This document shows positions 1 through 64,000 of a stretch of DNA of 64,000 bases, in pieces. Both the position numbers and the translations under genes were made by a program. The stretch is from the sequence record OQ990039, one strand, 5' to 3'. Positions within the stretch are counted from its first letter, which is position 1, and each line of letters starts with the position of its first letter. The notes beneath the pieces were generated by a model, which did no database searches, had not been told where the DNA came from, and worked only from the letters and a program-made list of their open reading frames with translations. The DNA comes from Escherichia phage SUT_E420.

Positions 1-334
1 ATGTAGGATCTTGTGGTAAATCAACGTAGTATATCACTCTAGCTAAATTCTTAGCGGTTTGCCAAGCCTCATCAGTTTTATCAACTTTTGGTCTCTTAGA
101 TACCCAAGAGAACTGGTTAGACTGATATACTACTTTACAGTAGGAATCTGGGAATTTACCGGAGTTTACACGGTTTTTAGTAACATGTGCAATCGCCGTC
201 ATTCCCTTTATGCCCTCACCACGACTTTCGAAATAGATATTTTTAGCAATGCAATCTATTTCTTTTGCATCGTGCGATGCCTGACTACTAAAGCTGAAGG
301 TAAGGGCAGCTACTAAAAGCAAAGCTGCCTTCAT
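1..334 (-). CDS. Secreted SleB-like cell-wall hydrolase (partial; 3' end runs off the left window edge)
   Basis: Reverse-strand ATG at 334-332 with no stop before position 1. Signal-peptide-like N-terminus MKAALLLVAALTFSFSSQA, then IYFESRGEG...VTKNRV...VVYQSNQFSWV resembling the SleB/Hydrolase_2 motif. Absent from the ORF track because it is truncated. Confidence 0.5.
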   Translation of the reverse strand, partial: MKAALLLVAALTFSFSSQASHDAKEIDCIAKNIYFESRGEGIKGMTAIAHVTKNRVNSGKFPDSYCKVVYQSNQFSWVSKRPKVDKTDEAWQTAKNLARVIYYVDLPQDPT

Positions 335-339
335 TCTTT

Positions 340-657
340 TTACTCCTGCCAATCATATTCAACACGATTGGGATTTTCTTTATACCCTAAGTCAAGCAAA
401 TCATTACGCATATTTTGCTTAGCTACTGGGTTCGAGGTTACTAGTACCACTTTCTTTGGTCTCTGCCCAAATTCTAAGAGTAAACGAAGAATTTGATAAC
501 CTTCCATACCATCTACAGCCAAGTCATTATCCATATAAACGAAATGGCCGGTGGTATCAGTTTTATTCAGAAACTCTACAGCGGCTTCTGGGGTTCGAAT
601 GATAATGTCCATTCCGTGAAGATTACGCACATCATCAATCAAAATATGAAAAGTCAT
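340..657 (-). CDS. Stand-alone receiver (CheY-like REC) domain protein, function unknown
   Basis: 105 aa. ILIDD acidic pair, YMDNDL putative phospho-acceptor Asp, VVLVTSNP and LGY align to CheY receiver landmarks. SD-like GAGGCT upstream of ATG. Confidence 0.45.
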   Translation of the reverse strand: MTFHILIDDVRNLHGMDIIIRTPEAAVEFLNKTDTTGHFVYMDNDLAVDGMEGYQILRLLLEFGQRPKKVVLVTSNPVAKQNMRNDLLDLGYKENPNRVEYDWQE

Positions 658-1107
658 AATAGCCTCGTTTCATCAATTTAAAAATATATTATACAGATAA
701 CTTAGTAACTTAGTAAATTAGCAAATACATTTTTAAATTGTGAAACTAGTAAACCGATAAACAGCCTAGAGGCGCCACAGGCCATATCTTATGAGCCATG
801 TACCTTTGATCTAGGGTTTGAATCATCAACGAATACTTTGCATCTTTTAGCTTTAGAAGTTTAGAAGTTTGAGTTCTTTAAACTTTTCAGCTTTCATACT
901 TAAATGTTGATCTTTGAAGTTGTGTCGGTAATATCAACGACGCTTTGTTCTTACGTGTCAGCTTAAAAGGCTGGTGTAATAAACATAATCTCCAATAGAT
1001 TATACTTTATAGTATGGTCAGCGGTCTTATTTAACCCCGTATTTCAACCGCTGCTGCGAGGTAAGATGCTTGGGCTTTCGTCTACCGATTTACTAGCTTT
1101 TAAATTA

Positions 1108-1746
1108 TTACTCTACTTCAATGAAGGTAGAGGCGTTAGACTCGGACAGAACAAAGTCAACATTTGTTGCAAAGTCCTGGTATTCCTCGTCATGCTGCTT
1201 AATCAACTTCTCCAGTTCCAGCGGATCAATCAAGAATGGAGTATTCTTGAGTTCCAGCAGGTTGAGTTGCATTTTAACTTCATCTTCGGAAGTTTTCTTA
1301 TCACGGGTAGCCATGCTATCCTGCAAACGCTCATATTTAGCATCAAACTGTGCTTTCTGCGTATTAAACTTAACCGTAGCGGCATGGAACTGCTTACGCA
1401 TGTTAGCCAGCAGTTGAGCTTTAAGCTCCATAGAACGCTTAGCTTCAATTGCTTCCGCAACAGTCATTTTACGAGAACCGATCTCAACGATTGTTTCTGC
1501 ATTGCTCTTAATCAGAGCAGATTTAATACGATCACGCTGAGACATCATATCCAGCAGAGACTGGAAATCAGTCTTAATACGAGTAGACAGATCAGCTACT
1601 TCGATTGCAGCGCCAACTACAACCTGGTTTTTATCCTTACCTTCACCAACAGCGATCAGAAGCTGCTGTTCAGTAGCTTTACGGATTTTAGCTTCCAGAG
1701 ATTTGATAGTTGCTAGAGCGCGAGTTTTAGAAATACGAGTAGTCAT
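1108..1746 (-). CDS. Hypothetical early protein, predicted coiled-coil, host-optimal codon usage
   Basis: 212-aa ORF with AAGGAAAC SD before ATG. Strong bias for ctg/cgt/gct/ggt codons suggests high expression. No recognisable catalytic motif. Confidence 0.5.
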   Translation of the reverse strand: MTTRISKTRALATIKSLEAKIRKATEQQLLIAVGEGKDKNQVVVGAAIEVADLSTRIKTDFQSLLDMMSQRDRIKSALIKSNAETIVEIGSRKMTVAEAIEAKRSMELKAQLLANMRKQFHAATVKFNTQKAQFDAKYERLQDSMATRDKKTSEDEVKMQLNLLELKNTPFLIDPLELEKLIKQHDEEYQDFATNVDFVLSESNASTFIEVE

Positions 1747-1799
1747 TATTTGTTTCCTTATATGAGGTTTGAGATTTGAATTTGTTTAAAGTTGGTCTA

Positions 1800-1982
1800 T
1801 TACAGACCAATTGCCAGCAGAGTGCGCAGAACAGTATCGTTACTGTTATCAATTTTAGGATTAGCACGATTTAGCAGATCAAAGATTTTCTGGACACCTG
1901 ATTGACGTTCAGCCATACGACGGATACCCAGATTACGAGTAGCTTTCTTACCATTTTTACGAACATTTTTAGATACTGGCAT
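1800..1982 (-). CDS. Small basic hypothetical protein
   Basis: 60-aa ORF, AAGGAAA SD, directly downstream of a T5-type promoter at 2023-2051. Confidence 0.4.
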   Translation of the reverse strand: MPVSKNVRKNGKKATRNLGIRRMAERQSGVQKIFDLLNRANPKIDNSNDTVLRTLLAIGL

Positions 1983-2022
1983 ATTTGTTTTCCTTTTATT
2001 GTTTTCTCAAATTTATGAATAT

Positions 2023-2051
2023 ATTATACAGAATTTTGGAGCCGGAAGCAA
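2023..2051 (-). promoter_or_regulatory. T5-type early promoter (minus strand)
   Basis: On the reverse strand: -35 TTGCTT (2046-2051), 17-nt spacer, -10 TATAAT (2023-2028), followed by CATAAATTTGAGA-like element. Confidence 0.5.
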
Positions 2052-2052
2052 A

Positions 2053-2754
2053 TCAAATTTTCATTTTTTCGATCATAGCTGCAACACAATAGCTTTCAAC
2101 TAAGGCATCAAATGCAGGATCATGCTTAACCGGATAGATCCCATAACGAATGGTGTCCATCTTCTCCATTTTAGCTTTTGCCCAGCTAATACCTTCAGCC
2201 TCTAGATCTTTGTAACTATAATCAGCTTGCATCCAGAGATTACGAAGAGATCGAACATTGCCCAAATTCCAGAATTTCCACGGAACTACCTCTTCATTGG
2301 TTCCAGCATGGAATGTGTTTGCAGAGTAGATAGTCATATCAAACTCTGGGCCATTACCATAATACAAAGCATTTTCGCCTAGAGCCAACTCCATAATATT
2401 TTGAGCCATAGAGAAGGCAGCATAGTTTGAGCCAAATTTATTAGTGCAATGATGTTTACCATTTTGGAAGGCAATCAGTTTTGGATTACGTTCCTTCATA
2501 GCTTCCATAATGTGAATAGCAGACGGGCTATTTTTAGCTTGATCCATCCAGAATGCTAGAGTAGATGCTGTAACTTTAGCACCAGAATTAAGCTGATCTT
2601 GTACATCCAAAGTAACAAATACTAGATCAGGGTCTTTATCAATTCCATGCATAGCCACAAAAGCGAAAGAAGGCATTGCGATATGAGTAGTACCACAATC
2701 TCCTGGAGTTCCCAGAGATTCAATATCTAGCATACCAAATGGTTTTACTTTCAT
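2053..2754 (-). CDS. Putative DEDD-type 3'-5' exonuclease (Rv2179c-like)
   Basis: 233 aa. N-terminal MLDIESLG (Asp/Glu exo motif I) and downstream His/Asp-containing segments. Assignment from motif resemblance only. Confidence 0.45.
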   Translation of the reverse strand: MKVKPFGMLDIESLGTPGDCGTTHIAMPSFAFVAMHGIDKDPDLVFVTLDVQDQLNSGAKVTASTLAFWMDQAKNSPSAIHIMEAMKERNPKLIAFQNGKHHCTNKFGSNYAAFSMAQNIMELALGENALYYGNGPEFDMTIYSANTFHAGTNEEVVPWKFWNLGNVRSLRNLWMQADYSYKDLEAEGISWAKAKMEKMDTIRYGIYPVKHDPAFDALVESYCVAAMIEKMKI

Positions 2755-2782
2755 AAGTTATCCTTTATTGTGTAGAAAACTA

Positions 2783-3019
2783 TTAAAGAGCTGTCTCTTT
2801 AATAGACTCCCACTTCTTGGGGTCTTTAAAACCAGGGAGCATATCCTCACTGACATCCCAGTTCTCTTCCATAGAGAAGTCGGGCCATTCATCCCAACTA
2901 CCTTCCAACTCTTCATAACAGGTATCCATTACCTCATGACTAGAAAGTCGTGTATAATCCCTAGCTGACTTATGGGTGGTAGCACGGTTAAAATCATTCT
3001 TTGCCACAAAATTACGCAT
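2783..3019 (-). CDS. Hypothetical acidic small protein
   Basis: 78-aa ORF with GGAGA SD; Trp/acidic-rich C-terminal half. Confidence 0.4.
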   Translation of the reverse strand: MRNFVAKNDFNRATTHKSARDYTRLSSHEVMDTCYEELEGSWDEWPDFSMEENWDVSEDMLPGFKDPKKWESIKETAL

Positions 3020-3036
3020 AGTTTCTCCAAATAAGA

Positions 3037-3050
3037 GGGGCTTTCGCCCC
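3037..3050. terminator. GC hairpin (GGGGC-TTTC-GCCCC), candidate intrinsic terminator
   Basis: Perfect 5-bp GC stem with 4-nt loop and A/T-rich flanks, between two minus-strand genes. Confidence 0.4.
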
Positions 3051-3060
3051 CTGATTTAAA

Positions 3061-3276
3061 TCACTTGCCCAGCAGTTTAAGGATATTTTCCATAATAGTT
3101 TGGGCAGATTTTTCACTCTTGTTGGTTTCAGCCAACTTTAAAGCGAGTTCTTCCTGCTGTTTCTGAATATCAGCTGCGATTTTTTGATCAGCCTCAATAC
3201 GAGCTTGAAGCTCATCAGTGATAGTGGTAAAGGAAGCAACGATTTCAGTAACAGAACGTGGTTTCTTAGAGAACAT
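3061..3276 (-). CDS. Hypothetical coiled-coil small protein
   Basis: 71-aa ORF, AAGGAT SD, host-optimal codons. Confidence 0.45.
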   Translation of the reverse strand: MFSKKPRSVTEIVASFTTITDELQARIEADQKIAADIQKQQEELALKLAETNKSEKSAQTIMENILKLLGK

Positions 3277-3315
3277 AAAAAATATCCTTGATTAGTTAGA
3301 GAATTAGTGGATTGT

Positions 3316-3331
3316 AGGGGCTTCTGCCCCT
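3316..3331. terminator. GC hairpin (AGGGGC-TTCT-GCCCCT), candidate terminator
   Basis: Palindromic GC stem with T-rich tract on the plus side. Confidence 0.4.
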
Positions 3332-3340
3332 ATTTATCTA

Positions 3341-3856
3341 TTACTTCGCTTTACGCTTGCGAGCTGGTTTAGCAGATTTACGAGCAGAATCACCAGTGAA
3401 CTTAATGCCTACACCGTAACACAGAGCGCGAACATTATCTTTACTATACTCTACGCCAAAGATATTTGGCTTAACAGAACCAAACTGTCCACGAGTATCG
3501 CGCAATACATCTGCTGTTGGTTTACGCTTCTGGTTAACTGCCTTCTCGTAGTCTTTCATAGACATACCATTACGAGAGAACAATTCAGCCCCAGCGTTGA
3601 AACTCAAAGATACTGGGACAGATTTGTGGCCGTAATTTTCTACATACATAACCATTTTGTAGGATTTACGGGTGGCATTTTTAGCTTTAGGCTTCTTACG
3701 AATCGGAGCCGGATTATTCAATGCTTGCGCAGCCTGAGCATCGGTAGGATGCTTACGCAGGTGACGTTCCAGACGAGCTTTGCGATTAGCCTCGGTCTGC
3801 GGGAAAGTTTTAACTGCCGGGGCTGCTTGAGTTTTTGCGTTTTTCTGCTTAGCCAT
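3341..3856 (-). CDS. Hypothetical basic protein (Lys/Arg-rich termini)
   Basis: 171-aa ORF, AAGGAAAAC SD, basic N- and C-terminal tails suggesting nucleic-acid binding. Confidence 0.5.
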   Translation of the reverse strand: MAKQKNAKTQAAPAVKTFPQTEANRKARLERHLRKHPTDAQAAQALNNPAPIRKKPKAKNATRKSYKMVMYVENYGHKSVPVSLSFNAGAELFSRNGMSMKDYEKAVNQKRKPTADVLRDTRGQFGSVKPNIFGVEYSKDNVRALCYGVGIKFTGDSARKSAKPARKRKAK

Positions 3857-3894
3857 TATTTGTTTTCCTTTTTGTTTATCAATTTATGAAGTAT

Positions 3895-3923
3895 ATTATA
3901 CGAGAATTTGAAGCGTTTAGCAA
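3895..3923 (-). promoter_or_regulatory. T5-type early promoter (minus strand)
   Basis: Reverse strand: -35 TTGCTA (3918-3923), 17-nt spacer, -10 TATAAT (3895-3900). Confidence 0.5.
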
Positions 3924-3931
3924 ATGAATTT

Positions 3932-4381
3932 TTAATTTATTAACTGTAAGCTTCTTTTAATTTCAGACCTTACTTGCATCAAAAGGACTCCTAAAGTATT
4001 ATCCCCGATGCCTCGGCAAACACCCCAATATGTATCTCCCCAGGTATTTCCTTCGATCAAAGTTGCATTTTCTGTTGCTAACAGTTTATCTCTTAAATCA
4101 GGAATTGCAAACTTTAATCGTAAAAGCTCTAGCATTACATCATCTTTTACTTTATCCCAGTCAGAGCGTAGGGTTAATTTACGTCCTCTACGTTTAGCAA
4201 CTCCTGCATTTAGGGAGCGGAGTACATGAGCTACATCATCTTTTTGGTCGGATTTCATAGCCTGAAAAGCATGTTCTACAGTATCAGCATGCCATATCTC
4301 ATTTAGATATTCGAAAGTAATTGGTGATAAATAAAAGTTAGATAAGAAACTATAAGTACCTTTAAATTCAGTAATCTTCAT
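3932..4381 (-). CDS. NADAR (YbiA-like) domain protein, putative ADP-ribose-processing hydrolase
   Basis: 149 aa. FLSNFY...HAFQAMK...EGNTWGDTYWGV matches NADAR/DUF1768 landmarks. Start overlaps the stop of the upstream ORF. Confidence 0.65.
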   Translation of the reverse strand: MKITEFKGTYSFLSNFYLSPITFEYLNEIWHADTVEHAFQAMKSDQKDDVAHVLRSLNAGVAKRRGRKLTLRSDWDKVKDDVMLELLRLKFAIPDLRDKLLATENATLIEGNTWGDTYWGVCRGIGDNTLGVLLMQVRSEIKRSLQLIN

Positions 4382-4662
4382 TTTTTACGCCCCGCATCTT
4401 TAGCCTCCTCGGCTGTATAGATATACTGATAAGCCCCTTTGGAGTAGGCTGGAGCAGTACACATTTTCTTACGCTCAATCTCTTCTTGAGCTTTTCTTTC
4501 GCGTTCCGCTAATTCTTCGTCCAAATAAACTAAACGTTGTTCTGGAGGAGGTGGAAGACGTGTTTCTGGCTCGCCAATATTAGCCTTTCTTATTTGACGA
4601 GGTGATTGTGCACGTTTTCTCAATGGTTTAAATCCTAATGAATTTGAGTTATAGATCCGCAT
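4378..4662 (-). CDS. Hypothetical protein
   Basis: 94-aa ORF translationally coupled to the NADAR gene; Pro-rich segment and charged helix. Confidence 0.4.
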   Translation of the reverse strand: MRIYNSNSLGFKPLRKRAQSPRQIRKANIGEPETRLPPPPEQRLVYLDEELAERERKAQEEIERKKMCTAPAYSKGAYQYIYTAEEAKDAGRKK

Positions 4663-4689
4663 AAAGCCCTCCTCACTTTCAATACGAAT

Positions 4690-4718
4690 ATTATACTAAA
4701 TTATAGGGCTTTAAGCAA
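4690..4718 (-). promoter_or_regulatory. T5-type early promoter (minus strand)
   Basis: Reverse strand: -35 TTGCTT (4713-4718), 17-nt spacer, -10 TATAAT (4690-4695). Confidence 0.5.
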
Positions 4719-4739
4719 GAGAATTTTTTAATTTATTTA

Positions 4740-5216
4740 TCACATCTCAGCCATTTCAGCTTCAGTAATAACTGTATTACATAAGGCGTCTACAGCCTCA
4801 TTACCACTAATACCAGAATGTCCTTTAACCTTAATAAAGGTAGGGTTAGTATTATGAAAGTTGATATACTGCTGTGTTAATTTAAATGCTTCCTGCCAAA
4901 GTTCTAGATTAAGAGGAACTTCACCATCTGCTTTCTTCCAGCCTTTCCTTTGCCAAGAAAACATCCAACTTTCCATGCCATTTTTGCAATAAGCAGAGTC
5001 AGTATAGATAGCAATTGGTCTATTATCTTTTTTAACAGACCAACGTAGGGCTTCTACGATAGCTGTGAGTTCCATCTCATTATTTGTAGTTTTAGGATTA
5101 TAACCAGATTTAGAACCTAAACGATCGTCGTTATCATCATAGACAATAAAACCCCAAGCACCTGGACCTGGATTAGACTTACAAGCACCATCTGTGTAAA
5201 TGTGGAAAACCGACAT
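4740..5216 (-). CDS. rnhA: Ribonuclease H (RNase HI-like)
   Basis: Start taken at internal ATG (5216) overlapping the upstream stop. MSVFHIYTDGACKSNPGPGAWGF aligns to the RNase HI N-terminus; conserved acidic residues later. Confidence 0.85.
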   Translation of the reverse strand: MSVFHIYTDGACKSNPGPGAWGFIVYDDNDDRLGSKSGYNPKTTNNEMELTAIVEALRWSVKKDNRPIAIYTDSAYCKNGMESWMFSWQRKGWKKADGEVPLNLELWQEAFKLTQQYINFHNTNPTFIKVKGHSGISGNEAVDALCNTVITEAEMAEM

Positions 5217-5497
5217 TATACCTCCCAACTAATTTTAAGACCCATGTCTACAAAGGCGGCTTCTCGGTAGTATTGAGAGAGATGATACCCCTTATCCGAT
5301 AAGGTTTTTAGTACCGATTTAGCGGCTCCTGGCATTTCTCTAGGATTATATAGCCACCTAGCGTAAGGATTATCTCGAATAATTACTTCTGTATTTCCAG
5401 ACTTAGCAGCTTCTACAATCTTTTCTTCTATAAACTTTAGAAAAGCGGGTACTTCTGTTAATCCTGCAAGTTCTTGGGCTTCTTTGGCTGAAATCAT
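5216..5497 (-). CDS. Hypothetical protein
   Basis: 93-aa ORF in an operon-like overlap chain. Confidence 0.4.
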   Translation of the reverse strand: MISAKEAQELAGLTEVPAFLKFIEEKIVEAAKSGNTEVIIRDNPYARWLYNPREMPGAAKSVLKTLSDKGYHLSQYYREAAFVDMGLKISWEV

Positions 5498-5697
5498 GGC
5501 TTTTCACCTTCTGCTACACTTCTGGTTTTTGGTGGGATGGGAGGGTTAGGTTTTATAGCCGCTAATTCCCTATCTAAGAATTCCTCTATTGCTCTATCTA
5601 CAAAGTAGTCATAGGGTAAATGATAATGTTCTGATAGAGTAAGAAGTTTGTGCTCTTGGCTTTCTGTTAAATAAACTTTCTTTCTAAAGAGTCCCAT
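5494..5697 (-). CDS. Small protein, possible ribbon-helix-helix DNA-binding fold
   Basis: 67 aa; KKVYLTESQEHKLLTLSEHYH resembles an RHH beta-strand/helix pattern. Weak. Confidence 0.35.
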   Translation of the reverse strand: MGLFRKKVYLTESQEHKLLTLSEHYHLPYDYFVDRAIEEFLDRELAAIKPNPPIPPKTRSVAEGEKP

Positions 5698-5723
5698 ATG
5701 TGTATCTCCAATCTATAAAATAT

Positions 5724-5752
5724 ATTATATTTAAATTTCACTAAATAAGCAA
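5724..5752 (-). promoter_or_regulatory. T5-type early promoter (minus strand)
   Basis: Reverse strand: -35 TTGCTT (5747-5752), 17-nt spacer, -10 TATAAT (5724-5729). Confidence 0.5.
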
Positions 5753-5769
5753 ATGAAATTTAAATATAA

Positions 5770-5785
5770 TAGCCCCGAAGGGCTA
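5770..5785. terminator. Palindromic hairpin (TAGCCC-CGAA-GGGCTA), bidirectional terminator candidate
   Basis: 6-bp stem, A-run upstream and T-run downstream. Confidence 0.45.
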
Positions 5786-5791
5786 TTTAAA

Positions 5792-6646
5792 TTACACAGT
5801 GAATGGATATGCAATAGCAGGATGGTGTTCGTAACCACGAACAGTAAAATCATCCTTATTTACCCAGGTCAATACATCCTCCAGAGTTCGGATATTTGGA
5901 TTGATTTCTAGAGTAGGAGGTGCAAAGGGTTCACGATCAAATTGCTTATGCTCCATCAAAACATTATACTGATCCTCATAGATATGAAGATTGATAATCT
6001 TCTGGCGTGCAATCCCTGGTTTAAGGCCTGTAATCTGTGCCATTAATGCTAGAAGCGTATAGCACTGAACCATGTTAAATACTTGGCCTAACAGGAAGTC
6101 ATTAGATCTCTGGAAAGAGTTCAGATATAATGTATCTCCCAAAATAGAGAACTGATGAGTATGCATACATGGACGTAAGCAACCCTTTGAGAACTCCCCC
6201 GGATTCCAGAAGGTTAGAATTTCCCCACGATCATCAATGCCCTTTTTCAGATTATGATAAATCTTGGCTAGTTGGTCAAACATAAGACCATCGGAATTAG
6301 TCCACTGACGTCCTTGAACACCATAGACTCGTCCCATATCATCCTCACCTTTACGGTATGGATTGTCTAGCCAAGCTAAGTTTTCATTTGCATTAGCATT
6401 CCATGTGTTAACACCAATAGCGCGGAATTGTGCTGCTGAATCATACCCACGTAGATACCCAATCATTTCCATTATTGCTTGTTTTGCAAACGCCTTACGA
6501 GTAGTAATAAGTGGGAATTCACCTGCACCTACGTTAAAAGTAAAATCTGCATCAATAATGGTGAGGCAACGAACCCCTGTTCTGGGATTCGTTACCCACT
6601 GACCTTCTGATAGAATACGTTTTCCAACTTCTATATACTGATCCAT
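5792..6646 (-). CDS. thyA: Thymidylate synthase
   Basis: 284 aa with ThyA-family sequence character (e.g. FPLITTRK); stop overlaps the frd start. Confidence 0.9.
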
Positions 6647-7179
6647 TAATAAGTAACCAATTCCTGTACAAATCGCAGGCTGTTATCACTGTTTGCGCCA
6701 GTTGCGTAAACTAAACGAGTAGATTCATAGTTGTAATCTAGAATCGTATTATCCAGATATACATCTGCCTCTAGTTTTTGATTACTAAAGATTGTGGATA
6801 CAAAAGCACTTTCAATATGACCATATTGATACATTTCTAGAAGAAGGTTAGCACCACCTAGAACTACTGTCTGCTGATCTTTCAGAAATGTAGGTAAAGC
6901 ATCCCCAATCTTAGAAATTGGGGTGTAAATATCATGTGTAATATCATCTGGCAGTGGACGATCAGCACGAATAAATAGGTCAGAAGCTCCAATCATACGT
7001 TCTCTAACGGCGTATGGAAGAGCTAAATAAGTACCCGCACCAATGATGATGTTATCTGGATTCAACACGTCCAGTTGAGAATAGAAAGCATCTAGTTCTT
7101 CTTTGAAGGAACCCCATGGAAGTTTACCGCGGAGGCCGAACTCCCCATTCGGCCCAACTGCATACATTGCTGTAATCAT
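6646..7179 (-). CDS. frd: Dihydrofolate reductase
   Basis: 177 aa. GKLPW and IIGAGTY..LP motifs resemble phage DHFR; sits between thyA and nrdB as in T-even/T5-like phages. Confidence 0.75.
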
Positions 7180-8321
7180 AAGAAATCTCCAAATTCATTA
7201 CCCAGATCTTTCAGAGTATCAGTAGAGGTCTCAGTTACCTGACCTACACGGTAGGCTGCACCAATCTGGATTTCTTGTGGAGCAGGCTGTAGAGAAGTAG
7301 TATCCAACCAGTTCATAATCCACGGAATAGGGTTTTTGGTGATTACTGGTAAATGACTAGGCCATTCTACACCGATGTGCATAAATGCATTACGTCCCAC
7401 AAAATACAGATATTCTTCTAGAAGTTCTGCATTCAAGCCAATCAGACTACGACCTTTGAAAATGAAATGACCCCATTCAATTTCAGTTTTCAGAGTTTTC
7501 AGGAGCTGTGCTGGTGCTTTAGCCACTGCTTCATCTACCAGATCTTTGTCAAATTGCTGAAACATAATCTGGATGATTGCTTTGGACATCTGAGTGTGCA
7601 GAGCTTCATCTTTAGCGATTAATTGCAGATTTTTAGCAATACCTTGCAGAATATCGTTCTCTGCTAATGCAAAGGTACATGCAAAGGATGCGTAAAACTG
7701 CATTGCTTCCAGACCATAGATCGCAAAGTAAGCGTCTAATAGTTTAGCCTGAGTTTCACGTTTAACTTCAGGGAACTCAGTTTCTGGATATGTATTGTCG
7801 CCACGATGATCGCGTACTGCGATGAAATACTGACCTAACTGGTACAGTTCATCGAATAGTTCAACAGAATCAGCGATGCGCGCGAATGCTTCTTGGTTTT
7901 TGGTTACAGAATCAATAAATTCTGCTGGATCAGTCAGCACATTACGAATAATATTGCTATAAGCACGACTATGCAGGTCTTCAAAATAGCTCCACTGTTT
8001 GAGCATACCTTCCAATTCTGGACGACTTACAAGCGGCATAATAGCTGCTTCAGGGGCACGACTAATAAAGGAATCAGTTTGAGTTTGCCATGCTAAGTTC
8101 AGGAGTGTAATTTCCTGAATTTCTCGTGGGAGATTAGGCCATTGTTTCTTATCTGCTTCCAGACTGATTTCAGTTTCAGTCCAAAATTGAGAGCGCTGCA
8201 GAAGTGCCAGACGTTCTAGTTCTGGATGTGCTACACGTACATAATCTGCGATACCGAGAGAATCTCCCAGGAAAAGGTCGGCGTTAGTATGATCCCAATT
8301 CAGGTTTAGTAAAGTAGTCAT
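7176..8321 (-). CDS. nrdB: Ribonucleotide reductase class Ia beta subunit
   Basis: 381 aa, typical R2 length; adjacent to nrdA with a homing endonuclease gene in between. Confidence 0.9.
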   Translation of the reverse strand: MTTLLNLNWDHTNADLFLGDSLGIADYVRVAHPELERLALLQRSQFWTETEISLEADKKQWPNLPREIQEITLLNLAWQTQTDSFISRAPEAAIMPLVSRPELEGMLKQWSYFEDLHSRAYSNIIRNVLTDPAEFIDSVTKNQEAFARIADSVELFDELYQLGQYFIAVRDHRGDNTYPETEFPEVKRETQAKLLDAYFAIYGLEAMQFYASFACTFALAENDILQGIAKNLQLIAKDEALHTQMSKAIIQIMFQQFDKDLVDEAVAKAPAQLLKTLKTEIEWGHFIFKGRSLIGLNAELLEEYLYFVGRNAFMHIGVEWPSHLPVITKNPIPWIMNWLDTTSLQPAPQEIQIGAAYRVGQVTETSTDTLKDLGNEFGDFL

Positions 8322-8352
8322 TGATTTTCCTCTTTCTCACTATTTCAGGAAT

Positions 8353-8381
8353 ATTATAGCAAATCTGGTAGCGATTAGCAA
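8353..8381 (-). promoter_or_regulatory. T5-type early promoter (minus strand) upstream of nrdB
   Basis: Reverse strand: -35 TTGCTA (8376-8381), 17-nt spacer, -10 TATAAT (8353-8358). Confidence 0.5.
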
Positions 8382-8387
8382 GTAAAA

Positions 8388-8870
8388 TTATAAACTATCA
8401 AGCTCCAATAGTTTAGCATCGCGCCATTCTATAGCATCCTCTAATTCTTTGAATGTTTTAGTATGTTTTACACCTTTTCTAGCAATCTGGACTTGGTAAG
8501 ATCCGCTTGCTTTTTGGTGTATATTCTTAATACCTAACTTATTGTCTTTGTGCGCTCCGACATTCTTTCCATTGTTAAATCTATCAGATGCTAATAAATT
8601 AATTGCTCTATTATCATGACGTATTCTGTTGTCATGGTCTACTTCTTTTGGAATGTATCCATGAGTGATATAGAATGCTAGGATATGTGCATAGTATTTT
8701 TTACCCCTTACTTGCATTACTATATACCCTGAGCATTTTTCTAGAGAACCTGCTTCTTTGCCAGCAAACTTAGTATTAAAGGATTTATCTTCTCTAGGTT
8801 TGTGGGTAAAGATTCCAGTTTCTGGATTATAGTCAAATAACCCAGCTATTTCTTTATATTTTTCTTCCAT
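8388..8870 (-). CDS. HNH homing endonuclease (free-standing, between nrdA and nrdB)
   Basis: 160 aa. HGYIPKEVDHDNRIRHDNRAINL is a classic HNH motif; C-terminal AP2-like DNA-binding segment. Intergenic placement between functionally linked genes. Confidence 0.8.
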   Translation of the reverse strand: MEEKYKEIAGLFDYNPETGIFTHKPREDKSFNTKFAGKEAGSLEKCSGYIVMQVRGKKYYAHILAFYITHGYIPKEVDHDNRIRHDNRAINLLASDRFNNGKNVGAHKDNKLGIKNIHQKASGSYQVQIARKGVKHTKTFKELEDAIEWRDAKLLELDSL

Positions 8871-8902
8871 AATCTAAAATTACAGCTATGATAGGCCTAA
8901 TA

Positions 8903-8920
8903 AAGGGGCTTTCGCCCCTT
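8903..8920. terminator. GC hairpin (AAGGGGC-TTTC-GCCCCTT), bidirectional terminator candidate
   Basis: 7-bp stem with A-rich 5' and T-rich 3' flank; lies after nrdA on the minus strand. Confidence 0.5.
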
Positions 8921-8925
8921 ATTTA

Positions 8926-11259
8926 TTATAATTGACAACCACCGGATGCACATCCAGCAGCAGCTTCTTCACCTGCACCTCCACCATTTGCAGTATTGAA
9001 GTTTGCATAGTAGAAAGTTTTCCACCCATACTTAACAGCAGTCATGAAATCACGAACTACTACTGGGCCAGGAATGATTTCATTCTCAAACTTGGTGTAG
9101 TCATAGTACATATTCGTACTGATAGACTGACTGAAGAATTTCTGCATAGTTGCTACCCACTTGATCCACTCGATACGATCTACATCATAAGCCAGTTTAT
9201 AGCTCATTAACGTTTCCCAATCGGTTGCACCTGGAGCAATTGCAATTACTTTATTTACTGCACTACCCTTGATAGATACAATCTTACGAGGTGGTTCGAT
9301 AGAGTTAGTAACACCTAACAGAACAGAAGAACTTTCTCCCGGCATCTGAGCAGTCAGAACAGAGTTACGCATACCATATTTCAGAATATCTGCACGCAGA
9401 GACTCCCAATCCATTTCTAGACCTACGGATACCAGTTCATCAACAGTTTTCTTGTACGTGTCGATTACCAGAATTCCTTTAGATGGTTTAGTACGATCAA
9501 ACCACTCACATGCACCCTGTTCTTTAGCTAGGCGTACAGAGGCTTTATGCAGGAAGTAAGACAGTTTTTCAGCCTCACGGTGAATCCAGTTACGAGCTTC
9601 AATACCTTCATAAGCCAGACCTTCTGCTGCCATTGCACCTGCTGCGTTCATCAGGCCAATACCAACATTACGACGTTTCTTAGCCGTATATTCCATAGTT
9701 GGGAACGGATAATCCTGAATTTCAATAATTGTATCAACGAATTTCAGAAGGATGTAGCAAGTTTTTTCCCACTCAGCCAGAGATTCCATGCGTCCAAGTA
9801 CAACACCGCCTAAGTTACACAGAGATACTTCACCAATATCCTCCGGCTTCATTTGATCAAGTTGTTCTTTTGTTTTATACAGTTCCGTGATATGATGGAA
9901 CGGGCGTGTAGGCTGAGTAATTTCAACACAAAGGTTTGTCATACGGATCGGATCAAGGAAGTTACCGTGACGATTAGATTCCCCGATGTGATGAGCATAC
10001 ATACGTCCTGTTTCCATTCGGATACGTAGCCAAGTATCTAGGATTTCTTTTGCAGAGACTTTAGGAGCTGCTGGAACTGTTTTTCCTTCGTGGTCGATCT
10101 TTGTAAGAGATGCCACACGTTTCTCCGCTGCCACGTAGATTTCTTCAAATTTAGCCTCGTCATCACTATAAAACGCTTCATGAACTTCTGGAGCATAGAA
10201 GTATGACATTAGCGTAATATCTTCGTTTTTAAGATAACGTTTTAACAAAAGATTGTTAAAGCTCAGAGAATAGTCCATCTTATCGATTTTATTCTCATCT
10301 GTAGCACGTTGTTGCTTAACCTGCATCAATTGAATGATTTCAGGGTCGAAGTACGTATAAGACACTGTGGCAGAACCACCACGAGTTTGCTGAGTATTGG
10401 CCTTTACTGAGCGGTCAATGTGTCGATAATATGGCAGTTTTCCGGAATGCGGGAATGCCCCATTTCGCACCGGATCAGCAATTGATCGGCTTTCAAGATG
10501 ATACCCGATTCCCGCTCTGGCTGCGACCATTTTGAAGACGATGTGCTCGGCGGTGTCGATTGAATCCAACGTGTCAGTGGAATCCACGAGGCAGCAACTA
10601 GCAAATCCACGGTCACTAGAGCGCAGACCAACCAGTGGCGGCGTAGGAATGTTGATTTTGTGGAGTGACATTGCGTTGTAGAGGTCGATTGCATCTAGAA
10701 TTGTCCAGTTAGGTTGAGATAACATCGCCATTGCCATACCCATGTAGGCAAACTGCGGAGTTTCATAGATTTCACCAGTGGCTATGTTACGACGGGAATA
10801 CTTATCAAAGAACTGTTTCAGCCCACCACTAGTAAAAAGACGGTCACGATCATGGTCGATAACCTGATTCAGAGCTTCAAATTGCTCATCGGTAATCCAT
10901 GCACTCATGTCTTCCCATGCACCTACGCTAACCATATGGTCATGGAAGAAGCGCAGAGAAGGTGGTTCGAAGGAATCATAGAGGCGTTTACGCATTTGCG
11001 CAAGACGTAATTCCTTTGCTGGCACATCATATGCTGGATTATCTTTGATAAGACTTTCAGCAGCTTTAATTAATGCATCCATCAGAGTGTCGGAATCTAC
11101 AACCCCTTTAGGCAGAGTTTTTTGAGCAGCCATAGTAATGGCTGACCAACTTACATCAACTGTTTTGCAACCATACTCCGCCCAACCATTGAGTTTTTCA
11201 GGAGCAAAGTCTTCTACAGTACCGTCACGTTTAATTACTTTTTCAATGCGATGGCTCAT
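8926..11259 (-). CDS. nrdA: Ribonucleotide reductase class Ia alpha subunit
   Basis: Start moved to the ATG giving MSHRIEKVIKRDGTVEDF (ATP-cone) with AGGAAAG SD; the track ORF extends 35 codons further upstream. Cys-containing C-terminal tail. Confidence 0.9.
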   Translation of the reverse strand: MSHRIEKVIKRDGTVEDFAPEKLNGWAEYGCKTVDVSWSAITMAAQKTLPKGVVDSDTLMDALIKAAESLIKDNPAYDVPAKELRLAQMRKRLYDSFEPPSLRFFHDHMVSVGAWEDMSAWITDEQFEALNQVIDHDRDRLFTSGGLKQFFDKYSRRNIATGEIYETPQFAYMGMAMAMLSQPNWTILDAIDLYNAMSLHKINIPTPPLVGLRSSDRGFASCCLVDSTDTLDSIDTAEHIVFKMVAARAGIGYHLESRSIADPVRNGAFPHSGKLPYYRHIDRSVKANTQQTRGGSATVSYTYFDPEIIQLMQVKQQRATDENKIDKMDYSLSFNNLLLKRYLKNEDITLMSYFYAPEVHEAFYSDDEAKFEEIYVAAEKRVASLTKIDHEGKTVPAAPKVSAKEILDTWLRIRMETGRMYAHHIGESNRHGNFLDPIRMTNLCVEITQPTRPFHHITELYKTKEQLDQMKPEDIGEVSLCNLGGVVLGRMESLAEWEKTCYILLKFVDTIIEIQDYPFPTMEYTAKKRRNVGIGLMNAAGAMAAEGLAYEGIEARNWIHREAEKLSYFLHKASVRLAKEQGACEWFDRTKPSKGILVIDTYKKTVDELVSVGLEMDWESLRADILKYGMRNSVLTAQMPGESSSVLLGVTNSIEPPRKIVSIKGSAVNKVIAIAPGATDWETLMSYKLAYDVDRIEWIKWVATMQKFFSQSISTNMYYDYTKFENEIIPGPVVVRDFMTAVKYGWKTFYYANFNTANGGGAGEEAAAGCASGGCQL

Positions 11260-11401
11260 TTGGCTTTCCTTTTTATAGTTATCAGGATTTAAGGAATATT
11301 CTACTTTATTATCGGTCATTAGGCAAATAAAATTTTCTGATAGAAAAGGCCCGAGTATTTTCATACCCAGGCCCTGTATATTACCAGTCTAGCTTTTTAG
11401 C

Positions 11402-11623
11402 TTATTCAATTACTTTAGCTCTAGCTACTTCTTTTAATAGAATATCTATGGAGGTGCTCAGCTCGTTATAATTGAATGGTTTATTTGGATTTGAGGTTAC
11501 AATTTTCCACGCTAGGGTTGTCTTAGGACTTTCTTCCCCTTCCTTACGTGTAATCATATTAGCAGCACTCAGTGAAGTACGATGTATTTTAGTTTTACGG
11601 CTCAGATGAACGACGTTTCCCAT
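11402..11623 (-). CDS. Hypothetical small protein
   Basis: Start taken at internal ATG with GGAAGG SD; overlaps the phoH stop. Weak support. Confidence 0.3.
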   Translation of the reverse strand: MGNVVHLSRKTKIHRTSLSAANMITRKEGEESPKTTLAWKIVTSNPNKPFNYNELSTSIDILLKEVARAKVIE

Positions 11624-11624
11624 A

Positions 11625-12386
11625 TTACACCTTCCCCATGTCTTTAAAAATATCATAGAATGCTTTAGACTCAACAGAACGAACGTTATCAATCAATTCG
11701 ATCATTGAGAATGGGGCATTTTCGTATTTTTCATAGACTTCCATAAGGAGTGCTAGACCTGAGTCACCTTTAATGTCTTTCTGAGCTATATCTCCGCAGA
11801 TAATTAAACGGCAGTCTTGTCCTACACGAGTTAGGAGACAAATCATTGCCTCAACGGAAATATTCTGAGCTTCATCGACAATTACATAGGAGTTGTTGAA
11901 AGTTCTGCCACGAGCATGTTCGACAGCCAAAAATTTAATTTTCTGACGTTCGACATATCCTTTATACGCATGATCGCCGATGGCCCATTTCATACCATCA
12001 GCTATTGGCTCCAACCAAGGCTCTAGCTTTTCCGCTAGATCACCAGGAAGCATACCAAGAGACTTACCTAGAGGTTCATTAGGACGTACGAGAATCACTT
12101 GCTCAATATCTGAGTGAATGTCTGCGAGTTCCTGAGCTGCAAGAACGGACGGAATAAAGGTTTTACCAGTACCTGGCTCACCGATACCCACAGTCACTGT
12201 GTTGTTCTTGATCATATTGATATATGATTTTTGCTCGCGGTTTTTACCTACTAGGGATTTAGCAACTGGGTTAGCGTAATCATTAGAAAAATCAGCCTGA
12301 ATTACGTTATTCTCATATTTGTTGCCACGCTTTCTTGAACCATTACGGTTCTCTCTTTTTTGACGTGCTTTTCCCATAAATAACAC
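11625..12386 (-). CDS. phoH: PhoH-like ATPase
   Basis: 253 aa; Walker A GEPGTGKTF and Walker B VIVDEAQN typical of PhoH. Confidence 0.9.
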   Translation of the reverse strand: MLFMGKARQKRENRNGSRKRGNKYENNVIQADFSNDYANPVAKSLVGKNREQKSYINMIKNNTVTVGIGEPGTGKTFIPSVLAAQELADIHSDIEQVILVRPNEPLGKSLGMLPGDLAEKLEPWLEPIADGMKWAIGDHAYKGYVERQKIKFLAVEHARGRTFNNSYVIVDEAQNISVEAMICLLTRVGQDCRLIICGDIAQKDIKGDSGLALLMEVYEKYENAPFSMIELIDNVRSVESKAFYDIFKDMGKV

Positions 12387-12450
12387 TCCTATAGTGTACT
12401 TCGCTAACAGAGGATCAACAAAAAGATCTTGTTTATCAACTTACAAATAT

Positions 12451-12479
12451 ATTATACCAATATATACAGTAAAAAGCAA
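12451..12479 (-). promoter_or_regulatory. T5-type early promoter (minus strand) upstream of phoH
   Basis: Reverse strand: -35 TTGCTT (12474-12479), 17-nt spacer, -10 TATAAT (12451-12456). Confidence 0.5.
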
Positions 12480-12671
12480 CTACAATTTTAAATAAGCCTA
12501 TGATATTGCATTTAAATAAAAAATTTGCTTGCTTTTAACGTGAGATGTGTGATACTAGATAATCATTTTATATCGCGTGCACGAGTGTGTGATTATACAA
12601 TTTTTAATAGAGATTGGCAAATAAAATTTTTTGACTCAGATCATGTTACAGAACTTTATAGTAAAATATTG

Positions 12672-12700
12672 TTGACATCCGCCCTCGAATGAGTTATAAT
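12672..12700 (+). promoter_or_regulatory. Consensus sigma70 promoter upstream of nrdD
   Basis: TTGACA (12672-12677), 17-nt spacer, TATAAT (12695-12700); GAGAAGGAG SD before ATG at 12730. Confidence 0.65.
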
Positions 12701-12729
12701 AGTAGTCTTAGTTAGAGAAGGAGAGTATA

Positions 12730-14604
12730 ATGAATCGCAATGAAGAACTAAAGTATAAAGAAATGCAGGCGTTAATTAGAAACTGCAAAGAGATTATCGA
12801 AGGGTCAGCAGATGAAGAGCTGCTGTTTAATAATGCTAATAAACCCTCAGAACGTTTCCCTACACAAAGGGATATGCTTGCAGGTGAATTGAGTAAGTAT
12901 CTGATTCTAGAAGAAATGCCAATTCAGATTCGAAATGCTCATATGATTGGGGATATTCATTTCCATGATGCTGATTATGCTGCATTAGGCATGACTAACT
13001 GTTGTCTGGTAGCTTTGGAAGATATGTTGAAGAATGGTATGAAGGTTGGTAATGCTGAAATTAGCACTCCAAACTCTATCACTACTGCGGCGGCTATTAC
13101 TGCTCAGATTATCACTCAGGTTAGCTCCCATCAGTATGGTGGTACTTCTGTAGACCGCCTTGATGAAGTATTAGCCCCTTATGTTCGTAAATCATATGAC
13201 AAAAATCATGCGTTTGCAAAACGTTGGACTAAGGATGAAGCCAAAGCATCCGTAATGGCTACGGAGATGACTGAAAAGGAAGTCTATGACGCTTGTCAGG
13301 GTTTAGAATATGAAATCAATACCATGTTCAACTCTAACGGTCAGAGTCCATTTATTACCTTTGGTTTTGGTCTAGGAACTTCTTGGGAAGCACGTCTAGT
13401 ACAGAAAGCAATACTGAAAGTACGCATGGATGGTTTAGGTATCAATAAACGTACAGCTATCTTCCCGAAACTGGTATTTGTACTTCGTGATGGTGTTAAC
13501 ATGAAACCAGGAGATGTTAATTATGACATCAAGAAGTTAGCTATGAAATGTACTGCTGAACGTATGTATCCAGATTATATCAGCTATGACAAAGTTGTAG
13601 AAGTTACTGGAGACTATAAAGTTTCTATGGGCTGTCGTTCATTCCTAGCTGCTACAGAAGATGGTGAAACTGCCGGTCGTAATAACTTAGGTGTTGTTTC
13701 TGTAAACTTGCCTAGAATTGCTATCGAAGCTGAAGGAAATATTGACCTATTTTTTGATTTGCTTGAACTGCGTGTGGATACAGCGTTAAAAGCATTGGAG
13801 TGGAGAGTTGATCGCTTAAAATACATCCAAGCTAAAGCTGCACCCATCCTCTATATGTCAGGAGCCTTTGGGTTACGCTTGGAGCCTGATGAATATGTAT
13901 TCGATCATTTCTATAATCGTGCTTCTGTATCTCTAGGGTATATTGGCTGCCATGAAATGCTACAGTTCATGTTTGGCAAAGATATAGACACAATGTCCGA
14001 GACCTGCATCAAGTTTGTTCAGCGTGTATTGCAGTACATGCGGGATAGAGTCGATCAGAAGAAGGAAGAAACTAAGTTAGGTTATAGCCTGTATGCTACA
14101 CCATCAGAATCCCTATGTGATCGCTTTTGTCGTCTAGACCGTGAATATTTCCCGGAACATGAAGATATTCTGTCCAAAGGATACTACACTAACTCTCACC
14201 ACCTTGATGTGGAACGTAAAGTTGCTCCTAACGTGAAATTTGATTATGAATCTAACTTTACTCCGATTGCTTCTGGTGGGTGTATTTCCTACGTAGAATT
14301 ACCGGATATGAAACGATTCCCAGATGCACTGGAATGGGTTATTAATTATGCTGCTAGTAAGGTTCATTACTTCGGTATTAATACTCCAGTGGATTCTTGC
14401 GGTAAATGTGGATTCTTAGGTGAAACAATAGCATCCGAAGATGGATTTAAGTGCCCTATCTGTGGTAATCATGACCCCGAAACTCTTGAAGTAACTCGTC
14501 GAGTTTGTGGGTATCTTGGAAATCCGGGTGCTCGTCCATTTAACCCCGGCAAACAGCACGAGGTGATGGGCAGAGTGAAACATCAGGATATTCGAGCTAA
14601 ATAA
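12730..14604 (+). CDS. nrdD: Anaerobic ribonucleoside-triphosphate reductase (class III)
   Basis: 624 aa; C-terminal Zn-ribbon CGKCGF...CPICGN and a downstream Gly-containing segment typical of NrdD. Confidence 0.9.
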   Translation: MNRNEELKYKEMQALIRNCKEIIEGSADEELLFNNANKPSERFPTQRDMLAGELSKYLILEEMPIQIRNAHMIGDIHFHDADYAALGMTNCCLVALEDMLKNGMKVGNAEISTPNSITTAAAITAQIITQVSSHQYGGTSVDRLDEVLAPYVRKSYDKNHAFAKRWTKDEAKASVMATEMTEKEVYDACQGLEYEINTMFNSNGQSPFITFGFGLGTSWEARLVQKAILKVRMDGLGINKRTAIFPKLVFVLRDGVNMKPGDVNYDIKKLAMKCTAERMYPDYISYDKVVEVTGDYKVSMGCRSFLAATEDGETAGRNNLGVVSVNLPRIAIEAEGNIDLFFDLLELRVDTALKALEWRVDRLKYIQAKAAPILYMSGAFGLRLEPDEYVFDHFYNRASVSLGYIGCHEMLQFMFGKDIDTMSETCIKFVQRVLQYMRDRVDQKKEETKLGYSLYATPSESLCDRFCRLDREYFPEHEDILSKGYYTNSHHLDVERKVAPNVKFDYESNFTPIASGGCISYVELPDMKRFPDALEWVINYAASKVHYFGINTPVDSCGKCGFLGETIASEDGFKCPICGNHDPETLEVTRRVCGYLGNPGARPFNPGKQHEVMGRVKHQDIRAK

Positions 14605-14646
14605 GCTAATCAGCCGGGTTGCTAGTCGACCTGGCTTTTATTTTAT

Positions 14647-14675
14647 TTGCTTTCAGCCAAAAATTTATATATAAT
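14647..14675 (+). promoter_or_regulatory. T5-type early promoter driving the Sir2-containing operon
   Basis: -35 TTGCTT (14647-14652), 17-nt spacer, -10 TATAAT (14670-14675), then AGATTTATAAATTTGAGAGG. Confidence 0.55.
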
Positions 14676-14703
14676 AGATTTATAAATTTGAGAGGAGAAA
14701 GGT

Positions 14704-15084
14704 ATGGAATTAAAGCCCTATATAGTTGAGTCTACATGTGGTGGTTTCCATCTTGGCGTAGACGATCTTAGAGAAGCTATTTTTGCATCTACTGGAGATT
14801 ATTCCCATCTAGAGGGTATTGGATATTCATCAATTATTGGTGATTGGGTAGAAACAAATCTAGATGTATCACCATATAACTCAGATTGCTTGTTTGACGA
14901 GGATGAGGATGAAATAAAGTATGATATTGAATTTGTTTATAATAGAGTATTAAAAGTATACCAACGTAATCCCGAGGGATACGAAGATATTACTAAAGGT
15001 ATTAAACAGTATCTTAAAGATGTATACTATAATTTTTCTGATGAAGACCTAGAAACAGTTGCAGTGGAGTTTAATAATGGCTAA
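14704..15084 (+). CDS. Hypothetical acidic protein
   Basis: 126-aa ORF, GAGGAGAAAGG SD; first gene of the operon. Confidence 0.45.
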   Translation: MELKPYIVESTCGGFHLGVDDLREAIFASTGDYSHLEGIGYSSIIGDWVETNLDVSPYNSDCLFDEDEDEIKYDIEFVYNRVLKVYQRNPEGYEDITKGIKQYLKDVYYNFSDEDLETVAVEFNNG

Positions 15085-15283
15085 GAATGTAAAACATCTT
15101 AAATATCGCTTAATTTACAATGGACGTATGGAAACAGAAGACCTGGCCCAATTAGCTATTAATTCTAACGAGGTTACAGTGCGTGCGCTGGCAATTGAAA
15201 AGTTGCGTGCCTCTTATGAAAATCGTGTTATGGAACTAGAGGAGAAACTTTATGGCATTCTCGAAGCCGATGCTACCAGATAA
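15077..15283 (+). CDS. Hypothetical small protein
   Basis: Start taken at MAKNVKHLKY overlapping the previous stop. Confidence 0.35.
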   Translation: MAKNVKHLKYRLIYNGRMETEDLAQLAINSNEVTVRALAIEKLRASYENRVMELEEKLYGILEADATR

Positions 15284-15473
15284 GGGTTTAAACGCCGCTT
15301 TGGAAAACGCATTAATGCAGCACTGGGAAACTGGCTATAAGGATGGTGTTGAATCCTGCGCTACTATGCTAGAAGTTATTGCTAATACCTTAATGGAGAA
15401 AGGCAATAAAGAATTAGCTGAGCTATTAGACAGTATTGGGCAAAACTTCAGAGAACAGGTGAAAAATGCGTAG
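15252..15473 (+). CDS. Hypothetical small protein
   Basis: 73-aa ORF overlapping both neighbours. Confidence 0.4.
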   Translation: MAFSKPMLPDKGLNAALENALMQHWETGYKDGVESCATMLEVIANTLMEKGNKELAELLDSIGQNFREQVKNA

Positions 15474-16281
15474 ATTAATTGTTATTAGCGGTGCAGGTTT
15501 GAGTGTTGAAAGTGGTGTACGAGCTTTTCGTACTGATACTGCTAGTGGTAAAGCATTGTGGGATGATTATGATCTAGAAGAAGTATGTAATATTCATGCC
15601 TTTCGTGGTAATTTTTATCATAAAACCCATATGTTTTACAACAAGCGTCGTGAAGAGCTAAAAACTGTTGAACCCAATCTTGCGCATTTGCGTATCGGTG
15701 AATGGTATAAACAATATCCAGGTCAAGTAGTAAACTTGACTACCAACGTTGATGACCTTATTGAGCGTTCTGGCGTTCCACATAATGACATTCTACACAT
15801 TCATGGATATTTAAAAGAGGTTGTTGTAGCTGATAGCTACAATAGTAGCAATAAACGGATTATTGATGTAGGATACAATTCTATTGATCCAGATGATTAT
15901 AAATGGGTTAAACCTAATGTAATCTTCTTTGGAGAGCATGCTCCAGCATATGCGGAGATGTACAATGTTTTTGATGGTATTACCAGTCAAGATATGATCA
16001 TTGTGGTTGGTTGCTCTAACCAAGTAATTAACTTCTACTGGGAATTATTTCCTGTTCTTAATTTGACTGCTGCCAAGCTAATGGTTGTTAACTACTATGA
16101 TAGTGCCCTAGCGGCGGAACCGAGCTATCAAGGTATGACTCGTAGTGAGATGTACCAGCTGGAAGAACGCGGTATCCCTTACTGGGGTAAAGGTGCGGTA
16201 GATGCTTTCAGTGATCCTGATTTTATTGCTCGTGTAGAAGCTCATTTAGGGGGTAGACCTTATGTGTCAGGAAATAAGTAA
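15466..16281 (+). CDS. Sir2-family (sirtuin-like) NAD-dependent protein
   Basis: 271 aa. N-terminal ISGAGLSVESGVRAFR matches the sirtuin NAD-binding motif GAG(I/L)SxESG(I/V)xxFR; Rossmann-like remainder. Confidence 0.7.
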   Translation: MRRLIVISGAGLSVESGVRAFRTDTASGKALWDDYDLEEVCNIHAFRGNFYHKTHMFYNKRREELKTVEPNLAHLRIGEWYKQYPGQVVNLTTNVDDLIERSGVPHNDILHIHGYLKEVVVADSYNSSNKRIIDVGYNSIDPDDYKWVKPNVIFFGEHAPAYAEMYNVFDGITSQDMIIVVGCSNQVINFYWELFPVLNLTAAKLMVVNYYDSALAAEPSYQGMTRSEMYQLEERGIPYWGKGAVDAFSDPDFIARVEAHLGGRPYVSGNK

Positions 16282-16774
16282 TACTCCAATTATTTTTCTA
16301 GACATTGATGGGGTGCTCAATTCGAGCATCTCCCACTATCATGCACCTGATGATGAAAAGATTTTCTTTGGAAGTGATTGGGTTTTCAAACCGCTTCTCA
16401 AGGCTTTTCAGGACTTTATTCGTCCTTCTCCAATAATGATTGTTGGAGTATCATCTTGGTTCTCTGTCAGAAATGAGATGGAGAACGTTCAGATTATGAC
16501 CGGATTAGGCCTTATCGATCGTTTTCTTGGTACAACGGATTTTACTGGTGGTGGATTATCTAGGGGTAATTCTGTTCTTCGCTTCGTTGAAAAGCATAAG
16601 CTCAAACATTGGTGTGTGCTTGATGATGCGGGTGCTATGATGTATCAGTATCCAACGGTTATAGTCAACGGTAGGACTGGTATAAATCTTCAAGATTTAA
16701 AAGCTGTTAGCTATATGCTAGAATTTAGCCCAGATCTTGAAATGTGTAAATCCTTACAACAATTTAAGGTGTAA
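16262..16774 (+). CDS. HAD-superfamily phosphatase-like protein
   Basis: 170 aa; N-terminal IIFLDIDGVLNS is HAD motif I (DxDG); later VLDD-like acidic motif. Start overlaps the Sir2 gene end. Confidence 0.5.
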   Translation: MCQEISNTPIIFLDIDGVLNSSISHYHAPDDEKIFFGSDWVFKPLLKAFQDFIRPSPIMIVGVSSWFSVRNEMENVQIMTGLGLIDRFLGTTDFTGGGLSRGNSVLRFVEKHKLKHWCVLDDAGAMMYQYPTVIVNGRTGINLQDLKAVSYMLEFSPDLEMCKSLQQFKV

Positions 16775-16776
16775 AT

Positions 16777-17205
16777 ATGTTCAATAATGTATTCTCTAAA
16801 GAAGCTAACCCAATTTTGGTTAACTTTTGGCGTACTCTTCCAGCTAGCCTGTATAATGAGGCTATTAACTCTTTGAAAATATGGTGTGAGAATAACGAAA
16901 TCTACTTTGCTTTTAAAGATGATATTGATGAAGCCCCCTGTATTGGTTTAATTGTTCAGGTAGAGGAGGGTCTTGAAGAGATTGTCGGCTGGAAAGAGTT
17001 AGATGAAATGGGCTTAGTTTTTGCGTTAAACTATAAGCTGTTTATGCCTGCTAAGCATCGCCTCGTTGTTAACTATAAAACTAGTGAATCTCCTGGTTTT
17101 CAAGTTAATGAACGTTACGGTTGGTCTTACTCACCAGAAGAAGTGAATGATGGTATCCAAAAACTTCGCCGTTTCGGGTATATGATCCCAGGTTTAACTG
17201 CTTAA
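16777..17205 (+). CDS. Hypothetical protein, paralog A of a tandem pair
   Basis: 142 aa; shares PCIG...MGL(V/I)xALN...(I/V)PGL blocks with the adjacent downstream ORF. Confidence 0.5.
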   Translation: MFNNVFSKEANPILVNFWRTLPASLYNEAINSLKIWCENNEIYFAFKDDIDEAPCIGLIVQVEEGLEEIVGWKELDEMGLVFALNYKLFMPAKHRLVVNYKTSESPGFQVNERYGWSYSPEEVNDGIQKLRRFGYMIPGLTA

Positions 17206-17214
17206 GGAGGCAGA

Positions 17215-17604
17215 ATGGAACAAGTATATTGGCGTCAGATTGACCCTAGTTTGGTGAAACGTGCGGAGAAGCTGCTACAACGTTGGTTGGGGGTAAGACA
17301 AGCCTCCTTCACTTTTCCTGAGCAGCAAATAGATGATCCATGCATTGGCGTTTTCCTGTCTGGATACGCCAGGGAATGGGAACTGGATTGGAATGAGTTG
17401 TCTGCTATGGGTTTAATTGTTGCCCTAAATTTCTCTTTGTTCCATCCACGTGGTTTTGCCATATGTCGTGTGCCGGATGATGGTTGTTCGCCCCATCTTT
17501 TACAGGTGGAAAATGATATTTGGGAGTACACTCCAGATATTCTCAAAGAAGCTAAAGAACAATTAAACCGTGTTGGGATATATGTTCCGGGATTAAATGA
17601 CTAA
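17215..17604 (+). CDS. Hypothetical protein, paralog B of a tandem pair
   Basis: 129 aa; homologous to the upstream ORF over its conserved blocks; GGAGG SD. Confidence 0.5.
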   Translation: MEQVYWRQIDPSLVKRAEKLLQRWLGVRQASFTFPEQQIDDPCIGVFLSGYAREWELDWNELSAMGLIVALNFSLFHPRGFAICRVPDDGCSPHLLQVENDIWEYTPDILKEAKEQLNRVGIYVPGLND

Positions 17605-17630
17605 TGATTTTTATTAGCTGAACTCTGATT

Positions 17631-17656
17631 ACCGAGTCATTTTGGCTCGGTTTTAT
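17631..17656 (+). terminator. Intrinsic terminator candidate after the Sir2 operon
   Basis: 8-bp stem ACCGAGTC / GGCTCGGT followed by TTTT. Confidence 0.45.
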
Positions 17657-17698
17657 CCGTACTCAAGACCAATGATAGCACCATCCGGAAAATTTTAC

Positions 17699-17727
17699 TT
17701 GCAGGATGCTCAAAATCTTGATATAAT
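17699..17727 (+). promoter_or_regulatory. T5-type early promoter reading into the ORF-free region
   Basis: -35 TTGCAG (17699-17704), 17-nt spacer, -10 TATAAT (17722-17727). Confidence 0.5.
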
Positions 17728-18226
17728 ATTTATATTGAATTGAGAGATATTAGTAAAAATTGATTTTGCTAATTTTTCTTGTTTACAATCCGCGATACGG
17801 AACAGTTAGGCTGCCCAATTAAGGGTTGTTTTAACTGTTACGTGTTAGTTTTTAAACAAATAGTTAATAGAATACTTAGCGATCTGCGTCCCGTAGGAAC
17901 CCTGGTAAGGCCTCGAAGCAACCTAGATAGAGGTGGTTGTGAAGTGAGACGGGAGGAGTGAAAAACTCCGAGACGTGATTCTGTAAGTTATATTGCATCT
18001 AGTATGAGCTAGTACATGAAGCATTAGGTGAGCAAATCTGGCTTAGCGGCCATCCTCAAGGATTTGTGCGGTATAGCAAAGCAGCAGCGCAGCGTGAAAG
18101 TGGAAGTTGCCACCCCACTTCAGTATTTGCGATTAATTTGTTGAGAAATTGACAGTAACAGTTGTTCTATTCTTTCTGAATAGTCCTAAAGAAAACTTAT
18201 TTCATTTCCAACACAGGAGTATTGTT

Positions 18227-20641
18227 GTGTTCTCAATCCTACAAGGTCATGCAGGATTTCATCGCGATTTAGCCACAGGCAATTGGCGAGAAGTTAAAGC
18301 AGAAGACTATCTTTTTGCTAAAAGATTTTCCTCAAAGCATCCTGAAGGTAAACCAGCTTCAATGCCCTTCAAGTTTGATGTAATTGATGAAGTTGATCCT
18401 CAAACCCTAGTAGAAATGCTTCCTCTTATGAGACGTTTAACGTCTGACCCTCATATCGTTGCGGTACGAGGTCGATGTCTTACACCTAAAAATAATGTGC
18501 GACGTAAGAAGGGCAACTTTAATGTATCTAACCCAAGTCATATAATTGCAATGGACGTGGATGGTATTGTAGATACAGGTGGTTGCAACAAGTTTGATCT
18601 TGTTGGCATGGCTCGACATATTATTAGAATGTTAAATAGTATTAGTGAGGATATGTTTCCTCTTGATGCAGGGTTTATCGCTCATGCATCGTCTTCGGCT
18701 GGGCTNNNNNNNNNNNNNNNNNNNNNNNNNNNNNNNNNNNNNNNNNNNNNNNNNNNNNNNNNNNNNNNNNNNNNNNNNNNNNNNNNNNNNNNNNNNNNNN
18801 NNNNNATGTTAAATAGTATTAGTGAGGATATGTTTCCTCTTGATGCAGGGTTTATCGCTCATGCATCGTCTTCGGCTGGGCTAAAACCAGGTATCCGAAT
18901 GCACTTAATACTAGAATCTAATGTTAAAGTAACTCAGGGTCAAATCAAATTCTTATTTACATCTATCAACGAAAGTAGTAGACAAAAGTATGGCTTTGAT
19001 ATTGCCGACTTAGCTTATTACTCTTCCGTACAGCTCCACTATTTTGCAGATCCGTTATTTACCGATGGTATAGTAGATCCGTTTAAAGCGGAGGGTGCTT
19101 CACGTCTGGTATTTGTTAAGGGTTCTAAAGTAAATTTACCCAATAATCTGGTTGACTATGAAACAACTAGAGGTGAGTTTAAGGAGGAGTTTTACTCTTT
19201 ACTCGATCAAATTAAAGGTAAAAAAGCTGCCTCTGATAAAGTAGAGGAAACTATCAGCGAACTAGAAGAAGCTGAGGATGGAGTGTATCTACGTATCATA
19301 CCTAAACTCTATCACAGAGCCTTAGAGGATGGTGTTGATTTTGCATGGCTAGAAAAAGAAATCCGTCCAGCCTTATCAGAATATATTGCAACTAAAGATA
19401 ACAGTCGCAATATTCAAGATTACTTTAATAACGGTCGTAAACAGGCTCTGAAAGCATTTGTTAATAATTCTAAACGTGATATACCTGATGTTTTAAAGGG
19501 TATTCCACTTAAAAAGCTAGAAACTAATTCTCTAGAAACTGATAACTTCTTGAAATTAAATACTGTACCACCAGAAGGTTATATGACTTTTGTAAAAGCA
19601 AGTCTAGGTACAGGTAAAACTACAGCGGTTGTGCGTTGGTTAGATTCAGGAGTTATTAAAGGTAATTTCTTAGCAATTACCAATACTAGAGCACTGGTAT
19701 CTTCAAATGCCAAGAAATTTAGTGCAGGACAATATGATAAGTCTGTAGATATGCTTAATTTTAAGCGGGGTGCTATTGACCGTATGTCCACAACTATTCA
19801 CTCTTTGCATAAATTCAAGAGTTTTATTGGTCAAATTGATGCAATCTTTATCGATGAATGTGATGCAGTAATGAATGACCTATTATTCGCCCCGGTTGTT
19901 AAACAACGTCGCGAGTGTATTCAGGTTCTTCGGGATATTCTTGCAACTGCAAAAATCATTATATTATCTGATGGGGATATTAGTGCAGAAACAATTGAAG
20001 CATATGGTTCTTTGATTGAGTTTGATAAACCAGTAGCATTTTATAACCATCACCGTAAAATGCTATCAAAAGCTCATGCTTATGAGTTCCCGGATGAATC
20101 CAGTATTTGGGTTGCACTTCAGACTTCTCTAGAGATGGGTGAGAAATCTATCCTAGTATCTGACTGTGGGCCGGATGAACTGAATGAGAAGGGTATGGCA
20201 TTGCGTCGTAATACGGGTGCGTTAGTTAAGGAAATCCACTCAAANNNNNNNNNNNNNNNNNNNNNNNNNNNNNNNNNNNNNNNNNNNNNNNNNNNNNNNN
20301 NNNNNNNNNNNNNNNNNNNNNNNNNNNNNNNNNNNNNNNNNNNNGATATTAAGAAGTGTTCAAATGTCACTATCAAACCATTCATAGAAGCTCTGAAAGG
20401 TAAGAAGAAAGATTTCTTCCTTAAAACAGGTCAGAGTGCTAACCCAAAATATGCCAGAATGTATCTTGGTATGATGGGTATTGGTAAGGATATGAACACT
20501 GAAAATATTGTAGACTGGTACAGAACCTATTGTAAAATCGAGTGTATGCCAATCCCCTATAAGTTTATGACTGATGAGGAGAAACATATGCATGATGAAG
20601 CAATGGCAGAGCTAGGTGCTAGAAATGACAGTGAAGAATAA
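18227..20641 (+). CDS. Putative replication initiator / P-loop helicase-like ATPase, possible N-terminal primase-polymerase-like domain (interrupted by two assembly gaps)
   Basis: Start proposed at GTG 18227 with AGGAG SD. Walker A SLGTGKTT and Walker B IFIDECD. N-terminal IIAMDVDG and GIRMHLIL resemble AEP motifs (tentative). Contains gaps 18706-18805 and 20245-20344. Confidence 0.55.
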   Translation: MFSILQGHAGFHRDLATGNWREVKAEDYLFAKRFSSKHPEGKPASMPFKFDVIDEVDPQTLVEMLPLMRRLTSDPHIVAVRGRCLTPKNNVRRKKGNFNVSNPSHIIAMDVDGIVDTGGCNKFDLVGMARHIIRMLNSISEDMFPLDAGFIAHASSSAGXXXXXXXXXXXXXXXXXXXXXXXXXXXXXXXXXXMLNSISEDMFPLDAGFIAHASSSAGLKPGIRMHLILESNVKVTQGQIKFLFTSINESSRQKYGFDIADLAYYSSVQLHYFADPLFTDGIVDPFKAEGASRLVFVKGSKVNLPNNLVDYETTRGEFKEEFYSLLDQIKGKKAASDKVEETISELEEAEDGVYLRIIPKLYHRALEDGVDFAWLEKEIRPALSEYIATKDNSRNIQDYFNNGRKQALKAFVNNSKRDIPDVLKGIPLKKLETNSLETDNFLKLNTVPPEGYMTFVKASLGTGKTTAVVRWLDSGVIKGNFLAITNTRALVSSNAKKFSAGQYDKSVDMLNFKRGAIDRMSTTIHSLHKFKSFIGQIDAIFIDECDAVMNDLLFAPVVKQRRECIQVLRDILATAKIIILSDGDISAETIEAYGSLIEFDKPVAFYNHHRKMLSKAHAYEFPDESSIWVALQTSLEMGEKSILVSDCGPDELNEKGMALRRNTGALVKEIHSXXXXXXXXXXXXXXXXXXXXXXXXXXXXXXXXXXDIKKCSNVTIKPFIEALKGKKKDFFLKTGQSANPKYARMYLGMMGIGKDMNTENIVDWYRTYCKIECMPIPYKFMTDEEKHMHDEAMAELGARNDSEE
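18706..18805. other. Assembly gap (100 N) flanked by identical 77-bp copies
   Basis: The 77 bp before the N-run (18629-18705) are repeated exactly after it (18806-18882). Confidence 0.95.
20245..20344. other. Assembly gap (100 N) without flanking duplication
   Basis: No repeat of the flanking sequence across the gap; true gap content and length unknown. Confidence 0.95.
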
Positions 20642-20858
20642 AAAATGGGAAACAAGGAAGTTTCCAGTAAAAGAACGTAAAGTTCCTGTTTACGACACTT
20701 CGGAAAAGCTATGTAGGGTGGTACCGCATAGATTAGCTGGCATCCCTAACATATCCGAGTGGTTACTTAAACAACGGAAAACAAACGTGTCTCTTCGTAT
20801 CGGCTTTGAATTAGATAAAGTCTATGCTGAACTTGCTTCTTTACTCAAGGAATCGTAA
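20625..20858 (+). CDS. Hypothetical small basic protein
   Basis: ATG at 20625 within an ORF overlapping the end of the upstream gene. Weak. Confidence 0.3.
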   Translation: MTVKNKKWETRKFPVKERKVPVYDTSEKLCRVVPHRLAGIPNISEWLLKQRKTNVSLRIGFELDKVYAELASLLKES

Positions 20859-20866
20859 AAATTTAT

Positions 20867-20895
20867 TTGCATAGTGCAAAAAATTTCTGTATAAT
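20867..20895 (+). promoter_or_regulatory. T5 PN25-like early promoter
   Basis: AAAAATTTATTTGCAT...TTTCTGTATAATAGATTCATAAATTTGAGAGAGGAGTTTAAAT is nearly identical to the T5 PN25 promoter as I recall it. -35 TTGCAT (20867-20872), 17-nt spacer, -10 TATAAT (20890-20895). Confidence 0.7.
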
Positions 20896-20926
20896 AGATT
20901 CATAAATTTGAGAGAGGAGTTTAAAT

Positions 20927-21631
20927 ATGGCTGGTTCTCGTAGAAAGAAACATATCCATGAAATCCCGGATGAAGTCTTTAAAAAGGTTATAGAGCATCT
21001 GGAGAACGGTGGTACCAAGAAAGCAGCATGTGAAATGCTCGGCGTATCATCCAATCCAACTATGGAAAGGATGATTGAAGAATGGCAAGACCGCCAGATT
21101 CAAGTGGCTGAAATGAAGAAAAAGAAACGTGGCACACTCATTGAAGGCATTGAGTTAGCTAACGTTATTGAACAGTATTTGTCTGGTGATTCTTTTGAAG
21201 AAATTGCCGATCGTAATTACCGCTCTGTAGCAATGGTTAAATCTGTTCTGGAACGATATGGTGCTCTGCTTCGTTTGAATGATATTGTAGATCCATTGAA
21301 TCCTCCAATTATTCCTGATGATGCTGTAGCAGAAGAATTTGCAGTTGGTGAGCTTGTTTGGGTTCCTGGATACCAGTGTATCGGTGAAATCAAAAAAGCA
21401 ATGGATAACCCTGTTGGTTGTTACCGTGTATGGCTTCTATCAGAAGGCAAACAACAGAACGTTCATTATATGAATTACGAGCTGGCTTCTGTTAAACATC
21501 TGGAAAAGTTAGGGGTAGACGTAAAATCTCTAGGATATAAGTGGACTCGTGAAGAAATTATTACGTTGATTAACGAAGCTGTTAAGGCTGCCCTGAAACT
21601 TGATAAAGAAAAAGGAAAACGCCGTGAGTAA
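20927..21631 (+). CDS. Helix-turn-helix DNA-binding protein (possible regulator)
   Basis: 234 aa; N-terminal GGTKKAACEMLGVSSNPTMERMIEEW is a typical HTH; first gene after the PN25-like promoter. Confidence 0.5.
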   Translation: MAGSRRKKHIHEIPDEVFKKVIEHLENGGTKKAACEMLGVSSNPTMERMIEEWQDRQIQVAEMKKKKRGTLIEGIELANVIEQYLSGDSFEEIADRNYRSVAMVKSVLERYGALLRLNDIVDPLNPPIIPDDAVAEEFAVGELVWVPGYQCIGEIKKAMDNPVGCYRVWLLSEGKQQNVHYMNYELASVKHLEKLGVDVKSLGYKWTREEIITLINEAVKAALKLDKEKGKRRE

Positions 21632-21875
21632 GCTAACAGATTTGCTTAAAGATGGGGAAGTAAAAACTCTATATCGTAGAAGCTGGGATAATGACAATAA
21701 TGGCTTAGTGTTACTAACTTTAGACGCTGACTCAGATGTAGTTACCCAACATACCTGGGTAGCTGGTAATTATCCCTATAGTGAGGTTGTTACGTTAACA
21801 GTATGCGAAGCTATTGCTGACGATTGGGAGATTGCCAGCATTGATGATATGCTTGCTGTTGGCCTGGTGGAGTAA
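21624..21875 (+). CDS. Hypothetical small protein
   Basis: Proposed GTG start with AAGGAAAA SD overlapping the upstream stop. Confidence 0.35.
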   Translation: MSKLTDLLKDGEVKTLYRRSWDNDNNGLVLLTLDADSDVVTQHTWVAGNYPYSEVVTLTVCEAIADDWEIASIDDMLAVGLVE

Positions 21876-21892
21876 CTACAGAAAAATTTCAG

Positions 21893-21921
21893 TTGCTTAA
21901 TCCTATAATTCTTGATATAAT
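21893..21921 (+). promoter_or_regulatory. T5-type early promoter
   Basis: -35 TTGCTT (21893-21898), 17-nt spacer, -10 TATAAT (21916-21921). Confidence 0.5.
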
Positions 21922-21978
21922 ATTCTCATAGTTTGAAAGAACTATTCTGTTTAATTCTTAATTAAGGAAATATAAAAT

Positions 21979-22389
21979 ATGACTACTCCAACTCAGTGGA
22001 CTGATGAACTGTTCGAAAAAATGTCTTCCGAATACGTTGCTCGTATGGAGCAATTCCCAGAGGATGAACGTCCGGGTGTTAGCATGGAAATTGTTAGCGA
22101 AATTGCTCAGGAAAATGGTGTAACTCCGAACGGTTTTCGTATGAAGTTGACCAAAGCAGGTGTATATATCAAGAAAGCTGCTGGCTCTGCTTCTAAATCT
22201 AGTGCATCTACTGGAGAAAAAGCTTCTGGTGGTTCTCGCACTTCCAAAGCCCAAGCTCATGCCGATCTTCGTTCAGCATTCTCTGATGCTGGCCTAGCAC
22301 CAGATTTTCTGGATGATGCAATTATCGACAAACTGACCGGTAAAGCGGCTGCTCATCTGGCAGAAGCAATCCGAGCTATCACTAAGTAA
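21979..22389 (+). CDS. Hypothetical protein (Ser/Ala-rich linker)
   Basis: 136-aa ORF with host-optimal codons. Confidence 0.45.
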   Translation: MTTPTQWTDELFEKMSSEYVARMEQFPEDERPGVSMEIVSEIAQENGVTPNGFRMKLTKAGVYIKKAAGSASKSSASTGEKASGGSRTSKAQAHADLRSAFSDAGLAPDFLDDAIIDKLTGKAAAHLAEAIRAITK

Positions 22390-22425
22390 TTTTTAGATAA
22401 ATCCACCAACAAAAGGAACACAGTT

Positions 22426-22722
22426 ATGACCAAAGCTGAAATTATCGCACAATGTGAAAAATTTGGTGAGTTTTATCTTCATTACGAGAAACTTCGTCAG
22501 AAAGGAACCACGTACCTTCAGGGTACGATGGAATTTGATCCAGCCCAAGATAAATATCTGGCTGAGCGTATTAAACGTGAACGTATTCGTAAAGCGAAAG
22601 ATGATGAGATCCTTGTCTTCTCTCGTACTAATGATAGCTTCCGTTTTATTCCTGTCGAGAAAGTCCGTCGTGTGACTAGCCTCCAATCAGAGTTAGATCG
22701 TGCTTCTCCAGTAGGCCGATAA
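22426..22722 (+). CDS. Hypothetical protein
   Basis: 98-aa ORF with AAAGGAACA SD; followed by a terminator hairpin. Confidence 0.45.
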   Translation: MTKAEIIAQCEKFGEFYLHYEKLRQKGTTYLQGTMEFDPAQDKYLAERIKRERIRKAKDDEILVFSRTNDSFRFIPVEKVRRVTSLQSELDRASPVGR

Positions 22723-22732
22723 GAAACCAATT

Positions 22733-22753
22733 AGCCCCTATATGGGGCTTTTT
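22733..22753 (+). terminator. Intrinsic terminator (AGCCCC-TATAT-GGGGCT + T-run)
   Basis: 6-bp GC stem and TTTTT tract. Confidence 0.5.
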
Positions 22754-22772
22754 GTGTATTTGGGATATGTAA

Positions 22773-23081
22773 ATGAGCGAACAGGTAAATCAAAACTATG
22801 AAGGACACGTTGATGACCAGTCCATCATACTTTGGGAGAAGGAGGGGGAACAAGTAAGATTAACAGTATCTGAATTTCGTGGGAATCTATACATGGGTAT
22901 TCGTTACTGGCTTCTTGATATTAATGATGAATGGTTTCCAACGAAATCTGGCTTCTCTTTTCCTTACACCCTAGAAACAACATCACAGCTTTTCTATGCG
23001 TTTACACAGATTCTTAGCGAATCTGAGGTTTTACATGAAGTACAGAAACGAGCTGAAGAACTCAAAGCCAAGAATGCCTAG
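22773..23081 (+). CDS. PC4-like ssDNA-binding protein
   Basis: 102 aa; LTVSEFRGNLYMGIRYWLLDINDEWFPTKSGFSFPY matches the PC4/YdbC ssDNA-binding domain pattern. Confidence 0.55.
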   Translation: MSEQVNQNYEGHVDDQSIILWEKEGEQVRLTVSEFRGNLYMGIRYWLLDINDEWFPTKSGFSFPYTLETTSQLFYAFTQILSESEVLHEVQKRAEELKAKNA

Positions 23082-23108
23082 TTCTTGGCTTTTTCTTTAT
23101 AAATGTAT

Positions 23109-23137
23109 TTGCTTTCAACTCAGTTTTGTTATATAAT
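23109..23137 (+). promoter_or_regulatory. T5-type early promoter
   Basis: -35 TTGCTT (23109-23114), 17-nt spacer, -10 TATAAT (23132-23137). Confidence 0.5.
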
Positions 23138-23167
23138 ATTTATATAAATTAATGAGAGGGTTGCAAA

Positions 23168-23440
23168 GTGAAAAAGATAAGTATAAGTACACTTAAACCT
23201 TTCCCGTACATCGGACAGCCTCTTATACTTATGTGGGAGGGGAAGATTAATGGAGAAAAGTATACTAAAACTAGAAGTGGGTATAAGCTGATTTCACTTC
23301 ATTACGAAAAAGAAGTATTAGTAGCTGAAATATACTCTCCGTTGTCAGATAGGCTAGTAAAAACTACATATTTGCATCTTTGCAAAAATTATACATGGCA
23401 CGGATCCACTAGACAACCCACATACTATGAGGCAGAATAA
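23168..23440 (+). CDS. Hypothetical small protein
   Basis: 90-aa ORF with GTG start after GAGGG SD, immediately upstream of ligA. Confidence 0.4.
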   Translation: MKKISISTLKPFPYIGQPLILMWEGKINGEKYTKTRSGYKLISLHYEKEVLVAEIYSPLSDRLVKTTYLHLCKNYTWHGSTRQPTYYEAE

Positions 23441-24412
23441 ATGACCAATGTAAAAGACTTTATTAAACGTTGCCAAGAAGCATATTATCAAGGTATGTCT
23501 TTAATCTCTGATGAAGAGTATGATTGCCTGGTAAAACGCTTTCCGTTAGAAGAAGAGATCGGACCTAAGGGCGATATTCCACATCTGTATCGTATGTATT
23601 CTTTACAGAAAGTTTATTATAATCGTGGAGATAAACCTCCGTTTAACCCGTTAGGTCAAGTAGAAACTGATAAGTTAGATGGTTGTGCAATTTCTCTGTT
23701 ATATATTAATGGCGAATTTGTTCAAGCACTAACTCGTGGTAATGGTATTCTAGGGAATGATGTCACAAGCAACGTAAGATTGCTGAATATCCCTAAAAAG
23801 ATTTCCCAAAAAGTACCTACTCAAATCACTGGTGAAGTTCTAATTACAAAAGAAGTAGAAAATAAACGTAACTTTGCCTCTGGTGCTATTAACCTCAAAG
23901 ATAGTGATGATTTTGTACAACGTATCGGAGAAGGTGGTTTAATCTTCGTTGCATATGGTATCCAGTGTTCTGCTGAATCTGTAGGTATTACAGAAGCATA
24001 TTTAAAAGATATGCTTTGGCTGGAGAATGAGAACTTCTTAACAGTTGTTAATGTGCGTTCCTTCTTTAAATGGATTCCGACGGATGGTAAAGTTGTTCGT
24101 ATTAATGACAACAACAAATTCTTCCGTGAAGGCTGGACTAATAAATTCCCTCGTGGAGCATTCGCTATTAAAGAGGATGAAGAAGGCGAGGTTACAACTC
24201 TTACTAAAGTTGAATGGCAGGTAGGGGCTTCTGGTAAAGTAACTCCAGTTGGTTATTTCGAACCGGTAATTATTGATGATGCTACAATTGTTAAAGCGAC
24301 TCTTAATAACGTTGATTATATTAACTCTCTTGATCTAGAGATCGGTTGCCAGATTCGAGTGATTCGTGCTGGTGGTGTAATCCCGTGCATAGTAGAGCGA
24401 GTATACGAGTAA
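23441..24412 (+). CDS. ligA: NAD-dependent DNA ligase, N-terminal (adenylation/OB) fragment
   Basis: 323 aa; adenylation motif TDKLDGCA (KxDG) and OB-fold region; ORF ends where a full LigA would continue. Confidence 0.85.
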   Translation: MTNVKDFIKRCQEAYYQGMSLISDEEYDCLVKRFPLEEEIGPKGDIPHLYRMYSLQKVYYNRGDKPPFNPLGQVETDKLDGCAISLLYINGEFVQALTRGNGILGNDVTSNVRLLNIPKKISQKVPTQITGEVLITKEVENKRNFASGAINLKDSDDFVQRIGEGGLIFVAYGIQCSAESVGITEAYLKDMLWLENENFLTVVNVRSFFKWIPTDGKVVRINDNNKFFREGWTNKFPRGAFAIKEDEEGEVTTLTKVEWQVGASGKVTPVGYFEPVIIDDATIVKATLNNVDYINSLDLEIGCQIRVIRAGGVIPCIVERVYE

Positions 24413-24462
24413 TACATAACCCTTTGCTACCCATCTACCATATCGGAATTATAAAGTGGTTA

Positions 24463-24491
24463 TTGACATTTTCGCCGCTTAGGTATATACT
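24463..24491 (+). promoter_or_regulatory. Sigma70-like promoter inside the ligase split region
   Basis: TTGACA (24463-24468), 17-nt spacer, TATACT (24486-24491). Confidence 0.45.
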
Positions 24492-24555
24492 AGTATCATT
24501 CAGTTGAGGGATAGAAAGTTATGGCGAGGGTAAGCAAAGTTAGTTAAAATTGTAG

Positions 24556-24584
24556 TTGCTAAATGCTTAAATACTTGCTATAAT
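24556..24584 (+). promoter_or_regulatory. T5-type early promoter upstream of the ligase C-terminal fragment
   Basis: -35 TTGCTA (24556-24561), 17-nt spacer, -10 TATAAT (24579-24584), then TTTATATAAATTGA. Confidence 0.5.
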
Positions 24585-24611
24585 ATTTATATAAATTGAT
24601 AAGGAAGAAAT

Positions 24612-25385
24612 TTGATGAAAATCGAAATTCCAACACAATGTCCCTCTTGTGGTTCTAAGCTAGATCTTGTCAACGGACAATTATTTTGTCGGAATAAGTC
24701 CAACTGTCCAGCGCAATCAAGTAAGTTAATTGAGAACTTCTGTACAAAAATGAAGTTAAAGGGTTTTGGTCCAAAAACTATTGAGAAGCTGGAGCTGACG
24801 AAGATTTCAGAACTATTTTACCTAACCGAAGAAGATTTGGTTAGAGCCGTGGGTAGCAAGGTTGCCGCTAAGTTAATTAGCGAATTAAATACTAAAGTTC
24901 GCGGAGACATTGACTTTGGTTCAGTTCTCGGTTCTTTAGGAATCCCTCTAATTGGAGAGGTTGCAGCAAAGAAATTATCCCAAAATTGCACTAGCTTCCA
25001 CGATGTGAAGGCTGACGGCAAGGCTGGAGAAAATTATAAAGCCTGGCTAAATTCCCCACAAGGCAAGGATGTTATCGAATTACCGTGGAAATTCTCAACT
25101 GGTGCTAAAGCTAAAACCGTCGTTACTGATGATTTAGTTGCCCAGCCAAATGGAATCGCGGTATGTATTACCGGATCTTTGCAAGACTTTGCAAATCGAA
25201 CGGATGCAACAAACTATTTAGAAGGTCTAGGATATACGGTTAAGAAATCTGTTACCAAAGACGTCAAATACCTAATCTGTGAGGATGAATCGAAGCGTTC
25301 TTCCTCATCTTATAAGAAAGCCGAAACGAATGGGATAGAAATCCTGTCGATTAAAGAACTATTGGAGAAAAATAATAATGTCTAA
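24612..25385 (+). CDS. ligB: NAD-dependent DNA ligase, C-terminal (Zn-finger/HhH/BRCT) fragment
   Basis: 257 aa; Cys4 zinc finger CPSCGS...CRNKSNCP, then HhH-like and BRCT-like segments. Confidence 0.8.
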   Translation: MMKIEIPTQCPSCGSKLDLVNGQLFCRNKSNCPAQSSKLIENFCTKMKLKGFGPKTIEKLELTKISELFYLTEEDLVRAVGSKVAAKLISELNTKVRGDIDFGSVLGSLGIPLIGEVAAKKLSQNCTSFHDVKADGKAGENYKAWLNSPQGKDVIELPWKFSTGAKAKTVVTDDLVAQPNGIAVCITGSLQDFANRTDATNYLEGLGYTVKKSVTKDVKYLICEDESKRSSSSYKKAETNGIEILSIKELLEKNNNV

Positions 25386-26145
25386 ACTGAACTGGAACGT
25401 AGAAGGTGTAACCGAGTCTCTGAAAGCAAAAGCCACTGCTCTGGGTGTTTCTGTAATCTCTCAAGAACAAGTAGCCGCTATCGCCGCTGAACTGGCTGCT
25501 GAAACTGGCAAAGATGTTACCGCTCGCTCTGTTGGCTCTAAACTGCGTAAAGAAGGTTTTGAAGTACAGAAAGCTAACGAAGTACAGAAATCCCCGTGGA
25601 CTCCTGAGCAGGAAGCTGAACTGGTTGATTTCCTGAACGCTCATGCTGGTCAGTATACCTATGCTGAAATCGCTGCTGCTGTAGCTGGTGGTCAGTTCGG
25701 TGCTAAGCAGGTACAGGGTAAGATTCTGAGCCTGGAAATGACCGCTTCTGTTAAACCAACTGAAAAAGCTGCTGCTGTTCGTTCCTTTACTCCGGATGAA
25801 GAAACTGATTTTGTTAATCAGGTTGTTGCTGGTGCTACTATTGAAGCTATCGCTGCTCACTTCGGTCGCAATATTAAGCAGATCCGTGGTAAAGCTCTGA
25901 GTCTGCTTCGTGAAGGTCGTATCGCTGCTATGCCGGTACAGGAAACCTCAAGTGCTAAAACTCGTGAAGATCTGTTAGAAGGTCTGGATCTGGTTAACAT
26001 GACTGTTGCTGAGATCGCTGAGAAAACTGGTAAATCTGAGCGCGGTGTTAAATCTATGCTGTCTCGTCGTGGTCTGGTTGCTAAGGACTATGATGGTGCC
26101 GCTAAGCGTGCTAAACTGGATGCAAAAGCTGCGGCTGCTGAATAA
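25378..26145 (+). CDS. Abundant DNA-binding protein with tandem HTH-like repeats (T5 D5-like, tentative)
   Basis: 255 aa; four repeats of an A-I-A...G-K HTH-like unit; extreme host-optimal codon usage. Confidence 0.5.
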   Translation: MSKLNWNVEGVTESLKAKATALGVSVISQEQVAAIAAELAAETGKDVTARSVGSKLRKEGFEVQKANEVQKSPWTPEQEAELVDFLNAHAGQYTYAEIAAAVAGGQFGAKQVQGKILSLEMTASVKPTEKAAAVRSFTPDEETDFVNQVVAGATIEAIAAHFGRNIKQIRGKALSLLREGRIAAMPVQETSSAKTREDLLEGLDLVNMTVAEIAEKTGKSERGVKSMLSRRGLVAKDYDGAAKRAKLDAKAAAAE

Positions 26146-26162
26146 TCTGGTAAATTAAACCT

Positions 26163-26195
26163 AAGGGGAGGGGGCTATGCTCCTTCCCCTTTTTG
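26163..26195 (+). terminator. Strong intrinsic terminator after the D5-like gene
   Basis: 12-bp stem (with two G-U pairs), CTATG loop, TTTTT tract. Confidence 0.5.
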
Positions 26196-26230
26196 CATTT
26201 AGAAGGCACGAAAGCGTGCAAAGGAGAATG

Positions 26231-27700
26231 ACCTTGTTTAACGTGCAAGCTGTAGTGTTGAAGATGCTTCTAGCTTCCGAACAGAAGCAAATAGCATTGG
26301 AAACATTCTCAAAACTGCATAAAGATCATTTTAATGACGCTTTCTCCTCAATTTACCAAGCCGTCCAGAATTATTATAAAAAATATAACACAATGCCGTC
26401 CATTGACGCACTTATGCTTGAAGCTAATAGGAACGCCCGCCTTTCTCAAGCCCTAGTCGTCTTAGCTAACACTCAAATTCCAGAAGTGAGCATGGAACAG
26501 GCACTTGAAGTCCTAGAGGCCGAGTATACACAGGATTTATTCCTGAAGCTTCTAGAAACAGACGTGCTTCAAGATTTAACAATGCTGGATCAGGGAGAAA
26601 TTCTCAACCGAGTTGCCTCCCTTCACTTAAAATTAGAAGAGAAAGTAACGAATACTGGAAAAGTATTCAACGCAGATAACATGCGTATTTTCCAGAGAGA
26701 AGAAGATACCAAACTGAACTTAATCGCTCTTGGTATTTGTAATGAGTTCGATGCTCAAATTGGTTTAGCTCGCACAGAAACGTTACTGCTTGGTGGTTGG
26801 CGTGGTACTGGTAAATCCATTATCTGTTCAAACATACAGGTTCAGCAATATTTGAATGGAGATATTGCTCCATACTTCTCAATTGAGATGAAAGAACATG
26901 AAGTATTTAGACGTAATCTAGCCATGTTAGCCGGGGTATCAGCACTAGCAATGCGTAATAATACTCTAGAAGGTGCAGCTCTATTGAGATTAGCCAGAAC
27001 TAGAGCTAGAATGTTCAACGGGGGTGAAGAGCTTTTCGATAACTTCGTTAAACAGTATACAATGGCTAAGATGAGTGATTTCTACGATATGGAGAGTAAG
27101 CTAATAGAGGGGTATGAACTACATACTCCTATGATTATCGTTTATGACCCTGAACTGTCCATTACAACAGTTGACGTAGAATTAAATAAATTAGTTGCTA
27201 GATATGGTGATAAAGTTACAGTAGCTTTACTGGACTATATTAACCAAACCCGACTTCCAGATTCTAAAACCATTGATATGTATGACTGGAAGGAACAGAT
27301 GGTTGTTAGCTCGTCTTTCAAATCCATCTGCCAGAAACATAACGTGGCTGGCGTAGCTCCCTACCAGATCGATCAAGATGGTAGAACACGTATGTCAAAG
27401 GGGATTCTTGATTCCGCAGACATGGCTGCTAATCTTAATGCTGCTAAAGCTGATAATGGTCAAGGTGCTATTATGTTTGACTTTGTTAAGACTCGTTCTT
27501 CTGATAGCGTGAAGTTTATGCCTAAAATGAATTGGGAAACTCTGCGAATGGATAATACTACCAACCTAGCAATGGAAGATATATCTCAAATGGAAGCTGA
27601 GTTCGTTATCCCTATTGAGAAGGATAAGCCGGCTCAACCTAAACGTGCTAAGAAAGACAAAACTGAAAATTCAACAGGTGAACAGGCCAGCGATATATGA
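26231..27700 (+). CDS. Replicative helicase-like ATPase (RecA-fold, DnaB-like)
   Basis: Walker A GGWRGTGKS, Walker B-like IIVYDPE. Start uncertain: the track ATG at 26177 lies in the terminator loop, so 26231 (or TTG 26237) is preferred. Confidence 0.6.
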   Translation, partial: TLFNVQAVVLKMLLASEQKQIALETFSKLHKDHFNDAFSSIYQAVQNYYKKYNTMPSIDALMLEANRNARLSQALVVLANTQIPEVSMEQALEVLEAEYTQDLFLKLLETDVLQDLTMLDQGEILNRVASLHLKLEEKVTNTGKVFNADNMRIFQREEDTKLNLIALGICNEFDAQIGLARTETLLLGGWRGTGKSIICSNIQVQQYLNGDIAPYFSIEMKEHEVFRRNLAMLAGVSALAMRNNTLEGAALLRLARTRARMFNGGEELFDNFVKQYTMAKMSDFYDMESKLIEGYELHTPMIIVYDPELSITTVDVELNKLVARYGDKVTVALLDYINQTRLPDSKTIDMYDWKEQMVVSSSFKSICQKHNVAGVAPYQIDQDGRTRMSKGILDSADMAANLNAAKADNGQGAIMFDFVKTRSSDSVKFMPKMNWETLRMDNTTNLAMEDISQMEAEFVIPIEKDKPAQPKRAKKDKTENSTGEQASDI

Positions 27701-28587
27701 GTAGAATAACAGAACTACTTGATCTGAAAGGCATTGAATATAAAGACACAGGTGGGGACATCCTCATCTGTTGTCTCAATCCAGATCATGACGATAAACA
27801 CCCAAGTTTGCGTATTGATCCTGAAACAGGTATTATGCACTGCTTGAGTTGTGGCTTCGGTAAAGGTATACCGAGCATTTACCATTATTTTAATGAGACT
27901 CAGTACCGACAGTCTCCAAGACTATCGCAGGTACGTAAAAAGATTTCAGAGATTAGGAATGGATCTACAAATCTTGCAATTCCTGAATCTGCTTACCTTT
28001 TCGAAGGTGATTTCCGAGGTATAAGTTCTAAGACCTTGAAGAAATACTTTGCTTTCCAACACCAAGCAGACTGGGAAGGCAGAATTGTATTCCCAATCAC
28101 AGATGCTGTTGGACGCAATATCCTATTTTTGGGTCGTTCTATAAACAGTTCTGCCCCTCCTAAATACTTAGTAAAACCAAAACAAGTTTCACCACCGATT
28201 TTCCCTGTACGATATAATACTCCAGTTCTTATTCTAGTTGAAGGTATCTTTGATATGCTGAACCTAGAGGATAATGGTATAGACTATGCTTCTTGCTGCT
28301 TTGGTACACATCAGTTTACTTCAGATAACATTGCAGATAAGTTTAGCCCTTATATTATTGCTGGTGTAAAAGTTGTTGTTATCTTACTAGATAATGATGC
28401 TTCTGGTAATAAAGCTGCACAAGCGTTGGCCAAGCTAATTCGTACAAAAACGCGTTTAACACCTGTAGTGGCTAACTTTCTTCTACCCGAAGGTAAAGAC
28501 CCTGGTGACTTAAATAAAGAAGAAATTGATATGTTAGCAAAACGTATTGAAATTTTAGTTGCTGAATCGCTTAAAGATTTGGTATAA
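27697..28587 (+). CDS. DNA primase (DnaG-like, zinc-binding + TOPRIM)
   Basis: 296 aa; zinc motif CCLNPDHDDKHPS...CLSCGFG and TOPRIM acidic motif ILVEGIFDMLNLEDNG. Confidence 0.8.
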   Translation: MSRITELLDLKGIEYKDTGGDILICCLNPDHDDKHPSLRIDPETGIMHCLSCGFGKGIPSIYHYFNETQYRQSPRLSQVRKKISEIRNGSTNLAIPESAYLFEGDFRGISSKTLKKYFAFQHQADWEGRIVFPITDAVGRNILFLGRSINSSAPPKYLVKPKQVSPPIFPVRYNTPVLILVEGIFDMLNLEDNGIDYASCCFGTHQFTSDNIADKFSPYIIAGVKVVVILLDNDASGNKAAQALAKLIRTKTRLTPVVANFLLPEGKDPGDLNKEEIDMLAKRIEILVAESLKDLV

Positions 28588-28591
28588 TATA

Positions 28592-28636
28592 TTGGTAAGT
28601 TAGAGAAGAAACACTGAAGTTATACTTACTTACCAA
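28592..28636 (+). promoter_or_regulatory. 5'-UTR stem-loop adjacent to the DNA polymerase RBS (candidate translational operator)
   Basis: Perfect 9-bp inverted repeat TTGGTAAGT (28592-28600) / ACTTACCAA (28628-28636) with 27-nt loop, ending 1 nt before the SD GAGGAG. Confidence 0.4.
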
Positions 28637-28649
28637 GAGGAGATTAAAT

Positions 28650-30842
28650 TTGAAAATCGCAGTAGTTGATAAAGCTCTAAATAACACTCGTTACGATAAA
28701 CATTTCCAGCTATACGGCGAGGAAGTTGATGTATTTCATATGTGTAACGAGAAGTTATCTGGTCGTTTGCTTAAAAAGCACATTACTATTGGAACACCAG
28801 AAAATCCATTTGATCCGAATGATTACGATTTTGTTATACTAGTAGGTGCTGAACCTTTCCTGTATTTCGCAGGTAAGAAAGGCATTGGTGACTATACTGG
28901 TAAACGTGTAGAATATAATGGATATGCTAACTGGATTGCAAGTATCAGCCCAGCCCAGTTACACTTTAAGCCTGAAATGAAACCAGTTTTCGATGCAACA
29001 GTAGAGAATATCCACGATATTATCAATGGTCGTGAAAAGATTGCAAAAGCTGGTGATTACCGTCCTATTACTGACCCTGATGAGGCGGAAGAATATATCA
29101 AGATGGTGTATAATATGGTTATCGGACCTGTCGCATTCGACTCCGAAACCTCAGCACTATACTGTCGAGATGGTTATCTGCTTGGTGTTTCTATATCTCA
29201 CCAAGAGTATCAGGGTGTATATATCGATTCTGATTGTCTCACAGAGGTTGCAGTATATTATCTCCAGAAAATTCTGGATAGTGAAAACCACACTATTGTT
29301 TTTCACAACTTGAAGTTTGATATGCACTTTTATAAGTACCATCTGGGACTTACTTTTGATAAAGCACATAAAGAACGCAGGCTCCATGATACAATGTTGC
29401 AGCATTATGTTCTAGATGAGCGTCGTGGTACTCATGGCTTGAAATCTCTAGCAATGAAGTATACCGATATGGGTGACTATGACTTTGAACTAGATAAGTT
29501 CAAAGATGATTACTGCAAAGCACATAAAATCAAGAAAGAAGATTTCACCTATGATTTAATTCCGTTTGATATTATGTGGCCTTACGCTGCAAAAGATACC
29601 GATGCCACCATACGCTTGCACAACTTCTTCTTACCAAAAATTGAGAAGAATGAAAAACTTTGCAGTCTGTATTATGATGTTCTAATGCCTGGTTGTGTAT
29701 TTCTCCAGCGTGTTGAGGATCGTGGTGTACCNNNNNNNNNNNNNNNNNNNNNNNNNNNNNNNNNNNNNNNNNNNNNNNNNNNNNNNNNNNNNNNNNNNNN
29801 NNNNNNNNNNNNNNNNNNNNNNNNNNNNNNNGGGTATCGTGTAATCGCATGGGACTTAACAACTGCGGAAGTTTATTATGCTGCTGTTCTATCTGGGGAT
29901 AGAAATATGCAACAGGTATTTATCAATATGAGAAATGAACCTGATAAATACCCGGACTTCCACTCTAACATCGCACACATGGTATTTAAACTCCAATGCG
30001 AGCCTCGTGATGTTAAAAAGTTATTCCCAGCTCTGCGTCAGGCTGCTAAGGCAATTACCTTCGGTATTTTGTATGGTTCTGGCCCAGCTAAAGTAGCTCA
30101 TTCTGTTAACGAAGCTCTTCTGGAACAGGCTGCTAAGACAGGAGAACCGTTTGTTGAATGTACTGTTGCGGATGCGAAGGACTATATCGAAACTTACTTC
30201 GGTCAGTTCCCACAGCTTAAGCGTTGGATTGATAAGTGCCACGATCAGATTAAGAATCATGGATTTATCTATAGTCACTTTGGTCGTAAGCGTCGTCTGC
30301 ACAATATCCACTCCGAAGACCGTGGTGTTCAGGGTGAAGAAATTCGTTCTGGATTTAACGCAATCATTCAGTCTGCTTCCTCTGATAGCCTCCTTTTAGG
30401 TGCTGTAGATGCAGATAATGAGATCATTTCTCTTGGCCTAGAACAAGAGATGAAGATTGTTATGCTGGTTCATGACTCCGTGGTTGCTATTGTTCGTGAG
30501 GATTTGATCGACCAATACAATGAAATCCTGATTCGTAATATTCAGAAAGACCGTGGTATCAGTATTCCTGGCTGTCCGATTGGTATTGATTCAGATTCTG
30601 AAGCTGGAGGTTCTCGTGACTATTCTTGTGGTAAGATGAAGAAACAGCACCCATCAATCGCTTGTATTGATGATGATGAATATACTCGTTATGTCAAGAG
30701 TGTATTACTTGATGCAGAGTTCGAGTATAAGAAACTAGCTGCAATGGATAAAGAGCATCCAGATCATAGCAAATACAAGGATGATAAGTTTATTGCTGTA
30801 TGTAAAGATTTGGATAACGTAAGAAGGATTCTCGGTGCTTGA
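28650..30842 (+). CDS. DNA polymerase, family A with 3'-5' exonuclease domain (interrupted by an assembly gap)
   Basis: TTG start after AGAGGAG SD. Exo motif FDSETSALY, Pol motif B RQAAKAITFGILYGSG, motif C LVHDSV. Gap 29732-29831 has no flanking duplication. Confidence 0.9.
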   Translation: MKIAVVDKALNNTRYDKHFQLYGEEVDVFHMCNEKLSGRLLKKHITIGTPENPFDPNDYDFVILVGAEPFLYFAGKKGIGDYTGKRVEYNGYANWIASISPAQLHFKPEMKPVFDATVENIHDIINGREKIAKAGDYRPITDPDEAEEYIKMVYNMVIGPVAFDSETSALYCRDGYLLGVSISHQEYQGVYIDSDCLTEVAVYYLQKILDSENHTIVFHNLKFDMHFYKYHLGLTFDKAHKERRLHDTMLQHYVLDERRGTHGLKSLAMKYTDMGDYDFELDKFKDDYCKAHKIKKEDFTYDLIPFDIMWPYAAKDTDATIRLHNFFLPKIEKNEKLCSLYYDVLMPGCVFLQRVEDRGVXXXXXXXXXXXXXXXXXXXXXXXXXXXXXXXXXXGYRVIAWDLTTAEVYYAAVLSGDRNMQQVFINMRNEPDKYPDFHSNIAHMVFKLQCEPRDVKKLFPALRQAAKAITFGILYGSGPAKVAHSVNEALLEQAAKTGEPFVECTVADAKDYIETYFGQFPQLKRWIDKCHDQIKNHGFIYSHFGRKRRLHNIHSEDRGVQGEEIRSGFNAIIQSASSDSLLLGAVDADNEIISLGLEQEMKIVMLVHDSVVAIVREDLIDQYNEILIRNIQKDRGISIPGCPIGIDSDSEAGGSRDYSCGKMKKQHPSIACIDDDEYTRYVKSVLLDAEFEYKKLAAMDKEHPDHSKYKDDKFIAVCKDLDNVRRILGA
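29732..29831. other. Assembly gap (100 N) without flanking duplication, inside the polymerase gene
   Basis: No repeated flank; likely conceals real polymerase sequence. Confidence 0.95.
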
Positions 30843-31332
30843 TTTCAAATTGCCCGTCTATACGTTACGGGCGTTTGTATCAATTGAGCAAGAAGGTGAT
30901 TATTCCGTAATTACAACAAGATATAATAAATATGTGCTAGATAACAGGAAGTTGCCTGGCACGTTTTCTCAACGTAGGCTCATTCTATTTGAGAAACGGA
31001 AAGAATTACCGTACAAGCTCTATCCTATTAGAGGTAGAATATCAATGTTGTCCCAATTAGTTGGGTCAAAGCGTAGCCAATTTATAGATTCTGATGGAAA
31101 TCTTATTAATTGGAAGAAAACTACGTTCTATGATGTTGTTACCTCTAAAGTTTTGAATTCAGCTAGAATTTATAACGGAAAATACCAATGCTATGTAGCT
31201 AAAGTTCCATACCCATTTGTATTATCCTATGTTCCAGCTTATATAAGCTATATTCTGGTAAATAATAGCCCTGTTATTTATCAAGTCCATCAAGAGGAGC
31301 CTGAAATTCCTAGACTTAGAATAAAATTATGA
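30835..31332 (+). CDS. Hypothetical protein
   Basis: 165-aa ORF with GTG start overlapping the polymerase stop. Confidence 0.4.
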   Translation: MLDFKLPVYTLRAFVSIEQEGDYSVITTRYNKYVLDNRKLPGTFSQRRLILFEKRKELPYKLYPIRGRISMLSQLVGSKRSQFIDSDGNLINWKKTTFYDVVTSKVLNSARIYNGKYQCYVAKVPYPFVLSYVPAYISYILVNNSPVIYQVHQEEPEIPRLRIKL

Positions 31333-32681
31333 AGGTTGTTATATCTAATAAAGCCTATTTCAAGCCCGATGATGAACTTTGGGATTATTGTAGTAAGCAA
31401 ACCACTTATCACATAGAGACAATGACTAGTAAATACCCTATTATGTATAAGAATAGTGGTGTTGTTGCTAAAGAGATTAAGTGGATTCCTATCACGCGTC
31501 TGGATTTATTAGATGCTAAAGGAGTAAAATACGAATTAGTAGATAAACGTACATTAGCTCCGGTAGATATACCAAAACCTAAGTTCAAGCTGCGTGAAGA
31601 AGACCAGCTCCCAATATATGAAGAGTGCGATGATACCTGTATTATTAATGGTAAGCCTGGGTTTGGTAAAACTATCCTAGCCCTTGCACTTGCGTATAAA
31701 TTTGGCCAGAAAACTTTGGTAATCTGTACGAATACATCCATTCGTGAAATGTGGGCAGCAGAAGTTCGTAAATGGTTTGGGTTTGAACCGGGCATTATAG
31801 GTTCTGGGAAATACAATATTGATCCACCAATTGTAGTCAGTAATATTCAAACAGTGAATAAACATGCGAATAATCTTTCTAAAGTATTCGGTACTGTTAT
31901 AGTTGATGAAGTTCACCATTGTGTGGCTACAACTTTCACCAACTTCCTAGAAATATCATGTGCTCGCTATAAGATTGGACTATCTGGAACATTAAAACGG
32001 AAAGATGGTCTACAAGTTATGTTCAAAGATTTCTTTGGATATAAGATCTTTAGCCCACCGGTTAATAATACTGTTGCACCTACAATCCATAGGTACTCCG
32101 TGCCTGTTGAGTTATCAGGAAACCAAAACGTACCATGGGCATTACGTGCTAATGATGTGTATAACCATCCTGAATATCGAGAGACTATTATAAACTTAGC
32201 ACACTTATACGTGAATATGGGGCATAAAGTACTCATTGTAAGTGACAGAACAGAGTTAATCCAAACAGTACTAGAAGCTCTCGCACAGCGTGGTGTTACA
32301 ACATATGAAATTATAGGGGCAACCCACTTGGATGACCGATTAAAAATTCAGGAAAATATAGCAAAAGGTGGGCCTTGTGTACTTGCAGCAGCTCAAAGTA
32401 TCTTCTCTGAAGGTATTTCCCTTAATGAGCTATCTTGTTTAATAATGGGGAGTCTCATTAATAATGAATCTCTCATTGAACAGCTTGCAGGACGTGTTCA
32501 ACGTATTGTCGATGGTAAACTCGACCCTATTGTTGTAGATCTAATTATGAAAGGTGGCACTGGACTAAGACAGGCTTCTGGACGTATGGCAGTATATCGT
32601 AACAACGGGTGGAAAACTATTACCATGACTCCTGAGAAAGCAGTTCAATTAGCTAAAATTGCATTTGGCAACAGCTCATAA
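31329..32681 (+). CDS. SF2 DNA helicase (DEAH-type)
   Basis: 450 aa; Walker A NGKPGFGKT and Walker B VIVDEVHH, plus a C-terminal helicase domain. Confidence 0.75.
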   Translation: MKVVISNKAYFKPDDELWDYCSKQTTYHIETMTSKYPIMYKNSGVVAKEIKWIPITRLDLLDAKGVKYELVDKRTLAPVDIPKPKFKLREEDQLPIYEECDDTCIINGKPGFGKTILALALAYKFGQKTLVICTNTSIREMWAAEVRKWFGFEPGIIGSGKYNIDPPIVVSNIQTVNKHANNLSKVFGTVIVDEVHHCVATTFTNFLEISCARYKIGLSGTLKRKDGLQVMFKDFFGYKIFSPPVNNTVAPTIHRYSVPVELSGNQNVPWALRANDVYNHPEYRETIINLAHLYVNMGHKVLIVSDRTELIQTVLEALAQRGVTTYEIIGATHLDDRLKIQENIAKGGPCVLAAAQSIFSEGISLNELSCLIMGSLINNESLIEQLAGRVQRIVDGKLDPIVVDLIMKGGTGLRQASGRMAVYRNNGWKTITMTPEKAVQLAKIAFGNSS

Positions 32682-32764
32682 ATGATGTATAATATATACA
32701 TAAATTTGAGAGAGAAAGTTTCGGATTGATAAGAAAGTCCGAAGCAGAAAAATAAAAATTTTAG

Positions 32765-32794
32765 TTGCTAAATTCTCTCGAAATCTAGTATAAT
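32765..32794 (+). promoter_or_regulatory. T5-type early promoter
   Basis: -35 TTGCTA (32765-32770), 18-nt spacer, -10 TATAAT (32789-32794). A second TATAAT lies at 32688-32693. Confidence 0.45.
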
Positions 32795-33178
32795 ATATAC
32801 ATAAATTCGAGGAGAAAACAAAAATTAAATTCTTCGATTATGAAAAGCTATACTTACTAGCTAGAGGAAATTCCGACCTAATTATCAAGCTATTCAAAAG
32901 AATGCTTACAGAGCCTGATGCTCATCAATTATTGGTCGGTTCCTCATTCATTTTGAATGAATCAACAATAGTTGATAATCCAAATAAATTGTCTAATAGA
33001 CAACTGGCAGAATATCTAGGAATTTTAAGTCTACGAAATTATGCCGAATACAAGTTTACAAACGATCCTAGTTTGGACATACAATATGTTCCAGTATGGA
33101 TACCACGTTTAGTAATCGACACTAACCCACTAATCGCAATTAACAAATCGAAATTAATCTTTAAAGAGGAAATAAAAT

Positions 33179-33952
33179 ATGGCTAAGTCTTGGGGCGAAA
33201 CTACTGGCGGTTCTAACGATAAAATCGAATTCCTGAAGTTCAACAACGGTATCACTCGTGTTCGTATCGTTTCTGGTGTTCTTCCACGTTATGTCTATTG
33301 GCTGACTAATAAAGAGGGTAACGTAGCTCCTTTCGAATGTCTCCGTTTTAACCGTGACAAAGAGAGCTTTGTTCGTGGTAAAGCTGATCCGGTTCATGAG
33401 ATGGGCTTCTTCGAGAAAGAGCTGGATAAAGATGGTAATCGTGTTCCGCTGAAACCGAAGAAAAACTATATCGCTTTTGTTATCGACCGTTCTGATAACA
33501 AACTGAAAGTAATGGAAGTCAAGGCTACTATTCTGAAAGGCATCCAGTCTATCATGAAGCAGCTGAGCCTGGCAACTCCGTTTGATATTGATATTTCTAT
33601 CGAGAAAAAAGGTAAAGGTTTCGATACTGAGTATGATGTACAGCAGATTGCTGCTATGCAGTTCCAGATTAAGCTGCAAGATCCTAACAGTGCAGAATCT
33701 AAGCAATATGCTGCAGATGTAGATCTGATCGGTGAAGCTATGTGTGATGAAGATGGCGACATCATTAAGTTCGAAAAAGTTCCTTCTCTGGAACAAACCT
33801 ATCCGGTTCCTACCTATGAAGAGCAGAAAGAAGCAATTCTAGCCTTCATGGAAGGTCGTGAGAATAAAGATGATGATGCCAAATCTGGTAATAGCAATGC
33901 AGGCTCCCAGAAAGGTATTGACACAGAAGCTGCAAGCGATCTGGATGACTAA
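33179..33952 (+). CDS. Putative ssDNA-binding protein with acidic C-terminal tail
   Basis: 257 aa; host-optimal codons; acidic C-terminus (DDDAKSG...ASDLDD) reminiscent of SSB tails. Assignment is inference. Confidence 0.45.
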   Translation: MAKSWGETTGGSNDKIEFLKFNNGITRVRIVSGVLPRYVYWLTNKEGNVAPFECLRFNRDKESFVRGKADPVHEMGFFEKELDKDGNRVPLKPKKNYIAFVIDRSDNKLKVMEVKATILKGIQSIMKQLSLATPFDIDISIEKKGKGFDTEYDVQQIAAMQFQIKLQDPNSAESKQYAADVDLIGEAMCDEDGDIIKFEKVPSLEQTYPVPTYEEQKEAILAFMEGRENKDDDAKSGNSNAGSQKGIDTEAASDLDD

Positions 33953-33959
33953 TAAATAG

Positions 33960-33975
33960 AGGGGCTTCGGCCCCT
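33960..33975 (+). terminator. GC hairpin terminator (AGGGGC-TTCG-GCCCCT)
   Basis: Duplicated at 34139-34154 by the assembly artifact. Confidence 0.45.
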
Positions 33976-33977
33976 TT

Positions 33978-34077
33978 NNNNNNNNNNNNNNNNNNNNNNN
34001 NNNNNNNNNNNNNNNNNNNNNNNNNNNNNNNNNNNNNNNNNNNNNNNNNNNNNNNNNNNNNNNNNNNNNNNNNNNNN
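33978..34077. other. Assembly gap (100 N) flanked by identical 77-bp copies
   Basis: 77-bp flank (33901-33977) repeated exactly at 34078-34154. Confidence 0.95.
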
Positions 34078-34165
34078 AGGCTCCCAGAAAGGTATTGACA
34101 CAGAAGCTGCAAGCGATCTGGATGACTAATAAATAGAGGGGCTTCGGCCCCTTTCTTTTTAACCA

Positions 34166-35320
34166 ATGAGAATATTATTTAGTGCTGATCATCATATCAA
34201 ACTAGGACAAGATAAAGTTCCAAAGGAATGGCAGAAGCGTCGCTTCCTGATGCTAGGAGAACGGTTAAATGATATATTCCATAATCATAACTGTGATCTT
34301 CATATTGCTGGTGGTGATATACTTGATGTTGCCGACCCGTCGTCAGAAGAAATAGAACTGCTTGAACAGTTCATGTCAAGACTTGACCATCCAGGCAAAA
34401 TCTTTACTGGAAATCATGAAATGTTAACGAAAACCATTTCATGTCTATATCATTATGCAGGAGTTATTAATAAAGTAACGAGTGGTAAGTGGGAAGTAAT
34501 TACCAAACCATATCGTTCCCCTGAATTTGATATTGTTCCATATGACGAAATCCATAAATCTAAGTGGAAACCATCTGAATCAAAACTATGTTTCACGCAT
34601 GTTCGTGGTGAAATCCCTCCACATGTAAAACCAGANNNNNNNNNNNNNNNNNNNNNNNNNNNNNNNNNNNNNNNNNNNNNNNNNNNNNNNNNNNNNNNNN
34701 NNNNNNNNNNNNNNNNNNNNNNNNNNNNNNNNNNNTCTAAGTGGAAACCATCTGAATCAAAACTATGTTTCACGCATGTTCGTGGTGAAATCCCTCCACA
34801 TGTAAAACCAGAAATTGATCTAACTAAGTACAACTGTTATGATACTGTAATTGCTGGCGATTTACATTCTTATACTAATAGCCAGACTATCGGATCTACT
34901 AGACTCCTCTACCCAGGGTCTCCATTAACTACATCGTTCCATAGAGAACGCACAAAAGGTACAAATGGTTGCTTTATCGTTGATACCGACACATTAAAAG
35001 TAGAATGGATTGAACTCGGTGATTTACCACAACTGATTCGTAAAACAATCGGAGCTGGTGAAGAGATGGAACCTAGTGATTATGATCGTGTAGTCTATGA
35101 AGTTACTGGTGACGTTGTTCAATTAAAGTCTATCAAAGACTCTGATTTATTAGATAAGAAGATTAACCATCGAGTTACTAAAGACGCTAAGTTAAATCTT
35201 GTTGATCTTGATATGTTAGGCGAACTTGAACTTTACTTCCGTGAAGTTGAGAAGCTATCTCAAGGCGACATTGATAGAATCTTGGCTAGAGCTGCGAAAT
35301 ATGTCAAAGATTACAATTAA
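34166..35320 (+). CDS. sbcD: SbcD/Mre11-like nuclease (calcineurin-like phosphoesterase)
   Basis: N-terminal MRILFSADHHI metallophosphatase motif I. Contains artifact gap 34636-34735 with duplicated flank; true protein about 59 aa shorter. Confidence 0.85.
   Translation: MRILFSADHHIKLGQDKVPKEWQKRRFLMLGERLNDIFHNHNCDLHIAGGDILDVADPSSEEIELLEQFMSRLDHPGKIFTGNHEMLTKTISCLYHYAGVINKVTSGKWEVITKPYRSPEFDIVPYDEIHKSKWKPSESKLCFTHVRGEIPPHVKPXXXXXXXXXXXXXXXXXXXXXXXXXXXXXXXXXXSKWKPSESKLCFTHVRGEIPPHVKPEIDLTKYNCYDTVIAGDLHSYTNSQTIGSTRLLYPGSPLTTSFHRERTKGTNGCFIVDTDTLKVEWIELGDLPQLIRKTIGAGEEMEPSDYDRVVYEVTGDVVQLKSIKDSDLLDKKINHRVTKDAKLNLVDLDMLGELELYFREVEKLSQGDIDRILARAAKYVKDYN
34636..34735. other. Assembly gap (100 N) flanked by identical 77-bp copies
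   Basis: Exact 77-bp duplication either side. Confidence 0.95.
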
Positions 35321-35372
35321 GACACTAAAATTTAGTAACGTTATGTCTTACGGTAAGGACATCGTAATTCAT

Positions 35373-35472
35373 NNNNNNNNNNNNNNNNNNNNNNNNNNNN
35401 NNNNNNNNNNNNNNNNNNNNNNNNNNNNNNNNNNNNNNNNNNNNNNNNNNNNNNNNNNNNNNNNNNNNNNNN
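35373..35472. other. Assembly gap (100 N) flanked by identical 77-bp copies
   Basis: Exact 77-bp duplication either side; duplicates the sbcD stop / sbcC start junction. Confidence 0.95.
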
Positions 35473-35477
35473 GAAAT

Positions 35478-37670
35478 ATGTCAAAGATTACAATTAAGAC
35501 ACTAAAATTTAGTAACGTTATGTCTTACGGTAAGGACATCGTAATTCATCTCGATAAGAATCCCGTTACTCAACTAATCGGGGGCAATGGGCTAGGGAAA
35601 TCTACAATTGCTACTGTTATTGAAGAACTATTCTATAATAAGAACTCACGCGGTATTAAGAAAGATGCTCTGTTCTCTTGGTCTTCTCCGAAAAAAGAAT
35701 ACGATATGCACGCTTATTTCTCGAAAGATGAGGATGAGTATGAACTGCATAAAGTAGTTAAGTCAACTGCTAAAGTAACTCTTATTAAGAATGGGGAAGA
35801 TATTAGTGGACACACGGCAACCCAAACATACAAGATGATTGAAGAAATTATGGGTGGTGACTTCCAAACATTCACCAAACTGATTTATCAATCGGTGGGC
35901 TCCAATCTAGACTTTCTAAAAGCAACGGATGCAACACGTAAGGCTTTTCTTGTTAACTTGTTCAATCAAGAACAGTATAAAGAAATGTCAGAAACTATTA
36001 AGGCNNNNNNNNNNNNNNNNNNNNNNNNNNNNNNNNNNNNNNNNNNNNNNNNNNNNNNNNNNNNNNNNNNNNNNNNNNNNNNNNNNNNNNNNNNNNNNNN
36101 NNNNGATGCAACACGTAAGGCTTTTCTTGTTAACTTGTTCAATCAAGAACAGTATAAAGAAATGTCAGAAACTATTAAGGCTGACCGTAAAGAAATAGCA
36201 AATACCTTAAACAATTTGCAAGGCCAAATGGCTGTAATTACGAAAATCCTTAATGGAAAGAATAATCTAGGAACTCTACAGGAACCTGTAGAAGTACCGG
36301 AGTTTGATGAAGAACCATTAGCACAAGAACTTACTGAATCGAAAATTAAGGCGGCATTAGCCAAGTCTCAAGAGGCTAATATTACTAAATTGCGTAATTT
36401 GGACAAAGCTGTACAAGTTGCCGAACAATCTTTCGAACCTTTCAAAAATTTACCCGCGCCCACCGACCAAAACGAAGAGATCTCAAGTGTTACGCGTGAC
36501 CTAACGATTGTGACCTCACGTGCTGGTGAAGTTAAGAAACGTTATCAGAAGTTCAAGCAAGAGGCTTCAAATACTGAATGTCCTACTTGTGGTACTCATC
36601 TGGATACAACTGCCGCTCAAAAAGCAATGGATATGGCTAGAACAGAATATGATCCTCTGTTCAAAGAGAAGCAATCTCTTGAAGCTAAGCTAGAACAGTT
36701 GAGGAAAGAACAACTTGAGTACGTTGCGTATATTAGAGCAAAGGATGCCTTGGATAAAGCAGTGGTAGCTAGGGACGAGTTCAAAAATTCAATGAGTGAT
36801 GCTTCTTTTGAAGAACTCAATGTGCAAATCCTACAGGTGCAAATCCGACAATTAGAACAGGAAATCGCTGATGGNNNNNNNNNNNNNNNNNNNNNNNNNN
36901 NNNNNNNNNNNNNNNNNNNNNNNNNNNNNNNNNNNNNNNNNNNNNNNNNNNNNNNNNNNNNNNNNNNNNNNNNNGATGCTTCTTTTGAAGAACTCAATGT
37001 GCAAATCCTACAGGTGCAAATCCGACAATTAGAACAGGAAATCGCTGATGGACGTTCTAAGGTTGCAATTGCCAAAGAGCATAATGCAAATGTCGAATTA
37101 GCCAATGCAAAATATAAAGCGAAACTAGAACAGATTGAGAAAGCTGAAGCAGAAATGTCCGAGATTACTTCCAAATTAAATGAAGTATCAGAAGCTGTTG
37201 CTGATCTCGATATTCTGATTGCTGCATTGAAGAATTTAGTAGGATATAAACTAGAGCATAGTGTGAAAGTATTTGAAGAACTAATTAATAAATACCTTTC
37301 TATTATGACTGGCGGTAAATTCGCACTTGGATTTGAACTTGATGAAACAAAATTACAAGTAGTAATCTTCAATGATGGAAATCGTACCAGTATGGAGAAC
37401 TGCTCTACTGGTCAACAGAGTCGAATTAACCTAGCAACCCTGTTAGCTATTCGGATGCTGTTAACATCTATTAGTAAAGTTAATATTAATCTTCTATTCC
37501 TTGATGAAGTAATTAGCTTTATTGATACGAAAGGACTTGACACTCTTGTTGAATTATTAAACGAGGAAGAAAGTCTAAATTCTATCATTGTTTCTCATGG
37601 GCATACGCATCCACTAGCTCATAAGATTACTGTCAAAAAAGATGCAGAAGGATTTTCCTACTTAGAATAA
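35478..37670 (+). CDS. sbcC: SbcC/Rad50-like ATPase
   Basis: MSKITIKTLKFSNVMSYG start (second copy, after the gap; first copy at 35299); Walker A GGNGLGKST, long coiled-coil, Walker B LLFLDEVISFID. Contains gaps 36005-36104 and 36875-36974. Confidence 0.8.
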   Translation: MSKITIKTLKFSNVMSYGKDIVIHLDKNPVTQLIGGNGLGKSTIATVIEELFYNKNSRGIKKDALFSWSSPKKEYDMHAYFSKDEDEYELHKVVKSTAKVTLIKNGEDISGHTATQTYKMIEEIMGGDFQTFTKLIYQSVGSNLDFLKATDATRKAFLVNLFNQEQYKEMSETIKXXXXXXXXXXXXXXXXXXXXXXXXXXXXXXXXXXDATRKAFLVNLFNQEQYKEMSETIKADRKEIANTLNNLQGQMAVITKILNGKNNLGTLQEPVEVPEFDEEPLAQELTESKIKAALAKSQEANITKLRNLDKAVQVAEQSFEPFKNLPAPTDQNEEISSVTRDLTIVTSRAGEVKKRYQKFKQEASNTECPTCGTHLDTTAAQKAMDMARTEYDPLFKEKQSLEAKLEQLRKEQLEYVAYIRAKDALDKAVVARDEFKNSMSDASFEELNVQILQVQIRQLEQEIADXXXXXXXXXXXXXXXXXXXXXXXXXXXXXXXXXXDASFEELNVQILQVQIRQLEQEIADGRSKVAIAKEHNANVELANAKYKAKLEQIEKAEAEMSEITSKLNEVSEAVADLDILIAALKNLVGYKLEHSVKVFEELINKYLSIMTGGKFALGFELDETKLQVVIFNDGNRTSMENCSTGQQSRINLATLLAIRMLLTSISKVNINLLFLDEVISFIDTKGLDTLVELLNEEESLNSIIVSHGHTHPLAHKITVKKDAEGFSYLE
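36005..36104. other. Assembly gap (100 N) flanked by identical 77-bp copies
   Basis: Exact 77-bp duplication either side. Confidence 0.95.
36875..36974. other. Assembly gap (100 N) flanked by identical 77-bp copies
   Basis: Exact 77-bp duplication either side. Confidence 0.95.
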
Positions 37671-37673
37671 AAC

Positions 37674-38333
37674 ATGGCTGTAGATAGTAGAGAGAAAGGT
37701 AAACGTGGTGAATATCAGGTAAGAGATATTCTACGTGAGCGTACAGGTCTTGAGTGGGAACGTGTTCCTGGCTCTGGTGCTTTTGGCCAGAGCCACGGAC
37801 TGAAAGGTGACATCTACCTTCCACCACAAAGCGGACACATTAGTAAATACTGCTTCGAAGTTAAGTGGTANNNNNNNNNNNNNNNNNNNNNNNNNNNNNN
37901 NNNNNNNNNNNNNNNNNNNNNNNNNNNNNNNNNNNNNNNNNNNNNNNNNNNNNNNNNNNNNNNNNNNNNNCACGGACTGAAAGGTGACATCTACCTTCCA
38001 CCACAAAGCGGACACATTAGTAAATACTGCTTCGAAGTTAAGTGGTATAAAGATGATAATATATCAAGTAATTTATTTAATGTTGGTGAATCCACTCTAG
38101 AGAAGTGGTGGCAGCAGTGCTCACGTGAAGGTGAGCAGATGAACTCCAAACCTGCATTAATATTCAAAAAAGACAGAGGACAGTGGTTAATAGCTTTGGA
38201 TAGCTCAGACCCAATGGTTGACAACTTAATGAGTCGTACCCATATGGTGTTAAATAAGAAAGACATGGAAATCGTAATTGGTTTATTTGAACCGTGGCTA
38301 CATCATGCATCTGTTGAGGACTTAATTAAATAA
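37674..38333 (+). CDS. Putative Holliday-junction resolvase (Hjc-like PD-(D/E)xK nuclease)
   Basis: GKRGEYQVRDILRE...RVPGSG...GDIYL...FEVKW resembles the archaeal Hjc pattern. Contains artifact gap 37871-37970. Confidence 0.45.
   Translation: MAVDSREKGKRGEYQVRDILRERTGLEWERVPGSGAFGQSHGLKGDIYLPPQSGHISKYCFEVKWXXXXXXXXXXXXXXXXXXXXXXXXXXXXXXXXXXHGLKGDIYLPPQSGHISKYCFEVKWYKDDNISSNLFNVGESTLEKWWQQCSREGEQMNSKPALIFKKDRGQWLIALDSSDPMVDNLMSRTHMVLNKKDMEIVIGLFEPWLHHASVEDLIK
37871..37970. other. Assembly gap (100 N) flanked by identical 77-bp copies
   Basis: Exact 77-bp duplication either side. Confidence 0.95.
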
Positions 38334-39385
38334 TGAGTAAATCCTGGGGAAAATTTATTGAAGAAGAGGAAGCTGAAATGGCTTCCCGTCGTAACCTAAT
38401 GATTGTCGATGGAACTAACTTAGGCTTTCGCTTCAAACATAANNNNNNNNNNNNNNNNNNNNNNNNNNNNNNNNNNNNNNNNNNNNNNNNNNNNNNNNNN
38501 NNNNNNNNNNNNNNNNNNNNNNNNNNNNNNNNNNNNNNNNNNGAGGAAGCTGAAATGGCTTCCCGTCGTAACCTAATGATTGTCGATGGAACTAACTTAG
38601 GCTTTCGCTTCAAACATAACAACAGTAAAAAACCATTTGCCTCAAGTTATGTTTCCACTATTCAGTCTCTAGCAAAATCTTATTCTGCTAGAACTACAAT
38701 AGTTTTAGGAGATAAGGGGAAGTCTGCATTCCGCTTAGAGCATTTACCTGAGTATAAGGGTAATCGAGATGAGAAATACTCTCAGCGTACGGAAGAGGAG
38801 AAAGCGTTAGATGAGCAGTTCTTCGAGTATTTGAAAGATGCTTTCGAGTTATGTGAAACTACATTCCCAACTTTCACTATTCGGGGTGTAGAAGCAGATG
38901 ATATGGCAGCTTATATTGTTAAACTGATCGGGCATCTATATGATCACGTTTGGCTGATTTCTACTGATGGTGACTGGGATACTTTATTAACTGATAAAGT
39001 ATCTCGCTTCTCTTTCACAACACGTCGTGAATACCATCTTCGTGATATGTATGAGCATCATAATGTTGACGATGTAGAGCAGTTTATCTCCCTGAAAGCA
39101 ATTATGGGTGATTTAGGGGATAATATCCGAGGTGTTGAAGGTATTGGGGCAAAGCGCGGGTATAATATTATTCGTGAATTTGGTAACGTTCTGGATATTA
39201 TTGATCAGCTTCCACTGCCTGGAAAACAGAAATATATACAGAATTTAAATGCTTCGGAAGAATTGCTTTATCGAAACCTAATTCTGGTTGATTTACCTAC
39301 CTACTGTGTGGATGCTATTGCTGCTGTAGGTCAAGATGTATTAGATAAATTTACAAAAGATATTTTGGAGATTGCAGAACAATGA
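38333..39385 (+). CDS. Flap endonuclease / 5'-3' exonuclease (T5 D15-like)
   Basis: LMIVDGTNLGFRFKH and downstream acidic clusters typical of FEN. True length about 291 aa after removing artifact gap 38443-38542. Confidence 0.9.
   Translation: MSKSWGKFIEEEEAEMASRRNLMIVDGTNLGFRFKHXXXXXXXXXXXXXXXXXXXXXXXXXXXXXXXXXXEEAEMASRRNLMIVDGTNLGFRFKHNNSKKPFASSYVSTIQSLAKSYSARTTIVLGDKGKSAFRLEHLPEYKGNRDEKYSQRTEEEKALDEQFFEYLKDAFELCETTFPTFTIRGVEADDMAAYIVKLIGHLYDHVWLISTDGDWDTLLTDKVSRFSFTTRREYHLRDMYEHHNVDDVEQFISLKAIMGDLGDNIRGVEGIGAKRGYNIIREFGNVLDIIDQLPLPGKQKYIQNLNASEELLYRNLILVDLPTYCVDAIAAVGQDVLDKFTKDILEIAEQ
38443..38542. other. Assembly gap (100 N) flanked by identical 77-bp copies
   Basis: Exact 77-bp duplication either side. 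Confidence 0.95.
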
Positions 39386-39828
39386 TTAAAATTAAATTAA
39401 CTCATCCAGATTGTATGCCTAAGATTGGTTCCGAAGATGCCGCAGGTATGGATCTGCGAGCATTCTTTGGTACTAATCCTGCCGCAGACTTACGCGCTAT
39501 TGCACCAGGCAAATCTCTTATGATTGACACCGGTGTCGCGGTAGAAATTCCGCGAGGTTGGTTCGGTTTGGTAGTTCCTCGTAGTTCTTTAGGTAAACGC
39601 CATTTGATGATTGCAAATACCGCAGGAGTGATTGACTCAGACTATCGTGGAACTATTAAGATGAATCTGTTTAACTACGGTTCTGAAATTCAAACTCTGG
39701 AGAATTTTGAAAGACTTTGTCAGCTAGTAGTAGTACCACACTACTCAACTCATAATTTTGAAATCGTTGACGAACTAGGGGAGACTGATCGTGGGGAAGG
39801 TGGATTTGGAAGTTCAGGAAGCAAATAA
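39382..39828 (+). CDS. dut: dUTPase
   Basis: 148 aa; AGMDL, RSS, GVIDSDYRG and C-terminal RGEGGFGSSG motifs. Confidence 0.9.
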   Translation: MIKIKLTHPDCMPKIGSEDAAGMDLRAFFGTNPAADLRAIAPGKSLMIDTGVAVEIPRGWFGLVVPRSSLGKRHLMIANTAGVIDSDYRGTIKMNLFNYGSEIQTLENFERLCQLVVVPHYSTHNFEIVDELGETDRGEGGFGSSGSK

Positions 39829-39844
39829 TTTTACTGATCCTAAT

Positions 39845-40054
39845 ATGATAGGTATTGATACTAATATGTTAACTTATCAGATTAAAACTGCTGAACCAGA
39901 AACGTTTGTGCTAAAAACAGATAAAGAAGGTAATGTTACTTTCTGGGACCCTGAAGGTTTTGTAGAGCTTTGTACTAATACGGATAATGAGCATTTAAAA
40001 CTACTATTAGCTATTTATAATCTTGGTATTATAGAAGGTTGTAGAAGCAAGTAA
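39845..40054 (+). CDS. Hypothetical small protein
   Basis: Start taken at internal ATG (MIGIDT); no clear SD. Weak. Confidence 0.3.
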   Translation: MIGIDTNMLTYQIKTAEPETFVLKTDKEGNVTFWDPEGFVELCTNTDNEHLKLLLAIYNLGIIEGCRSK

Positions 40055-40057
40055 TAG

Positions 40058-40095
40058 AAAAACCCCGGTGGATTTTGTCCACCGGGGTTTCTTTG
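40058..40095. terminator. Bidirectional intrinsic terminator between converging early and late genes
   Basis: 10-bp stem CCCCGGTGGA / TCCACCGGGG flanked by an A-run and a T-run. Confidence 0.65.
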
Positions 40096-40110
40096 TACTA
40101 TGTATATGTA

Positions 40111-42879
40111 CTATGAGTTATCTGGCTTAATAAGCTCGCTAACAAGTTTCTTCAGTTCGGTTAATTCTTGCTCAAGTTTGTTAACTTTATCAGCTTGATA
40201 ACGAAATGCGCAAGCTAGATCTGCCATAATGACGTTGTTATCAAGTGCTAATGTGTCATCTGCTTTGTCAACAACAATTTGGCGGTCTACATATTCTTCA
40301 CCGTCATCGTTAACACCTATAACATCTGCAAAAATATCTCCACCAGGAATTAATTTTACATATTCCGGGTCTATTTTTAGAAGGTCTTGGGCTATTAAGC
40401 CAAATCGCTGTATGTTGCTTCCATTGTATTTAAACATTGTCGGAAGCCACTGCATAACGCGATCATAGCTTTCTTTTCCATCTGTATAGATTATATCGTG
40501 CTTTAAATCTCTGTCAGAGTTAGCGGCCTTTTGAAAAATGAAGTTTCCATTTGATGACCATGTGGTTATATCGTTTGAGGCTGGTTGAAACTGGAAGTTA
40601 CAGAAAAAATTACCATCACCACGAAGTCTTAACGAGCAAAAAGGCCAAGCATTATTTCCCTGTGGGATAAGACCCCAAGTTGCACGAATTGGATAACCAC
40701 CAGTTGATTGTGTACCCCATGAAAGGCCAGGCGCCCATCCACCATCATTGTTAGGAATAATCTCGCCCCAAACAAGAGCATTACCCCAATAGTTAGGATC
40801 ATCCCAGCCCATTTGTTGGGTTTTGCCAGTGTATTGAGCAGAATGAGTTCTGCCGTCAGGGTAAAACTTGTGCATATAGGACTGTATCCCTGCTTGATAC
40901 AATTCTATTCCAAAAGATTCAACGTGTGTGTCGCCTCTTCTGATTAAACCAGCGATAGCGTAATCGTCATACCAGTTGTAACGACTTACACCAGTCCATG
41001 TGTTTATTGGTGGATTCATGATTGAGAATAGTTGTGACGCATTGCGTTCATTCCCGTCTGCATAAATACCAGCCCCAGGAGCTAAGGAAATACTTTTCGC
41101 TCCCGAAAAAGTACCATTTTCATTAAACTGATAATACTGTGCTAACCCATTATGAAATACGCCTATTGTATGCTTTCCTACGCCTACTTGAGTCTCAAAA
41201 TACGACTGAGAAGAACCAATATCTTCGCCTTGGGTATTCTTTAGTTTTGAATGGTATATACCTGCGTTTGCAGTAACTGCATTTTCCGTTTCATTTTCAA
41301 CATTAAGACTAAGGAACTTTGGCGCATGTTTCTCACCAAGCCCTATATTATTTCTGATACCATTCGCATCCTTAGCACCTGTACCACCAAATTGAATACC
41401 TAGTGGTAGCCATTGATCGGTGGTAGCATCATAAACGCCCCAATGATCCCCGTCAGCTGGAATGGTTAGATACTTGTTTTTATTTGGAGAATATAAAACT
41501 GTTTCTACAGAATTCTGAAACAGCCTATCAACTCCTAAATTATATCTAGCACCTTCAGGAGTATCTGCTCCTGTACCCCCAGCCGCAGTTGATAATGGAA
41601 GAGTTTCCCATGAAATTCCGTCACCTGTTGCATTTCTCTGAAGTACAATAAGACCATCATCTCTAATAACAAATCTATATAATCTATTATGTGAATATAA
41701 AAAAGTATGAACCCCATCTTGCACAAGTGAGTCTATAAGGAGTGTCTGACGAGAAGCATTGATATCCAACAGATCTGAAAGATTATTTTCTTTTAATAAC
41801 GATTTACTAATGATACCTTCAGCTTTTCCAGCAGCCACTTCCGCGCGCCCAGCGTCTGTAGATGCGCTTTGTGCGCTACCAGCAGCATTGCTAGCTTGTT
41901 GTCCTGCTTCGATAGCGCTATTGCTTGCTTGTGCAGCGGAAGCAGCAGCAGCATCTTTTAGCGTGGTAGTTTCGGACACAGCAGCGTCCTTAATTCCCTG
42001 TGTGTCTATTTTTAGCTGCTCAACGTCTGATTTTAAAGCTACTGTCTCTGCTACTGCAGTATCCTTAATACCTTGTGTATCTATTTTTAGCTGTTCAACA
42101 TCTGATTTTAAGCCTTGAATAGTAGTTACTGATTGGCTAGCTGAGGCTGCGGAATGGGCTGCATTGGTTTCACTAGTTTTTGCATTGGTTTCACTAGTTT
42201 TTGCATTGGTTTCACTAGCTTTTGCATTAGTTTCCGAGGTTTTTGCAGCGGATGCTGATGCGGCGGCTTGTGCAGAGAATATTTCTGCCCCATCTCTATA
42301 GCCTTTAGAATCCGAAGCAGAAGCAGCAGCATTAGTTTCACTAGCCTTTGCCTTATCTTCACTAGTCTTTGCTGCAATAGCAGAAGCAGCAGCATTAGTT
42401 TCACTAGCCTTTGCCTTATCTTCGCTAGCCTTTGCATTAGTCTCACTAGTTTTTGCGTTAGTCTCACTAGTTTTTGCATTAGTTTCACTAGCCTTTGCCT
42501 TATCTTCGCTAGTTTTAGCATTAGTCTCAGATATTTTAGCTGCAGCTGCTGATTCCTCCGATTTAGTAGCTGATGCAGCAGATTGAGTAGCAGATGTAGC
42601 GGACTGAGTGGCAGAGGCTTCAGAAGCTCCAGCAGAAATAGCAGCTTCCTGTTCAGAGTTCTTAGCATTAAGCTCCGAAGTTTTAGCCGCTATCTCAGAA
42701 TCTTTTGCAGCTGCAGCAGACTTAGCTGCAGCCTCAATAGAAGATACTAACTCACTTGCAGTAATAGAGCTAATAGAATTACCTAGAGTTACTGTATATC
42801 TAGGAAACTTACTAGCAGTAGCTTTAGTATCATCAATATTTAATATTTGTTGTACAATAATTTTAGTAGTTACTGCCAT
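40111..42879 (-). CDS. Tail fibre protein with C-terminal intramolecular chaperone (peptidase S74-like) domain
   Basis: 922 aa; N-terminal heptad SETNAKT repeats and Ala/Ser-rich coiled coil; C-terminal SDRDLKHDI...GLIAQDL matches the S74 chaperone signature. Confidence 0.75.
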   Translation of the reverse strand: MAVTTKIIVQQILNIDDTKATASKFPRYTVTLGNSISSITASELVSSIEAAAKSAAAAKDSEIAAKTSELNAKNSEQEAAISAGASEASATQSATSATQSAASATKSEESAAAAKISETNAKTSEDKAKASETNAKTSETNAKTSETNAKASEDKAKASETNAAASAIAAKTSEDKAKASETNAAASASDSKGYRDGAEIFSAQAAASASAAKTSETNAKASETNAKTSETNAKTSETNAAHSAASASQSVTTIQGLKSDVEQLKIDTQGIKDTAVAETVALKSDVEQLKIDTQGIKDAAVSETTTLKDAAAASAAQASNSAIEAGQQASNAAGSAQSASTDAGRAEVAAGKAEGIISKSLLKENNLSDLLDINASRQTLLIDSLVQDGVHTFLYSHNRLYRFVIRDDGLIVLQRNATGDGISWETLPLSTAAGGTGADTPEGARYNLGVDRLFQNSVETVLYSPNKNKYLTIPADGDHWGVYDATTDQWLPLGIQFGGTGAKDANGIRNNIGLGEKHAPKFLSLNVENETENAVTANAGIYHSKLKNTQGEDIGSSQSYFETQVGVGKHTIGVFHNGLAQYYQFNENGTFSGAKSISLAPGAGIYADGNERNASQLFSIMNPPINTWTGVSRYNWYDDYAIAGLIRRGDTHVESFGIELYQAGIQSYMHKFYPDGRTHSAQYTGKTQQMGWDDPNYWGNALVWGEIIPNNDGGWAPGLSWGTQSTGGYPIRATWGLIPQGNNAWPFCSLRLRGDGNFFCNFQFQPASNDITTWSSNGNFIFQKAANSDRDLKHDIIYTDGKESYDRVMQWLPTMFKYNGSNIQRFGLIAQDLLKIDPEYVKLIPGGDIFADVIGVNDDGEEYVDRQIVVDKADDTLALDNNVIMADLACAFRYQADKVNKLEQELTELKKLVSELIKPDNS
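42150..42540. repeat. 21-bp tandem coding repeats (heptad TSETNAK) within the tail fibre gene
   Basis: Repeated GGTTTCACTAGTTTTTGCATT-type units on the plus strand in two blocks. Confidence 0.7.
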
Positions 42880-43301
42880 TATTTAGTTACCCCATCACTG
42901 ATAAATACTTTACCCTCCATTATACGAAAGGAGCTAATTGCAGATCCTATAACATCTCTAGTCATAATTATATCATAGTATCCTGCGAATCGCTGACGAG
43001 GGTTATATTTATCTCTATCTTTAGATGCTCTAGCCCCTATATTTTCCACAGATTCTACTGGCAAACTTATAGCTACAGCCCCTTGAGCAGCATCAATAAT
43101 ATTAGTAGTAAAGGATGCTAATATCTCCGCATTCTCATCTAGGCTATTTTTTATAGTACCCCTTAGAGAATACCCGGTTAAGTTAACGGGGGTATTTGTA
43201 GGTGGATAAGTACTATCATCAACATCTAAGAACTGCATCATTAAACCATATGGTACTTTCTCATCTATTACTAAATCTATAACTCTATTTTCAGTACTCA
43301 T
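42879..43301 (-). CDS. Tail collar-like protein (T5 p132-like, tentative)
   Basis: 140 aa; position between the fibre gene and the baseplate genes. Confidence 0.4.
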
Positions 43302-43304
43302 TAT

Positions 43305-45554
43305 TTACCTTATATGGATGTACCCGTTTTGCAGGTCTATCTTCATTCTGTAATAGGCTTCCGGATTATCAGATAATGCAGCGTTTCTATCATAAATAAC
43401 GTTAACACCGATCTGAGATAAGAAGGCATTATTTGCTACAATCTTACTGGCGGTTACCGTACCATTAACTATCATATCGCCATGCAGTACCATTGCTGGG
43501 TTAACCCAACCGGAACCATTCCATTGACGAGTAAATGCAGATTGCGGAGCATTACTATTAAACTCTGTCAATACATCATATCTAACTGGAGGACTACCAA
43601 AGTTATTCTGGAAGAAGGCATTAGCCTGCCCATCATCCCAACCACCAAGACCAGGAATACCTAAGGAATACATTCCAGGACCACGTTGTCCATCATGTCC
43701 TATAGTACCTTCAGTACCACTCCACTGAACTACATCAGACCAGCTAGTACCTGCAAGTAGCTTATTAGTAACTGGGTCAAGTGTACCCGTAGTCGCATAG
43801 ATATTTTGTGTCATATCTGTACGATTAGGTGGAGTTTTTGACCAACCAGGAGGCGGATAATCTTGTTCTAGTGGCTTTGCTGGAAGTGCAGTTGATATCT
43901 TATAAACAAATACTGTTTGCTTGCCCTGTATACCTGTTTGGATATCTACATCGCCATTTGGTGTTCCAATTACTACTCCACTAGAAATACGTAGTACATC
44001 ACCATCATAACGAATCCACTGTGTGGCATTACCAATGTCTAACTTAGCTTTGGCAGAGGTATTATCCATGCCCATCCAAATACCGGAGTTATTATCCCCC
44101 CAAGATTTACCTTGAGTGTAAATTGCTGGATTATCCTTACCGGATAAGTTAGTCATGATAAAATTCGCAGCATTAATATCTCTAGTAATTACTTTACCAT
44201 CAACGTTAACAACACGGTTTATAGGATCAAAAGAAATAGGTGCTTTTCCCTCTTCATCTAGCAGACCAATGTTAATAGCACCAGTAGCTGCATCGATTAA
44301 GAATGTCTGTCTCCAGATTTCTCCATCTTTCATGCTGCCCTTAATAAAGGCATAGTTAACATCAATACCAGTCTCATTGACAAAGCTGTTATCTAGAGGA
44401 GTATCTTCATTCAATATAAATGTTACAGGAGCTGATTCTGTTATATCTTGTTTATTTGGTCCCCAGGCAATTGATGATACCTTAAAGGTATGTTCAACTT
44501 TCCATGGGAATGATATAATTGTTGCAGCTCTGGCAGCACCAACGTTTATCTTTTGAGCTTTAGCCCAGCCAGTCTTAGCGTATTCTTCAGAATTTATATA
44601 TGTAACCAAGAACTCACGAACATTAGCACCACCACCGCGTTCCCAATCCCACTCAATTCTAACATCATATCGTTCTTTACCATCAGCAATTCGTGCAGCT
44701 TTAAAAACAATATTGATAGGTGCAGTAGGAGGAACAAAATTATAAGCTACTGTTAAAATATTAGGGAATTCATAGTACCCAGAAGAATCAACTGTAACAC
44801 CATCAGGCATAGTTACTTGACCAGATATTCTGATCTTATAATCTCCGATAGGAACTCCACCAAATTTAATAGTAGAACCTAAAGCCCCAATGTAATACTT
44901 AGTCCAAGGACTGTCTTCAGTAGCTGTACTTTTTAACTCAATAGTACAGTAGCTTGCTTCACCAGTTGTTTCTACGACAACTATCGGTGCACCTACCCCA
45001 ACATCCACAGGTTCTGATTCAGATCTTGCTGCAACAATTATTGGCTTCTCTTTTGTCCTAAAGTTAGTCTCATTAGAGAGATTGATACCAATCTTAGCCT
45101 CTAGCAGTTCAGAATCAATAATAGAGTCGTAGAAAGCCCCTTGAATCTCGTAAGAGGTTGAAGGGGTCAGGTTATTAATCATTATGAAGAAAGTATCTAT
45201 ACCAGTATAATCACGTCTATCTATACTTTCTCCTGTCTTTAACCAAAAAGATCTACCAATAANNNNNNNNNNNNNNNNNNNNNNNNNNNNNNNNNNNNNN
45301 NNNNNNNNNNNNNNNNNNNNNNNNNNNNNNNNNNNNNNNNNNNNNNNNNNNNNNNNNNNNNNGAAGAAAGTATCTATACCAGTATAATCACGTCTATCTA
45401 TACTTTCTCCTGTCTTTAACCAAAAAGATCTACCAATAACGTCATAGTCAGTATATATAGAGTGCTGGACATATGCCATTGTATATCCAGTCATTATACT
45501 ATTTAAGACCATTTTGGCTGGTGCATTATTCGAAATCATTAAATGGATGCCCAC
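43305..45554 (-). CDS. Baseplate/central fibre protein (T5 pb4-like, tentative)
   Basis: Large beta-rich ORF in the tail-tip module. Start uncertain (GTG 45554 or ATG 45539). Contains artifact gap 45263-45362. Confidence 0.45.
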   Translation of the reverse strand: MGIHLMISNNAPAKMVLNSIMTGYTMAYVQHSIYTDYDVIGRSFWLKTGESIDRRDYTGIDTFFXXXXXXXXXXXXXXXXXXXXXXXXXXXXXXXXXXIGRSFWLKTGESIDRRDYTGIDTFFIMINNLTPSTSYEIQGAFYDSIIDSELLEAKIGINLSNETNFRTKEKPIIVAARSESEPVDVGVGAPIVVVETTGEASYCTIELKSTATEDSPWTKYYIGALGSTIKFGGVPIGDYKIRISGQVTMPDGVTVDSSGYYEFPNILTVAYNFVPPTAPINIVFKAARIADGKERYDVRIEWDWERGGGANVREFLVTYINSEEYAKTGWAKAQKINVGAARAATIISFPWKVEHTFKVSSIAWGPNKQDITESAPVTFILNEDTPLDNSFVNETGIDVNYAFIKGSMKDGEIWRQTFLIDAATGAINIGLLDEEGKAPISFDPINRVVNVDGKVITRDINAANFIMTNLSGKDNPAIYTQGKSWGDNNSGIWMGMDNTSAKAKLDIGNATQWIRYDGDVLRISSGVVIGTPNGDVDIQTGIQGKQTVFVYKISTALPAKPLEQDYPPPGWSKTPPNRTDMTQNIYATTGTLDPVTNKLLAGTSWSDVVQWSGTEGTIGHDGQRGPGMYSLGIPGLGGWDDGQANAFFQNNFGSPPVRYDVLTEFNSNAPQSAFTRQWNGSGWVNPAMVLHGDMIVNGTVTASKIVANNAFLSQIGVNVIYDRNAALSDNPEAYYRMKIDLQNGYIHIR
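45263..45362. other. Assembly gap (100 N) flanked by identical 77-bp copies
   Basis: Exact 77-bp duplication either side. Confidence 0.95.
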
Positions 45555-48388
45555 TCCACAGACTGTTCTCCATCATCTCCTTCTGCTCTAATACGAAAAT
45601 ATAGTTTTCTATTTATTCCTAGAGCATCACTGTTATGAAGAGCAAAATCTGCCTTATTATACATTAATAAATAGTCATAAGTATACTGATTTTCAATACG
45701 TACACTTCTTAGCATTCTATTCTGGGAGTCATAGATTTCCAGAGTATAGAATATACTTTCTATTATATCTTCTTCTGGTATCCTATCCCAAGCTAGTTTT
45801 ACATCTGGGCCTACAAATTCAGTTACATCCCCAGAAGCCGTATTAGTTACCCTAAAATTAGATACTACACTTAGGTTTTTAGCAGAGTTAAGTTCTATAG
45901 ATAAGGTTACTGGAGAACTTCTTCTACCATTTATATCCACAGCCCTTATTTCAAATATCGCTAAGCCTGCAGGCTCTCCAATTATCTCTTGGATCATGCG
46001 TTCATTGGGATTTGTTTCTAGTTGCTGCACAATATAAGGCTCAGCATGCCCGGAATGCACGATAGAGTAATAAACTACGTTATTAGTTAAGCTTGGAAGC
46101 CAAGATAACTCACCATTTTTTCCTATAGAACCAACTAAACCACCGGGTGTAGGAGTATATTTAAAATCTCTAGGAGGAAGAACGTTGTTACTAATATCTG
46201 GTATATCATTACCACTATTATCTACTTGATCAGAGTTGATAAATACATCTTCCCCATACTCCTGTAGAGTAACATTTATCTTTCCTTCTCTAGAGTTTTC
46301 GACTTCATCTACTAAAAAGTACTTCTTATCCCATCCGTAACGGTCGTATGTAAATGCAATAGCATCGTTAGGCTCAATACCAATGAATTGATATGGTAAA
46401 GAAAATGAGAGGGTTCTAGAATACCTAGATTTCTTAAGTTCTCTGTCTGCAAAACTTCTAGCAGTATAGTAGTTAGTTATATTTGCAAAAGATAATTGTA
46501 ATTTTTTATCTAAATTTTTATCCTGCTCTTTATATTTAGAGTTATAAAAGGTAATAGAGTTAGTTTTCCAGCTAAGAGCTGGGTCTACTATGGATGCTTG
46601 AACTGAGTTGAATTTATTTCTACCAGTAGTATCTGATAGCTCTAAATCACCATAAGTATCCAGAAAATTAATCTCTAATGGAGTATTAGAATATTTTTCT
46701 ACAGTAATCCTATATTGACCAGATAAGTTGTTAATAGCCCCACCGTAGGATTCTAGTAAACCTTGCACATTTTTAAATACTGATTCAGATGTATCTAGAA
46801 TAGTATTCATTTGTACTATTTGTCTATTTTCTGCTAATGGATCAGTCCACCCAACATATCTCCAGTATGGCTGCCAGGATACTTGGTAAGATTCATCTAT
46901 AATATCTAAGATAGCAGCTTCTTGTACCAATTGTTGTAGGGGGAACTGATCAATAGCAATGTTTGCACCATACCTATCTGAAGTTAAGTAGTCAAGTGTT
47001 TGCCAAATACCATTTAAACTAGTACTATTAGCAGTTACTCTACCATCAGGATGATAGATTTTTATCTTCTTACCCTGAATCTCAGCACTAACTTCTGGAA
47101 TCTCAGTTCTATTTTCATTAATAGTAAAGCGTACTACCGCGTATGCAGTATCTAATAATTTATATCTAGTATCCCAGTACTCAGGCCCATTACCGTTCAT
47201 ATTTTGGAGATAGAACCCACGTTCCTTCGCTATATTTACTAATACTTCAGAAGCCGTTTGATCAGCTTTTCCATGATAAGTCCAAATCCTTATATCACCA
47301 TTACCATCATTATATTTATATTCCTGACCGTGCACAGAAGGACTACTAGAAGATATTCCTGATGCTATTCTTTGCATGGTGTCTCCTGCTACTTTTTTAA
47401 CACCGAAACAGGTTCTAGCAGAGCTATCATTAGAGTCCATACAAATCATAGGGTTATCCCCAAAGGAAAAGTCAAGAAAACCGTCTATCTCTCCTTCAGC
47501 AAAAGCGTATACTACGTAAACTATATTAGGATTGTGTAATTCCGTATCCGCAAAAATAGGTATTCCCGGTATTTTCTGTACACCATAAACTACTGGTATA
47601 TACTTAGCAGCAAGGTTAAAATCTATATCTACTTCTTTAGTAACAGTCTCATAATACTTTTTAAGACTATAACTTCTAGATAGTCCAAATAGCTTTTTCT
47701 TAGACTTTAGCTTGTATCTTTCTTCCTGTACCTGATACTTTGCTAGAATAGAGATACTTTTATTGGCATGAAAGAACCCATAATCTTCCTGGTATTCAAG
47801 TCTTTTAGCCCCGTTAGATGGAACTAATTGTCCTGCTACAACCTCAAGCCCTCTATGAGAAGCATCATCAGTAAACCTACCGTTAACCCTATCAAAATCA
47901 TAGAATTGGTTAGAACAATTCCAAGTAATTGTAGAGGTTCCAACCCCAGAAGTACTAATGTTGTCCTTAATACCTCCACCAGTAATTCTCCCTCTAAAGT
48001 ATAATAAAGGGCCATTTGTGTCTGGGTCTACAGGTAAAATAGAACCATCCTCTGTAATAATTGCTTGGTGGATTGATACTAGTCTATCTAAAAAGGATAC
48101 ACCATTCTGCACTAATTTCAGTACTTCATCCTGTGCTGTACCTGTAATAGTAAAAGATAGGCTGCCAATAGATAAATCTCTATTTTGTTTATGTGTGCTA
48201 ATAGACTTAACTTTACCGGCCTGGTACAAAATACCATTATATAGTACATCTCTAAAATAGTCAGTTAAGTAAATAAAAGCAGTACTAGTACCTGTAGAGC
48301 CGGGTAATTCTAGAGAAATTAGACTAGCAGTTTTTATTCTGCTATTATTTTTTAAGTAGTTTCTAGCACTATCTAATATTTTTTTCAT
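45539..48388 (-). CDS. Baseplate hub protein (T5 pb3-like, tentative)
   Basis: 949 aa, matching the recalled T5 pb3 length; sits between the distal tail protein and the pb4-like gene. Confidence 0.5.
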   Translation of the reverse strand: MKKILDSARNYLKNNSRIKTASLISLELPGSTGTSTAFIYLTDYFRDVLYNGILYQAGKVKSISTHKQNRDLSIGSLSFTITGTAQDEVLKLVQNGVSFLDRLVSIHQAIITEDGSILPVDPDTNGPLLYFRGRITGGGIKDNISTSGVGTSTITWNCSNQFYDFDRVNGRFTDDASHRGLEVVAGQLVPSNGAKRLEYQEDYGFFHANKSISILAKYQVQEERYKLKSKKKLFGLSRSYSLKKYYETVTKEVDIDFNLAAKYIPVVYGVQKIPGIPIFADTELHNPNIVYVVYAFAEGEIDGFLDFSFGDNPMICMDSNDSSARTCFGVKKVAGDTMQRIASGISSSSPSVHGQEYKYNDGNGDIRIWTYHGKADQTASEVLVNIAKERGFYLQNMNGNGPEYWDTRYKLLDTAYAVVRFTINENRTEIPEVSAEIQGKKIKIYHPDGRVTANSTSLNGIWQTLDYLTSDRYGANIAIDQFPLQQLVQEAAILDIIDESYQVSWQPYWRYVGWTDPLAENRQIVQMNTILDTSESVFKNVQGLLESYGGAINNLSGQYRITVEKYSNTPLEINFLDTYGDLELSDTTGRNKFNSVQASIVDPALSWKTNSITFYNSKYKEQDKNLDKKLQLSFANITNYYTARSFADRELKKSRYSRTLSFSLPYQFIGIEPNDAIAFTYDRYGWDKKYFLVDEVENSREGKINVTLQEYGEDVFINSDQVDNSGNDIPDISNNVLPPRDFKYTPTPGGLVGSIGKNGELSWLPSLTNNVVYYSIVHSGHAEPYIVQQLETNPNERMIQEIIGEPAGLAIFEIRAVDINGRRSSPVTLSIELNSAKNLSVVSNFRVTNTASGDVTEFVGPDVKLAWDRIPEEDIIESIFYTLEIYDSQNRMLRSVRIENQYTYDYLLMYNKADFALHNSDALGINRKLYFRIRAEGDDGEQSVEWASI

Positions 48389-48999
48389 AGACTTTCCCGT
48401 AAATTTAGTGAGATGTTGGAGTATGTTCCGTTATTATTTAGTGTAGATCCAAAAGCATCACCATTCATGAGTTTTGTTCTAAATAGGATTCCATTAAATA
48501 CTGGCTTCTCCGCTCCAGTAGTAGTTATAAATAAATCAGGGTATAAGTTTATAGACCATGTATTACCTGATTTGTTAAATGATGTTATTTTATATACTTT
48601 TGGGTGGTTAGACAGCTTAAATAGATCCCCCGGTTTTGGGGTACCTGTAAGAAACCCTTTTGTATCCATAGTTATATTAGAACCCTTCTGTCCAGCAGGT
48701 ATATTTACTAGACTAGTATTACCTCTAACTCTAAAAGCTTCGTATTGGGGTAATATAACATCTATATAACCACCAGTCCTTTTGTATTCTAGAATAAAAG
48801 CATCTAGAACACTATATTCATCTGGAAATAATTCTGGATAAGAAATATTTATACCCCAGTATTGAGCAGATACCTTAACTTCGTTAACTTTACCATTTGG
48901 TAACTCATCACGAATTACTGGGTCATTATCAATCAGGTTAACACTTTCGAATCCTAAGCCTGAAAGTTCTGGATTCGTGTATGGGTCTGGTAATCTCAT
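48385..48999 (-). CDS. Distal tail protein (Dit, T5 pb9-like, tentative)
   Basis: 204 aa, immediately downstream of the tape measure gene. Confidence 0.45.
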   Translation of the reverse strand: MRLPDPYTNPELSGLGFESVNLIDNDPVIRDELPNGKVNEVKVSAQYWGINISYPELFPDEYSVLDAFILEYKRTGGYIDVILPQYEAFRVRGNTSLVNIPAGQKGSNITMDTKGFLTGTPKPGDLFKLSNHPKVYKITSFNKSGNTWSINLYPDLFITTTGAEKPVFNGILFRTKLMNGDAFGSTLNNNGTYSNISLNLRESL

Positions 49000-49081
49000 A
49001 GTTAATTTCTCCTCTTTAATAACAATATTATAATAGTATTAGAAAATTTTATCAAGAAATTTTTATTTTTCCATAAAGAAA

Positions 49082-49103
49082 AGGAGGACTCAAAGTCCTC
49101 CTC
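49082..49103 (-). terminator. Hairpin terminator after the tape measure gene
   Basis: AGGAGGACT-CAAA-GTCCTCCT stem-loop with T-run on the minus strand. Confidence 0.45.
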
Positions 49104-49108
49104 CAGTT

Positions 49109-52100
49109 TTAAGAATTTCCTAATGTTTTCAGACTAGCACCGTTCTCATTCAGAGCTAATTCTACTGCGTCTCTTAGAGCACTACTATTACTAGAAGCAA
49201 ACTCTCTAAAACTTGCAGCATCCATAGCACTAATATTCAAGATGATAGGTCTTCCTGAAGTTGAGTTAGATGAAGTTTTTAGCTCATCATTAGGTGTAGC
49301 TTTCATAGGAATCATAGGGGTAACTACTTCTGTACCATGCTCACCCATTTGATAGCTAACCCCAGGGTACATATTACCACCCTCAGCACGAGGAACGAAA
49401 GAGTTAGCGCTACCTATACCTTGATCGCCACGAATATAAGACAGTTCACCTGCATTAGCAGACATGGACACATCTATATTCTTCTGACGTTCTCCTAAGG
49501 TTAGGTAACTAGTTGTATCCGCTCCAGAATCTGCAATACTTGACATACCAGATGCAGAAGATGCTTGAGCAAGAGCTAAGGCACCTGCCAAACCTGCCGC
49601 CACCATCAAAGGAATAGAGAACGGGTACGGTACAGCTGTCGCCGCTTGCATTACAGCTACTGCAGTTTGGATGATGATCTGCTTCTTAGCTGCGTCTTGT
49701 TGAATCTTCAACTTTTCAGCTTCTAGTTTCTTCAACTTAGCTTTAGATGCTTCTGATTTACCATCACGTTTCTGCTCTGCTGCAATAGCCTGATCAATTG
49801 CACTAACCTGTTGACTAGTACTATATTGAATCATAGAGGCCACAGTCTGCATACCTGCTGCGATCGTGGAAGTAGTGTCTAAAGACCCCATAGAGAACTG
49901 AATCATAGCATTGGTTAAATTACCCATGCTTTGAGCTACAGCAGTTGCTTCGGAATTTAACTCAGATAGTTTAGAAATTGCCTGATCATAAGAAGCCATT
50001 CTATTTCCCATATCAGCAAAATCTTTATCTTCTCCAGATAGTCCAGTTGTAGGAGTGTACACAGCACCTAAAGAAGATCCAACAGAAGCTTGCATCTCCG
50101 CATTTCTCTGTGCCCTTAAACCTGCTAGTTGTGCCCTAGTTTCAGCTATCTTTTTATTATATTCCGCTTGTGCCGCAGCATTACCTAATGTTTTCTGCTT
50201 TAAGTCTTCATATAATTTTAGCTGTTCCTGTAAGCGCTCCGCATTTCCCATTAATGGTTTAGCAGTAAATTGTCTTTGCTGTTCTTCCTCTCTACCAGCA
50301 GCCATTGAAGCAATCTGATCTTGGCGGAATTTCCAGATTTCACGTTCAATTTGGGCTTGAGCACGTCTAGACTGTTCCGCCTCTTTCTGTTTATCAGCTT
50401 GTTTTGTATACCATTCGTACTTCTCTTTTTCAATGGTCAATTCAAGATTTAACTGTGCTAAACGATACTGAGTATCTGTCATAGTACGGTTATTTAAGAG
50501 AGCTATCTCACGGTCTACACCCAGAATTTTATCTGTATAATCCTTAACTTTCTTCTGAGCTTCCATACCCTGATTGGTAAGCTTAAGTTTCTCCAGCTGA
50601 ATTTTTTCAATCTCTTTCTCAACAGCTTTATTTCCCTGATTAGTTTGAAGTACACGGCGTAAAGCAGCCTCTTGCTCTTCTAACTGTTGGAGTTCTAAAC
50701 GCCTACCGGCTTCCTGTGCTTTTTCTTTATCTTTAGTTTGGTTGTATACGTCAGCTATCTTCTGTTGAACTGCTAACTGGTTCTTAGTCTCATTACCGGT
50801 TAGTTTAACGTACTCAGATAAGGCCTGAGACGCAGTTTTCATTTCAGACAGAGTATTATAGCCTAGGTTAAGGTTTTTAACATACTCGTCTGCACTTTTA
50901 CCAGTACCTTGAGATAGTGATTCTATATTTTTTATAGCATCTGCTAAAGTAGCACTAGTCTTAGCAGCAGTATCTGTATTCTGAGCAACGTTCTGTATAT
51001 CATTAGCTAAGTCACTAGCAGTTTTCTTAGTCTGATTATATGCCTTTTGTTGTTCAGTTAGTCCTTTTAATACAGTAGAGTTAAAATCGTATACAGCATC
51101 AGGATCAGTAGTATCTCTCTGTAGATTAATCTGTTTCTGAAACTCTGGATTAGCTTTTGCAGCAGCAGCTCCAGCAGCCTGATAAGCTGATTTCCAAGCA
51201 TTGAGGTTCTCTGTAGAATCCTCTACTTCCTTACCGAGTCTAGTTACTTGTAGACCCATAGCTGCGGTTTCTTCTACAAACTTTTTATTAGCTTCGGAAG
51301 CACCCGCGGCTGCAATACCAACAGGAATACCTTCACCAACTTGACGTATAGCTAGTTTTGTATAGAAATCTGCTTGTTCCATTCGTTTATCGAACTCAGA
51401 TTTTAGCTTATTACGCTTATCAAGAGATTCCTTATACATATCTAGAGCTTTATTATAGCCTTCTTCAGAAGCAGCTAAACTTAAAGCAACAGCACCAACG
51501 TTGGTAGGGTCTATCTGTCTATTAGTTTTTTCTTGAGCTCTAGCTGCCTCAGCAGATATAGAAGCCTGAGATGTATAAAATACTGTGTTGATAGCATCAA
51601 TTACTGGCCCTAAATACTTAGCAGCAGCTTGTTGTATTTTTCTTAGTGCAGCATCTGCATTAGCAGCAAATTGCTCCCATGGAGTTGCACGTAGTACTTC
51701 ATCTAGATAGCCAAACCGTTTAGTAGATTCAGCAATTACTGCATTAGCATATGCTTGTTGCTTCTGGAAAGTGGTAAGACTATTAACATTATATGTTATA
51801 CCTGTGTTTGCAGCATTTAACTGTTTAACATAATCAGCGTATGCGTCATTAAGACGGATAGTGACACCAAGTTCATCCAGAAGTTCGATTTCTTGTTTAG
51901 ATACGCCCTTAATTACACGGTTAAGTGCATCAGTCATATCAACGCCAAGAACAGCAGCCGCACGACGAGCTACTAAACCAAATTTATTAAGTTGTTCAGC
52001 ATCAAATCCATAAGCAGATGCTGAAGATGCCTGTCTCATTGCTTCCTCAAAAGAAATAGCATATCCAGCAGCTTCTTGTAGTGATCTAGCAAGGGTCTGA

Positions 52101-52789
52101 ACAGGAGTACCTGTCTGAGTACCTACTATAACACCAAATTTTTCTAGACGATTTAGCTGATCACCTAGTTTAAGTTGTTCAAATGCTGATTGCAAAACGA
52201 AGATGTTGGAAGCAAGAGCTGCGTACATAATAGGTAGACTACCACCGATCTTAGCCATTGCCGCAAAATCACGAGTTGCACCACGTGCTGAACCAGAGGT
52301 ATTACCAATAGCTCTAGAAGCTCTACCAGCGGCACCAGCAGTGTCGTTAAAACCTCTAGCTGTACCACCTAATGCTCTATTAGTATCGTATAATCTATCC
52401 TGGACTTTTTCTGTTGCAGCTGCAACATCATTACCCATTGTTTTAACAGATCTAGAAACTCCATCAAATCCAATTTCTAGTTTATCTGTTACTTCAATAA
52501 GTTGGATAGCCAGGTAATCTAGCTTATCACCAATACCATCAATGGATTTAGTAATACCAGCCATACCCCTACTAGCTTGCATTTTAGTAAGACTTTTCGC
52601 TGCTCTGTCTGCTGCCCTCTCAATGGAATAAAGAGTTCTGGGCATTTTACCTAACTGCTCATTTGTCAGTTCGGAAGCAGCAGCAGCATTTTCCAACGCA
52701 TCAGATACGTTTTCAATAGACTTTGCAGTACGAGTTGCCCCCTTCTGTTTAACGTCTATTAGTAATTCTCGTATTAGCTTATCAGTCAT
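49109..52789 (-). CDS. Tail tape measure protein
   Basis: 1226 aa, largest ORF in the tail module; long helical/coiled-coil repeats; sits between chaperone-like genes and Dit. Confidence 0.8.
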   Translation of the reverse strand: MTDKLIRELLIDVKQKGATRTAKSIENVSDALENAAAASELTNEQLGKMPRTLYSIERAADRAAKSLTKMQASRGMAGITKSIDGIGDKLDYLAIQLIEVTDKLEIGFDGVSRSVKTMGNDVAAATEKVQDRLYDTNRALGGTARGFNDTAGAAGRASRAIGNTSGSARGATRDFAAMAKIGGSLPIMYAALASNIFVLQSAFEQLKLGDQLNRLEKFGVIVGTQTGTPVQTLARSLQEAAGYAISFEEAMRQASSASAYGFDAEQLNKFGLVARRAAAVLGVDMTDALNRVIKGVSKQEIELLDELGVTIRLNDAYADYVKQLNAANTGITYNVNSLTTFQKQQAYANAVIAESTKRFGYLDEVLRATPWEQFAANADAALRKIQQAAAKYLGPVIDAINTVFYTSQASISAEAARAQEKTNRQIDPTNVGAVALSLAASEEGYNKALDMYKESLDKRNKLKSEFDKRMEQADFYTKLAIRQVGEGIPVGIAAAGASEANKKFVEETAAMGLQVTRLGKEVEDSTENLNAWKSAYQAAGAAAAKANPEFQKQINLQRDTTDPDAVYDFNSTVLKGLTEQQKAYNQTKKTASDLANDIQNVAQNTDTAAKTSATLADAIKNIESLSQGTGKSADEYVKNLNLGYNTLSEMKTASQALSEYVKLTGNETKNQLAVQQKIADVYNQTKDKEKAQEAGRRLELQQLEEQEAALRRVLQTNQGNKAVEKEIEKIQLEKLKLTNQGMEAQKKVKDYTDKILGVDREIALLNNRTMTDTQYRLAQLNLELTIEKEKYEWYTKQADKQKEAEQSRRAQAQIEREIWKFRQDQIASMAAGREEEQQRQFTAKPLMGNAERLQEQLKLYEDLKQKTLGNAAAQAEYNKKIAETRAQLAGLRAQRNAEMQASVGSSLGAVYTPTTGLSGEDKDFADMGNRMASYDQAISKLSELNSEATAVAQSMGNLTNAMIQFSMGSLDTTSTIAAGMQTVASMIQYSTSQQVSAIDQAIAAEQKRDGKSEASKAKLKKLEAEKLKIQQDAAKKQIIIQTAVAVMQAATAVPYPFSIPLMVAAGLAGALALAQASSASGMSSIADSGADTTSYLTLGERQKNIDVSMSANAGELSYIRGDQGIGSANSFVPRAEGGNMYPGVSYQMGEHGTEVVTPMIPMKATPNDELKTSSNSTSGRPIILNISAMDAASFREFASSNSSALRDAVELALNENGASLKTLGNS

Positions 52790-52803
52790 GTTTTATTTTT
52801 CCC

Positions 52804-52837
52804 AATAAAAAAGGCTCTGGGCAAATCACCCAGAGCC
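52804..52837 (-). terminator. Hairpin with T-run immediately upstream of the tape measure gene
   Basis: 9-bp stem GGCTCTGGG / CCCAGAGCC, then TTTTTTATT on the minus strand; shares the CCCAATAAAAAAGG context with the capsid terminator. Confidence 0.45.
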
Positions 52838-52872
52838 AAGCCTCATCGTGGAACGCCCATTGGAGGAAACTT

Positions 52873-53241
52873 TTACCGTGCACGAGATCTAGCATGTGGC
52901 TTAACGTTAGGAATCCTTCCGTTTTGCGGTTTATGCTGCTCAGCACGCTTACGTGCAGCATCTACAGCTTTAGCATCAAATATATTGATAATGTGTAGAA
53001 CGAATTCTTTTTCTATAGGATCAGTAATCCCATAAATATCAAATAAAACACCTAATGCAGCCTTATCCTTACCTATAAAAATAGGGAAGTCACCCGGTAT
53101 GAAACAGTCAATTAGACTGTTATAAATATTCATACTAATAGATACAATAGGTGGAAAATCTTCGAGTTCAACGGGCATAGCCTTAGGATCAGGCTCTATA
53201 CCCATTGACTCGCAAAGTATTAAATATTGTTGTTTAGTCAT
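52873..53241 (-). CDS. Tail assembly chaperone candidate
   Basis: 122-aa ORF between the tail tube/collar genes and the tape measure gene. Positional inference only. Confidence 0.35.
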   Translation of the reverse strand: MTKQQYLILCESMGIEPDPKAMPVELEDFPPIVSISMNIYNSLIDCFIPGDFPIFIGKDKAALGVLFDIYGITDPIEKEFVLHIINIFDAKAVDAARKRAEQHKPQNGRIPNVKPHARSRAR

Positions 53242-53302
53242 TTTAGATGCTGAGCTTTTAATACATTTGTCTGCAAAATCAGCAACAGCATCTAGGAGTT
53301 CT

Positions 53303-53707
53303 TTACGCTTTTGGGCTACGAAAAGTGTCTAAGTGGAACACTGTTTGGTTGATCCAAGAATCAAACGCAGCAGAGTTCTGCATAAGCATTACAGCATTAT
53401 CGCGGCTAAAAGGAACTTCAGTAGCGGGATCAGCATCTGTTTCAATCAGCATCAGTTTTTCAACGTCACCTACAGTCAAACCAGTCCAACCTTTAATAGC
53501 TGCGTCAACAAATGCTTCAATGAACTTATCATCATCCTGCACTTGTATCAGTGTACCATTAACCCATTCGTCACGTTTAGCAGAAGAAATAACACGTTTA
53601 GAGGTAGCGCGAGACATATAGTTAAGTTCTAGTTTAAAGTTTGGCATACCTGGGTAGGAAAGAGTAATAGTACGAGTATCAAGAGTAATATCTTTTAAAT
53701 TAATCAT
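53303..53707 (-). CDS. Tail assembly chaperone or tail protein candidate
   Basis: 134-aa ORF; positional inference only. Confidence 0.35.
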   Translation of the reverse strand: MINLKDITLDTRTITLSYPGMPNFKLELNYMSRATSKRVISSAKRDEWVNGTLIQVQDDDKFIEAFVDAAIKGWTGLTVGDVEKLMLIETDADPATEVPFSRDNAVMLMQNSAAFDSWINQTVFHLDTFRSPKA

Positions 53708-54603
53708 TTTTTAATTTCTCCAAAGAAATCTATTCTCACTGGGTCTGAAGAAGCAGTAGGTATAATATCCCACTCAACTCTATACACATCTGAGAAATCT
53801 AGGCGTTTTGTAATACGTGCTGAAGGAAAATCTATAGAAATATTATTATTTCTTATATTTAAAGGTACATCTACCTCTGGTTCGACATTGTAAACCATAT
53901 CTCCTGCAAAACGTTTTAAGTAATATAGAGAAATAGTTGCCGAAGCATTCATTTCATTTACATAAGCTCTTTTATTATTATAGATTTTATTTATATCAAA
54001 AACACTCTTATCTTCTCTCCAAGAGCACTGCTGCTGGAAAGATAAAGAGGCAGAGATAAGACCTGGTAAGACGCTACCATTAGTAGAAGCTATTACTGGG
54101 CTATAAGACATTACTTCACCCTGTATAATAGAACCTGCTTCTCTATATGTAGATACTTCGGAAAATTTCCCCGATTCAATACCAACATTAAGAATTGGTA
54201 TGTTCTTATCTAAAGAAAAATCTACCGTAGATACATAACAGTTTTCAAAATATACACAGTTATTATCTTTATTTACTATATAGATATTGAACATAATAGG
54301 TTCAATATTATTACTATATAGTGGGAGTAAGAAAGTATTACCTTTTCTATCAAAACCTAACCATTCAAAGAAGTTAGCCTCAGTAAGAGTATTACTGAAA
54401 TTTACTGCTAGAGAGATAGAAGAGGGGGTTTGAGCATTTATAATAGAGTCTGCATAGTTAGTTCTACGATGAACAGTCCTACGAAGAGTCTTGAATTCCT
54501 CGTAGGAAGTCTGTATATCATAGTTTGATAGGGCATCAAAATGAAATGCCCTACCATCATACTCAACTATAACTTTTGACTCTCTCATTAGAGAGTAGTA
54601 CAT
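53704..54603 (-). CDS. Tail tip collar/terminator-like protein (T5 p140-like, tentative)
   Basis: 299-aa beta-rich ORF immediately downstream of the major tail tube gene. Confidence 0.4.
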   Translation of the reverse strand: MYYSLMRESKVIVEYDGRAFHFDALSNYDIQTSYEEFKTLRRTVHRRTNYADSIINAQTPSSISLAVNFSNTLTEANFFEWLGFDRKGNTFLLPLYSNNIEPIMFNIYIVNKDNNCVYFENCYVSTVDFSLDKNIPILNVGIESGKFSEVSTYREAGSIIQGEVMSYSPVIASTNGSVLPGLISASLSFQQQCSWREDKSVFDINKIYNNKRAYVNEMNASATISLYYLKRFAGDMVYNVEPEVDVPLNIRNNNISIDFPSARITKRLDFSDVYRVEWDIIPTASSDPVRIDFFGEIKK

Positions 54604-54607
54604 TTAA

Positions 54608-56014
54608 TTAGCCACCAGCAGTAACTGTAATGCTCTTAGTACCTTCTACACCAGAACCGTCTTTAGCTACAGCTTTGACAGTAACAGAACCTGTCTTAGT
54701 AGTGTCCGCAGTTAATAAACCAGATTCTGGATCAATTGTAGCTGCATCACCACTAGAAATAGACCAAGTTACAGCACTATTAGTAGCATCTGGCGGAGTT
54801 ACTTCAACAGACATCTGTAGAGTATTACTGTTCTGTACTGAAGTAGCATTACCAACAGATTTAACTGTGATTGATTCAACTAGTTTTGGTGGAGTTTTAG
54901 CTCCATCTCCTGTAGCAATCAGATTAGCCACAGTGGTTTTAGTATACTTGTTAGAGAAACCAAGATAACCTTCATCACCAGTATCCAAATCTGTAGGGAT
55001 AGCTTTAAACTCTACTGAAGTACCAAGTACATCATCAGTCTCAATAGTAGGAATGTTAACGTGAGCCTGTTTAGCAACCAGCACAGCTGCCGGACGTTCA
55101 TCATCGTATTCACCACCAAGGATAAGTGCGATTTCAAACTTGTTAACTACCTTCAAGGTTTTGATAAGATCTTTGTACAGTTCCATAGAACCAAGAGATT
55201 TATCATTTAGATAGGCAGTTAGTGAACCAGTTAATTCAAATGCACCAGTAAATGAACCGATCGGAATATTTACACGGGACATAATATTCGGGGTTAGGTA
55301 CGTGATGTTGTTATTAATGGTGAAAGTACCACCAGTAATAGGGATATCATATGCCTTATCAGAATCCATATCCTTAATTTTCAGGATAGTCAGTTTGTTC
55401 TTAATATAAGAACTCTGAATAGTCATATAAGTTTCATCATCAATACCTACAGTATCAGGATCAAATGGTTGCTCATCCAAAGGAATAAGCTGGTTACCAT
55501 TACCTGACCAAGTTACACGACCAATATCCTCAATATCAACGTTAACTTCTGCCTGGTTGATCTGGCAAGAGTCGATGTAACTCCATGCTTTGTCAGTCAG
55601 GATGTAGATATGCAGCATTGCCAGTTCGTGGTACGCGTTATCTTTAAAGTTAACCATAAAATTGGTTTCGTTATTATGTGCTCCTGTGTCACCTTCTAGG
55701 TTAAGAGCTTTACCACTAGAAAGAGCGTGCCATAACATATAGTCAGGAACAATCTGTTTGTTAGTAGTTTTATCTTTATACGGAAGGATATAAGTAGAGA
55801 AACTCCACTCAGCCGCGTTTAAAGAGTCATTAAAACGTTTAGAACCACGAGTTGGACGCGGACCAGCTTCATTAACAGTAATATCTGTTGAGTTACTGTC
55901 CTGACCCCAAGAAATATCATCCTGAACTAGAATCTCTTGCGTGTTGGTCTTATTATGACCAGTCTTAACCGTAGACACGAAGATTCGAGTATTACGTAAT
56001 AGTTGTAAAGACAT
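54608..56014 (-). CDS. Major tail tube protein with C-terminal Ig-like domain (T5 pb6-like)
   Basis: 468 aa; C-terminal Ig-like segment SVTVKAVAKDGSGVEGTKSITVTAGG. Confidence 0.6.
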   Translation of the reverse strand: MSLQLLRNTRIFVSTVKTGHNKTNTQEILVQDDISWGQDSNSTDITVNEAGPRPTRGSKRFNDSLNAAEWSFSTYILPYKDKTTNKQIVPDYMLWHALSSGKALNLEGDTGAHNNETNFMVNFKDNAYHELAMLHIYILTDKAWSYIDSCQINQAEVNVDIEDIGRVTWSGNGNQLIPLDEQPFDPDTVGIDDETYMTIQSSYIKNKLTILKIKDMDSDKAYDIPITGGTFTINNNITYLTPNIMSRVNIPIGSFTGAFELTGSLTAYLNDKSLGSMELYKDLIKTLKVVNKFEIALILGGEYDDERPAAVLVAKQAHVNIPTIETDDVLGTSVEFKAIPTDLDTGDEGYLGFSNKYTKTTVANLIATGDGAKTPPKLVESITVKSVGNATSVQNSNTLQMSVEVTPPDATNSAVTWSISSGDAATIDPESGLLTADTTKTGSVTVKAVAKDGSGVEGTKSITVTAGG

Positions 56015-56040
56015 TTAATTATTTTCTCCTAATCTGTAAC

Positions 56041-56526
56041 TTATCTGCGAAGTGACCTACGTGGAGGCTGATACCTCACTGTTACATTTATTTCTGCTAA
56101 ACCATATGGGGCCAGTAGACCCTCATCTGTACTAACTGATGTAATGATCATATCAGTTGCCTCACATGGGAAGGTCGATCCATTAGGTTTACTAACAGTA
56201 TATTCTAAATTTCCACCTGTGTCAATAACGGTTTTTATATCCGCTACGAGTTTTTCAAGTTGCTCTTGAATGTCTGTTTTCTCTTTATCGTACACCAGGA
56301 TTGGAAGTTCTAAAAACATCCACTGTTGGCCTGAAGGAAGATACTGCCCAGTTTCAGTTCCGATATGAACTGCCACATAAGGAAACTCTCGTATTTCCTC
56401 AAATTTATAAGTTTGACGAGAAACGTTTCCATATAGGTTATTAAAATATTCGTCAGGTTGAGAACCGTCCAACTGTTTAGATATACGGTCAACCAGAGCT
56501 TGTGCAATACTTGTTCTATGATCCAT
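56041..56526 (-). CDS. Tail completion / neck protein candidate
   Basis: 161-aa ORF between the capsid and tail-tube genes. Confidence 0.35.
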   Translation of the reverse strand: MDHRTSIAQALVDRISKQLDGSQPDEYFNNLYGNVSRQTYKFEEIREFPYVAVHIGTETGQYLPSGQQWMFLELPILVYDKEKTDIQEQLEKLVADIKTVIDTGGNLEYTVSKPNGSTFPCEATDMIITSVSTDEGLLAPYGLAEINVTVRYQPPRRSLRR

Positions 56527-56529
56527 TTA

Positions 56530-57297
56530 TTAGGTTCCTTGATTAACCTTGATTTTATATCTAGAGTGAATCAGGTCTCTTGCAGCTTTTGCTATAGCCT
56601 CACCAATAAGTTTTTGTGGGTTTCTAGCACCTGGGTAGGGTCGTAAAGATAATCTTCTATATGTAGATACTGCTGGATTAAATACAGAATATGGACGTAC
56701 CATATAATTATACGTCACGTTTAGTTCGGGGGCACCTTTACTAGTCTCTGCATCCCTAAGCATAACATCTTTAATTTTTAGAGAATTTGCAAATCTACCA
56801 GTTCTAAACTTTAATGGCGCTCCTGCCTTTTTCATATCTTTTATCAAATATTCCTTAGCAACTATTTCAAGAATAGTACGCATATTACTATTTGATACAA
56901 AACGACCGGAAGCACCTGTTACTGCACCAGAATAACCATCTTCCACATCTCTAGGATCACCGAAGTTTACCTGTACTCTACCTGTAGAACGTTTTTTACC
57001 TACAGCAGATTTTTTACCAGCGGTTGCTTGTATTAAGTTCTCTAGAGCACCTAAATCTCCCGAAAGATCTAAACTAGAGGATACCGCTTTTAGTATAGAG
57101 GCTGTTCTAACATCAAGAAGATCTTGTGATACGGGTTTTGAAAACTTAAAAGATACTTGAGCAACAGTACCATCTCTGGTAGGATCTTTTAACCCTGTCT
57201 CAACAGAGTACACAACAGTATTCTTATTATTTTCAGATCGTCCTGCAGTATCTAGCTGCTCTTTAATAATTTGTTTAGCTAGATCGGAAAGAGACAT
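56530..57297 (-). CDS. Head-tail joining protein candidate
   Basis: 255-aa ORF in the connector region. Confidence 0.35.
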   Translation of the reverse strand: MSLSDLAKQIIKEQLDTAGRSENNKNTVVYSVETGLKDPTRDGTVAQVSFKFSKPVSQDLLDVRTASILKAVSSSLDLSGDLGALENLIQATAGKKSAVGKKRSTGRVQVNFGDPRDVEDGYSGAVTGASGRFVSNSNMRTILEIVAKEYLIKDMKKAGAPLKFRTGRFANSLKIKDVMLRDAETSKGAPELNVTYNYMVRPYSVFNPAVSTYRRLSLRPYPGARNPQKLIGEAIAKAARDLIHSRYKIKVNQGT

Positions 57298-57809
57298 TAT
57301 ACTCTCCTGTATACTTCAATAATAGTACGAATATGCTCTGGAATACCAGACTTAGTGCTATTGAAGGTTACTGTTTCACCACCAATTGTTTTAGCTTGGC
57401 GATAATCTTGTTTATGCCAATGATCTACTAGCATACACGCTGCTAACTTAAGATCTTCAGGCACTGGGTTAAATCCACCTTGTGTATACGCTACGTCCAT
57501 ATAACCTTCTGGAGGATTAAATTTGAGAAGGATAATACCGTCAGAGTATAGTTTATACTGCTCTGGGTCAATCTCATTATCATTAATCGTCACTTTAGTT
57601 ACGGAGGTAGCAGATGGTGAACTCAGAAAATATTTCCTACGTGTAGGTTTTGTATTGATTAACTGGTCTACCGCATCAGCATCATCCATGCCTAGAAGGC
57701 TCGTAATCAGCGCATTGGCAGCAGTAATCATCATTTCTACACCGGATTCTAGTTCAGGTCGCTTTAAGCTACCATATAATCTATAATCTTCGGCTGTAAT
57801 GATTTGCAT
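57297..57809 (-). CDS. Head-tail connector/adaptor candidate
   Basis: 170-aa ORF directly downstream of the capsid gene terminator. Confidence 0.4.
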   Translation of the reverse strand: MQIITAEDYRLYGSLKRPELESGVEMMITAANALITSLLGMDDADAVDQLINTKPTRRKYFLSSPSATSVTKVTINDNEIDPEQYKLYSDGIILLKFNPPEGYMDVAYTQGGFNPVPEDLKLAACMLVDHWHKQDYRQAKTIGGETVTFNSTKSGIPEHIRTIIEVYRRV

Positions 57810-57818
57810 TTATTTTTC

Positions 57819-57848
57819 CCCAATAAAAAAGGAGAGCCGAAGCTCTCC
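57819..57848 (-). terminator. Intrinsic terminator after the major capsid gene
   Basis: Perfect 9-bp stem AAGGAGAGC / GCTCTCCTT, CGAA loop, TTTTTTATT on the minus strand. Confidence 0.6.
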
Positions 57849-57869
57849 TTATCGGCTGAAAAGCCTGTA

Positions 57870-59246
57870 TTAAGATGCAGCGTAAGCACCAGATACAACG
57901 CCGTTATTAAAGTAACGTTGCAGGTTAACACGCTGAGTAACGTAGTACGCATCACGCTGTTTACCAGCTTGGCGCTCACGTTCAACAGTAACAGCACGCT
58001 GACGCGGCATTACGAAGTTATCTTTATAAACAATAACTGCGAACTCTGCAGAGTTAGCTTTAGCCGGGAAGAACTCAGAAACTACAACCGGCAGACCGTA
58101 AATACGACCAACCTGACCTTGCAGTTTAACAGCATCATTACCAACTTGGGCAACATCCTGCCATTCTTCATCTTCCAGCAGATCGTAATAAGCATCCATA
58201 GATACAATCAGTACCAGTTTGCTCAGTTTCAGACCATGACGGCCCAGTTTACGGCGCAGTTTAGAGATAGTTTTAGCAGTTACCAGAACAGAACCATCAG
58301 CTTTAGCTTCAGTAATAACTTTAGCACTATCGCCTTCAGCCAGTTTCAGCAGACCCTTAGGCTTACCAGTACCGTCACCAGTCATGAAAGCTTCTTCGAT
58401 AGAAACAGCGTGTGCTTCAATCAGACGCTTACGCAGCAGCGGTAGCAGGGAGAAGATTGCATCTTCTTCAGTTTCATCAGTAATGAAGGACTTAGCAGCC
58501 AGTTTATAGGTTTTGAACTGAATTTCAGTCAGAGCACCTTTAACTTCGTCACCAGTAGTAGCATCAGTACCATATGCGCTAGCATCTACCCAAGTAGCTT
58601 TACCAGCATCTGGTTCAACCAGCATAGTAAGAATTTTGCTGGACATTGGCAGTTCTTCAAACAGAGCACCAACTACTAGTTCTTTCTGCAGGTCACGAAT
58701 AATACGCTGGGAGAAAATAGTTTCGTAGCTTTCACTAGAAACTTCTACTGAAGAGGACTGGTTTACAGTTTTCAGGTGTCTCTGGCCATGTTCGGTATCA
58801 AATACACCTTTTTCCATCACGTAAGACAGAAGAACCAGTTTTTCAACTTCATCTTCAAAGTTTTCCTGAGTACCGTACAGTGCTTTAGCTACGCTATCAC
58901 CAACGAAGGAACGACCTTCACGAGCTGCTAGCAGAGATTTGATTTCGTCCTGAAGACCAACAATAGTTTCCTGCTGTTTTTCTACAGTCTGTGCAAACAG
59001 TTCTGCGCTCTTCTTAGATTTCTCATCCAGGGATTTAACCAGTTCCAGAGCTTCTTCTAGCTTCTGACGATCTTCGCCAACTGCTTTAGAAACCAGGTCA
59101 TTCATACGAGCCAGTTCTTTTTCTTCCTGCTCTTTACGCATACGTTCAGCTTCAGCAGCTTTCTGAGCAGCGGTCAGACCTTCCAGAGATTTAGCCAGAT
59201 CACCCAGACCAAGTTCTTCTTTCAGCTTATTAATATCAATAGTCAT
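57870..59246 (-). CDS. Major capsid protein precursor (HK97-fold) with N-terminal scaffolding-like delta domain
   Basis: 458 aa; coiled-coil N-terminal region; host-optimal codons; follows the prohead protease gene. Confidence 0.8.
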   Translation of the reverse strand: MTIDINKLKEELGLGDLAKSLEGLTAAQKAAEAERMRKEQEEKELARMNDLVSKAVGEDRQKLEEALELVKSLDEKSKKSAELFAQTVEKQQETIVGLQDEIKSLLAAREGRSFVGDSVAKALYGTQENFEDEVEKLVLLSYVMEKGVFDTEHGQRHLKTVNQSSSVEVSSESYETIFSQRIIRDLQKELVVGALFEELPMSSKILTMLVEPDAGKATWVDASAYGTDATTGDEVKGALTEIQFKTYKLAAKSFITDETEEDAIFSLLPLLRKRLIEAHAVSIEEAFMTGDGTGKPKGLLKLAEGDSAKVITEAKADGSVLVTAKTISKLRRKLGRHGLKLSKLVLIVSMDAYYDLLEDEEWQDVAQVGNDAVKLQGQVGRIYGLPVVVSEFFPAKANSAEFAVIVYKDNFVMPRQRAVTVERERQAGKQRDAYYVTQRVNLQRYFNNGVVSGAYAAS

Positions 59247-59263
59247 TTTTAAATAATTCTCCG

Positions 59264-59896
59264 TTATTCTTTAACGTAGCCTAAAGCTATCGCAAGTTTT
59301 TCTAGTTCAGAAAGATTACGTTCTTGAGCTGGGACAGCTTTAGAACTTATTGCAGTAAAAGATTTACGCCATTCAGTATAATCATGACCATTCATACTCT
59401 TAGCGAGATTGAATGTTGAGTCCTGATTACAAGGTACAGAAACTACCGAAACTTCGTATAGTTCTAAATCTTTAATAATAAATATATCAGTAGCTTCATC
59501 CCACTCTGCATCTAGGCAGCGGAATCCGATACTAAAAGTTTTCAGTACACCGTTTTTAATTAGCGAAAAGATAGCCGGGTCAGAACTTTCATAGATCTCA
59601 CATTCGATTTCGAGACCCATTTCAGTAGGATTAAGATCAATACACTTGCCGATTGGACGACGATGGTCGTGTCCGAAAAGAATAATCGGGTTTTTCATGT
59701 AGTTAGCAAGTGCATTAGATGTTTTCCATGCAGAGGCAGGAATTACATCACCAGCGCGATCTTTACTAATTGTATTAGCGAATCCACGGATTTTTACAAC
59801 ACCCTCTTTGGATTCGCTATCAATAGATTTAATATAAGCATCTAAATGAACCGGTGCTGATTTTAACTTGTTATAGTCAATAGCAGCTTGTGTCAT
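59264..59896 (-). CDS. Prohead maturation protease (HK97 S78-like)
   Basis: 210 aa; KIRGFANT...AGDVIP...LFGHDH...PIG matches the HK97-protease pattern. Confidence 0.75.
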   Translation of the reverse strand: MTQAAIDYNKLKSAPVHLDAYIKSIDSESKEGVVKIRGFANTISKDRAGDVIPASAWKTSNALANYMKNPIILFGHDHRRPIGKCIDLNPTEMGLEIECEIYESSDPAIFSLIKNGVLKTFSIGFRCLDAEWDEATDIFIIKDLELYEVSVVSVPCNQDSTFNLAKSMNGHDYTEWRKSFTAISSKAVPAQERNLSELEKLAIALGYVKE

Positions 59897-59899
59897 TTA

Positions 59900-60382
59900 T
59901 TAGCCTCCAACACCGGGATTAACCGTTACTGTGCATGCAGTAGAAGGTTTACTAACTTTCTTGCTATCTGTAACCGTTACTTTATAGACTCCCGAATCAT
60001 CAGTAGCTGCTGCAGGCTTAGTATAGGTAGCTCCTGAAGCATCTGGAATAGGAGAACCATCTTTAGTCCATGCATAAGTATAAGGACCAGTTCCGCCGGT
60101 TGCAGTAACAGAAAGTGTTAATGCTGTACCTTCTGTAATAGACATACTAGCAGTTAAATCTTTAGAAAGAGTTAATGGTGGAGCAGGAGGAACTGCTTTA
60201 CCATAAGCCTCTACAAATTTCTTCCATACTTTACGGTTAGTATGCGCAGATGAAAGTCCTAGTTCTCTACGCAGAAAAGCATAGCTAGGAACATATTTAT
60301 GCGCAGCAACCGTAGCAAAGAAGATATGAGATTCTGGTAGTTTTTCACCAAAAATGGTCTTTAGACCATTATAATCAATCAT
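59900..60382 (-). CDS. Capsid decoration protein with Ig-like domain (T5 pb10-like, tentative)
   Basis: 160 aa; C-terminal Ig-like segment (TVTVNPGVGG). Confidence 0.5.
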   Translation of the reverse strand: MIDYNGLKTIFGEKLPESHIFFATVAAHKYVPSYAFLRRELGLSSAHTNRKVWKKFVEAYGKAVPPAPPLTLSKDLTASMSITEGTALTLSVTATGGTGPYTYAWTKDGSPIPDASGATYTKPAAATDDSGVYKVTVTDSKKVSKPSTACTVTVNPGVGG

Positions 60383-61950
60383 TCTTTATCTCCCTCGGTG
60401 GAACCTTGAGGTCTGCCACCTTCTTGACCAGATACACCTGTTACAGAACCAGCAACGTTAGCAGGAATACGAATCTTATCCATCTGCTCATCATCTAAAG
60501 GTTCAAGGTTCAGCTCTAAACGAGCTTCGTTACCAGTCATAATACCATTATTAACCAATGAGGTTAAATGTTTAGCCTCAGCTTCTTTATCTGGTGTTAA
60601 TGCAGCTACTTCCTTAGTATTAGGAGTAATCTTATAACCAAAAAAGAAAGTAAGAGAACTAGTCAGTTTGTTCAGCATAGGAATGATAGTCATATAATAG
60701 AACAGTTCGATATTTGGTCGAATGTTCGCATTATTACCACCATCAAGCAGTACTTGCGGAACACCAAAGGCTAGACAGATAGATTTATTAAATCCTTCAA
60801 TGTCTTCCTTGAAGTCTAGGTCTTTAAAAGAGGATATTTGGGAGTACGGTTTAGCTTTCATACCACCATCTAGAATCAGGACAGAGGACTGACCAGTACT
60901 AGGATTATAATCTAGTTGTAATTCTTCTTGTTTACGCTCACGCAATTTCTTGTTCAGGATTTCATCCGTCTCAAGAATAAGACCAATCACNNNNNNNNNN
61001 NNNNNNNNNNNNNNNNNNNNNNNNNNNNNNNNNNNNNNNNNNNNNNNNNNNNNNNNNNNNNNNNNNNNNNNNNNNNNNNNNNNNNNNNNNAGTTGTAATT
61101 CTTCTTGTTTACGCTCACGCAATTTCTTGTTCAGGATTTCATCCGTCTCAAGAATAAGACCAATCACAGTTCCATTATCGAGGAATTTCTCTTTAAAGTT
61201 AAGCATCTTAGAACGCTTCTCAAGAGAGTCAATAACAGTAGCAACACGAGATTGTCCAGAAATTTGAGAATTTGTGCCACACACGTAACTGTTATCCTTT
61301 ATAAAGATAATCTCATCTACGCGATAGTCTATCTGGTTATTAAATATAAATTTTTTGATAAACTTATTGGCATCTGCCTCTACTTGCATTAATGCAGCAG
61401 GGACATGGTAAAGTGCTGTGCCATCCCAATAGATGTATGCACAACCTTCAAAAAGTAGGTCAGTGACTACAAGTCTACGGAATGTGCTTATATNNNNNNN
61501 NNNNNNNNNNNNNNNNNNNNNNNNNNNNNNNNNNNNNNNNNNNNNNNNNNNNNNNNNNNNNNNNNNNNNNNNNNNNNNNNNNNNNNNNNNNNNTGTGCCA
61601 TCCCAATAGATGTATGCACAACCTTCAAAAAGTAGGTCAGTGACTACAAGTCTACGGAATGTGCTTATATCCATGAATGGATTAGGTCGTACATTTAAGA
61701 GAGTGTCTAGAGTCTTTGCCTTGATGCCATTGGCATACGTGACAATATTATATTTATCTCCGACAGTATAAGAACACTCCGCCGCACTATCTATAACCAT
61801 ATTAGCAGTTCTATTGAGAATCTCAATTTTACTGTAGGCTTGTCCAGTGGTAAAAGGCTTACGGTTAGTGCGATGACTAACTGGTTCCATGTCTCTTATA
61901 ATACGTTGACCCGGATTTAGCTTTTCAGTAATCCAGCTTTTAAAACCCAT
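60379..61950 (-). CDS. Portal protein
   Basis: Lies between the terminase-proximal HNH gene and the decoration/protease genes. Contains gaps 60991-61090 and 61494-61593; true length about 405 aa. Confidence 0.65.
   Translation of the reverse strand: MGFKSWITEKLNPGQRIIRDMEPVSHRTNRKPFTTGQAYSKIEILNRTANMVIDSAAECSYTVGDKYNIVTYANGIKAKTLDTLLNVRPNPFMDISTFRRLVVTDLLFEGCAYIYWDGTXXXXXXXXXXXXXXXXXXXXXXXXXXXXXXXXXXISTFRRLVVTDLLFEGCAYIYWDGTALYHVPAALMQVEADANKFIKKFIFNNQIDYRVDEIIFIKDNSYVCGTNSQISGQSRVATVIDSLEKRSKMLNFKEKFLDNGTVIGLILETDEILNKKLRERKQEELQXXXXXXXXXXXXXXXXXXXXXXXXXXXXXXXXXXVIGLILETDEILNKKLRERKQEELQLDYNPSTGQSSVLILDGGMKAKPYSQISSFKDLDFKEDIEGFNKSICLAFGVPQVLLDGGNNANIRPNIELFYYMTIIPMLNKLTSSLTFFFGYKITPNTKEVAALTPDKEAEAKHLTSLVNNGIMTGNEARLELNLEPLDDEQMDKIRIPANVAGSVTGVSGQEGGRPQGSTEGDKE
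60991..61090. other. Assembly gap (100 N) flanked by identical 77-bp copies
   Basis: Exact 77-bp duplication either side. Confidence 0.95.
61494..61593. other. Assembly gap (100 N) flanked by identical 77-bp copies
   Basis: Exact 77-bp duplication either side. Confidence 0.95.
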
Positions 61951-62564
61951 TATAAGAACCTTGCGAATCCTGATTTTGTTTCAGTCTTGACTTGTGTCTT
62001 TTCTTGAGGATTCTGTAATTTGTCTTTCTGCTTTTGAACCCACACTTTTTGCTTATTAGCAGAAAATAAAGGAGGTTCTTTTGTGTAAACCTTATGTAAT
62101 AATTGGTGATGGTGNNNNNNNNNNNNNNNNNNNNNNNNNNNNNNNNNNNNNNNNNNNNNNNNNNNNNNNNNNNNNNNNNNNNNNNNNNNNNNNNNNNNNN
62201 NNNNNNNNNNNNNNACCCACACTTTTTGCTTATTAGCAGAAAATAAAGGAGGTTCTTTTGTGTAAACCTTATGTAATAATTGGTGATGGTGTACACAAAG
62301 GGTAACAGTGTCTTCTACTAGCTCATGCCTATATCGATCATAGAATGCCGTCCTATTTGAAAGGACTATTTCTTCGTCAGTGAAATCCAATTGGAGTTCT
62401 TTAGCAAATTTTTTAACTAGTAGAGACACCGTATGGTAATGATGAAGCTCTAATTCTTCAGCACAACCGCAGATAGCACATTGAGAGTCTTTTTTATATT
62501 GACTTTTTATTCCGTCTCTCATAAGGGATATAGCATCGCGTTTATATTTTATATTGCTTGCCAT
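61950..62564 (-). CDS. HNH endonuclease adjacent to terminase
   Basis: Start at ATG 62564 with GAGGAG SD; Cys/His motif CAICGCAEELELHHYH...LCVHHHQLLH. Contains artifact gap 62115-62214. Confidence 0.65.
   Translation of the reverse strand: MASNIKYKRDAISLMRDGIKSQYKKDSQCAICGCAEELELHHYHTVSLLVKKFAKELQLDFTDEEIVLSNRTAFYDRYRHELVEDTVTLCVHHHQLLHKVYTKEPPLFSANKQKVWXXXXXXXXXXXXXXXXXXXXXXXXXXXXXXXXXXHHHQLLHKVYTKEPPLFSANKQKVWVQKQKDKLQNPQEKTQVKTETKSGFARFL
62115..62214. other. Assembly gap (100 N) flanked by identical 77-bp copies
   Basis: Exact 77-bp duplication either side. Confidence 0.95.
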
Positions 62565-62678
62565 AGTGTTCTCCTCAACTGTATGAATATAGTATACATA
62601 ATCGTATCGAATTTGTAAAGGGGATTTTAAAATGCAGGAATGGGATACCAACTGAGTAGTATCCCTTCCTATACTTAT

Positions 62679-63995
62679 TTATTTACCACGGGAAATAGAG
62701 TAAATTCCATAGCGCAGAGCATCACAGAGGTGAGAGTTAGCATCATGACGTGGTTTTTCACGTGATAATTTTTCTTCACCTTCTTGGAAATCCCACTTGT
62801 AATTCTGCAATGCGTGAATTAATGAGGAACATGAAGCATCCACAATAATCTTGCCTTGTTGGAATAGTGCTTGTAAACATGCTAATCCATCTAGGACAGA
62901 TTTTTTAGCTGGAGCCGATGCAATTTCATGTTCATAAGCTAAGTCCTGACGGAACTGAGCTGCGGCAGAGTCAACAAAAACACGATCAACTTTATAACGA
63001 TCTATACAGTGCTGAATATACGTAGCATGCTGAGCTGTGGTTTTCTCCGCCTGCTGGTACTCTTCTAATACATAGTAAGTATCCGTATCGTAATGATATT
63101 TAATAGTAAGAACTGCTGTAGGATCACGATAACCAACGTCAATACCAAGCAATGTTTCGAATGCTTCATCATCTTTAAAGAAGTGACGCATACCTTTAAG
63201 GTCTTTAACATGGTCTATAGCATTAAAGGTATCGAAGATCTGACCTTCGAATACAGAGAAGTCAGCCTCGTATTCTTGGCGAAAGTAGTTTTTACTAACT
63301 GTACGACGTGCTTCTTCGATATCATTCAGATCAGCACGTGGGTTATCACGATATGTACCATGAATAGATACCCAGTTAGGTAATGTATCATCAAATCCGT
63401 AGGCATAAAACTCTTTAAACCAGTTACCACCACGAGGAGTAGAGATAAATAGAGCCTTAGAGTTTGGTTTATCTAGGGTAGGACGCAACTGAACTCTAAA
63501 GGCATCACCACCCACATCGGAAATTGCCGCCTCATCAAAGATGATAAAGTCATATGAACGTCCAACTGCGGAGTCAGCCTGAGCTGCAGAAGCTAGTTTA
63601 AACAGTGAGCCGTTTGCCAGCTCAATCTCTTTATCTTTAGCATTCTCACGTTCGGTTTGTAGGCCATATTTTTTAATAAGACCCCGAATCTGAGACCATC
63701 CGATGTTGGCTAGTGAGTAGTTAGGGGCAACTACTAACACTTTCACATTAGGTTCCAACAATTTTAGGAACCCAAGTGTGTATGCGATGAAGGATTTACC
63801 TACACGGCGTGATACACACGCCGTTACAAAACGATGTCTAGGGTCCTCTAAAGCATTGATGATTGCTATTTGAGGACCATTAGGTGTAATACCTTCTTGT
63901 GCTAGTATTCCCGAAACAGGTAAACGAAAGAAACGTTTGTCTATTCCGAAATCAATAACATCTACTGTGTTAACGTAGGGTCTTGATACTTCCAT
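62679..63995 (-). CDS. Terminase large subunit
   Basis: 438 aa; N-terminal ATPase Walker A CVSRRVGKSF, Walker B-like IIFDEAA, C-terminal nuclease-like domain. Confidence 0.85.
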   Translation of the reverse strand: MEVSRPYVNTVDVIDFGIDKRFFRLPVSGILAQEGITPNGPQIAIINALEDPRHRFVTACVSRRVGKSFIAYTLGFLKLLEPNVKVLVVAPNYSLANIGWSQIRGLIKKYGLQTERENAKDKEIELANGSLFKLASAAQADSAVGRSYDFIIFDEAAISDVGGDAFRVQLRPTLDKPNSKALFISTPRGGNWFKEFYAYGFDDTLPNWVSIHGTYRDNPRADLNDIEEARRTVSKNYFRQEYEADFSVFEGQIFDTFNAIDHVKDLKGMRHFFKDDEAFETLLGIDVGYRDPTAVLTIKYHYDTDTYYVLEEYQQAEKTTAQHATYIQHCIDRYKVDRVFVDSAAAQFRQDLAYEHEIASAPAKKSVLDGLACLQALFQQGKIIVDASCSSLIHALQNYKWDFQEGEEKLSREKPRHDANSHLCDALRYGIYSISRGK

Positions 63996-64000
63996 TACTT

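What the first reader, a model, noticed from the sequence alone, without database searches (positions are those of the whole stretch)
340..657. Stand-alone receiver (REC)-like domain protein with intact phospho-acceptor pocket
The 105-aa protein aligns to CheY-type receiver landmarks (ILIDD acidic pair, central Asp in YMDNDL, VVLVTSNP) but has no output domain and no cognate kinase in the window. Single-domain receivers in phages are poorly characterised and could mimic or sink host two-component signalling.
Basis: partly seen in the sequence, partly recalled or inferred. Interest (0 to 1): 0.5.

Follow-up and report, generated by a model that had tools for sequence, protein, structure and literature searches.

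The report
Phage T5 cREC receiver-fold enzyme gene
This small T5-like phage gene encodes a receiver-shaped protein from the already named but never tested cREC family, which most likely trims phosphate groups from damaged RNA ends and is unlikely to interfere with bacterial two-component signalling.

Summary

It is not a classical receiver. It scores 12.5 bits against Pfam Response_reg (cut-off 30.2) but 56.8 bits against cREC_REC, PF20274 (cut-off 27). Helices alpha1 and alpha5 are missing. The CheY K109 equivalent is absent. The family adds invariant residues that classical receivers lack: Asp45 two residues after the acceptor-equivalent Asp43 (a DxD motif), Arg21 and Asn76.

The family is nearly all stand-alone ~100-aa phage proteins. 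The only recurrent neighbours I found are RNA repair genes (calcineurin-like phosphoesterase, T4-type RNA ligase, P-loop kinase), in different gene orders in three phages. The phosphoesterase occurs in 5 of 27 lineages against 0 of 77 controls. T5-like phages lack that ligase.

Verdict: an already known, computationally predicted phosphoesterase family with no experimental characterisation found. The two-component sink idea is not supported. Interest is moderate to low.

The parts
340..657 (-). cREC (cyclic-phosphate processing receiver) domain protein, 105 aa, ortholog of T5 T5.084. Key residues are D8, D9, R11, D17, R21, D43, D45, G53, T74, N76 and Y92.
663..666 (-). GAGG ribosome-binding site, 5 nt upstream of the ATG at 657
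   Evidence: Read directly from the sequence.
688..717 (-). Sigma-70-like promoter TTTACT-18-TATAAT (10 of 12 matches)
   Evidence: Consensus scan. T5 annotates a promoter at the equivalent position just upstream of T5.084. The scan as a whole found no more sites than shuffled sequence, so the T5 annotation carries the weight.
2..334 (-). Downstream gene, cut by the window edge: SleB-like cell wall hydrolase (T5.083 ortholog). It starts 5 nt after the cREC stop and is probably co-transcribed.
   Evidence: Pfam Hydrolase_2 E=1.5e-15. Spacing read from the sequence. Synteny in T5, HMD-P5 and falkor. A functional link to cREC is not shown.
2053..2754 (-). Rv2179c-like 3'-5' exoribonuclease, same transcription direction, 1.4 kb upstream. 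Candidate RNA-end partner (context only).
   Evidence: Pfam PF16473 E=5.2e-8.
3932..4381 (-). NADAR domain protein, an accessory gene absent from this position in T5. Context only.
   Evidence: Pfam PF08719 E=7.2e-22. T5 map.
15466..16281 (+). Sir2-family protein, the first gene of an overlapping pair. The literature predicts this pair to act in NAD-dependent RNA end repair in T5-like phages. Context only.
   Evidence: Pfam SIR2 E=4e-24. PMC9503650 section 3.7.3.
16262..16774 (+). HAD_SAK_2 ('Swiss army knife' RNA repair) phosphatase, overlapping the Sir2 gene. Context only.
   Evidence: Pfam PF18143 E=9.1e-20.

Best explanation
The gene encodes a member of the cREC family (Pfam PF20274). This is a trimmed receiver fold: five strands and three helices, with alpha1 and alpha5 missing. 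It has been converted from a phosphorylation switch into a small stand-alone enzyme. I propose it is an aspartate-based phosphoesterase that heals phosphorylated RNA 3' ends (2',3'-cyclic phosphate, 3'-P or 2'-P), most plausibly on tRNAs cut by host metal-independent ribonucleases during infection.

Inferred mechanism, by analogy with receiver and HAD/DxDxT chemistry:
- D8 and D9 hold a divalent metal.
- D43 (equivalent to CheY D57) attacks the phosphorus to give an aspartyl-phosphate intermediate.
- The invariant D45 at the D+2 position acts as general acid/base for leaving-group protonation and hydrolysis, as the second Asp does in DxDxT phosphatases such as the T4 Pnkp 3'-phosphatase.
- T74, N76 and R21/R11 bind the phosphate oxygens in place of the missing Lys.

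In phi92-like (ECGD1) and other phages the cREC gene lies in a kinase / phosphoesterase / RNA ligase heal-and-seal cassette. T5-like phages lack that ligase, so here it would work with other phage or host end-processing enzymes: HAD_SAK_2 and Sir2 in the same genome, the nearby 3'-5' exoribonuclease, and host ligase or CCA-adding enzyme.

Shown: family membership, fold, conserved residues, expression signals, purifying selection and gene contexts. Inferred: the catalytic activity, the substrate and the roles of individual residues.
For: - Membership: cREC_REC 56.8 bits (cut-off 27) against Response_reg 12.5 bits (cut-off 30.2).
- Conservation: 90 representatives at 50% identity or less keep D8, D9, R21, D43, D45 and G53 invariant, and R11, D17, G47, P67, N76 and Y92 at 90% or more. 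All lie at the C-terminal ends of strands b1-b4, where receivers and HAD enzymes carry out phosphoryl chemistry.
- Context, L016: cREC, AAA_33 kinase, RNA_lig_T4_1, Metallophos_2 as overlapping consecutive genes.
- Context, L068: cREC, Metallophos_2, ligase, kinase in a different order.
- Context, cultured coliphage ECGD1: cREC gp110, then phosphoesterase gp107, ligase gp106, kinase gp105.
- The phosphoesterase family lies within 5 kb of cREC in 5 of 27 lineages against 0 of 77 ThyA control loci (Fisher p=0.0009).
- In several phages the gene lies inside a tRNA array (L004, L007, L013, L017) or next to one (KVP40-like, T5-like).
- The family's definers predicted the same activity from independent neighbourhood analysis (PMC7824862, PMC9503650).
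- T5 is known to face tRNA-targeting immunity (PMC11464382).
Against: - No experiment exists for any family member. PMC9503650 says so, and I found no later paper.
- T5-like phages have no ligase, kinase or Metallophos partner in this 64-kb window, and T5-like phages do not appear to be among the ligase-carrying phage records (organism counts). So the cassette evidence comes from relatives only 35-40% identical.
- Most of the ~27 lineages show no RNA repair neighbour at all.
- The phosphoesterase statistic carries discovery bias, because the family was chosen for being recurrent near cREC.
- I could not inspect model coordinates, so the residue roles and the clustering of invariant residues are inferred from secondary-structure positions only.
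- The definers call the site metal-independent, which differs from my metal-assisted proposal.
Confidence: 0.5

Rival explanations
1. The same cREC enzyme acts on small NAD-derived molecules rather than on RNA ends. Candidate substrates are ADP-ribose 1''-2'' cyclic phosphate, cyclic ADP-ribose isomers and other cyclic nucleotide immune signals. This would make it an NAD-salvage or anti-signalling (anti-Thoeris-like) enzyme.
For: The family's definers give this as the alternative reading and report Nudix fusions and Sir2/NADAR links (PMC7824862, PMC9503650). This window carries NADAR 3.3 kb away and Sir2 15 kb away. One family locus has a Tad3 Thoeris inhibitor within 5 kb.
Against: In my sample of about 27 lineages, no Sir2, NADAR or HAD_SAK_2 relative of the window's proteins lies within 5 kb of cREC. 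That search was single-sequence phmmer, so distant homologs would be missed. The longer members I scanned had no Nudix or other informative fusion. Tad3 is a single case. The phage ADPR-1''-phosphate phosphatase described in 2026 is a Macro-domain protein, not cREC. The only recurrent neighbours are RNA repair genes.
Confidence: 0.2
2. One reading: a single-domain phospho-acceptor that is phosphorylated by host histidine kinases or acetyl phosphate and so drains or mimics host two-component signalling.
For: Receiver fold, with D8/D9, D43 and T74 at the CheY D12/D13, D57 and T87 positions. Receivers can autophosphorylate from small donors (my own knowledge).
Against: - Below the Response_reg threshold.
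- Alpha1, the kinase/Hpt docking helix, and alpha5 are missing.
- The K109 equivalent is absent.
- An invariant Asp at D+2 would be expected to make any phospho-Asp short-lived (inference).
- The family is phage-borne, and no kinase appeared among the families listed or annotated for its neighbours.
- The definers state it is never found with histidine kinases.
Confidence: 0.04
3. A nucleotide-metabolism phosphatase acting on free mononucleotides (for example NMP or dNMP dephosphorylation), as part of the phage's early nucleotide-pool remodelling.
For: Nucleotide-metabolism genes are common within 5 kb of family members: ThyA in 3 lineages, Thy1, DHFR, dCMP deaminase in 2, RNR, adenylosuccinate synthetase and nucleoside deoxyribosyltransferase. 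In this window ThyA, DHFR and RNR lie 5-11 kb away.
Against: Such genes are generally abundant in the early regions of large virulent phages, so the association is probably positional. None is immediately adjacent or recurs in an operon-like arrangement with cREC, unlike the RNA repair genes.
Confidence: 0.1
4. A non-catalytic small binder: a sponge for a phosphorylated ligand, or a regulatory subunit that docks onto another phage or host protein through the sheet face left exposed by the loss of alpha1.
For: It is very small and stand-alone, and it often sits among small accessory or anti-defence genes such as ArdA, AbiEii and Tad3. The loss of two helices exposes surface.
Against: The invariant residues are four carboxylates plus Arg, Asn and Thr at a canonical phosphoryl-transfer site. 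That pattern is typical of catalysis, not of binding surfaces.
Confidence: 0.1

Closest known systems
cREC (cyclic-phosphate processing receiver) domain, Pfam PF20274, defined by Iyer, Anantharaman, Krishnan, Burroughs and Aravind 2021 (PMC7824862)
   Same: It passes the family model well above threshold. It has the same stand-alone ~100-aa architecture, the same conserved aspartates, the same phage distribution and the same RNA repair neighbourhoods. T5-like orthologs already carry this name in UniProt and some GenBank records.
   Different: Nothing separates it from the family. The T5-like branch simply lacks the adjacent ligase/kinase/phosphoesterase cassette and the Nudix fusion seen elsewhere.
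Classical response-regulator receiver domains (CheY, Spo0F; Pfam PF00072)
HAD-superfamily DxDxT phosphatases, such as the 3'-phosphatase domain of T4 polynucleotide kinase-phosphatase and HAD_SAK RNA repair phosphatases
   Same: A DxD motif at the end of a central strand, where the first Asp would be the nucleophile and the Asp two residues later the general acid/base. A Ser/Thr motif follows on a later strand. The role is in RNA 3'-end healing next to kinase and ligase genes. (The chemistry is my own knowledge. The motif and context are.)
2H phosphoesterases and calcineurin-like phosphoesterases of RNA repair systems (for example the Clostridium thermocellum Pnkp phosphoesterase domain)
   Same: The predicted job is the same, opening or removing 2',3'-cyclic and terminal phosphates before ligation. 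Calcineurin-like phosphoesterases are the most frequent cREC neighbours.
   Different: The folds and catalytic residues are unrelated. They co-occur with cREC rather than replace it, which suggests cREC carries out a distinct step.

Membership tests
cREC_REC (PF20274) | Scores above the curated Pfam gathering threshold over the full domain | tested here: met
   56.8 bits against a cut-off of 27, E=3.8e-15, residues 4-87 on model positions 2-86 of 88.
cREC_REC (PF20274) | Receiver-like Rossmannoid alpha/beta fold | tested here: met
cREC_REC (PF20274) | Conserved catalytic aspartates at positions equivalent to the receiver acidic pocket | tested here: met
   D8, D9, D43 and D45 are invariant in 90 diverse members. 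D8/D9 align with CheY D12/D13 and D43 with D57.
cREC_REC (PF20274) | Not associated with histidine kinases. Found instead with RNA repair or NAD/ADP-ribose processing genes. | tested here: met
   No kinase is annotated or listed near the gene in T5, HMD-P5, falkor or about 27 other lineages. The Pfam lists were truncated to 25 families, so this is not exhaustive. RNA repair cassettes occur in L016, L068 and ECGD1.
cREC_REC (PF20274) | Cyclic-phosphate phosphoesterase activity (the function that gives the family its name) | not testable with these tools
   A prediction only. PMC9503650 states the family is experimentally uncharacterised, and I found no later paper.
Classical response regulator receiver (PF00072) | Scores above the curated Pfam gathering threshold | tested here: not met
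   12.5 bits against a cut-off of 30.2, E=0.17.
Classical response regulator receiver (PF00072) | Complete (beta-alpha)5 fold including alpha1 (kinase docking) and alpha5 | tested here: not met
   The model has strands at 4-7, 18-20, 39-42 and 69-72, short strands at about 93-94 and 100-102, and only three helices (23-32, 53-62, 77-90). The alignment to CheY needs a 12-residue deletion where alpha1 lies.
Classical response regulator receiver (PF00072) | Conserved quintet D12, D13, D57, T87, K109 (CheY numbering) | tested here: not met
   Four of five are present. The K109 column is N95 here and is not conserved in the family.
Classical response regulator receiver (PF00072) | Cognate histidine kinase or Hpt partner | tested here: inconclusive
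   None is annotated in the T5-like regions examined or in family neighbourhoods. Host kinases cannot be excluded by sequence analysis.
HAD superfamily (DxDxT phosphatases) | Nucleophile DxD motif at the end of strand 1 of a HAD Rossmannoid core with squiggle/flap, plus motif III Lys | tested here: not met
   The DxD lies after strand 3. The fold searches return receivers, and no HAD enzyme appears in the lists shown. There is no conserved Lys.
Toprim domain | Conserved Glu after strand 1 and DxD after strand 3, with structural similarity to primase/topoisomerase Toprim cores | tested here: not met

The most novel reading that the evidence does not exclude
cREC would be the first receiver-fold domain shown to be a true multiple-turnover enzyme. 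It would use a receiver-type aspartyl-phosphate with a HAD-like Asp at D+2, and serve as a phage counter-defence that either repairs tRNAs cut by host ribonucleases or destroys a cyclic-phosphate immune signal. In T5-like phages it works without a dedicated ligase, which could point to an undescribed end-healing route that hands RNAs to host enzymes.
Probability: 0.2. Interest if true: 0.65.

Novelty: already known. Interest (0 to 1): 0.3.

Why it matters
If the predicted activity holds, this would be a compact new catalytic use of the receiver fold. It would also be another phage tool against RNA-targeting immunity, in a model phage (T5) where genetics is feasible. T5 already counters tRNA-cleaving defences with its own tRNAs (PMC11464382), so an RNA-end healing enzyme would add to that picture. 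As things stand, this is a correctly spotted member of a family that is already named, is in Pfam, and is already used in some GenBank annotations of T5-like phages. The remaining value is experimental: nobody has tested the family.

Tried and rejected
- **Solved structure of a family member:** none found. Sequence and profile searches of the PDB gave only weak receiver hits and spurious repeat-protein hits such as TAL effector Hax3 and designed armadillo proteins.
- **NCBIfam and PADLOC:** no match.
- **Domain fusions:** the longer family members carry only an HNH_3 endonuclease or unassigned extensions, which is uninformative.
- **tRNA proximity:** this looked striking, but against a ThyA control matched for contig size it is not significant (5/25 against 3/47, p=0.09). 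I report it as a trend only.
- **Sir2, NADAR and HAD_SAK_2 relatives of the window's own proteins:** none lies near cREC in other lineages.
- **The aRES / phage phosphatase preprint:** its enzyme is a Macro-domain protein, not cREC.
- **Rfam scan of the gene and its 450-nt upstream gap:** nothing credible.
- **Tool limits:** The afdb50 fold library was unavailable.
- **Toprim and HAD membership:** considered because of the DxD motif and rejected on the fold-search results.
- **Model coordinates:** I could not read them, so the spatial clustering of invariant residues was not measured.

Full report
**1. Observation**

The window is a T5-like phage. Its first 3 kb are 100% identical to Escherichia phage SUT_E1520 and 99.7% identical to other T5-like isolates (T5_ev212, EC148). 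It is the ortholog of T5 T5.084 (96% identical), annotated 'hypothetical protein, similar to KVP40.0304'.

Several lines show it is an expressed, selected gene:
- A TTTACT-18-TATAAT promoter-like site lies at 717..688, where T5 annotates a promoter.
- A GAGG site sits 5 nt before the ATG.
- dN/dS is 0.089 against T5 and 0.18 against the 57%-identical falkor ortholog.
- tblastn finds it in 493 phage records, mostly Salmonella and Escherichia T5-like phages plus about 50 KVP40-like Vibrio phages.

**2. Fold and residues**

An AlphaFold2 model built on 16 homologs is confident (pLDDT 90.6, pTM 0.84). It shows strands at 4-7, 18-20, 39-42 and 69-72, short strands near 93-94 and 100-102, and only three helices at 23-32, 53-62 and 77-90.

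An exhaustive profile search of 1.84 billion representatives finds only 428 clusters at E<=1e-3, almost all 95-125 aa. In an alignment of 90 of them, D8, D9, R21, D43, D45 and G53 are invariant. R11, D17, G47, P67, N76, L87 and Y92 are conserved at 90% or more.

| This protein | CheY |
|---|---|
| D8 / D9 | D12 / D13 |
| D43 | D57 |
| D45 | N59 (the D+2 position) |
| T74 | T87 |
| Y92 | Y106 |
| N95 (not conserved) | K109 |

The comparison also needs a 12-residue deletion where CheY has alpha1. So the receiver fold and four of the five landmark residues are there. The Lys, alpha1 and alpha5 are not, and the family adds its own invariant Asp, Arg and Asn.

**3. Family**

- Pfam places the protein in cREC_REC (PF20274) at 56.8 bits against a cut-off of 27. 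Response_reg reaches only 12.5 bits against 30.2.
- PHROGs places it in phrog_1479, unknown function.
- NCBIfam and PADLOC give nothing.
- Some GenBank T5-like records and UniProt entries already name the ortholog 'cyclic-phosphate processing receiver domain-containing protein'.

The family was defined in 2021 as a divergent receiver never found with histidine kinases. It was predicted to process 2',3'-cyclic RNA ends or cyclic ADP-ribose derivatives (PMC7824862). A 2022 survey states that it remains experimentally uncharacterised (PMC9503650). I found no later experimental work.

**4. Context in this phage**

The gene is transcribed leftward. A SleB-like cell wall hydrolase gene starts 5 nt after its stop. 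Beyond the window edge, T5 and its relatives carry a YqeY-like gene, RNAX and the large tRNA cluster within 1.2-3 kb.

Upstream in the same orientation lie:
- a 212-aa unknown protein;
- an Rv2179c-like 3'-5' exoribonuclease (2053-2754);
- DUF7022;
- a NADAR gene (3932-4381), which T5 itself lacks at that spot;
- RNase H.

PhoH (11625-12386) and an overlapping Sir2 + HAD_SAK_2 pair (15466-16774) lie further along. The 2022 survey singles out that pair in T5-like phages as a predicted NAD-dependent RNA end repair module. The window has no tRNA gene, and no relative of the RNA ligase, kinase or phosphoesterase described below.

**5. Context across the family**

I collected about 30 loci from metagenomic and viral contigs, which collapse to about 27 independent lineages.

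A Pfam tally of 191 neighbouring ORFs of 100 aa or more showed no dominant partner. RNA repair families appeared as single hits, alongside nucleotide-metabolism genes and occasional anti-defence genes such as Tad3, ArdA and AbiEii.

All-against-all clustering of every ORF of 50 aa or more then revealed one recurrent family in four lineages. Pfam identifies it as a calcineurin-like phosphoesterase (Metallophos_2). Next to it lie T4-type RNA ligase and a P-loop kinase. The gene orders differ between phages:

| Phage / locus | Gene order |
|---|---|
| L016 | cREC, kinase, ligase, phosphoesterase (overlapping consecutive ORFs) |
| L068 | cREC, phosphoesterase, ligase, kinase |
| ECGD1 (cultured coliphage) | cREC gp110, two small ORFs, phosphoesterase gp107, ligase gp106, kinase gp105 |

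Different orders with the same gene set argue for functional linkage rather than inherited synteny. An HMM of the phosphoesterase family hits 5 of 27 cREC lineages and 0 of 77 control loci centred on phage ThyA (Fisher p=0.0009). This figure carries discovery bias, because the family was picked for being recurrent near cREC.

The ligase is present in 813 phage records, but only 14 of them are Salmonella phages, against roughly 270 Salmonella T5-like records that carry cREC. So T5-like phages evidently lack it.

**6. tRNA proximity: a lead that did not hold up**

In L004, L007, L013 and L017 the cREC gene lies inside a tRNA array. In KVP40-like phages, L036 and T5-like phages it flanks one.

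| Sample | cREC loci with 2 or more tRNAs within 5 kb | ThyA controls | One-sided p |
|---|---|---|---|
| All contigs | 7 of 30 | 3 of 77 | 0.005 |
| Contigs of 35 kb or more | 5 of 25 | 3 of 47 | 0.09 |
| Contigs of 100 kb or more | 5 of 13 | 3 of 22 | 0.10 |

I therefore treat this as a trend consistent with a tRNA-related role, not as evidence.

**7. Mechanism**

The shown facts are a receiver fold stripped of alpha1 and alpha5, an invariant carboxylate cluster at the strand ends, an invariant Asp two residues after the acceptor-equivalent Asp, and recurrent placement in heal-and-seal RNA repair cassettes.

From established chemistry (my own knowledge):
- Receivers form an aspartyl-phosphate on the Asp after strand 3, with a metal held by the acidic pair after strand 1.
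- The D+2 residue tunes how fast that phosphate is hydrolysed.
- HAD/DxDxT phosphatases, including the T4 Pnkp 3'-phosphatase, use an Asp at +2 as general acid/base to turn the same intermediate over rapidly.

The simplest reading is that cREC is a receiver turned into a phosphohydrolase. D43 would be the nucleophile and D45 the acid/base. D8/D9 would bind metal. T74, N76 and R21/R11 would hold the phosphate in place of the missing Lys.

The cassette context points to phosphorylated or cyclic-phosphate RNA 3' ends as the substrate. Because cREC co-occurs with a calcineurin-like phosphoesterase rather than replacing it, it probably performs a distinct step, such as removing the 2'-P or 3'-P left after ring opening. 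This last point is speculation.

In T5-like phages there is no dedicated ligase. The healed ends would have to be passed to other enzymes: HAD_SAK_2/Sir2, the neighbouring exoribonuclease, and host ligase or CCA-adding enzyme. That step is the weakest part of the account. T5 is documented to face tRNA-cleaving immunity (PMC11464382), which makes the biology plausible but does not test it.

**8. Rivals**

- **ADP-ribose-derived or cyclic-nucleotide substrates.** This reading remains open. NADAR and Sir2 are in this genome, and one locus has a Tad3 neighbour. It found little support in my neighbourhood sample.
- **Two-component sink.** This is contradicted by the failed Response_reg membership, the missing docking helix and Lys, and the absence of any kinase partner in the regions examined.
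- **Nucleotide-pool phosphatase.** This rests only on loose positional association.
- **Non-catalytic binder.** This fits the small size but not the catalytic-looking invariant residues.

**9. Verdict**

The functional part is not supported. The gene is an ordinary, already named member of the cREC family.

My analysis adds four things:
- an independent confirmation of the RNA repair cassette link, with a control;
- the residue-level differences from classical receivers;
- the note that the invariant DxD suggests HAD-like turnover;
- a negative result on tRNA proximity.

Novelty: already known. Interest: about 0.3, because the family is still untested and T5 would be a tractable system for testing it.

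Noticed in passing
window 3932-4381 (-): A NADAR-domain gene (Pfam E=7e-22) sits between the DUF7022 gene and the T5.090 ortholog. T5 itself has only a promoter at that spot, so this is a variable accessory insertion. Salmonella phage HMD-P5 annotates its copy as 'swarming motility protein'.
   Followed up: partly
window 2053-2754 (-): This 233-aa protein matches the Rv2179c-like 3'-5' exoribonuclease domain (PF16473). T5 and many relatives annotate it as 'putative metallopeptidase', which is probably a propagated mis-annotation.
   Followed up: partly
window 2-334 (-) and L022:4474-4890: A SleB-like cell wall hydrolase starts 5 nt after the cREC stop. Its N-terminus looks like a signal peptide (my reading of MKAALLLVAALTFSFSSQA), and it is distinct from the main T5 endolysin (my own knowledge). 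The same hydrolase family lies next to a truncated cREC in an unrelated contig (L022), but in the opposite order.
   Followed up: partly
window 658-1107: A 450-nt stretch upstream of the gene has no convincing ORF and no Rfam match. In phage falkor the equivalent gap holds a homing endonuclease, and HMD-P5 has one two genes downstream. The region looks like a hotspot for endonuclease insertion.
   Followed up: partly
window 15466-17604 (+): Sir2 (15466-16281) overlaps a HAD_SAK_2 RNA repair phosphatase gene (16262-16774) by 20 nt. Two tandem DUF7415 genes follow (16777-17205, 17215-17604). HMD-P5 annotates these implausibly as 'tail tube protein'.
   Followed up: partly
L073 (IMGVR_UViG_2974638963_000001) 7741-9295: A more distant T5-like contig keeps the Rv2179c-like exonuclease and the SleB-like hydrolase. 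No cREC ORF was detected in the 390-nt gap between them, which suggests the gene is dispensable or was lost in that lineage.
   Followed up: no
L036:1065-1140; L139:419-490; L089, L092, L106: ARAGORN called a phage tRNA with a four-base anticodon (cccc), possibly a frameshift-suppressor-like tRNA, next to a cREC locus. Among the ThyA control loci it called a tRNA with anticodon cta (amber-suppressor-like, labelled Pyl) and three tmRNA genes on viral contigs.
   Followed up: no
L028:4882-4966: A tRNA-Leu(taa) gene ends 26 nt before the cREC ORF (4992-5372) on a 167-kb viral contig. This is the tightest tRNA-cREC juxtaposition seen.
   Followed up: no
PDB profile search, alignment A2: The cREC family profile gives a summed hit (E=1.4e-6) to TAL effector Hax3 repeats. 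The motif 'VVAIASNxGGKQALE' resembles the cREC 'VvLVTSNPVGrxnM' strand-helix junction. None of the eight repeat matches is individually significant (i-Evalue 2e2 or worse), so I judged it a repeat-summation artefact.
   Followed up: partly

Follow-up and report, generated by a model that had tools for sequence, protein, structure and literature searches.

The window analyzed here, a stretch of 64,000 nucleotides from Escherichia phage SUT_E420 (sequence record OQ990039), comes from a T5-like phage (Tequintavirus). Over its first 12 kb, the window shares 100% identity with Escherichia phages SUT_E520 and SUT_E1520 and 97 to 99% with many Tequintavirus genomes. The gene under study occupies positions 2053–2754 and encodes a protein of 233 amino acids with a predicted mass of 26 kDa and a pI of 5.6. 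The original prediction placed an open reading frame (ORF) at these positions without naming a strand; the frame is indeed present, on the minus strand, with an ATG start codon at 2754–2752 and a TGA stop codon at 2055–2053. A putative ribosome-binding site, the Shine–Dalgarno-like sequence AAAGGA, is seen on the same strand at 2761–2766, 6 nt before the ATG, and all ORFs that overlap the gene in other frames encode 51 amino acids or fewer. The ortholog in T5 is T5.087 (AAS77133/YP_006915.1), with 95.7% amino acid identity. Because the 57 nucleotide differences between the two genes entail just 10 amino acid changes (dN/dS = 0.043), we conclude that 2053–2754 is a real gene under purifying selection.

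As had been proposed, the gene is located among small early genes, namely in the T5 early region near rnh, thy, frd, and nrdAB. The order along the minus strand is nrdA, nrdB, frd, thy, two small ORFs, rnh, a T5.090-like gene, an ORF with a NADAR domain, a T5.089-like gene, a 71-amino acid ORF, T5.088, T5.087, and T5.086. All Demerecviridae lineages examined, distant T5-like phages included, retain the block rnh–T5.090–T5.089–T5.088–exonuclease, even where the identity of the exonuclease falls to 25 to 34%. Within this block, the T5.090-like gene (4378–4662, minus strand) encodes a conserved C-terminal CTAPAYNKGAYQY..EEQAK.IGR stretch, and the T5.089-like gene (3341–3856, minus strand) encodes a DUF7022 protein with very basic termini and a conserved TEANRKARLERHLRKHP motif. 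A promoter-like site (TTGCTA-17-TATAAT; 3895–3923, minus strand) that precedes the T5.089-like gene was picked up in a consensus scan, in which shuffled sequence gave at least as many sites of this kind as the region itself. The GenBank annotation of T5 has an early promoter, P-H207, at the matching position.

Several neighbors differ from T5. The NADAR ORF (3932–4381, minus strand; 149 amino acids) matches PF08719 with 78.8 bits and PHROG 1017, and gives a weak PADLOC match to PDC-M42C; it is missing from T5 and present in close relatives such as vB_EcoS_MM-1. NADAR enzymes undo the ADP-ribosylation of guanine, and this ORF could be an anti-DarT-type counter-defence gene. The 71-amino acid ORF (3061–3276, minus strand; PHROG 2380), which T5 likewise lacks, separates the T5.089-like gene from T5.088, and behind it comes a GC-rich hairpin, GGGGGCGAAAGCCCCT, whose T-run is weak (3036–3051, minus strand); together they look like a small accessory insertion with its own terminator-like element. 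Further along, the HNH homing endonuclease gene hegH (T5.095), found between nrdB and nrdA in T5 (49536–50060), is apparently missing at 8322–8420, as judged from the near-identical phage MM-1, in which a short ORF alone separates nrdB and nrdA. A tRNA scan found no tRNA genes in the window.

The exonuclease is widespread among related phages. Searches with tblastn detected the protein in 579 phage records, with at least 80% coverage in 573, and in a viral contig collection all 33 loci lie on contigs of 104 to 123 kb. A scan of 185,579 bacterial and archaeal species, with one genome per species, yielded a single weak, partial locus. Among 1.84 billion representative proteins, 12 clusters matched at E ≤ 1e-30 and 979 at E ≤ 1e-3, the latter figure reflecting the broad Rv2179c-like family. 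The T5.087 subfamily is thus essentially confined to T5-like phages.

A Pfam search assigned the protein to one family, PF16473 (3′–5′ exoribonuclease Rv2179c-like), with 33.2 bits and an E-value of 5e-8 over residues 8 to 180, a score above the curated gathering threshold of 27 bits. The same family is precomputed for most of the homologs. In PHROGs, the protein falls in phrog_255 "exonuclease" (E = 1e-51), and T4 DexA is found in the same two groups (PHROG 255, E = 4e-91; PF16473, 79.9 bits). A profile built from 29 homologs aligned to DexA with an hhalign E-value of 8.8e-5. NCBIfam gave no match for the exonuclease, and Pfam RNase_T (PF00929) gave none at E ≤ 1, so that any likeness to oligoribonuclease or RNase T is at the level of the fold.

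An alignment-based AlphaFold2 model was obtained with high confidence (mean pLDDT 89.9, pTM 0.89) and has the RNase H-like α/β fold of DEDDh exonucleases. In a Foldseek search with this model, RNase T heads the list of PDB matches, and the BFVD list starts with T5-like orthologs, followed by phage proteins called exonuclease, DexA, or Rv2179c-like. T4 DexA shares the phage orthologous group of the protein and is the closest structure. It was fold comparison that linked the protein to DexA; sequence searches of the PDB, whether the protein or its family profile was the query, returned only designed armadillo repeats and PCNA, which are spurious matches.

The catalytic residues were located using an alignment of close homologs (A1) and a wider alignment that bridges to DexA (A2). 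The MLDIESLG sequence, to which the original prediction had drawn attention, corresponds to residues 8 to 15 (2733–2710) and forms part of the ExoI motif, MLDIESLGT (2707–2733, minus strand), with the catalytic residues D10 and E12, which are invariant in both alignments and equivalent to D7 and E9 in DexA. The ExoII motif, GNGPEFDM (2335–2358, minus strand), contains D139, which is invariant in A1 and A2 and equivalent to DexA D119; G133, N134, G135, and F138 are also invariant in A1. The ExoIII motif, KHDPAFDAL (2101–2127, minus strand), provides H211, the general base, and D216, in the columns of DexA H186 and D191; both are invariant in A1 and conserved in at least 90% of A2. All three acidic motifs of a DEDD enzyme (D10/E12, D139, and D216) are thus present. 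The H-x4-D form of ExoIII defines the DEDDh subclass. D7, D119, H186, and D191 of DexA have been labelled catalytic (PMC12153337), and the fifth residue is printed there as "E12," which we take to mean E9, since the glutamate of ExoI in DexA is residue 9. With the pentad intact, the fold confidently predicted, and purifying selection strong, the protein is very likely an active enzyme.

The similarity to DexA (PDB 8kel/8ken; Kang et al., NAR 2025, PMC12153337) is distant, the identity to T5.087-type proteins being just 15 to 18%, and for this reason the substrate preference of DexA cannot be transferred with confidence. The protein studied here differs from DexA by an extra β-hairpin at about residues 92 to 106 and a long helix at residues 181 to 199. 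The conserved W162 in the segment PWKFWNLG (2260–2283, minus strand), invariant in A1, corresponds to DexA W152. The DNA of T5 is unmodified. In the DexA structures, W152 stacks on the substrate base and D169 is the residue proposed for 5hmC recognition (PMC12153337). D169 seems not to be conserved in T5.087-type proteins: the protein studied here has D178 nearby, T5 and most relatives have a glycine, and the sequences cannot be aligned with certainty there.

Other members of the superfamily are less similar. Rv2179c of Mycobacterium tuberculosis, the founder of the Pfam family, is a shorter bacterial housekeeping RNase, reported to be an exoribonuclease acting on 3′ overhangs of dsRNA (Abendroth et al. 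2014, cited in PMC10534295). The T5 protein scores just above the threshold of the Rv2179c-like family and is closer to DexA. RNase T, Orn, REXO2, and the ε subunit of DNA Pol III show 9 to 14% identity and carry other inserted elements, in keeping with the missing RNase_T profile match; RNase T and Orn, like DexA, are dimers. EcD, a bacterial DexA homologue of the "HREX" defence, and the CBASS-associated Cap18 are host defence proteins, unlike the T5.087 phage subfamily. The original reading as an Rv2179c/oligoribonuclease-like enzyme was right as to the enzyme family, but the protein is better described as a predicted DexA-like DEDDh 3′–5′ exonuclease. The exonuclease assignment itself is already known from RefSeq and public annotation, and current understanding of phage biology is unchanged by these findings.

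Directly upstream of the exonuclease gene lies the ortholog of T5.088 (2783–3019, minus strand), which encodes an acidic protein of 78 amino acids (pI 4.6). Its N-terminus carries an invariant motif of 24 residues, (M)RN[FL]VAK[NH]D[FY]Nx[AG]x[TA]H[KR]SxxD[YF]xR, and an acidic EE[ND]W tail comes after it. In each of the Demerecviridae lineages checked, T5.088 comes directly before the exonuclease, and the observation extends to 4728–5732 in L034, 4763–4981 in L036, 4752–4937 in L037, and 4733–4942 in L038. The two are joined into one protein of 324 to 334 amino acids in Sugarlandvirus and in metagenomic phages related to it. The protein belongs to PHROG 4586, has a weak Pfam match to DUF7230, and also matches positions 75 to 147 of the exonuclease PHROG 255, whose profile spans both parts because they are fused in some phages. 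Both the gene fusion and the strict adjacency argue for a shared function of T5.088 and the exonuclease. As separate observations, the N-terminal motif of T5.088 matches further small-protein PHROGs (5724, 1359, and 15229) and may be a portable binding peptide, and T4 dexA.1 and dexA.2, considered as counterparts of T5.088, are unrelated and both fall in PHROG 1700. The upstream partner of T5.087 thus differs from that of dexA.

An AlphaFold model of the natural fusion protein P0025 assigned mostly low confidence to the N-terminal 90 residues, one helix excepted, and a docking mode for this module cannot be claimed from it. The N-terminal region of T5.088 is predicted to be mostly disordered, and the protein resembles a flexible acidic arm bearing a short linear motif more than a folded domain. 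An in-frame stretch upstream of the exonuclease, ending in ..HNKG before a TAA codon, was considered as a relic of a fusion; it is better explained by the Shine–Dalgarno sequence AAAGGA, which is translated in the fused versions, the Sugarlandvirus proteins reading through the equivalent stretch as ..NKG..M..

In view of the family membership, the fold, and the intact catalytic pentad of the protein, of the purifying selection on its gene, and of the paired and sometimes fused T5.088, our preferred reading, to which we assign a probability of roughly 0.85, is that the protein is an Mg2+-dependent DEDDh 3′→5′ exonuclease, the Demerecviridae counterpart of T4 DexA, that most likely works on single-stranded DNA ends and oligonucleotides, probably together with T5.088. 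In DEDDh enzymes, the acidic residues hold two divalent metals, the histidine activates a water molecule, and a 5′-monophosphate leaves from the 3′ end. If the protein works like DexA, Pol III ε, and RNase T, residues D10, E12, D139, and D216 would bind two metal ions and H211 would activate the attacking water; nucleotides would be removed singly from the free 3′-OH of a single-stranded end and released as 5′-mononucleotides. We infer a preference for DNA, and the most likely job would be to trim or clear single-stranded DNA ends and oligonucleotides in replication, recombination, or DNA turnover. The exonuclease probably acts together with the small acidic T5.088, which it may physically contact.

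The best-known role of DexA, the scavenging of nucleotides from host DNA, may not carry over to T5.087. The T5.087 gene reaches the cell only as part of the second-step DNA. Host DNA is destroyed within minutes through the pre-early gene A1 of T5, the breakdown products are excreted, and the nucleotides of the phage are synthesized de novo (bioRxiv 10.64898/2026.04.02.716235). Nucleotide scavenging is thus a poor fit for T5.087, and the processing of single-stranded DNA ends or oligonucleotides in replication or recombination, or the trimming of RNA together with RNase H, is more plausible. As host DNA is not recycled in T5 infection, finding a conserved relative of DexA in this phage implies a role of the family beyond nucleotide scavenging, and the conserved, sometimes fused T5.088 offers a concrete handle for finding that role. 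Our literature search returned no biochemical or genetic data on T5.087 and nothing else about this gene, and a PNAS 2026 paper on T5 makes no mention of T5.087.

The same fold and chemistry could serve a physiological substrate that is RNA, as in Rv2179c, RNase T, or Orn, with the enzyme trimming 3′ ends, removing primer remnants with RNase H, or degrading nanoRNAs. The activity reported for Rv2179c points in this direction; against it stand the best structural and profile match, which is the DNA exonuclease DexA, and the missing RNase_T match at E ≤ 1. We regard RNA as an unlikely principal substrate, though one with a real chance of being correct, and since many DEDDh enzymes cut both DNA and RNA, the difference from a DNA-directed enzyme is perhaps one of degree rather than a true alternative.

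A more specific suggestion, which we put forward as speculative and rather improbable, is that T5.088 and T5.087 form a two-part module particular to Demerecviridae, in which the disordered acidic T5.088, with its invariant motif, would dock on a hub of the host or the phage and would steer the exonuclease to a particular single-stranded nucleic acid or gate its access to it. The target could be a replisome intermediate or an ssDNA or RNA component of a defence system, such as retron msDNA. If so, the role of the exonuclease would differ from the nucleotide scavenging of T4 DexA.

The original prediction also speculated that the phage enzyme might interfere with signalling-based host immunity. 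In its wider form, this idea would make the protein an anti-defence enzyme that acts on immune signalling nucleotides or on defence nucleic acid, and it could draw on the virulent-phage origin of the gene, which is essentially lacking from bacterial genomes (one weak locus), on the motif-bearing acidic partner, which could be an adaptor, and on the occurrence of the DEDDh exonuclease Cap18 and of DexA homologues in host defence contexts. Chemistry speaks against it, as DEDDh enzymes need a free 3′-OH, which cyclic oligonucleotides lack according to established enzymology. The known phage signal-degrading enzymes, Acb1 and Apyc1, have 2H-phosphoesterase or metallo-β-lactamase folds, whereas the protein studied here has a DEDDh exonuclease fold. 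Moreover, PADLOC gave no match for the exonuclease (nor for T5.088), the literature search found nothing to this effect, and the gene is a core gene that is syntenic with replication and nucleotide-metabolism genes across the sampled T5-like lineages rather than part of a variable accessory island. Interference with host signalling is thus unsupported, and the small chance that we leave to an anti-defence role mainly allows for linear nucleic acid targets, including retron msDNA.

GenBank AY543070 and many other T5-like records label the protein a zinc metallopeptidase (peptidase M14), a reading that has next to no chance of being correct, as the fold and profile evidence, with an exonuclease fold and no Pfam peptidase family even at E ≤ 1, rules it out. 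The GenBank note states that the protein was "identified by match to InterPro family IPR000834," and residues 149 to 159, HAGTNEEVVPW (2278–2310, minus strand), do fit a short zinc-carboxypeptidase pattern when searched as a regular expression. This pattern is kept in 8 of the 29 homologs, and H149 is not conserved. We take the pattern to be the signature tied to IPR000834, and a chance match to it is the likely origin of the name, which has spread to many T5-like GenBank records and UniRef entries. In RefSeq NC_005859 and a number of recent records, the name is already "exonuclease" or "3′-5′ exoribonuclease"; the metallopeptidase label is wrong and should read "DexA-like DEDDh 3′-5′ exonuclease."

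Annotations of two other genes on the minus strand deserve mention. The T5.085 ortholog (1108–1746; 212 amino acids) is called a "tail fiber protein" in PHROG 1491 and RefSeq, a label that looks doubtful because of the early-gene location and the lack of a supporting Pfam domain. The T5.084 ortholog (340–657; 105 amino acids), which T5 records call just hypothetical, matches Pfam PF20274 cREC_REC, the "cyclic-phosphate processing receiver domain," with 56.8 bits, a domain associated with RNA-repair systems.

Follow-up and report, generated by a model that had tools for sequence, protein, structure and literature searches.

The early block of Escherichia phage SUT_E420 contains a minus-strand gene that very probably encodes a stand-alone NADAR-fold ADP-ribosyl glycohydrolase, an orthologue of AdfN^Bas32 that would remove DarT1-generated guanine ADP-ribosylation (G-ADPr) from phage DNA. 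We analysed the whole 64,000-nucleotide stretch of sequence record OQ990039, referred to below as the window. Positions 3000-6000 of the window share 100% identity with Escherichia phages SUT_E1520 and SUT_E520 and 99.9% with T5_ev212, and the gene order matches that of Tequintavirus EC148, coordinate by coordinate, to ~5.2 kb. The phage is therefore T5-like (Demerecviridae, Markadamsvirinae; Tequintavirus).

In a tblastn search, the protein matched gene bas33_0070 of Escherichia phage HildyBeyeler (BASEL Bas33) with 99.3% identity. Pairwise alignment of the two proteins shows 148 of 149 residues to be identical, the sole change being E104 in the window allele versus K104 in Bas33; this position is not conserved, and Gly is the consensus residue of the family. 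The NADARs of Bas33 and Bas32 (IrisVonRoten) are identical and have been named AdfN^Bas32 (Johannesman et al., Nat Commun 2025, PMC11825919). AdfN^Bas32 neutralises DarT1 in uninfected E. coli, and its ectopic expression brings RB69, T5 and Bas25 back to full titre on DarTG1 hosts, T5 being a DarTG1-sensitive phage in that study; T5 is not rescued from the thymidine-modifying DarTG2 (PMC11825919). The published tree puts AdfN^Bas32 close to two archaeal NADARs (PMC11825919). Beyond their sequence, the two genes share the same length, the same slot between T5.090 and T5.089 homologues and the same genus, whereas the genomes of the carrier phages differ. Both are orphans that lack a toxin gene beside them: the neighbours in the window are a T5.090-like protein without a Pfam match, a DUF7022 protein and RNase H, and no adjacent ADP-ribosyltransferase toxin is present.

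A preliminary description of this DNA had proposed that the gene may encode an enzyme countering host defence by DarT-type ADP-ribosylation of guanine, an activity that has been shown experimentally for the 148/149-identical Bas33 protein (PMC11825919). For the Bas32/Bas33 protein, which is essentially identical to the window protein, this hypothesis has already been tested and upheld. By sequence, the window gene is an orthologue of the published anti-DarTG1 factor and the finding is already known; the function was here recovered independently from raw sequence, the experimental proof dating to 2025. In the literature on AdfN^Bas32 we found no T5-like phage from which the gene had been deleted, the evidence for the clade being ectopic expression (PMC11825919), and no in vitro hydrolysis assay for the T5-like clade, the dot-blot assay having used the T4 protein. 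G-ADPr hydrolysis by the Bas32/Bas33 protein would account for the DarT1 neutralisation observed in vivo.

Family assignment and active site

The gene has an ATG start and 149 codons, and its TAA stop (3932-3934) is counted in the coordinates given in the table. Both NADAR/YbiA-like landmarks quoted in the preliminary description lie in this open reading frame, HAFQAMK at residues 37-43 and EGNTWGDTYWGV at residues 110-121, and a search with the family profile bears out the assignment: Pfam PF08719 (NADAR) matches profile positions 9-163 of 163 with an E-value of 7.2e-22 and 78.8 bits, the gathering score being 35.1. The match is far above chance. PHROG 1017 (E 1e-44), E. coli YbiA (PDB 2b3w; E 3e-15), which is the closest solved structure, and the NADAR of Phytophthora nicotianae (PnNADAR, 8bau; E 7e-7) are matched as well, and the protein conforms to the NADAR/YbiA fold with its helical core and two small flanking beta-sheets. 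The 90%-identity cluster containing the protein has 235 member sequences. Two antisense open reading frames opposite the gene (4008..4229 and 4030..4197) are short and unsupported.

Public records label the gene variously as 'swarming motility protein YbiA', 'GTP cyclohydrolase II', 'riboflavin biosynthesis protein', 'DUF1768 domain-containing protein', 'NADAR domain-containing protein' or 'hypothetical protein', and in some records the flanking DUF7022 gene is named 'virion structural protein'. Some T5-like sequences have been deposited as Listeria or Campylobacter phages (LM 4-11-1, C13) and are probably mislabelled. About 100 T5-like records thus carry inconsistent labels for which anti-DarT1 NADAR (AdfN) would be the proper name.

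The residues that contact ADP-ribose in PnNADAR and those required in E. coli C7 DarG1 have been reported (Schuller et al., 2023, PMC11543638). Residue numbers in the 8bau chain index differ by +2 from those of that paper, and once this is allowed for all nine residue identities agree. Residues were mapped onto the window protein by profile alignment, which we preferred because the single-sequence phmmer alignment to 8bau is displaced by three residues around the E/K motif. The active-site comparison shows that the catalytic residues are not missing. PnNADAR contact residues are retained at nine positions, with E43, K50, K75, R79, D86, W89, E125, D130 and W133 corresponding to E36, K43, K63, R67, D74, W75, E110, D116 and W119 of the window protein, respectively, while Y84 and R93 align with different residues, R72 and K79. 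An alignment of 65 homologues (46-60% identity) shows no variation at E36, K43, E110, D116 and W119 and almost none at K63 and W75. The Glu/Lys pair seven residues apart is present as E36 and K43 in VEHAFQAMK; its counterparts, E43/K50 in PnNADAR and E88/K95 in E. coli C7, contact the distal ribose and phosphates (PMC11543638). As in YbiA, the third catalytic acid is a Glu, E110, within L108-I109-E110. We infer the roles of the individual residues in the window protein from this alignment. On sequence grounds, a compact, stand-alone NADAR of the Glu type is the most fitting description of the protein.

We rejected its assignment to the DarG1, TIGR02464 and T4 gp30.3 groups, with at least one defining feature missing in each case. 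DarG1 proteins (BC4488 subfamily; G. lovleyi 8bat, E. coli C7) carry an N-terminal beta1-beta2-alpha1 extension of the YbiA core and are encoded next to darT1, whereas the window protein has no extension and its locus no ADP-ribosyltransferase gene; for these two reasons it is not a DarG1. It has 149 aa and the DarG1 compared 219 aa, and the two align over 122 residues with 16% identity. DarG1 uses a catalytic Asp (C7 D171) two residues earlier than Glu110 of the window protein, a mapping made through PnNADAR and not through the C7 sequence. PADLOC returned no match of the protein to its DarG model at E-values up to 0.01 and a weak match to the candidate model PDC-M42C (E 5e-7). AdfN^T4 (T4 gp30.3, the 'phage NADAR' family) resembles the window protein in being an orphan NADAR directed against DarTG1 and in sharing the numbering of the E36/K43 helix motif. 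It differs in that BLASTP detects no similarity between the two (E 1.3), hhalign covers the N-terminal 61 columns only, and the T4 family has His for the conserved Glu that the window protein keeps at position 110. The T4 family also requires the context of T-even infection for full activity, whereas AdfN^Bas32 acts alone (PMC11825919).

This last difference may be related to Lys63, which aligns with K115 of E. coli C7 DarG1 and K75 of PnNADAR. In DarG1, catalysis does not need K115, but cells are not rescued from DarT1 without it (PMC11543638). The equivalent residue is Ala in E. coli YbiA and Gln in T4 gp30.3 (hhalign), both of which hydrolyse G-ADPr in vitro and neither of which rescues uninfected cells from DarT1. 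Thus, Lys is found in the rescuers (DarG1, AdfN^Bas32) and Ala or Gln in the non-rescuers, a correlation over four proteins, and Lys63 may decide if a NADAR detoxifies DarT1 unaided. Fold and catalytic residues alone do not predict anti-DarT activity, since YbiA hydrolyses G-ADPr in vitro yet does not protect cells from DarT1. No NADAR was found in the first 60 kb of phi92, a relative of Bas60.

The accessory cassette and its surroundings

The gene lies in a leftward block with the order rnh, T5.090-like, NADAR and DUF7022 (T5.089-like), downstream of nrdA, nrdB, frd and thy, and its neighbours are small as the preliminary description had said (94, 171, 71 and 78 aa). The NADAR start overlaps the stop of the upstream gene by 4 nt (ATGA) and its ATG is not preceded by a strong Shine-Dalgarno sequence, which suggests translational coupling; the T5.090-like and NADAR genes are probably co-transcribed and translationally coupled. 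A sigma-70-type element before the T5.090-like gene is collinear and nearly identical with a T5 RefSeq region annotated 'promoter' (record 46337..46411) and is likely the promoter of the two-gene unit. A homologue of T5 promoter P-H207 directly downstream of the NADAR stop drives the DUF7022 gene and marks the right edge of the cassette described below. A consensus promoter scan did not flag the upstream element, and a promoter and terminator scan of the region gave no excess over shuffles (12 promoters found versus 13 expected), so that both promoter assignments rest on collinearity with promoters annotated in T5. Early expression of the NADAR gene would fit its position in the thy-frd-nrd-rnh-pol block, on second-step-transfer DNA.

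Features in and around the NADAR locus, in window coordinates
Feature	Position	Strand	Basis or remark
adfN-type NADAR gene, 149 aa	3932..4381	minus	orthologue of Bas32/Bas33 AdfN
Accessory cassette relative to T5: NADAR ORF plus diverged 3' tail of the upstream gene	3932..4446	minus	pairwise alignment
Upstream 94-aa gene, T5.090 homologue, PHROG 4593, no assigned function	4378..4662	minus	T5 alignment
Putative sigma-70-type promoter before the T5.090-like gene, TTGCTT-17 nt-TATAAT	4690..4718	minus	homology with T5 annotation
Putative P-H207 homologue, TTGCTA-17 nt-TATAAT	3895..3923	minus	promoter scan match and T5 annotation 'promoter P-H 207'
DUF7022 gene (T5.089-like)	3341..3856		downstream of the NADAR gene
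71-aa ORF, PHROG 2380	3061-3276	minus	
cREC_REC protein	340-657	minus	
HNH_3 homing-endonuclease-like ORF, 160 aa	8388-8870	minus	between nrdB and nrdA
Sir2-family gene	15466..16281	plus	Pfam SIR2 E 4e-24
HAD_SAK_2 protein	16262-16774	plus	overlaps the Sir2 gene by 20 nt
DUF7415 paralogue, two repeats	16777-17205	plus	Pfam E 1e-36
DUF7415 paralogue, two repeats	17215-17604	plus	Pfam E 9e-32

Pairwise alignment of window positions 3300-4700 with the T5 locus defined the edges of an accessory cassette. The difference is a clean indel, T5 being without ~445 bp that carry the NADAR ORF: identity to T5 falls over the final ~20 codons of the T5.090 homologue, a stretch that forms the left edge, and returns at the NADAR stop codon. 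Consistent with this alignment, the T5 gene table lists T5.090, P-H207 and T5.089 with no gene in between. About one fifth of the T5-like phage records that match the locus (94 of 434) contain NADAR, defined as coverage of at least 80% of the locus, and many of the others show 64% coverage in two pieces, the arrangement seen in T5. The ORF is intact at 149 aa in every orthologue inspected, and dN/dS ranges from 0.014 to 0.098 among four orthologues (window, Bas33, OSYSP and FGS029). A 60%-identical NADAR allele is found in the Epseptimavirus Salmonella phage vB_SenS_UTK0009 (NC_111487; locus L086, 2489-2938), where it sits one slot upstream in the order rnh, NADAR, T5.090-like, DUF7022-like. 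Because this allele occupies the adjacent slot, the early block of Markadamsvirinae has gained NADAR genes at least twice. The patchy distribution and the DarTG1 sensitivity of the NADAR-less T5 fit an accessory counter-defence or arms-race gene.

Other small genes also vary around the locus. A 71-aa ORF is a further small accessory gene of the NADAR block, present in EC148 under the erroneous label 'tail length tape-measure protein' and absent from Bas33 and T5 at the same position; it explains database matches covered to 93% in two pieces. Between nrdB and nrdA the window has an HNH_3 homing-endonuclease-like ORF, T5 a different HNH gene (hegH) and EC148 none.

The preliminary description had further taken NADAR and a Sir2 gene of the same phage together as a sign that the phage manipulates NAD/ADP-ribose chemistry, a link that finds no support. 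The Sir2 gene lies 11 kb away on the opposite strand and is a core gene, its product being 93% identical to T5.102 of phage T5. Since T5 carries Sir2 without NADAR, the two do not co-vary, and we rejected a functional coupling. The Sir2 gene is overlapped by a gene for a HAD_SAK_2 protein ('Swiss Army Knife' RNA-repair HAD domain), and directly downstream of this pair lie tandem paralogues with two DUF7415 repeats each. A cREC_REC (cyclic-phosphate-processing receiver) protein is encoded near the start of the window. The T5 genes at the cREC and HAD positions bear other names (T5.084 and T5.105), and, judged by position in the T5 annotation, the Sir2, HAD_SAK_2 and cREC_REC genes seem to belong to the T5-like core and to have no relation to the NADAR cassette.

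Relatives in other genomes

The closest relatives outside the T5-like phages (52-61% identity) are located in phage-like contigs (loci L091 and L092, 5001-5444; L006, 3974-4423; L093, 5001-5450). Relatives with 55% identity are part of a conserved cassette encoding Metallophos, RNA-ligase-like, NADAR, KTI12/AAA_33 kinase and Thg1 proteins, and the 61% relative is found beside a YAcAr/SLOG gene and 7-deazaguanine genes (QueC, PTPS and GTP cyclohydrolase I). In GTDB genomes, the motif EGNxW..D.[YF]W retrieved 517 relatives, the best with 44-54% identity and mainly from MAGs. Long NADAR-containing frames in bacterial loci were discounted, most of them being read-through artefacts of genomes with 60-75% GC.

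In Lachnospiraceae, a recurrent gene row consists of NAD-dependent DNA ligase, DUF3990/DUF3791, NADAR, LPD11, YodL-like and Macro genes; it is present on the Sellimonas catena chromosome (locus L049, 639-6396) and at ten similar loci. The row resembles an island of a mobile element made up of stand-alone 'polyvalent protein' domains, both ADP-ribose-removing folds among them. DUF3990/DUF3791 proteins in these loci show weak ART-PolyVal similarity. Three to four NADAR copies per genome are found in the Bryobacterales chromosome OZ241991.1 (loci L005, L007, L013 and L023) and in several Pseudomonadales/Azotimanducaceae. The conserved flanks of the multi-copy genes in Bryobacterales and gammaproteobacteria, with DUF3560 or Toprim_3/DUF7146, suggest integrative elements. 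Some bacterial relatives adjoin Toprim_3/DUF7146, DUF3560, LPD11 or YodL genes. An origin from plasmids or conjugative elements was dropped, as relatives occur in only 30 of 72,556 PLSDB plasmids, most of them non-mobilizable megaplasmids.

Proposed mechanism and alternative explanations

In the proposed mechanism, host sigma-70 RNA polymerase would probably transcribe the NADAR gene, as the second gene of a two-gene transcription unit, along with the early replication and nucleotide-metabolism genes. On entry into a DarTG1 host, DarT1 would ADP-ribosylate guanine N2 of the phage DNA and stop replication. NADAR would then bind the ADP-ribose moiety and hydrolyse the ribose-guanine N-glycosidic bond, so that unmodified DNA is regained and replication can go on. 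The target would thus be the lesion and not the toxin, and thymidine ADP-ribosylation by DarT2 would not be reversed. The gene presumably protects the phage that carries it.

The GenBank labels imply a different role, that of a housekeeping YbiA-type N-glycosidase (COG3236/TIGR02464) destroying reactive riboflavin-pathway intermediates. The window protein is alike to this family in the Glu at the Pn E125 position, E110, which is invariant in the clade (de Souza and Aravind signature). However, it scores 66.6 bits against TIGR02464, below the trusted cutoff of 73.7; the phage early block has no rib genes and the locus no riboflavin operon or RibA/RibD fusion; and the Lys that DarG1 requires in vivo is present as K63 where YbiA has Ala. 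The window protein has a phage accessory context, and riboflavin damage control is of no evident use to an accessory gene of a lytic phage. In addition, AdfN^Bas32 neutralises DarT1 (PMC11825919) and YbiA does not. Taken with these differences, a riboflavin-pathway role appears very unlikely. Still more improbable, to the point of being negligible, is that the ORF is decaying or goes unexpressed, as a passenger without present function. Although NADAR is missing from most T5-like phages and has no strong Shine-Dalgarno of its own, the ORF is intact with a dN/dS of 0.01-0.10, all catalytic residues are retained, the 4-nt overlap favours coupled translation and the 90%-identity cluster is well populated, with its 235 members.

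The main role could also lie with soluble ADP-ribose derivatives or RNA-repair by-products (Tpt1/KptA-type, NAD-derived immune signals), DarT1 reversal being a side activity of over-expression. The genomic settings of the relatives speak for such substrates, namely the RNA-repair-like cassette or YAcAr/SLOG gene accompanying 55-61% relatives and the Macro domain, NAD ligase and LPD11/YodL genes accompanying the Lachnospiraceae NADAR, as do the cREC_REC and HAD_SAK_2 proteins encoded in the window. In T5-like phages, however, no such partner gene is adjacent, the cREC and HAD genes lie kilobases away and seem to belong to the core, and direct in vivo evidence favours DarT1 neutralisation (PMC11825919) with none for soluble substrates. 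We therefore consider a main role of this kind unlikely, though it is compatible with the anti-DarT1 explanation and the two are not exclusive.

The RNA-repair-like and SLOG/Macro contexts of its relatives hint at a wider substrate range of the anti-DarT1 enzyme itself. YbiA- and NADAR-family enzymes remove cytidine-ADP-ribose (C-ADPr) besides guanine-ADP-ribose, from DNA and RNA, whereas DarG1 and the T4 protein do not remove C-ADPr. T5-type AdfN falls on the Glu-type (YbiA/NADAR) side of the superfamily and not on the DarG1/T4 side. It is conceivable, as a tentative proposal, that T5-type AdfN is a broad base-ADP-ribosylation eraser acting against ADP-ribosyltransferase-based defences beyond DarTG1, perhaps recruited from phage ADP-ribose/RNA-repair modules and not from a bacterial antitoxin.

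For T5-like phages, presence of the cassette should predict plaquing on DarTG1-carrying E. coli or Salmonella, a prediction relevant to the choice of phages for therapy or biocontrol.

Follow-up and report, generated by a model that had tools for sequence, protein, structure and literature searches.

The open reading frame (ORF) between the ribonucleotide reductase (RNR) genes nrdA and nrdB in the window, i.e., the whole 64-kb stretch of DNA that was analyzed, very probably encodes a free-standing homing endonuclease with an HNH nuclease like that of I-HmuI and a probable AP2-like C-terminus, carried on a cassette of ~530 bp in the Tequintavirus nrd spacer; we put the probability of this reading at roughly 85%. 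The window region was 100% identical at the DNA level to the Escherichia phages SUT_E1520 and SUT_E520 (Tequintavirus, Demerecviridae). The nrdA-nrdB junction is a known hot spot, and the cassette is an ordinary case of its kind, with orthologues that have already been annotated. Niu et al. (2012; PMC3326045) had already reported that T5-like phages have an HNH gene in the nrdA-nrdB interval, that it diverges from its T5 counterpart and that mobE offers a parallel, and the BF23 paper (PMC10644984) identifies homing endonucleases as the principal source of the differences between T5-like genomes. Three points appear mildly new, as judged from the genomes compared here: a third HNH lineage with a separate insertion point, an apparent mutual exclusivity of the lineages, and empty alleles with an nrdA tail of the cassette type. 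The features on which these statements rest are collected in Table 1.

Table 1. Features of the HNH cassette, its surroundings and the compared loci (window coordinates unless an extracted locus is named).
Feature	Position	Strand	Details
HNH endonuclease ORF, EPS7-type lineage, free-standing	8388-8870	minus	160 aa, ATG start
HNH (His-Me finger) catalytic core, aa 59-103	8562-8696	minus	D78, H79, N91, N100, N103
Putative AP2-like DNA-binding C-terminus, aa ~111-154	8409-8540	minus	weak profile matches
Inserted cassette	about 8390-8922		~530 bp; HNH ORF, 32-nt leader, own terminator
Cassette-borne intrinsic terminator hairpin, directly after nrdA stop	8903-8920		GGGGC-TTTC-GCCCC
nrdB promoter, outside the element	8381->8353	minus	TTGCTA-17-TATAAT, upstream TG (extended -10), 10/12 matches
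nrdB, RNR small subunit, downstream neighbor	7176-8321	minus	Ribonuc_red_sm 3.8e-36
nrdA, RNR large subunit, upstream neighbor	8926-11364	minus	Ribonuc_red_lgC 2.2e-119
nrdA variant tail (...EEAAAGCASGGCQL), last ~25 codons	8926-9000	minus	travels with the cassette in the window genome
Variant nrdA tail, Escherichia phage BB1	1097-1295 of extracted locus		
Variant nrdA tail, GRNsp8	1100-1295 of extracted locus		
T5 hegH-type gene	1922-2446 of extracted T5 locus		
Spc35-type HNH gene	1919-2416 of extracted Spc35 locus		

The ORF was intergenic, bounded by the nrdA stop on one side and the nrdB promoter on the other, and both nrdA and nrdB were intact. An in-frame stop lay two codons 5' of its ATG. 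Comparison with the EPS7 orthologue yielded 36 synonymous and 4 non-synonymous differences (omega 0.02), which shows the ORF to be a real gene and not a chance reading frame. Pairwise dN/dS (Nei-Gojobori) ranged from 0.02 to 0.19 over all pairs, and these ratios indicated strong purifying selection on the protein. The GC content was 33.7% for the HNH gene and 34.3% for the cassette vs. 41.7% for nrdB and 42.8% for nrdA. Neither tblastn nor the family HMM run against all six-frame ORFs returned an HNH paralogue in the 64-kb window. Purifying selection, low GC content and the discordant identities described below support the view that the cassette is an active mobile element.

The protein matched Pfam HNH_3 (PF13392) over aa 59-95 with 34.5 bits against a cutoff of 24.8 (E=1.6e-8) and PHROG_99, ‘HNH endonuclease’, with E=1.1e-49. 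Together with the Ribonuc_red matches to both neighbors, these hits bear out a preliminary description of this DNA, which had placed an HNH gene between nrdB and nrdA. When a family profile was compared with all PDB sequences, the best match was I-HmuI (1U3E, E=6.5e-4); a single-sequence PDB search with the HNH protein gave nothing meaningful. Residues D78-H79, N91, N100 and N103 aligned with D74-H75, N87, N96 and N99 of I-HmuI, with an N-to-N spacing of 9 residues in both proteins, and the motif is therefore an H-N-N variant of HNH. The same description had quoted HDNRIRHDNRAINL (aa 79-92, nt 8595-8636) as a canonical HNH motif; an HNH motif was indeed present, but as the H-N-N variant, and the metal-binding Asn N100, the last catalytic residue, fell outside the quoted string. 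In the family alignment, D78, H79, N91 and N103 were invariant and N100 was at least 90% conserved, so that the gene does not lack the catalytic residues whose absence had been named as a reason to doubt it. A word-indexed protein search returned 7 homologues, too few for a deep alignment, and an AlphaFold2 model from the shallow 8-sequence alignment had a mean pLDDT of 63.6, with residues 77-124 (the catalytic core) below 50.

Behind I-HmuI, the next PDB matches of the family profile were plant AP2/ERF domains (WRI1, 7WQ5, E=0.01; TEM1, 7ET4, E=0.46), both over aa ~111-154. A combined HMM check for HNH_3 and AP2 had been proposed beforehand, and its two halves came out differently: HNH_3 was above its cutoff, but Pfam AP2 was not detected in the window protein even at E<=10. 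One distant homologue matched Pfam AP2 with E=2.4e-5 and 25 bits, under the gathering cutoff of 33.3. An HNH-AP2 architecture of the window protein is likely on these profile matches. HNH-AP2 homing endonucleases, with an N-terminal HNH and a C-terminal AP2 domain, are known (Magnani et al. 2004; ‘IPA-HNH’ of ICP1, PMC10448857), and the window protein differs from them in that its AP2 part is weakly supported. Whereas IPA-HNH is reported to have diverged too far to match HNH_3 (PMC10448857), the window protein matched that profile directly. Genes for HNH-AP2 homing endonucleases often adjoin ribonucleotide reductase genes (PMC10448857). The likeness to I-HmuI of Bacillus phage SPO1, in contrast, covers the D-H...N...N residues and their spacing, is confined to the nuclease core and is distant; I-HmuI is intron-encoded and has a DNA-binding half that is not AP2-like, whereas the window gene is free-standing.

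The limits of the cassette were taken from alignments with the empty alleles AZ23 and BB1, plus T5, Spc35 and atrejo. On the nrdB side, sequence common with empty alleles extended through 8389, so the left junction (8389/8390) lies within the TAA stop codon of the ORF (8388-8390). The nrdB promoter has its -35 hexamer 7 nt away. The right junction was located at ~8919-8925, where common sequence restarts just short of the nrdA stop codon. The cassette took the place of ~35-40 bp of native spacer, the native terminator included. As far as the alignments reveal, it stands in for this native sequence and is not a simple deletion partner. The hairpin of the cassette has a 7-bp stem (5 GC) with a GAAA/TTTC loop and was placed on the plus strand by the scan; the palindromic stem, followed by UUUAUU, folds also on the minus strand, which is that of the gene. 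At the same position, the empty, T5-type and Spc35-type alleles have a different hairpin (GGAGACCCGAAGATCTCC), the native terminator.

The preliminary description had set the gene between a terminator (8903-8920) and a promoter (8353-8381). The terminator was recovered on one side of the gene as stated. The promoter was also present on the other side, but it belongs to nrdB: it was identical in empty alleles and agreed with a T5 sequence (AY587007) that is annotated as early promoter T5P28. Its location downstream of the HNH gene, its role in driving nrdB and its presence in empty alleles place it outside the element. The order in the direction of transcription was nrdA, terminator, 32-nt leader, HNH gene, nrdB promoter and nrdB, and the HNH gene, standing after the terminator and before the nrdB promoter, thus has no promoter of its own. 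The scan called no promoter upstream of the HNH start, and the ORF had no clear Shine-Dalgarno sequence. With a terminator upstream and neither an own promoter nor a clear Shine-Dalgarno sequence, low-level read-through is the probable source of expression, and the HNH gene is probably expressed only in this manner, from nrdA and at a low level. Expression of nrdB would be untouched, since its promoter was left intact. A weak hairpin over the HNH start codon was considered and set aside as not significant (z = -1.7).

The lack of a promoter and of a clear Shine-Dalgarno sequence, together with the position behind a terminator, would also suit a stranded former homing endonuclease, now inactive and persisting by linkage to the essential nrd genes. 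Other alleles at the site are decaying (atrejo, the H8 draft and SB6), and a defunct endonuclease linked to nrd has a precedent in I-TevIII of T4 (PMC2790892). We nevertheless regard an inactive remnant as highly improbable, as the ORF is full length, all catalytic-equivalent residues are conserved, dN/dS is low in all pairs, and the cassette occurs in two genera with a history discordant with its flanks. The HNH cassette of the window is intact and probably active, judging from these features.

The junction comparison across T5-like genomes that had been suggested as a check was made with a 1.5-kb junction-spanning query, which matched 445 phage records. The window-type HNH gene was present in 47 of the 445 and was therefore not universal. 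Empty-site alleles were common, making up roughly half or more of the records and most of those that lack the gene; in about half of an evenly spaced sample of the ranked records, the match spanned 1000 bp rather than 1501 bp, i.e., the site was empty. The gap between nrdB and nrdA in the empty alleles was about 106 bp, and their flanks were 97% identical to the window. This presence/absence polymorphism, the catalytic residues and the discordant history support the earlier reading of the gene as a selfish homing endonuclease.

The strength of the purifying selection could be taken to favor another explanation, namely a domesticated or dual-use nuclease that benefits the phage and is not mainly self-copying, for instance by shutting out rival genomes of the T5 type or by serving as a DNA-binding regulator close to nrd. 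Over a synonymous distance of ~0.5, the selection was stronger than expected of a selfish gene in decay. A probable AP2-like DNA-binding domain would fit such a nuclease, and phage homing endonucleases can give an advantage to their host phage (PMC10448857; PMC13096335). Set against this, ~90% of close relatives grow without the window gene, its place is filled by other HNH lineages or by nothing, and it has no promoter of its own. Competitor exclusion by cutting is, moreover, mechanistically the same as homing, so that a benefit to the phage would be an addition to the homing endonuclease reading more than an alternative to it. We consider dual use as the main role of the gene unlikely.

The distribution bears more heavily still on a housekeeping role. 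I-HmuI-like HNH enzymes are nickases. The enzyme might accordingly be imagined to make the single-strand interruptions of T5-type virion DNA; nickases of the I-HmuI kind are known, the nick made by MobE is strand-specific (PMC2790892), and site-specific nicks of T5 DNA are annotated in AY543070. The nicks are annotated in T5, however, which has a different HNH lineage at the site and is without the window gene. As only ~10% of the junction records encode the window gene, a nicking process shared by T5-like phages, should one exist, could not depend on it, and the distribution effectively refutes this explanation as far as the compared records can tell.

Two other HNH lineages occupied the same nrdA-nrdB spacer: the T5 hegH type (‘P-TflVIII’, 174 aa) in 75 records and the Spc35/AKFV33 type (165 aa) in 29. 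The window HNH shared 36% amino-acid identity with the hegH type and 44% with the Spc35 type, and these two shared 42% with each other. Like the window gene, both belong to the HNH_3 family, have a similar C-terminus, sit in the same ~100-bp spacer and are polymorphic (PMC3326045). They differ from it in their insertion point, which is across the nrdB promoter, and in keeping the native terminator. The T5-type and Spc35-type genes were located between this promoter and the start of nrdB (equivalent to 8322-8352 in the window), where they abut or overlap nrdB, and are therefore co-transcribed with nrdB. Since the lineages lie on either side of the nrdB promoter, the spacer has two insertion points and three lineages.

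Among the 151 occupied records, none contained two HNH lineages, vs. ~11 double occupancies expected under independence (47 x 104 / 445, a figure that ignores shared ancestry and duplicate records). In the window-type records, there was no room for a second endonuclease gene, with the exception of SB6. It is possible, and we offer it tentatively, that the spacer is a contested landing pad on which the lineages displace one another, with empty alleles of the BB1 type being resistant survivors. A possible target of the EPS7-type cassette is the nrdA tail or native terminator that T5- and Spc35-type alleles have kept; with a target retained by rival alleles, each homing event would remove the endonuclease gene of the rival. 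With three competing HNH lineages in a single spacer, beside genes that MobE has colonized independently in T4-like phages, the site would be a tractable system for the study of homing-endonuclease competition.

Several alleles at the site were incomplete. Salmonella phage SB6 carried a second, partial copy of the window-type HNH gene in tandem, comprising the 5' two-thirds (SB6_105, 108 aa; 2443-2769 of the extracted locus), which ended out of frame upstream of the intact copy and lengthened the spacer by ~300 bp. A truncated T5-type gene was found in atrejo. In the working draft of H8 (locus 2059-2574), an HNH gene of the S124 subtype was cut off after ‘...KGVKYT’, without most of the AP2-like C-terminus, which may represent decay or an error of the draft sequence. 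The decayed alleles in atrejo, SB6 and the H8 draft would fit the homing-endonuclease life cycle. Salmonella phage KKP 3953 (locus 1923-2330) had a spacer insert of ~335 bp, without an ORF, between two copies of the nrdB promoter; the quality of this sequence is uncertain because its nrdB is split into two CDS and its nrdA tail is frameshifted.

Identities of each phage to the window were determined segment by segment from pairwise alignments, as a multi-sequence alignment inflates divergence at 8150-8389. The cassette of K44 was 85% identical to that of the window against 95-98% in the flanks, and that of H8 was 76% identical against 94-96%. The relation was reversed in phiR2-01, with 92% identity in the cassette and 75-89% in the flanks, and in SP01, with 99.4% in the cassette and only 80% at the nrdB 5' end. 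The same cassette subtypes were found in both Tequintavirus and Epseptimavirus genomes. These identities indicated that the history of the cassette differs from that of the flanking genes, i.e., that it has spread horizontally. Between the window and EPS7, the HNH gene diverged by 8%, similar to the flanks, and part of the distribution could therefore be old vertical inheritance with replacements. The junction had been marked beforehand as a likely site of mosaicism among T5-like phages, and both the disagreement between cassette and flank identities and the two other HNH lineages in the spacer agree with this. As a recombination hot spot, the site is useful for reading mosaicism among Tequintavirus and Epseptimavirus genomes.

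Further patches of mosaicism were observed nearby. SP01 was 98-100% identical to the window over the HNH gene and nrdA, with identity falling to 80% in the ~170 bp at the start of nrdB (8150-8321), and the nrdB 5' end in SP01 is, by this comparison, a second mosaic patch adjoining the HNH site. About 1.5 kb downstream, the segment 6400-6899 (the 3' part of the thymidylate synthase gene and the frd junction) showed 52-71% identity to SP01, FFH1, K44, H8 and EPS7, and 93% to AZ23, which points to another allele-replacement block.

The last codons of nrdA were anomalous. AZ23, otherwise the closest empty allele, diverged from the window by ~22-27% in 8926-9000, against a background of 1-2% over 4 kb, and the window nrdA tail had an extra Ala codon relative to AZ23, whose tail ends in ...EEAAGCAFGGCTI. 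In this interval the window matched the EPS7-type alleles. The divergence of the tail looks like co-conversion or protective polymorphism and makes it a candidate target region. A 75-bp tail search followed by alignment recovered the window-type tail (+Ala, GCATCCAGCAGCAGC) in two phages without the window HNH, namely BB1, which is empty at the site, and GRNsp8, which has a T5-type gene. The tail was accordingly rejected as a diagnostic part of the cassette, and as it is not exclusive to the cassette, we can only infer the target site and the co-conversion. The alleles of BB1 and GRNsp8 may be resistant or ex-occupied.

On the homing endonuclease reading, the enzyme would act during co-infection, nicking or cutting the genome of a relative without the cassette at a site that likely lies in or adjoins the nrdA 3' end or the spacer. 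Recombinational repair from the cassette-bearing genome would then copy in the cassette along with adjacent nrdA sequence, and the carrier would be protected by polymorphisms in its own allele. For the window HNH, we infer cleavage itself, the position of the target, the choice between a nick and a double-strand break and the route of expression. In the literature, we found no cleavage or biased-inheritance test of the EPS7-type lineage; a published Tequintavirus genome comparison and the Retron-Eco7 paper contained nothing on the nrdA-nrdB locus.

The closest parallel in position is mobE of T4, which lies between nrdA and nrdB, is promoterless and dependent on nrdA transcription, is associated with a terminator and preserves the nrdB promoter (PMC2790892). 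MobE nicks the neighboring conserved nrd gene, and its carriers have protective polymorphisms (PMC2790892). The MobE nick maps to nrdB, whereas the anomalous tract of the window is at the nrdA 3' end. Homology between the window HNH and MobE was rejected (BLASTP E=0.87; hhalign probability 0.2%), and the two fall into different families, MobE matching Pfam HNH (PF01844) and the window protein matching HNH_3 (PF13392). On these comparisons, MobE and the window gene represent a convergent colonization of the same niche.

Within T5-like phages, orthologues at the same site with 97-100% amino-acid identity were found in EPS7 (AGC_0108), vB_EcoS_FFH_1 (ORF95), SP01 and phiR2-01 (g086). The copies in FFH_1, SP01, vB_Sen-E22, NBEco001, EPS7 and phiR2-01 are annotated as H-N-H or homing endonucleases, and the ORF in SUT_E1520 is annotated as a ‘hypothetical protein’. 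The label of EPS7 AGC_0108 is more specific, ‘H-N-H endonuclease F-TflVI’. Identity of the window gene with T5 F-TflVI (hegF) was rejected, as the two share 41.6% identity and stand at different loci; hegF is located at T5 23245-23742, between T5.045 and T5.047, outside the nrd spacer. Compared with the T5 heg family more widely, the window HNH showed 35.7% identity to hegH and 44% to hegE over the N-terminal half. By these identities, the window gene is a member of the paralogous ‘heg’ family of T5-like phages and an orthologue of no heg gene compared. Because it is orthologous to none of hegF, hegH and hegE, ‘F-TflVI’ in EPS7 is a transferred name. The analysis is thus of value for annotation, both for the ‘hypothetical protein’ label in SUT_E1520 and for the mis-transferred ‘F-TflVI’ in EPS7.

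Two minor observations concern nrdA. In Yersinia phage phiR2-01, nrdA is represented by two CDS (g087 and g088) that are ~48 bp apart (locus 2528-4502), and this split may be genuine or stem from a frameshift or an error of sequencing. The nrdA ORF of the window, as annotated in SUT_E1520, encodes 812 aa and extends 36 codons further 5' (11257-11364) than the start of the 776-aa product in AZ23; the true nrdA start is probably the internal ATG.
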